A DNA stretch of 64,000 nucleotides from Saccostrea cucullata (taxonomy: Eukaryota). The translations under genes were made by a program, and so were the position numbers. This document shows positions 1-64,000 of the stretch, piece after piece; position 1 is the first letter of the stretch, and the number at the start of each line of letters is the position of its first letter. The notes under the pieces were generated by a model that made no database searches, had not been told where the DNA came from, and saw only the letters and a program-made list of their open reading frames with translations. The stretch is taken from contig NW_026930475.1 of NCBI RefSeq assembly GCF_032062105.1, positions 124,001-188,000 on the forward strand. Reading direction: 5' to 3'.

Positions 1-876
1 CAACATTCTAAAAGAGTACATCCAAAAATCCAAAATTTATGCAATTTTGATCAAAAACTTTGGAATTAACTTATATAAAAACTTCAAACTAGTCACCCAT
101 CACAAAAACGTAATTATAATCCAGTATCTGAAGCAAGTTTGAGAGTTTTCATCCCTTAATGCATCATTTGTGCAAGTTTGGTTTATATAAGCCTTATAGT
201 TTCTTGGTGATAGACCTGCACCCATAACTTTTACCTGGTCCATTATCTGGAAAATGTAAGTTGAATTCAGCATCCGAAGCAAGTCCATTAGTGTGCATCC
301 TTAGATATATCATCCATGCAAGTTTAGTCGTTATAGGGTTCATAGTAACTTGGAATTGAAACCCGCATAAAAAACTTCTTCACTCATCCAAAAATTCAGA
401 TTCAGCATCCGAAGCAATTCCATTAGAGTGCATCCTTAGATGTATCATCCATGCAAGTTTGGTCTTTATGGTGCCCCTAGTTACTTGAAAATGAAACCTG
501 CACCAATACATTAACCTGTTTCCTCATGCAGAAAATGTAGGTCAGATTCAGCATCTAAAGCAAGTCTGGTTGTATGCATCATAAGATGTATCATCCATGC
601 AAGTTTGGTCAACATAGGGCTTCTAGTTACTTGGAAATGAGACCTACACCAAAAATTTTAACCTGCTCCAAAAACTTTCTTTGCTGAAATTGCAGCATCC
701 GAAACTTTGACTTGTACAATGAAACACACTAGAAATATCTTCCATGCATGTCTAATCAATATAGGACATAGAAGTACTTAAAAAGAAAACTGCTCCAAAA
801 AAACTTAACCTTGGACGCAGACACCGACGCTGATGGTATCACATAAGCTCCCCTAACTTTGTTGAGGTGAGCTAAA
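1..876. mobile_element. Helentron/HINE-like non-autonomous element with internal tandem array (~145-bp unit, about 5 copies), truncated by the window start
   Basis: CAGCATCCGAAGCA..ATCCATGCAAGTTTGG recurs at 122, 268, 403, 549, 693. Ends with GACGC-type microsatellite remnant, hairpin and GGTGAGCTAAA. Confidence 0.65.
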
Positions 877-1149
877 TATATATGTATAGGTGTATTACTA
901 GTGTGTGATTACTAGCAAAAAAAACTCACCTTTACTCAACATTTTGAAATGTATAGTCTGTATAAGTGCAAGACCTCAAACATTTACAATAAAACAAAAC
1001 CTTGATATTGGTGCATATCTAAATTAACAAAAATTGTGACTTTTAACGCAGCTTGTAAGTTAATTTTTGATGTCAGTGACATCAAGATTGTGTTTATTTA
1101 CTTTATTAAAAACTTTAATCTCTATAAAATTTGAAAACGGCAATGAAGT

Positions 1150-1505
1150 TCATCACTGCACCATCAGGATCTTTTAAAGGGTTGATGGTGCAATAAGGAG
1201 ATGGCCTTATAACGATGAAACAATAATGCAACAGTATGAAAGCACCATGAATACGATATAATGGTGCAACAATGCAATGATGATATGGTGCGATAGCATG
1301 ATGGAGTGATAGGGAACATGTATTCACCATCAGTGCACTATTATGATGCATGTATCTCTATTGCATCATTACCCTATCAGTTCATCATGTCATTGCATAT
1401 CATCATCAATCTATTGCTTCATTGTCAGCGCACCATCGCTTCATTGCCATTACAATGTTGTGTCAACGCACTATTGACCCAACCCAAACCTTGATGGTAC
1501 GATAT
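1150..1505. repeat. Degenerate foldback (palindromic MITE-like) element
   Basis: Left arm rich in GATGGTGC/CAATG, right arm rich in GCACCATC/CATTG; axis near 1320; GCACCATCAGG at ~1158 mirrors CCTTGATGGTAC at ~1489. Confidence 0.55.
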
Positions 1506-2078
1506 GGATTGCTTGTAAAACCCACCAAAATAAGCCCAAATATGCACCCTGCTAAAAATTCTTCCTTCATTTATTCCTTGGAATACCTTTTGCTCTCCAC
1601 CATCAATTTTCCATTCCCAGCTCTTTTCTACTTAATTTTGTGTTACTGGGTATATTGTATCTTTTCCAAACATTACTTTACAATTCAGACCATTAATAAA
1701 ACTGCTTCAAACAACAGGCTTCATAAAACTGAATTTATTATGTTATAAAGAGAGCTTATAAAGCTTAATACCATACAATGGATAATTTTTCTACAAGCTC
1801 AAATTCTTTAAAATAAAATCTTGTCTCTCCATTTTGCAAAGGAAAATTTTGTGATTCTACTTTTAGCGCATTTAACAGAACTGTATAAAATGTGCCCTCA
1901 GTTATACTGTACTGAAATAGTAAACATCTAGAGAGACTATAGGGAAACACTTTTTGTGGCTCCATCTTTCAGTATCTCTACACTCAGAAACACTGAATTG
2001 TCAATCAATCTTGTGACTGTTTATATAACCACTTAACACTATTTATTGAAAAACTCTCAAAATCAATAATCACCTTAA

Positions 2079-2505
2079 AGGTGCATAGACACAGATTTTA
2101 AGTTGATATTTTCTGTATAATATCACGACTTATACCGGTATATCTTAATATCATTCCACACAAAAATTTATTAAAAATTTTATTTCATCTAAAAATTATT
2201 GAAACTTTAAATTTTTGGATGGGTTTGATTGACACATCCTTGCACTTTCACAAATTTAATTTAATTCTTAATATAAAACTTTAATCCAGAAAAATAATTA
2301 TATTCAGAATAGAAATATTCTAAAACAAAATTTGTAAAAGTGCAAGAATGTGTCAATCAAACCTGCCCAAAAATTTTAAGTTTCAATAACTTTTAGATGA
2401 AATAAGATTTTTAATATATTTTTGTGTGAAATGCTACAACAACATATACATGTAAGTCGTGATATTTTACAGAAAATATTAACTCAAATCTGTGTCTATG
2501 CACCT
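2079..2505. mobile_element. Palindromic MITE with TTAA target duplication (Kolobok-like termini)
   Basis: TTAA|AGGTGCATAGACACAGATTT ... AAATCTGTGTCTATGCACCT|TTAA, with inverted arms extending over most of the element. Confidence 0.8.
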
Positions 2506-2939
2506 TTAATAGTGTAAAAAAAAAATTAAAATTCATAGACCAACCTGAAGACGCTTTTTCATTCCAATTCCATTACAAGTTTTACTAATAAAAAGAAATA
2601 ACACCAACAAGAAACAAATTTGACTGTTTACTCTAGTCTGAACACCATAACTTGGCTGGGCAAAGCAACATTAACAATGAGAATAAGTTTTGTTTTTGAA
2701 TTATGACAACTTACTTAATACATTGTACCGGTATATTTTAACAGCCCAATGGATACCAAATTTAATGAGTACAATGTAAAATGCTACACAAATTACCATT
2801 GTATTTCACAACCAGAAGTCTCTGTCGAGACTGAAGCTCTACTGGTTTGTACTTATAGCAAAGGAAAAGAAAGGTTCTTAAGCAGTTGGGAACTGAAACT
2901 TTACCACAGCAATAAAAAGAATAATGATCCTTGATTAAG

Positions 2940-3856
2940 TCTCTTTATGTTCTTAGTGTAGTCTACTTGCATGCCACATTATATTATAATCAGACTTAAA
3001 CTGTATTTCGATTAGCATTTTGAGAGTTTTTAACAGAAATTTCTATTTTTAGCAACAATGGCAACACCGTTCATCGAAATCAAAAACCGATAAATAGAAT
3101 TATGTATCTTAGTGTAGTGTACTTGTGTGCCAAGTTATATTGAAATCAGACCAAAACTGTAAGCAGAGTAGCATTTTGAAAGAATTTCACAGAAATTTCT
3201 ATTTTTAGTAACAACGGCAACACCGTTCATCGAAATCAAAAACCGATATACAGAAATATGTATCTTAGTGTAGTCTACTTGTGTGCCAAGTTATATTGAA
3301 ATCAGACCAAAACTGTAAGAGAAGTAGCATTTTGAAAGAATTTCACAGAATTTTCTATTTTTAGTTACAACGGCAACACCGTTCATCGAAATCAAAAACC
3401 GATAAAATGAATTATGTATCTTAGTGTAGTCTACATGTGTGCCAAGTTATATTGAAATCAGACTTAAACTGTAAGAGGAGTAGCATTTTGAAAGAATTTC
3501 ACAGAAATTTCTATTTTTAGTAACAACGGCAACATCGTTCATCGAAATCAAAAACAGATACACAGAAATATGTATCTTAGTGTAGTGTACTTGTGTACCA
3601 AGTTATATTGAAATCAGACCAAAACTGTAGGAGGAGTAGCATTTTGAAAGAATTTCACAGAAATTTCTATTTTACAGTAAAAAAAAATCAAATTGTTTTA
3701 GAAATGGTGGCTGTACCAAACAACGGCAACACCGTTCATCGAAATCAAAAACCGATACACAGAAATATGTATCTTAGTGTAGTCTACTTGTGTGCCAAGT
3801 TATATTGAAATCAGACCAAAACTGTAGGAGGAGTAGCATTTTGAAAAACTGTTAAG

Positions 3857-3887
<31 letters not shown>

Positions 3888-3965
3888 GGACAGACAGACG
3901 GACGGACGACGGACGCATTACTATCGCATAAGCTCTTCTGGTCTCTGACCAGTAGAGCTAAAAAT
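2940..3965. mobile_element. HINE/Helentron-like element with 156-bp tandem array (about 5.5 units) and (GACA)n microsatellite
   Basis: CAAC(A)CCGTTCATCGAAATC at 3062, 3218, 3374, 3530, 3727; (GACA/GACG)n at 3857-3915; terminal hairpin CTGGTC..GACCAG then TAGAGCTAAAAA. Same family as 45595-46105. Confidence 0.8.
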
Positions 3966-4959
3966 CAAGCAGAGTGCTCTTTTTGAAAGGGCCATATTTT
4001 GACCTTGTACAATATACAAGCATTTTTCAAAACTGGAATTAATATTTTGACTTTTGAAGCATCTTTTATATATGAAATGGAAAATGGAAAAAAATGCTGA
4101 CGAAACATGAAGTTTTTGCCTGTAATTTTTCTTAAACACTACAATAGAAACCAAATTCAATTCTCATGTATTAATGTTTATCACAAGGAAAGGGACAGGC
4201 AAGTCCAGTATATATGGAGTTACATTTCAAATATGTACACTTATATTTCAGACTGCCCATTTAAAGTGTGGCTTCATTTAACTCAACTTACCAGGGTAAT
4301 TAACTGGTGCTATACATTTTAATTTCTACTAGACGTTTAAAATACTTGTATAAATTGCAACATGTTGTAAAAGACAATATAAACCAAATATGTGTCACTT
4401 AGTTTTAAACATTCTTCACAAGCATTCTAACAAAAAAATAAATTGAACAATTGTTTTTCCTCACATACATGCTCATTTAATGCATTCAAGGGTAAAAAAA
4501 AAACAGCAACATATCACAAATAATCGTAATATACATATTCATAAGAATAGTCAGAAACACTGGATGTGTTCCCTTCTAGCTTTTTAAAACCTGTATCTGC
4601 TTTGCTTGATACAGAAAAGCATTAATGATTTGGATTGCATACTCCTAGGAAGTTAAAATCATATTAAAACAGCTTTTTATGTCTTTTGTTAAAAAAAGCT
4701 ATCAACTCATTGTTTTCACGGTGAAAACAACACTGAATGAAATGGTGGCTGTACCAGGGCGTATATAAAGGAGATGGTACAGCGCAGTCTCTCACGGCCC
4801 TCGCTGTGTCTCACGCTCTCTCTCTCACTGGAGAATACACTGGGCGCTAGTGATGAGAATCAAACCACAATGTAGAATGGCTCCTCTTTCACACACTCTC
4901 TCCCTGGAGCTAACAATAGTCCATGACATGACTCCACTGTCATGGCGCCTTGCACTTTG

Positions 4960-15596
<10,637 letters not shown>

Positions 15597-15996
15597 TTTG
15601 TGTTGGTTTTTCTTTTTTATCTTTCAATCCAACGAAAATCTTGATGTCCTGGCGAAATGAGTTATATCACTTTCGGAAACGTTAAGTAAGACGCAATTTG
15701 ATTGGTCAATGCATTTGACTTATATCGAAATAAATTGTGTACTTTGAGAATTCTATTAGAAATCAAATCCTGTTTTCAAGTGTAATTAACATGTATATGT
15801 GTATAAAAAGATCTTTTCCTTTAACATATCAAGATTTGCATTTACTTCTTTAACATTTTCACATTATTGAAGTAAAGGCGAACACCAATGAAATCCTTCC
15901 TAACAACTATATGATTTCATGCATTCTAAATCCATTCGGAACTCCTTCGCCACGTGCTATGCTTAGAAGCGCATTGATAACTAAGATTTTTGCAAT
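15597..15996. promoter_or_regulatory. Bidirectional promoter shared by importin-alpha and PELP1
   Basis: Divergent ATGs 400 bp apart. Opposed CCAAT boxes (ATTGG ~15701, CCAAT ~15885), E-box CACGTG at 15951-15956, E2F-like TGGCGAAA at ~15650. Confidence 0.7.
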
Positions 15997-18900
15997 ATGG
16001 CAGCCTCCATGAATGTCATGCTGAGCAAGCTGTGTGATAAGAGTTTGACATATGAGGATCTTGTTATACATTTAAGAAGATTTAATGACTCTCAGATATT
16101 TAAATTCACTGCAAGTTTAGCTAAACTTGATATGTTAATATATACCTCACAAAGAAATAAGAAAAGATTATGTTTTTTCTGCAATTTGATATCTTCCCCA
16201 AACATCTGTAATTTTATCAATAAGTTGCTAATAAAGTCAAAAATGGATAAATCCCACCTTTCTGTATAATATGTTTTACAATGTGACCGCTAGGGCGAGT
16301 GCAGTTATGTAATATCAATATACCTCTACACAGTTGCATGATGCTTGTATATATACTGGCTATCGGGGTATCGGGTTCGTTCGCCCGATCTACGTGTTCG
16401 CGGGAGTCCGTTCGCACAGAGTCCGTTCGCCCGAAATATTTTTCGCCCAATATCTTGTTCGCCCTATATATGGTATATATCAGTGTTTTCCTTTTATTTC
16501 AAAGTAAAGGGTTAGAGATCAGTTGTAACAGGTTAGGGTATGAGGTTTATGAACAAAATTGACAATTACTGTATATACTCGCCTATAAGTCGGATTTTTG
16601 GGAGTTAATCTCTGGTCCAAAACTCTATGTCCGACTTATAGGCGAGCTATAAAATGAATGGTATTATATGAGGTCAGTCCCTCTTATATATAAGCTTATT
16701 AAATACAACCGACTTATAGGCGAGTATATACGGTACCATGTCGGCATACAGTCATGAACATTAATAACATAACATAAATTAACACAATTAAATACAAGGA
16801 TATACAAAGTGAGAAATATGAGGTGAACAAAATTGTGTATTTCTCAATATTAATATTTATTTTTGACTTTCTTTTCTGATGTCAAAGCACTTTTTTTGAT
16901 AATCAACAAAGGTTTTCTTCTTCTTATTAATTTTGTTCCATTTTTCAATCGGACAAGTGGGCCTTTGGACTTGTGAACCTTCAAACTAGTGGGCGGTTGG
17001 TCTTGTGATCCTTCGCACTAGTAGACTGTCCAACTAGTGAACCTTTGCACTAGTGGGCAGACCTCCTGGCTATCTTCACTTCAATTTTAAAAAATTAAAT
17101 TAAAAATTTTAAAAATTAATGAAAGAAAAAAGAACTAAAAGAAATCACTTCTCATGCATCCGGATCAAGATTACAAACTTCTCAAAGGTTTCCGACAAAA
17201 TCCCAAATACCCAAGTGACGAAAGGATAATGTGAAATAAAAAGTCCTATTGGCTTTGGACGCAAACAATAGTTTTTGTGGTATGGAGATTGCATTAAAAC
17301 ATTGTTTATAATTTTTTTAAGTAAGTTGTTGCTATGTTTTAGCCACCATGTTGCTATGCACTGCAAAGGATTATTGGGAGTTTGGAATTTTTTCACGTGG
17401 ACTGATAAAAATTTCTTTGAACAATGTGTATATTTCAACCCAAATGCAAGCCCGCTATGGAGCCTGCTATGCAAGTGGCAGTTCGCTCCGCCTCGCTGTG
17501 CTTGCTATGAATACACAAGATTTACAATGTCATTTTGACCCTGTATCAAATTTTCATAGAAATCAGATGTTTAATGGTTTGGACCAATGATATCAACCTG
17601 AGCAGCTCAGTAGAGCACCTAACTAGTGATACAGGGGTCCTGAATTTGTTTAACAGTCCAGCAATACAGGAGAAAATGTATGACTGGACTGGAAATAGAA
17701 CCAGGGATCCTTGCATCACTAGTCAGGTGTTCTGCAGACTGAGCTAGCCAGGCTGAAATACACGGCCCAAACCATTACATGATCAATGTGTACAGTCCAA
17801 ATTTCATCTTCACCCAAGCATCAGTGTTTTCCCTTTATTTCAAAGTAAAGGGTTAGAGATCAGTTGTAACAGACTAGGGGCAGAGGTTTATGAACAGAAT
17901 CTCTATGGACCTTACAGCAAATTTTTATTTCAAAGCGGCAGTTTTGTCAATTGAAGTGGTCAATTTTGCCGGTAGCCGGTTCTTAGGGAAAACACTGAAG
18001 CATTCTTGTTAGAGCTTGCAGAGCAAATGGTGCTTATTCTACTATTATAAAGCATCTAATTTCAGCATCAAAGACCACATTCCATCAGAGGTGTTTTAAC
18101 TTTAAAAATTATATATATAAATACCTTTTTGGATATACCTGTGATAATTACTCTAGAAGTGTGTATTTTTTCAGAAGTCAAACCTTCATGATACGATTGG
18201 GAGGATGCACACATTTCTCCACACTGCTAGTAATAGGTAATTGCCTTATGACATGCATTTAGTAGTAATTTCAAACCCCCCCCCCCATGTTTTACAGACA
18301 AGAAATTTCTTCTAATTTTTTTTTATCGAATATCTACAATAAGAGCATGATAAGTTATTTCTTATCAAATTAAATAAAAATAGATATGATTTATTGCACC
18401 TGAGCTTGTCTCAAGTAGAAGGTATTTTATAATATCAGTTCTAGGCCAGTTCTGTAGTGTTTCTTAGGTCAACAAGAATTCAAGAAAAGAATGAAATCAT
18501 GTATAAAAAAAAACAACAAAAAATGTCAGTACAGATATCAGATTATATGTATATGTTGACAGGACTCGTGGTTTGCTGATTTTGACCAGTCTCATCAGTC
18601 AATGTGATGCGGAAGATTTAAACCAACACATGTCCACTTGGCTTAAAGTCATCATTCACATATTACAGGTAAGTACTATCTATTTCTATATAAATAGATG
18701 TATAATACTTTTGCAAAGATTTTGTAGTCAGACTGAGATTCTGAGATTGCAGAGTTTGTTTTTACTCCAGATTTTTATCTATTGCATGTCTGTATATTTT
18801 TTTCTTACCGGTACTTTGAGTCTTTGATTTAAAAATGAGATATTTTGACTTATGAATTCTGTTTTCAGTTAAAGTTCAAAGTAATGCATATCTAGATCAT

Positions 18901-21900
18901 ATCAATAATCGTTTAGCTTTGTCCCAGTGACCCAAAATTTAGATTGTTTTTTTCTAGCCATTCATCCCCTTCTTTACACTTAAAAAGAAGTCTATAGATA
19001 AAAAAAATATATGTCCAGATTATTGCATCACAGTGTCACAATTTTACCTTTACCTTTGTTAAAGTGACCCCAACACTGCAGGTGTCTTCCTTCAATCATT
19101 CTCCACCTGTTTTAAGTAAATGAAGTCTATAAGATAAAAGATTATTTTAATTTCTTTGACTTTGATCTTTGATCAAGTTACACAGACTTGTCCTTCACTT
19201 AAGAAGTAAATACATGTACTAGGAAGTATCTACATTGAACAGTAAATTGTAGTCAAGTTATTTACTGTCATATATAAATATTGTTTGTTTGTATATTGTT
19301 TAATGTCCCTCTCAAAAATTTTTCACTCATATGGAGAGCTGCAAATTTTGTCCTATACTAGGCACTTCAAGTGATTGTCTAATTGTAGTCGAGGGAGCCC
19401 CCGGTGGTTCTGAAGCTGACCTGTCATGTGTGTTGTCAGATCATCAGAATATCACCCTGCCACATTTCCCTAAAGAAAGCTGTGCAGACATTTATACCCC
19501 AGCTTATTCCTCTGCTTCTGGGAGCTTCTGACGAGGTTTGTATATCAATCTTATGTTTTATGAAAAATTTAGGCACCTAGGGGTTAGATTTAAGAGGTAG
19601 TGACACACACCACATTAAAATCTACATTAGTTGTTCAAAATGACACAAACATTAAAAATTTTTGCTTGTTCTTTAATGGTTTCTTATAATTTATGAACTC
19701 AAAATGCAAATAAATGAGTTGGATAATACGAAGTAATGAAAATTAACCATAGCATCCCATTGTTTGCAGTTTCTGATTGATGTTTGTGTGTGTAATTATC
19801 TGGTTTCATTAACAGTGGAAGAGACAATCTATAGCAGTACTGAACGCCTGTATAACTCACTATGGCGGGGCCTGTGGACCATTTAAGGTAGGTGATACAC
19901 TGTTCTGTAGTGTCAGGAAACACACTACAAGGGACATACAATATCTATATTTATTTTTTGGGGTATGTGAGTAAAGGTTTTTCAGATTGGATGAATGAAT
20001 GTTTCAAGTGAAAAAAAAACACAAACATCTGAATATATCCCCTTAACAAACATATAAAAGAGATGTTAAAATTGCTTGCTTAAGAGGTTCATAAAAAGAT
20101 GAGTCATTCTATATTAAATATCTGTGTGCATATAATGTTAAAAATAGGGACGGGGGTTTGCTTCTTAACATTGCCTTCTGGTATATGGAAAGGGAAATCA
20201 TTTCATTTCCATATTCCAAGTGAAATTATTAAAATTGGTGTATATACATATAAGATAATATATAATTTTGTATGCCTACTTATGATTTTAAATGTTTTGT
20301 TTTTTAGAGTAAAATTGAAGACCTTATCAAAAAGGAACTTCATTCTGGCTCTCTGACCAAGGTATGAAAATTAATGTGTGTGTGAGGGAGGGGGGTATTG
20401 TATAAGATGTCCAAAAGAAAATTTTAATTGTCTTCTCAAGATCGACTTGATGAATTTAATCCAAACCAAATTGAGAGGTTGCGTTACATGTTTATTTGTT
20501 AGAAAGATATTTGTTATTCTGATGAGTGTTATGGTGTGGTAGACTTTGATCTTGATCATTTGAATAATTATTATTTTAAGTAAGCTGATGTTATTCTTTA
20601 CAGGAGTCTGTGCTGTGCTTCTGTCTGTTGGCCTGCTGTGGCACCAGTGGTAATCAGAGGATCAAATACACAGAGGGCTGGAGTTCACAGGTCACTCACC
20701 TGTTAAACGACCTCCACTCTATAACTGACCACATCTACAGAGACCTACCCAACTCAGGTGATGCTTGTTGATTCCCACCTCTAATCTCTGATAGTTACAA
20801 ATTTATTATTATATTTATTGACGTGCATTTCCTTAATTAACATTACTGAAACTTCATCAACAGGTTTACCAATGACTGAGGAAGATGGTATCCAAGAATC
20901 CTTTGGGGCAGTAGATCCAGTGACACAATTCAGTATTCTCATGCAGTGTCTCCAGAGGATGCTCAGGTTTATTTTCAGTTCACAAAAATGTTATAAAATA
21001 CAGTGTATAAACCAGTTTTTAGAAAACAATTTGTTTTCTTTAATTTATTTAAAATTCATATTTATGTATTTTTGTTACGTCTCCTGAAAACAAACTGTTA
21101 CATTAGTAAGCTTGTTTTCTGACATTTGTAGGAAATCCTTCCCCGCTCTGATAAAACTGCCTGTTGAGAGGATTCTCCACTTTGTTGATAAAGTTCTCTC
21201 TGTAGATGACGCCCAATTAGTAAGTTGTAACTTTCTTTGATATAGACACTTGGATACATAGATCTTAGGAGTTAACTTATATACTTTACCAAGGATTTCA
21301 TTACAGTATATGAGATTTAGAGTATCTGAATTCACATTCTATGTTTTTTAAGACATTTTCTCTGAACTCTGAAATTTAGGTGAACATTATGGCCTGCAGA
21401 TCTCACTTTTTATCATTTTCTTGTTGTCCTTCATTAAGACATTGATGATTTTAAATCTTTCAGAGGATGGTGAGTTCACTGAACAGCTCTGTCCTACTCC
21501 TCCACAGAGAAGCAGTGGATGTTATTGATGCCCTGTATGAGAGGTCAGACAATTTATACACATTAGGGTATTCCCAGTATGCAAGGCTGGTGTCTGGCCA
21601 GTATTTAAATTGAGTATACTTGTTAGGACAGCTGTATTTAGTTTTGATAATTTTTTTTTTCAAGGAAACATCTCTTGCTGGATGTACTTGTACTGCATAT
21701 TGTAAATCAAGAGAATTTCTTTTTGTTTTCAGTTGTAAAAAATTGATGTTGCCATACAACAAGAAAGTTGTTCGAGTGTTAACAAGAGAGCTGATACGGA
21801 CTTCCTCTGACTCTGCATACACACAAGCTAAGCCACTCAGGTATCATGAAGGCTATAATATGTGAAAAAACAATACACCTATACATGTAGATGTTGTACA

Positions 21901-32300: not shown

Positions 32301-35300
32301 CTCAAACTCCCGGGGGAGGAGGCAGCCAAGAACAAAGACCTCGTACAGAGACTGGAGAGTAAGTCTCACTGTCTGTAGATTAATGTTCAGAAATATTATG
32401 TAGAATGTTATTTTGCCTTCAAATATTATAATATAGACTTGGTGTAGGTGTCTCTTATTGACATTTTGGTAAAGATGACTGCATGTGACTAATTGTGTAC
32501 ATGGAGGCATATTTAGTCTCCAAGCTACAGAAAAAACATTTTCAGAGCTCAGATGCAACTCTGTCTTTGAATCTGTGTGTGCATGACTTTAAAGGAACAG
32601 TTCAGCATAAAGCTTTTAATCCTCTAGAGGATGCCAAGATGCTTGTCTCTTTAATAAAATGATTTAATTACGCACCACATTTTTCATACCTAAATAATCT
32701 GAATAATTTTCCTATTATAGCAGTCTTTTCATTGCAGATTTTCATTGTGTACTTGTTGTACATATGTTATTTAATTGTTTTTCATAAACATGGAATGATG
32801 TGCTCATTGTTGTGATCAACAAATACTTTTCTTCAATTGTAAATTCTTCTCTGCAGCTGCCATGATACACTGGGCCAGGCAGATAAAGGAAGTTCTCAGT
32901 AATCAGGACGCCTTTGAAATGGCTGAAAACTCGGGTCCATTAGATGAGATTGAATTCTGGAAGAATCGGTGTGCAGATTTGACTGGCATCAGTACTCAGC
33001 TGGACAAACCAGGTGTCAAAAAGATCACAGAGATCCTGACTCTGGCTAAGTCATCATATGTAGGACCCTTCCTAAAGCTGTCCAGTGAAATCAAGGTAAA
33101 GTCACTGACACTCCAAGTACATAAACAGATCTATGAAGATGAGTGACTGTGTCACAAAATATATATATTGATTAAACATCCACATTTTCAATAATATTTA
33201 TGTTTGACTATTACTAATATAAGTCAAACTGCAATTAAAGATATATATAGTTATCTTAAAATTTCTTAACACATTCTTTACTTTGATGGTTTAGTTAATA
33301 AGATGTTTGTTAATGGTATCCTTAACAGGAGGGGTCTCGCCAGGCCGAGAGCAATCTGAAATTTCTTATGGTTCTCAAAGATCCCTGTTACGAATTGTCT
33401 GAAGCCAAACCAAAGGACATAGCAGCTATGTTACCCAAAATTCTTAATACGATTAGATTTATATGGGTGAATTCTGAATTTTACAAAACAAGGGAGAGAC
33501 TTACAGGAATTCTGAAAAAGGTCAGTTCTGAATCAGTGAAAATTTAAGTCTGCAATTTAAGACACCTTCTTTATTATGATGCAAGCATTATTCAATGATA
33601 TATTCAATTAAATGAAATACTTCTGATTCATTGCTGTATAAGTGCATTCTTTTAAGAAAGGATTTAGATGCTAATAAGACATTATTACATGATTGTATAA
33701 TAATTTGTGTTTTCTGATACAGATCAGCAATGAAGTAATCCGGAGGTGCTGCAGGGACATCAATCTAGATAAGATATTTGACGGTTACGTCCAGACAGGA
33801 CTGAAGTCACTCAACGACAGCATTGACTGCTGCGAACAGTGGAAGGAAATCTACAGAAAAGTAAGGACAATCAATCAAAGGGGCTTGTCAAATTTTACAC
33901 AAAAAGGTTTCACATATGTCTGACCCTTCTTCTTGTTTGTTGTAAATTTTTAAAAATATATTGTATGTTGTATGGGACATTTTTTTTTCTGTTTACGTGT
34001 TACACTGGTGATGCCTGTTATGTTGCAGACAGCCAGATTGCATCACAAATTCTCACCTGTTGGATGGGTGTTGGACAAAAGCAGTATTTTTGCCCAAATT
34101 GATGCATTCATTCAAAGATGCAAAGACTTGATTGAAGTTTGTGAAGCTCAGATTCATTTCGCTCGCCGTGAAGATGGTGAGAAAATGGAAATGCCCCATT
34201 TTGCAGGACAGAAGGGGCCCGAGATTGCCCGAGGCTTGATGGAGATCGAGGCAGCTTTTGAGCGAAATCTCAACCAACTGAGATCAGTAAAGAGTACAAT
34301 ACTGGACGTGAAGGCAACGTCATGGCATGATGACTACAACAGGTAAATTTAAAACTGTCAGAAATTGTTAACTCAATTAAATTATCAGAATTCATATACT
34401 GAGATGTTGAACTATTTGTGACATACATTTAGTTACAATGTATGTATCATAAACTACATCAGAATTTCTATCTACATTTTAAAAATTGCAATGTATAACA
34501 TATACAGTTAAATAAATTGTACCAATAGGTTCCGTGCTGGAATAAAGGATCTGGAGGTGATGATGACTAATGTGATCACGTCTGCGTTTGACACTGTCAC
34601 CACTGTGGAGCAAGGAGTCGAGTTACTGGACATCTTCATGCATTTGTCTTCAAGAGAGGTAATGTCCTGTAAAAGCAGATTTAGTTATTTGATTATTTGC
34701 TATCTGTAAATTAATAAACTTTGAACTCTATTGGACCTTTGTACCTTTATCAAATTTTATTCTTAACATCTTCAAAATCTGCTTGGATAAAGCAGTTTCT
34801 GGCTGTGGATTATCAAGGGTGGATCTGTCAAATTTTGTAAAAGTAGGTGTTGGAAGGTTGATATTTTTTCTTTTAATCTGCTTGGATCAACCTTCAGATC
34901 TGCACTCAACGTAGAAACACTGAAATTAATATTACTGTTGCATATGTTCTTTTTTGGTGTCAAGTCCGCTGATTAATTTTAGTTTGTATGTGTATAGAGA
35001 TAGCTTTGCTGAATGTACATAAGTGTTACATGTTACTTATAACACTGCGTTGAAAGTATCCTTGACCTCTTCAACGTTGCTTCTCTTTGTTATTTCCTGT
35101 ACAGGCATTGCTGGTTACTGTCATAACTTTTGTTCTTGTAGGCCAGTGCTTCTCGCTACTTCTTTAATTTTGATTGTTCTTTGCAAACTCTTTCTGTTAC
35201 TTGATATTAGGCAGATGTCACTAATTTTGATGTTGAAGTTAAGAATGTAAGTATGATATGGAATGTTTCTGTGGAATGACAGAATTAATAAAATATGCAA

Positions 35301-38300
35301 GTCCACTCATGAGATTGTGAACAATTTCTATAACCTCATGCTCTATTTACAATATTAAGATTCTTTTTTCCCCAAATAAAATTAGAATAGTTTTAAAGCT
35401 TTATAATGTTAATATACCAAGAAAGTAGTGCTCTCACCAAAGGAAAACTTTACATACATATATAATATTTTATAAATCAATTTAAAGTAATGCTTCAATC
35501 AAGAGAAATAAAACTACATGTGTATTTAATTTTTTAAAAGACATAGTTTGGAGTTTTAAATAACATGTCTTGAAAATTCATTTTGAATGAAAAGATTAGG
35601 AAATTTTTAAGCTAACAAGCTGAAGCAGAACTGTGTGCTGAATTCTAATGGTCTAATAGATAAATTCCATCAGTTTATGTGAACTTGAATGAAATGATTT
35701 TAATGAAAATTTCATTTGCATGGTACAAATGATAAAAGGTATAGAAAAATGTGCATGTGTGTGCTATTAAATCTGGTTGATTCTTCAATGAAAATAACTA
35801 CCAGTATTTTTCTGACCATACCATCTGTAGCTGCATATTATTCCATTAATATATGCATTGAATTTTAAAATACCTAATTTATAAATCACTGCAAATTTTA
35901 GAACCAGTGTATTTGAAAAAGTGCCAAGCATTAATTCTATTGATGTGTTCCAATTGTTAAATTCAGACTGAATCAAATCTTTAAATGGCTTTAATTTTCA
36001 GGTTCAGATATATCAAGTTCTTTAAAAGAACATTGCAATGAATCATTTTGAAAATCCTTTAAGAATTTACCTTTGAAATAAATTAAGAATTACTACTGTA
36101 TATTCATTCCTTCATTGTGCTACATAAGGAACTTTTAAATTTGATAAAAGAAATAGTACATGTAGTTCCTTAATGTACCAAACAATAAAATATTAAATGC
36201 ATTGAATCATTTTATTTGTTACTTTATCAATTTAATAGTATACTCATCAAAAGATATACATCTATATTTTTGTGGAATTTCCCATGCAATTTGGCAACCA
36301 TTAATTTCTAAAGCTGTTTTACAATAGTACATATATGACCTAAGCAACCCCTCACCCAGGGGATGATGAAGTCACAAGAGAGGGTTAAGAAAATTGAGAG
36401 AATTGTATTTTTTTAAAATGAAGATTCTTTTAAGAGCAAAAATAACATAAAGTCTGGCTAAATTATATTTTTGTAATATATGAATTTTGTACCTTTGTCT
36501 GTCTTTGAGGCTACAAGATATTCTAAGTTTCAACAACAACAAATCATTGTGTGACCCACAGGTCTCTTGTTAATGTATATTTTGCAGAAAACCCCTTTTT
36601 TATTTCCAGTGATTTTAAGGATTCTGTATTTCAGGCATGCACTACATTTTAAACGACAATTTTTATGTTTGATTTTATTACATAGGCTATCAGGAGAACC
36701 ATAGATAAGAAGAATGTTGATGTTTACCTGATGTTTAATGATGAACTCAATGCTGTGAAGAAGGAACTCACCAACAAAGCCAAGTCACCCATCCCCTGGC
36801 ATCCGAAGTTTGCCGGACAAGCTCTGTGGGCCAGGCAGCTAAAGAGGAGGATTGAGAGAGTCATGATGGTTAGTATGTCCTCCTGAAATATTTCGTTCTC
36901 TACATTTTGTATGGTCTTGCTCTTGTTCTGATATTGTAAACATGGAAACTATGAAAATCTGGAAAAGAGTCACAGTGATGAAATTCAGAAAGTGACCATT
37001 GTCATCAGTAGTCTCTGTCTTTGTCTCGGCATCAATTAATGGATAATTTTACCATTAAAAATTGTCAAGCTTTAAGTCCATGCATCAATATTTAACCTTG
37101 TTGATGTAATATTTGCAGTAAAAGGTACAATAAAATAAATATATTCATTGTACATGACCATGTACCCTTGAATAATACTTTGTCGACTTGAGTCACATAA
37201 TAGTTCTAATGATTGATGTTTTGTTACAGGTTCTGGACAGAGCATTCTTTCTACCTCCCACTGGTAAGAGTGAGGAAGTGAGGACCCAGTACCAGCAGCT
37301 GTGTCAGGCTCTGGACGAATACATCAGAAAAACATTCCACGAGTGGACGCTTACTGTGGACAAGGTACAGGATAGAATCAGTGTCTGGTTATCAAAGATC
37401 ATTTGAACAAAAGAATTTTAAAAATTGTCATCGTAGATCATTTGAACAAAAGAGTAATTAAAAAATCTTTGAAGTGAGTTTTTAATGAAATAGTGAATTA
37501 TATATATTCAGATGTGTAACTTATTGCAGGAGCCAGAGAAGTTACTGGAAGTACCGCTGATGTGTCGAAGTTCTGAGAGACCCCCAATGTTGGACATCAA
37601 CTTTAATAGGTAGATGTTAGCAGATAGGATGAATAACATTTAGTGTTTTAAATTTGTTAGGAAGTGTAGATGGTAGACTAAAGGCCCTTTAGCAGCATAA
37701 TCATAATTGGAAAAAATGTAAAGGGTAAAACATAAAAATATACAAATCTCCCTGAAGATGCATAGATTGACAATGTATGTTTTGTGTTACAGAGGCTTGC
37801 TGAAGATGTTCCAGGAAATCCACTACTGGGAGCGGCTAATGTTTGAGATTCCTCATTATGCTACAAATGTGTACAACAAACGGGAGGATCTAAGATCTCT
37901 CCGGGAACATGTCCTCCTTGTTGTTAGGGATTACAACAGGTCAGTAGAAGAATGCATAATATGTCTTTAAAAGTTTACTTCTAAAAAATCAAATACACAT
38001 GATAAAATAAGGATAATGTGGAAGATGAAGTCTCAATCCTCACTCCTTTAGTGTGTTGCTGTAAGAGAATTTTTTTTTATCCTTTTTAGCTTGATGACTC
38101 AATAGAGCTCATATTAATTTAAAAAGAACTTAGTATGAGCAATTGCTTCTGTTATAACCTGAATGAATTTAACAAAAAATCTTGCAGTCATTTGATTTTA
38201 ATTTGAAGTCATCTTGTCAAAGTGCACATCTTATATGGTATCTTGCAATCTGTTGATTCTTTTAGGATCATAGCTGCATTGTCTTTGGAAGAGAGAGGAT

Positions 38301-41300
38301 TATTCAGAGAGAGAATCCGATTCCTTGATAAGAAAATACACCCAGGACTTACAAAGTTAACTTGGGCTTCCAAGGGCATTTCAGACTATTTTGTGACGGA
38401 TTGTCGGATTAATGCAGCCAAAATCCAAGCCATGGTGGACGACTACAAGGGAGCTAACCAGGAGATCTCCACGATGTGTGTTAAGATTAGTGAACTGTCC
38501 CTGATCAAGATAGACAACAGGAAAGTGTACGAGAATCTGGAGTTTGATGAAGAACAGGTGAGGAACCCAAAGCCATGCAGTGATCAGGCAGCAATTTTCT
38601 ATTTGAACTGAAACTTACTGTAAAAGCAAATCTACAAATCTGCTTAATCAAATCCTGAAATTTTACTGTAGAAATTATTTTATCATTTCTGTGTCATATC
38701 AGTGATGACCAGGGTGATAATGAGTATTTAAATATTATTTTTCTGTGGCCTGAAGTGTGTCTTAAGAATAGTTGTGTGATCTTAAAGTATTTCTTGTTCT
38801 TATATTTATTTCATGATTTATGATTTTCAGGCAAAACATCGAGAACTCACCACTGAAAAGCTGAAGACTATGCATATGGAAATAGTGCGAGTCATGAAGA
38901 AAACATTTGAAATCTTTAAAACAGATGGACAAGAGGTGACTCAAATTCAGTGAGAGTGGATGATGAATGTATTTAAGGGGGGTATTAATTCATTCAAAAT
39001 TGATGAGAGTATTTAATGGAGAACAACACTGTGCTCATTAAAATGTCTTTTTTGGGTAATACAGTTTTCTTATTTATTATAAAAAAAAGTTGTATCCTAC
39101 AGGGGGATGAATTTGAGATGAAAAATCAATTTTATAAAGGAAATAAGTATTTATAATTTTTGAAATGCCACCCATAGTAGAGTATTCATTAAATTATGAT
39201 TTATTTTTAAATAGATAATATTAATTTTTGTGTGTATGTTTCACAATATCCATGATTTAATTTTAAATAGTTAGCATTATCCTTTTGTGTAAATGTTAAG
39301 GTACAACAACATTGGGTGCGGTACTTGGAGAAGATGGACAGAATGGTGGAGGAGGCGTTCAGACTGAATGTGAAATGGTCACTGCAGGAATTATCTAAAG
39401 CAATCAATGGTGACGGAAAGTCAGCTCCCAACCCACTGTTCAGGGTCAAAGTCTGCTTACAGGGAGACAAGGTAACATTCTGCACAACAAAGCACATCTT
39501 TCTTCTATAAACAATTCTATAACTCCTTATTTGTGTGATTTAATCTGATCATTACCTGTATGTTGCAGGTTGAGTTCCAGCCCACCCTGAAGCAGTTGGC
39601 CTCTGTGATTGGAGGAATTGGCAGTCAGCTGACTAATTCTATCAAGGGAATCAACAGACTGCCACTTATACTGGCCAAGAAAAAATCTACAAAGGAGGTA
39701 TATTATCTAGTACCAGTTGTTTGGTCTATTTGTTTAATTGACACATCTTTTTCTCTAGGAGTGTTTAAACTGATCATGTTTTATCGTTACTTGCAGCCTA
39801 TATTTGCGGTGATAGCATCTGATGAGGAAACCAAAAAGATACAAACTGTCATCAATCAAGGAATGGCAACCAATGCTCAGAACCTCCAGAATTACCTCAG
39901 TACATGGGACAACTACAGAGAGATCTGGGAGATCAATAAAGACATGTTTATAAAGAGATACCAGAACCTCAACCCACAGGTGGCCTCCTTTGATGCTGAT
40001 ATTGCTAGGTCAGTCACCAAGTGTATTACTTTTTTTGACAAAACAGCAGAGTGCAATGTTTCACAACTAGATCCAAAGGCCTGTTCAGGTCATTTGACTC
40101 ACTGTGTTAACATCACTTTTTTTCTGTATACATGTAACTTAAAAGGTATAAGCAATGTTAAAACATAAAAATGTTTATAGTTTTTGGATTGGATTATAGG
40201 TATGATGAGGTGGCCAATAATGTGCAGACCCAGGAGACCATATTAAACATACAGTTTGTACTTCTGGACTGCTCTCCTCTGAAGTACGCCATTCTTAGTC
40301 ACTGTACTGAGTGGCAGAATAAATTCACCACTCTACTCAGTACCATCGCCACAACTCGACTCAAGGAGCTACACACATTCCTTAAAGAAAATGGAGAGAA
40401 GTAAGATATTGCATCATTAATCAATATTCTGTTTTCTAAATAATAATGAGTTTGAATCAGATTTAATGCTGAGGAGGTGCAAATTTTTGTAATCACATTT
40501 TGTTGATATGATATTGTCTGAATAAGTGAATAGGAAAAAAAAAGGGTCTTTTTTGTAATAGCAGAAAGTGACTCTTATTACTGACTATAAAGTGGAGACA
40601 AGAAAAATAATGCCAAAAAATAAAGGTCACACAAAGTTCAGTATTTAAATAATATCTGTCCATTTAGTGTCAGCAAACCACCCCAGACGTTGGATGAGCT
40701 AGGAGAAAGCCTGACCTTGTGGGAGAAGTTAAATGGTGGATTAGCAGAGACAGAGGCTAAGTTCCCACCTCTTCATGATCAATTCAGCATCCTGGAAAAA
40801 TACGAAGTGGCAATCAAGGAGGATGTGACAACCATGTTATCTGAACTCAGCAATGACTGGATAGAGTTCCAGCAGAAATTAATCGATTCTGAACAGATGC
40901 TTAAAAAACACAAGGTGAGCTTGATATTCTTATAATGAATATCTTATGAACCTAATTTTCATAACTGAGGAAGTACATGTATGTTGGAATTTTTTCTTTT
41001 AAGCTAGAATAATTTCTTTTACCAGCTAGGCTGGTAGAGCAATGTCTTGAAATTCATTACAATTATATACAAGCATTTTCAGTAAAAAAAAAAAAAAAAG
41101 CACCCAATTCTATGAAATGAAATCAGCAACCTCTTGCTTTGTATCTCCCTAAATAAAATTCTTTTGTCTTCAGGAAAAATTCAGAAGTGGATTGCTGGCC
41201 CAGTCTGAAGAATTCAAGAAACAGGTTCACAATTTGGTTGACGAGTTCCAAACCAAAGGCCCGTTCACCAGCACCATCGCTACGGCCGAGGCCCTGGAGA

Positions 41301-44300
41301 ACATCAACAACATCCGATCTCAGATGGAGGCTCTGAAGAAACAGGAACAAGAAATCCGTAAAGGGCTCAACATCTTCAAGATTGATCAACCACCGTCAAA
41401 GGAGATCGCAAATCTAGAGAAAGTAAGAATGCCTAGTAAAAGAGGTTAATCCTTCACATGACATGGAAGATATTAAACATAGTTGTGATGTAAGAAGGAT
41501 GTGCTGTTTTACAAAGTATTCATCCTTTCATGCTTTTATGCTACACATAACTCGCATTTGAGATTAAATGACATTGGTTGTTAAAGAAACAAACATAGGG
41601 CATAGTTCAATGTTTATGTATATTGTATTCATACGTACAATGGAACATGGATTGATATTTGAAATACTGTTATGTCAAAATGACCATTACAATTGTTGTA
41701 TTGAAGGATCTGGAGGTGATTGAGACGATCTGGAACCTGAACAAAGAATGGGAAGGCCTCTGGGGAGACTGGAAGGGGGACCAGTTTACTCAGCTTCAGA
41801 CTGACAACATGGAGACCTCCTCACAGACAATATATAAGAAACTGAACAGGATGAGCAAAGAATTAAAGGTAGGTCTATCAGTTACATGATGATGCACAGG
41901 TCACCCATGGATGACTGTTTATTGTGATCATGACAATGTGACTGTTCAAAAAAATGTGCTGGAAACAATACATATCTTCTTTGTTTCTCCTGTAGGATAA
42001 GAATTGGGAGGTTGTGGAAACAAGCAGGAATCGTGTAGATCAGTTCAAGAGAACCATGCCACTGATTACTGATCTGAAGAACAAAGCCATGAGACCTCGT
42101 CACTGGGACAAAATCCAGGTAAAGCAGTACTTCAGTTGTACACAACATGAAGGAAAAGCCTTCCTCAAGATTTAAAAAAATATATATATTAAATTTAAAT
42201 TTTTGGGTTCAAATCCACTTAGATTATTATTGATAATTGTATTGTTAATTATTTCTTAAGACTGAGATGCAGCGACAATTTGATCACAAATCAGAAGATT
42301 TCACCTTGGAAAAGATCATAGAATTTGGATTTGATCAGTATGCCGAAACAATCGGTGACATCTCTGGTGCTGCAACCAAGGAGTTGGCAATTGAACAGGT
42401 AAACTTATCATCCATTTGAAAATTATATACCTCTTACTGTAAATGAGATATTGTTTTTCAATAAAAATTCCATCCATTTGTATCTTTAGGGCCTGGAAGC
42501 CATTGCCAGAACATGGGAGAGTACAGAATTGGATATAACCTCCTACAAAGACAGAGGTCATTTCAAAGTCAGGTGGGGGTTGTTTGAGTATATTCTACTG
42601 AAGTGTAATGTGTTTTTTGTTGGAAAATATCATAATGATTATAGAAAAATAATGGCCCCAAACTTTGATTTATAGGAGTACAGATGATGTGTTCACGGCT
42701 CTGGAGGACAATCAAGTCCAGCTCTCCACAATGAAAGCCTCCAGGTTCGTCAAGGCCTTCGAACAGGAAGTGGATAAATGGGAAAGAACTCTGTCTCACA
42801 TCCTGGAAGTAGTAGAGATGCTGCTGACTGTACAGCGACAATGGATGTACCTCGAGGTAAAGGGATTATATGTGTTTTTAATAGTTCATAGGCACTATAC
42901 ATGTATCTGTCTTAGGTAAATTAAGTGGTATAAAAGCATAAAATTAGATCTTAATTAAGTAGAAGTGGTTAAAGTGGTTCATAGGCATTAGATGTTTCTT
43001 TAAATAAATGTATTTAAAGATGCATTCTCTTATGTGCAGTGAATGCTGTATTGTCTACTAATTGAAACATTTAGTCTTATAGCCAGATGAAGTTACCTGG
43101 CATACTATAGCACTAATTTTCTCAATTCCAAATTTTCCTAAATTCAATTTTTTTAAATAATTACAGAATATCTTCCTGGGGGAAGACATCAGGAAACAGC
43201 TACCACGGGAGTCAGCTGACTTTGATGACGTTAACGCCAAGTGGAAAGTCATTATGACCAGGCTAAACAAGGACCGTAATGCACTGAGAGGAACTCATCA
43301 CGAAGGTAAAATTACCAAGCGTCTAGTAGAGATGTAGAACATCAGTAGTATAATTTGCCCATATGAGCCCTTGATTCCAGAGTTACTCTAGAAACTTACA
43401 TTTAATGTACGTGTATGTGTTAATTTACTCAGGAAATGTCTGTAGATTTCGTAAATCTTTGTCCCAAACAATCCCTGAAATGAATCACTTCTGGAAGTCT
43501 CAAAATGTACCAGTAAACAAATAAAGGCACACATCTTTGAAATTGTGGATAAAAAAGTTTGAATTACCATAATTGTTTTTTAAAGTTGTTTAAATACCCA
43601 CTTGATTTGATTGCTTTACTTTTGTGACAGGTTTACTGGAGGAGCTGAATGACATGAACGTGAAGCTGGAGGAGATTCAGAAATCCCTGGACATGTATCT
43701 GGAGACCAAGCGACAGATCTTCCCACGATTCTACTTCCTGTCTAATGACGACTTGTTAGAAATCCTAGGACAGTCCAAAAATCCCAAAGCCGTGCAGCCT
43801 CATCTCAAAAAATGCTTCGACAACATCAAGAGCTTGGATATGAACAAGGTAAAACTGACTAAGTTTGCAGTACCCAAACAATGTAGTCTCATATTTATGA
43901 TTTTTGTCACAGATATAGATATAAATGACTGTTATTAGATAAAATGTTCTGTATTTAGCCTGGACTGAAATGGGAGGCCAATGCTATGATATCCTCAGAT
44001 GGAGAAGTGGTGCCCTATGAGAGACCTGTTTACTTGGATGGACCAGTAGAGGTAGGAAAAAATATTCAATGGGATCACAACAGCATTTCAACTGCATTGT
44101 GCATACTTTGAAAGAATGTATTAATTAAAAGCATTGTTGGAAATGAATAAAAATGTTTTCTATGCTGCCAGTTAATGCTATGTTTCCAGTCATTTTCAGG
44201 TGATTACCATTATATTTCACTCATTTCAATGTCTATCAGGTACAATATATCAGTGTTTATCTGTTTTAGTCTTGGTTATGTGATGTGGAGAAGACAATGA

Positions 44301-45658
44301 GATGGACTTTACAAGATGAACTAAAAAAATGTAAAGGAAATTTGAAACAGAAGCATGGCATGACAAAGAGAGACAAGTGGATTAAGGACCATCCTGGTCA
44401 GCTGTGTATTACAGCCAGTCAGATTCAGTGGACAGCTGATGTAGAGAAAGCCCTGAGGCTGACCAAAGACAGAGGCGACAAGAAGGCACTCAAAACCATG
44501 AAAAAGAAACAAGTGGCCATGTTGAACAAGCTGTCTGAAGCCATCCGAGGAAAACTGGAAAAAATGCAGCGATTGAAAATTGTGGCTCTTGTGACCATTG
44601 AGATTCATGCTAGAGACATTATTGAGAAACTAATCAAAGGGGGTGTGTCTGATGAAAATGCCTTTGAATGGCTGAGCCAATTGAGACTTTACTGGGAAAA
44701 GGTGATTATTGCTAATAGAGCAAACTTACAAAGAGTTGATGTGTCATTCATGTATGCACTGGATATGAAAGCGTAAATATTCAAAAGCAAAGATCATGCA
44801 AATCAAGTATACATTGTTCATTTACTTTCTTTTTTAATATTTTGTTCTAGCCTCCAATCGATAACTGTGTAGTGAAGCAGACTAACACACAGTTCCCGTA
44901 CGGCTATGAGTACCTAGGAAATTCTGGTCGTCTGGTCATCACCCCCCTTACTGACAGATGTTATGTTACCCTAACGACGGCCCTTCACCTCCATCGAGGG
45001 GGGAGTCCTAAAGGCCCCGCAGGAACCGGCAAAACTGAGACCGTCAAAGATCTGGGCAAATCTCTGGGCATGTACGTCATTGTCGTCAACTGCTCCGAGG
45101 GCTTAGATTATAAATCTATGGGCAAAATGTTCTCAGGTCTAGCCCAGGTATGTTTAATGAATGTTTATTTTGTCCATCATTTTTATATTTGATTGTCAAT
45201 TGAATATTGATGAAATTTGTTCTTTCCATCAAATATGTTCAAGTTACATTAGAAATGCATTAACCCCTTCCATGGCAAAGATTTTAAGCATTTTTAGACA
45301 AATTGATATTAAGATTTCAATGCATTTTTGGGGTATTTCTTGTAATTTTTGTATATACCAATGTATATATATTCTGAAAGCAGGTATTGTGTTGTTTCTG
45401 AAAATGATTATAAAATTTCATTTCAGTTGTCATGGCAACAAAATACACCATGATCATGCTGGAATTTCCATTTATTAAACAATGATTTTCATTCTAGTTT
45501 TTTGCATAGTTAGATATATAAAAAAATATTGTATTGTTGTGGACATTGAAAATTATGAACATGTTGTGATGTAAACACGTACCAGAATTTAGCATTTTTA
45601 GCTCTACTGGTCAGAGACCAGAAGATCTTATGCGATAGTAATGCGTCCGTCGTCCGTC

Positions 45659-45689
<31 letters not shown>

Positions 45690-60600: not shown

Positions 60601-63600
60601 CCAAAAATGGCTTTTTAAACCAAGAAAGACCACATAACTTTATAAAATTGCTTTTACCATTAAAGCCTTATTATTTGATTAGGCACAGGCCAGTCTCATC
60701 TGAGATAAGTGTTTGTAAATATCAGGTTTATTATTTTTTTCATTACTTTATATCTAAGCTGGTATTATAAATTTATCTTTGTTTATTGACAGGATCCCAC
60801 AAGTTCTCTGATTCAGCTGTCTGAGGCAAGTGGTATGGCCCAGAGGTTCTATTCCTTGTCTCTGGGTCAAGGTCAAGCCCCCATAGCAACCAGAATGATC
60901 AAGCAAGGTGTTAGAGAGGTAAGGTTATCTATCAGTCATAAAACAGTTGGATATATTGTACAAGTCATTGATACATTGAACACCTGAGTACATTGTCTGC
61001 CAGTGAGACTGACTTTTGTTTATATGTAGGGTAACTGGGTGTTCCTGGCTAACTGCCACCTGTCCCTGTCCTGGATGCCACAATTAGATAAGCTGGTGGA
61101 GCAGCTGCAGGTGGAGGACCCCCACCCTGAGTTCCGTCTGTGGCTCAGCAGCAGCCCCCACCCCGACTTCCCCATCTCCATCCTACAGACTGGAATCAAA
61201 ATGACAACAGAACCACCAAAGGTAAACACTAGACTTATACAGGATTGTAGTCAGGGAGTTTGAGATAATGATTAGCTTAATGTTGAAAGAAGAGAAAGAG
61301 ACCTGTAAAATATTGAAACAAAATTGGTTGATTTATGCCTCTGATATTGAAGCATACAAACAAACTTTTATAATTACTGTGTACACATATTAAAAGTGAC
61401 TTAATTAATTTCTAGGGATTGAAAGCCAACATGAAACGTCTGTATAACCTTATCACTGAGCCCCAGTTCCAGCGCTGCACGAAACAAGACAAATACAAGA
61501 AGCTGCTGTTCTGTCTCTGCTTCTTCCACTCTGTCCTGCTGGAGAGGAGAAAGTTCCTCATGCTGGGCTGGAACATTGCCTATGAATTTAATGACTCTGA
61601 CTTTGAGGTAACAAGAATTTTCATTAAATGCTAGGTCAACTTTACTGGTATAGTGTACAACCACTTATAGTGTCAGTGTTATTAGTGGTACCACCTATTG
61701 TAGTGTCAGTTTTATTATGTCACCATTGCATCCTGTACCACCAAATGTAGTGCCAACACTGATACTGGTACCACCATAGTGCCAGTATTTATTGAATGGT
61801 GGAGAAATAGTTCAGGCATCATATGAATTAAATAAATTTTTGTGAAAACATATGTTGCCAGTATTCGCAAGGAAACAAATAAAATTTTGCATTCAGTATA
61901 TACATGTAAATTTCCTGGAAATTCTGTAGGTAGATGTTACATCAGTATTATTCACTAGTACTAAAGTGTATTTTGGACATGATATGTTGACAGGTATCTG
62001 AGAGCATCCTGAGTATTTACCTGGACGAGTATGAGGAGACTCCCTGGGAAGCCTTGAAGTACCTGATAGCTGGTATCAGCTACGGAGGCCACGTCACTGA
62101 CGACTGGGACAGGAGACTGCTTATGACCTACGTATCAGAGTTATTCCAGGACCAAGTCCTCTCTACGCCTTTCTACAAGTATGTTGTTACTCAATTTCAA
62201 AACTGTTACTTTTAATTGTTTCATGCAAGATTTGAATGTTGTACAGATTAAAGAAATTATATTAGCTTTGCATGAAAATAACTGCTTGGAATGGAATAGG
62301 TCAGAAAACCCCTGGCCCTATGTAAATTAACCCTGGTATTTCATCTCAAGGTTGACTATCTTTACAGAGTGTCCTCAGTGTCCACGTACTATGTACCAAA
62401 GGATGGACCCCTGTCCTCTTACAAGGAGTACGTCAGCATGCTTCCTAACGTAGACCCACCCGAGGCGTTCGGACAGCACCCTAATGCAGACATTCAGTCC
62501 CAGATCCAGGAGACCAGGATTTTGTTTAACACCCTCCTATCTCTACAGCCGCAAGTGTCGGCCGCAGGAGGGGGAGAGAGCAGGGAGGATAAGGTAACAA
62601 CTGGTCTTAGTGGCCCTGCATTCTTTCTATAACACTATAGTGTCTGGATGATATCTCATACCTTTTGTAGTGAAATTTTAAATCATTACCACATCTAGAT
62701 TTTGAGGTAAAAAGGAGAGGGTAAAAGAAATTTATATATTGTATAAAGTAGCTTTTAGATTGTAACTCAAGTTCTCTCTACAATTTTTGCATTAAAAATG
62801 TTTTAAACTTTAGTCCTTCTTTAAGTGGGGGCAAAATTTCCCTTGTTTAGCCAAAATATTTGAGATTAAAAAAAATCATAATTTTGAATGGTCATTTTGT
62901 TTTTTTAGGTTCTAGATCTGGCAGCTAACATCTTTAAACAGATTCCTGAGAATATTGACTATGACAACACAGCCAAGATCTTGTCCATAGACCCATCCCC
63001 TCTCAATGTGGTATTGTTACAAGAGGTCTGTACAAATTGTTAGCCTCAGTTGATTATCTGTGAATGTACCCAAAGGCATTATGAATATATATTGATGATA
63101 ACATCCCTGTTTACAGATTCAGCGATACAATGCCTTGTTGGTAGAGATCAGACAGTCTTTGACAGACTTGGAGAAAGGAATTCAGGGATTGGTCGTCATG
63201 ACTGTAGAACTAGAGAATATATTCCAGTGTATATTTGATGGCAATGTTCCTCCATCATGGTTGAAGGTATTCAAAGTCTCAGTAAAAGAGAGTTGCATCA
63301 TAGTATCAGAATACAGTATTTAAAGTAATTACATTTTTTCTATGTTGGCCCAGTGGATCCTATTGAAAATTGTGTGTTGTAGGCTTTCCCTTCACTGAAG
63401 CCCCTGGCAGCTTGGACAAGAGATCTGGTCCTGAGGGTGGAGCAGTTTGAGAAGTGGGCCCTGACGGCTCACCCTCCCACTATATTCTGGATGTCCGGAT
63501 TCACCTTCCCCACAGGCTTCCTTACTGCTGTACTCCAGACTTCAGCTCGATTGAACAGCGTAAGAATCTTTGTTTGTGTCTGTGATGTTAGTCATTGTGT

Positions 63601-63813
63601 AAAGACCTCATACCAATAAATAAAATTTGGAAATCTTTTCTTTTATGTTTGAAACTACATTGGCCAATTTGCAGAGTAATGTCTTGAAAGCAGACCTTAT
63701 GAAGGTTGTTAAGTATATTTATGTTTGGTTTATTTTAGGTATCTGTGGACTCGCTGTCCTGGGAATTCAGTGTGATGACTGTTGATGACTCCAACATCAC
63801 TGGACCTCCCAAG
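29332..63813 (+). CDS. DNAH2: Axonemal dynein heavy chain 2 (inner arm I1/f beta), about 76 coding exons, 3' end outside the window; AAA1 Walker-B segment missing in this sequence
   Basis: Continuous in-phase exon chain from ATG 29332 to exon 63739-63813. Tail motifs [29 protein letters not shown] and [17 protein letters not shown]; [17 protein letters not shown]; P-loops GPAGTGKT (45013-45036), [25 protein letters not shown]; stalk/MTBD ([16 protein letters not shown]); AAA5 and AAA6 ([17 protein letters not shown]). Confidence 0.92.
29944..31190. mobile_element. CAG-terminated TIR element with 5-bp TSD (hAT5-like)
   Basis: CAGAG|CAGTCTTC ... GAAGACTG|CAGAG; subterminal CATGCCC motifs at both ends. 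Confidence 0.65.
30289..30844. mobile_element. Mutator-like MITE with (CCCAAATGGA)n subterminal repeats, copy 2
   Basis: 9-bp TSD TCATGATCA at 30280-30288 and 30845-30853; TIR GGCGCGTCAATTTACCCAAATGG / CCATTTGGGTAAATCGACGCACC. Confidence 0.85.
32024..32193 (+). other. U12-type (minor spliceosome) GT-AG intron in DNAH2
   Basis: 5' site GTATCCTT at 32024; branch point TCCTTAAC at 32176-32183, about 10 nt before the AG at 32192-32193; no polypyrimidine tract; splicing restores WPDSIKND. Confidence 0.9.
45264..46281. mobile_element. piggyBac-type non-autonomous element in a DNAH2 intron
   Basis: TTAA|CCCCTTCCATGGCA ... TGCCATGTAAGGGG|TTAA (13/14 TIR match). Confidence 0.8.
45595..46105. mobile_element. 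HINE element with 156-bp-family monomers nested in the piggyBac-type element
   Basis: Reverse-complement relative of 2940-3965: TTTTTAGCTCTACTGGTCAGAGACCAG, (TGTC)n, about 3 monomers. Confidence 0.85.
51444..52405. mobile_element. PIF/Harbinger-type non-autonomous element
   Basis: TTA|CCCCCCGTTCACACA ... TGTGTGAACGGGGGG|TTA; CpG-rich interior with many TACG/CGTA motifs. Confidence 0.8.
58970..59114. mobile_element. Tc1/mariner MITE (family of 8471-8639)
   Basis: TA|CAGCAAAACTCG ... CGAGTTTTGCTG|TA. Confidence 0.75.
61645..61790. repeat. Degenerate ~30-bp minisatellite
   Basis: Recurring TAGTG(T/C)CA..GGTACCACC units, about 4-5 copies. Confidence 0.5.
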
Positions 63814-64000
63814 GTACCCATTACGTTCTGATAGTAACTCTTACAAATAAATTTGGGATTTCATTCTGGTTTAGGCCCAAAAAAAATAATCAATAGTTTC
63901 TCATGCACCGCCGCATCAGTTCAAAAACGGCCGCATTGATCAATTTTATTGACATATTGAGAAGGGAAATAACTCGATTTTCTATTTCTCCAAGTTGAGA

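What the first reader, a model, noticed from the sequence alone, without database searches (positions are those of the whole stretch)
4825..4962. Candidate stop-codon readthrough giving importin-alpha a CaaX (farnesylation) tail
Seen: the stop is UGA followed by CAA. An 8-bp stem-loop (CCATGACA/TGTCATGG, 4921-4945) lies 14 nt downstream. The frame stays open for 44 codons (QSARRHDSGVMSWTIVSSRERVCERGAILHCGLILITSAQCILQ) to TGA at 4825-4827, in a patch richer in GC than the rest of the UTR. The extension ends in C-I-L-Q. Known: UGA-C is the leakiest stop context, 3' stem-loops stimulate readthrough, CaaX with X=Q is a farnesyltransferase substrate, and lipid-dependent membrane partitioning of importin-alpha (palmitoylation) is described in Xenopus. 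Inference: a minor prenylated, membrane-anchored isoform. This could be coincidence.
Basis: partly seen in the sequence, partly recalled or inferred. Interest (0 to 1): 0.7.

Follow-up and report, generated by a model that had tools for sequence, protein, structure and literature searches.

The report
Oyster importin-alpha stop with CaaX tail
Just past the leaky-type stop codon of an oyster nuclear-import gene lies an open frame ending in a lipid-anchor motif, but it is most likely ordinary untranslated sequence, because the frame appears broken in another oyster genus; a protein-like tail behind the same stop in a probable clam gene is the better lead for real readthrough.

Summary
In detail: the KPNA3/4-type importin-alpha gene of a Saccostrea oyster (14 exons, protein identical to XP_062566367.1) ends in UGA-CAA, followed by an 8-bp stem and 44 open codons ending CILQ. 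In a close relative (7 runs) frame, stem arms and CILQ-stop are intact (p about 0.07 by chance), but the extension carries 10 variants, 6 of them amino-acid-changing, more than the UTR behind it. A frameshifted Magallana protein record that reads through this UTR aligns to it only with a frame-breaking gap (best 5 nt), lacks the 5' stem arm, and has a certain or likely stop by about codon 31 in each of three frames; a sequencing error there is not excluded. Eight distant orthologous loci, two paralogues and five read-through gene calls show no CaaX. The GC patch runs 125 nt past the second stop and folds no better than shuffles. Best reading: non-coding UTR with a chance CaaX (0.70). Lead found on the way: a clam-like orthologue with a 172-residue protein-like tail behind the same stop position.

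The parts
4960..15596 (-). KPNA3/4-type importin-alpha gene, 14 coding exons (15596-15531, 15323-15279, 9431-9268, 9092-8997, 8821-8736, 8416-8330, 8036-7822, 7507-7376, 7084-6956, 6848-6744, 6297-6226, 6116-5954, 5773-5682, 5055-4960), 515 aa
   Evidence: GT-AG exon chain translates exactly to P0004 = XP_062566367.1; IBB, 8 ARM and Arm_3 domains
4960..4962 (-). First stop, TGA followed by CAA AGT
   Evidence: TGA-CA unchanged in 7 covering runs, no edited base at 4960 listed
4828..4959 (-). 44-codon open frame in the 3' UTR ending C-I-L-Q; last 20 residues hydrophobic (GRAVY 1.24, 1 K/R)
   Evidence: 10 variants in relative, 6 non-synonymous and 4 synonymous
4825..4827 (-). Second in-frame stop TGA (followed by G); further in-frame TGA at 4794 and 4704
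4921..4945 (-).
   Evidence: arms unchanged in 7 runs, 2 variants in the loop; 5' arm incompatible with the Magallana peptide
4843..4949 (-). Predicted 5-bp long-range helix (4949-4945 with 4847-4843) closing a 107-nt multibranch fold that starts at +14
   Evidence: pair probability 0.73; whole fold not more stable than shuffles (z -0.59); both partners of pair 4946-4846 vary, phase unknown
4700..5055 (.). GC-richer patch (0.47-0.48 against 0.29), running 125 nt beyond the second stop
4620..4824 (-). UTR block behind the second stop, less variable than the extension (5 substitutions and 2 indel sites in 205 nt against 10 substitutions in 132 nt)
   Evidence: Fisher p 0.03 pooled; p 0.60 for run X1 alone against 4050-4824

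Best explanation
The gene ends in UGA-C followed by an open frame ending CILQ, and that frame is most likely ordinary GC-richer proximal 3' UTR in which the CaaX arose by chance. Translation would normally end at the invariant C-terminal F-x-F. UGA-C would leak at a low basal rate (established knowledge, not measured here); such a product would carry a hydrophobic tail of the kind that BAG6-type quality control clears (inferred), and a little of it might be farnesylated without being selected for. The UTR is kept at the nucleotide level between oyster genera, with indels of any length.
For: Magallana record P0021, frameshifted in the last exon, reads 31 codons of the homologous UTR: it aligns to the window (19.2 bits; 0 of 300 shuffles) but scores 0.1 bits with in-frame gaps only (0 of 240 in-frame simulations lose as much); best single break is a 5-nt gap at about 4921 (14.8 bits). 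Forced mismatches show no third-position excess (4 of 15, 3 of 15, 2 of 13 at positions 1, 2, 3). The 5' stem arm cannot be placed in it. In each frame a stop comes by about codon 31: certain in the record's own frame; codon 27 TGA or CGA in frame 0; a T-N-A codon in the third frame; in the last two the window's aligned base favours the stop. In the close relative 6 of 10 variants change the residue and the extension varies more than the UTR behind it, while oyster coding sequence is 490-512 of 515 identical. GC patch not coterminous, folding ordinary. No CaaX and no TGA-C in 8 of 8 distant last-exon loci (about 6 lineages), 2 of 2 paralogues whose end was found; no CaaX in 5 of 5 gene calls that read past the stop. 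119 of 120 homologues end in [FY]x[FY], none extended. Abundant readthrough is reported only for Pancrustacea (PMC5100048, passages; the word mollusc did not occur in its main text). With an assumed 8% of genes ending TGA-C, chance gives about 2 TGA-C plus CaaX genes per 30,000.
Against: No variant in the 31 pre-named sites (stem arms, CILQ, second stop) among 10 variants in 135 nt: p 0.066. No indel in the extension in the listed rows (about 1 expected from run X1's UTR rate, so weak). 4 of 10 synonymous is above the neutral 22-30% (p 0.16-0.35) and near the 43-45% reported for real mosquito readthrough regions. All features together are rare by chance (7e-8 per gene if the 8-bp stem is demanded). 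Magallana keeps TGA followed by C or T and can encode V-M-S-W at the same place. P0021 is one record on 2 contigs that already holds one frameshift; a second 1-nt error is not excluded (9.8 bits with a 1-nt break; more than one break is not significant, 6-36 of 150 simulations). A clam-like orthologue has a protein-like tail. Readthrough structures can be lost while readthrough persists.
Confidence: 0.7

Rival explanations
1. Functional readthrough restricted to Saccostrea: UGA-C plus the hairpin or the 107-nt fold let a few percent of ribosomes add 45 residues; farnesyltransferase modifies CILQ, and upstream cysteines could be palmitoylated, giving a membrane-tethered importin-alpha pool.
For: Context, stem and CaaX present; combination rare by chance; no variant in stem arms or CILQ-stop, p 0.066; stem more probable in the relative's haplotypes (0.56-0.88) and at 20 C; engineered importin-alpha-CaaX goes to the plasma membrane and rescues spindle orientation (PMC12238373, passages); readthrough is often gained or lost in existing genes (PMC5100048).
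Against: Probably not conserved in Magallana; 6 amino-acid variants, one in codon 2 next to the stop; CAA AGU is none of the strong hexamers listed (CUA, CGG, CAA UUA; PMC13517186); the stem starts at +18 and spans 25 nt against +9 to +16 and 50-177 nt for the listed stimulatory or candidate viral structures; no polybasic second signal.
Confidence: 0.12
2. The KPNA3/4 stop is a readthrough site in several bivalves, with fast-changing tails; the oyster tail is translated but its CaaX is incidental.
For: P0146/P0155 (JGI, Logan, ENA; last exon closest to Dreissena and Mya, 23 of 31) continue after F-N-F-W with 172 acidic, S/G/D/N-rich residues, 40% GNN-coded (p 1e-4 to 2e-10 against random DNA), next W after 115 residues; L-A after the W fits UGA-CUA-G. 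Magallana keeps TGA-C/T.
Against: The tail has no similarity to the oyster extension; its DNA could not be fetched, so the W may be TGG (stop lost) or TGA read by a code-4 gene caller, and long frames are what gene callers select; 4 of the 5 such calls look like plain UTR; stop codons of named bivalves were not seen.
Confidence: 0.15
3. The UGA is recoded otherwise: A-to-I editing to UGG (as in hepatitis delta antigen, where this adds a farnesylation motif) or selenocysteine.
For: The stop lies in a predicted helix in the 146-nt fold; HDV precedent (PMC10459925, passages).
Against: No change listed at 4960 in raw RNA reads (X22, about 63-73 reads, 3% and 3-read threshold; X21 at 10%, list cut); G is the least favoured 5' neighbour for ADAR; no Rfam match in 3900-5100.
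Confidence: 0.03

Closest known systems
Functional stop-codon readthrough that adds a C-terminal targeting signal (peroxisomal PTS1 in human, fly, yeast and mosquito genes)
   Same: Leaky UGA-C stop, short extension, terminal signal that only the long form has (PMC5100048, passages).
   Different: Those signals are conserved across orthologues without frameshifts; here the signal would be CaaX and is probably not conserved between oyster genera. No natural readthrough-made CaaX turned up in the 6 listings.
Hepatitis delta virus large antigen
   Same: Passing a stop codon adds a tail whose CXXX motif is farnesylated (PMC10459925, passages).
   Different: Made by ADAR1 editing of UAG in a virus; here the stop is UGA and no editing was seen.
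Palmitoylated importin-alpha (KPNA2 / Xenopus importin alpha-1) and engineered importin-alpha-CaaX
   Same: Lipid anchoring moves importin-alpha to the plasma membrane (PMC12238373, passages).
   Different: Reversible palmitoylation of another paralogue; KPNA4 is not mentioned in that text; the CaaX form there is artificial.
Alphavirus/coltivirus UGA-C readthrough with downstream extended stem-loop
   Same: UGA-C with a predicted fold that begins at +14 and pairs with a distal stretch.
   Different: Hexamer is CAA AGU, not CUA or CGG; fold no more stable than shuffles; closing helix only 5 bp.
Accidental readthrough into 3' UTRs cleared by BAG6 quality control
   Same: UTR-encoded tail with hydrophobic end (GRAVY 1.24; PMC10364623 seen as search listing and abstract start only).
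   Different: Not tested in oysters; a CaaX end could compete with clearance.

Membership tests
Importin-alpha, KPNA3/4 clade | IBB domain, ARM repeats, atypical last ARM, identity to annotated members | tested here: met
Functional stop-codon readthrough | Leaky context UGA-C | tested here: met
   UGA-CAA, kept in 7 runs; TGA-C/T in Magallana
Functional stop-codon readthrough | Strong hexamer (CUA-G, CGG, CAR-YYA) | tested here: not met
   CAA AGU; CAA AAU in the relative
Functional stop-codon readthrough | Stable, conserved 3' structure | tested here: inconclusive
   8-bp stem rare in shuffles (0.6%) and intact in the relative, but energy ordinary and 5' arm absent in Magallana
Functional stop-codon readthrough | Frame kept without frameshifts or early stops across orthologues | tested here: not met
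   Kept in the close relative; broken in the one Magallana record, with the caveat of a possible error in that record
Functional stop-codon readthrough | Excess of synonymous change in the extension | tested here: inconclusive
   4 of 10, p 0.16-0.35; no third-position excess against Magallana
Functional stop-codon readthrough | Ribosome footprints or peptides past the first stop | not testable with these tools
   no Ribo-seq or proteomics available
Farnesylated CaaX proteins | Terminal C-aliphatic-aliphatic-X with X = Q | tested here: met
   C-I-L-Q-stop; X = Q preference for farnesyltransferase is recalled knowledge
Farnesylated CaaX proteins | Second membrane signal (polybasic run or palmitoylated Cys) | tested here: inconclusive
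   1 K/R in the last 20 residues; Cys at codons 23 and 31 upstream
Farnesylated CaaX proteins | Motif conserved in orthologues | tested here: not met
   0 of 8 distant loci, 0 of 5 read-through gene calls, 0 of 120 homologues; homologous position not visible in Magallana
Stop-codon editing (HDV amber/W type) | A-to-G change at the stop in RNA reads | tested here: not met
   none listed at 4960
Selenoprotein | SECIS in the 3' UTR | tested here: not met
   no Rfam match in 3900-5100; UTR further downstream not scanned

The most novel reading that the evidence does not exclude
The KPNA3/4 stop is a recoding site in bivalves that gives lineage-specific tails, and in Saccostrea the tail ends in a working farnesylation signal: a natural, readthrough-controlled membrane-anchored importin-alpha, the cellular counterpart of the delta-virus stop-to-CaaX switch.
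Probability: 0.12. Interest if true: 0.75.

Novelty: not a real feature. Interest (0 to 1): 0.3.

Why it matters
If true, it would be a cellular case of readthrough supplying a prenylation signal (none seen in the searches), a second, irreversible route to the membrane pool of importin-alpha that scales nuclei and orients spindles in vertebrates, and functional readthrough in a mollusc, outside the clade where it is known to be abundant. As it stands it is most likely a chance motif; the clam-like tail (P0146) is the more promising entry to readthrough at this gene.

Tried and rejected
Homologue search with the read-through peptide at near length: 1 candidate, none scored; at longer length 5 hits, all over the last exon only. 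The 34-aa ATG-started frame inside the extension is not in the protein collection. Metagenome scan: 16 loci, 8 real last exons, none from oysters; the other 8 were weak partial matches and were dropped. Prokaryote genome scan: 4 weak archaeal/bacterial matches, not examined further. Viral contigs: nothing for P0146; 1 locus for the alignment, an unrelated gene. Run X24 laid nothing. Rfam: none. Pfam: none for P0146 or the read-through peptide. No inverted repeat of 14+ nt in 2500-5700. 43 further cluster members: 41 end in F-x-F, 2 are truncated forms, none extended. The fourth Arm_3 locus in the genome (L028) gave no recognisable last exon. Earlier findings of the scan: 5 look-ups, nothing. 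Compensatory change at pair 4946-4846 considered and not counted: phase cannot be read from Logan contigs, and if the 4946 allele sits with the unchanged 4846 the helix falls to probability 0.01. Magallana, Crassostrea and Ostrea DNA and the DNA of P0146 could not be obtained, and the Atlas gave no answer for P0146. No fold or complex prediction was run: it would not bear on the question. Supplementary candidate lists of the Drosophila and Anopheles readthrough papers were not read and might list an importin-alpha 3 orthologue.

Full report
Gene. The window holds a 14-exon importin-alpha gene on the minus strand (15596-4960). Its GT-AG exon chain translates exactly to P0004, the Saccostrea cucullata importin alpha-4-like protein XP_062566367.1, with IBB, 8 ARM and Arm_3 domains. 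A DNA search with the last exon and UTR gave one match in the genome. RNA of a close relative joins the previous exon at 5055 and covers the UTR to at least 4050.

Observation. TGA 4962-4960, CAA, 44 codons ending CILQ, TGA 4827-4825 and the 8-bp stem are as described. In 20,000 shuffles of the local UTR a 44-codon frame occurs in 8.1%, a strict CaaX end in 0.09%, both in 0.015%, the stem in 0.6%. With an assumed 8% of genes ending TGA-C (my estimate, from no call) this is about 2 TGA-C plus CaaX genes per 30,000, 0.4 with the length, and far fewer with the stem: rare per gene, not impossible in a scan of this size, and the features were chosen after the fact. The GC patch is equal in the last exon, the extension and the next 125 nt (0.47, 0.48, 0.48; then 0.29), and frame +1 is also open for 33 codons. 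Folding is ordinary (z -0.6 to -1.0); the named stem has pair probability 0.12-0.30 at 37 C and 0.56 at 20 C. It starts at +18 and spans 25 nt; the viral structures tabulated in PMC13517186 (passages) mostly start at +9 to +16 and span 50-177 nt.

Close relative. The run search listed 24 runs, 20 holding part of the stretch; I laid 8, of which 7 covered it (the lists for X21 were cut, 37 substitution rows and 13 indel rows not shown; counts for X1, X8 and three X15 records match the listed rows). The extension has 10 variant sites: non-synonymous 4955, 4946, 4929, 4905, 4852, 4840; synonymous 4957, 4930, 4863, 4846. The last coding exon has 2, both synonymous by codon position (5029, 4981). 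4 of 10 synonymous does not separate neutral (22-30%, p 0.16-0.35) from real readthrough regions (43-45% in mosquito; PMC5100048). The extension varies more than 4620-4824 (10 of 132 against 5 of 205, p 0.03; run X1 alone 5 of 132 against 24 of 775, p 0.60). No edited base at the stop was listed. A 5-bp long-range helix (4949-4945 with 4847-4843, probability 0.73) has both partners of one pair varying; phase is unknown, so it is not counted.

Other oyster genus. No Magallana DNA could be fetched, but P0021, a Logan protein in the Magallana gigas cluster (2 contigs), has a 1-nt frameshift in the last exon and so reads 31 codons of the UTR in frame +1. Back-translated, it aligns to the window UTR at 19.2 bits (0 of 300 shuffles), against 0.1 bits with in-frame gaps only; 0 of 240 simulated in-frame homologues lose as much. 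One break recovers most of the score (14.8 bits, a 5-nt gap near 4921; 9.8 bits if the break must be 1 nt); more breaks are not significant (6-36 of 150). A second sequencing error is therefore not excluded (simulations with one error reach the same loss in 141 of 240). Independently of that, the stop is TGA followed by C or T, the 5' stem arm cannot be placed, forced mismatches fall on codon positions 1, 2, 3 as 4 of 15, 3 of 15, 2 of 13, and every frame has a certain or likely stop by about codon 31, some 10 codons before the Cys position.

Wider family. 119 of 120 listed homologues end in [FY]x[FY]; none is extended or has Cys at -4. Eight last-exon loci from metagenomes (about 6 lineages, none an oyster) have stops TGA-A, TAA-A, TGA-G, TAA-A, TAG-C and TGA-G three times, extensions of 13-37 codons and no CaaX. 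Two paralogues end TAA-G and TAG-G. A HMMER scan gave 13 hits, 5 of them gene calls that continue past F with W, probably code-4 readings of TGA (inferred); none ends in CaaX. Four look like UTR. The fifth, P0146/P0155, clam-like by its last exon, has a 172-residue acidic tail, 40% GNN-coded, beginning L-A as UGA-CUA-G would give, unrelated to the oyster tail. It suggests real readthrough or a lost stop at this gene in another bivalve and is the reason for rival 2.

Literature. Abundant readthrough is placed in Pancrustacea only; readthrough-added PTS1 signals are known and conserved (PMC5100048, passages). A 2026 Drosophila survey has no occurrence of CaaX, prenyl, importin or karyopherin in its main text (PMC13278127, term search only; supplements not read). 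Engineered importin-alpha-CaaX is membrane-bound and functional (PMC12238373, passages). HDV adds a farnesylated tail by editing its stop (PMC10459925, passages). None of the listed papers (20 of 33; 25 of 781) held a readthrough term together with importin-alpha, and (6 listings) showed no natural readthrough-made CaaX by title or abstract start; subscription journals are not covered.

Verdict. Shown: the sequence features, their retention in a close relative, the variant pattern, the absence of CaaX elsewhere. Inferred: the frame break in Magallana (one indirect record), basal leakage and clearance. Most likely an ordinary UTR with a chance CaaX (0.70); bivalve readthrough with incidental CaaX 0.15; functional Saccostrea CaaX isoform 0.12; editing or selenocysteine 0.03.

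Noticed in passing
P0146 / P0155 (proteins; no locus): Clam-like KPNA3/4 last exon followed, after F-N-F-W, by a 172-residue acidic protein-like tail starting L-A: candidate real readthrough (UGA-CUA-G) or lost stop in a heterodont bivalve.
   Followed up: partly
P0021 (protein; Magallana cluster): A 1-nt frameshift in the last exon, seen on 2 contigs: error or a real allele that removes the C-terminal F-K-F.
   Followed up: partly
window 4739-4756 and 3701-3718 (-): An 18-nt UTR stretch recurs exactly 1 kb downstream inside a repeat array and nowhere else in the genome (2 matches): probably a local templated insertion.
   Followed up: partly
window 4704-4962 (-): The first four in-frame stops (4962, 4827, 4794, 4704) are all TGA; 12 of 15 stop triplets in any frame of 4700-5055 are TGA, so probably composition.
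   Followed up: partly
window 4620-4824 (-): UTR block behind the second stop is little changed in the relative; may hold regulatory elements; no Rfam match.
   Followed up: partly
window 5410-5660: Tandem array of about 32-nt units in the last intron.
   Followed up: no
window 5840-5950 (-): Intron start holds degenerate copies resembling the end of the preceding exon, i.e. a local tandem duplication across the splice donor (seen by eye).
   Followed up: no
window 3000-3700 and 10000-11300: Tandemly repeated units of roughly 120-140 nt, probably mobile-element or satellite DNA, downstream of the gene and in intron 2 (seen by eye).
   Followed up: no
L007, L010, L012 (1590 onward): Three related arthropod-like loci keep a 37-codon frame after TGA-G with several residue changes; no CaaX.
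   Followed up: no
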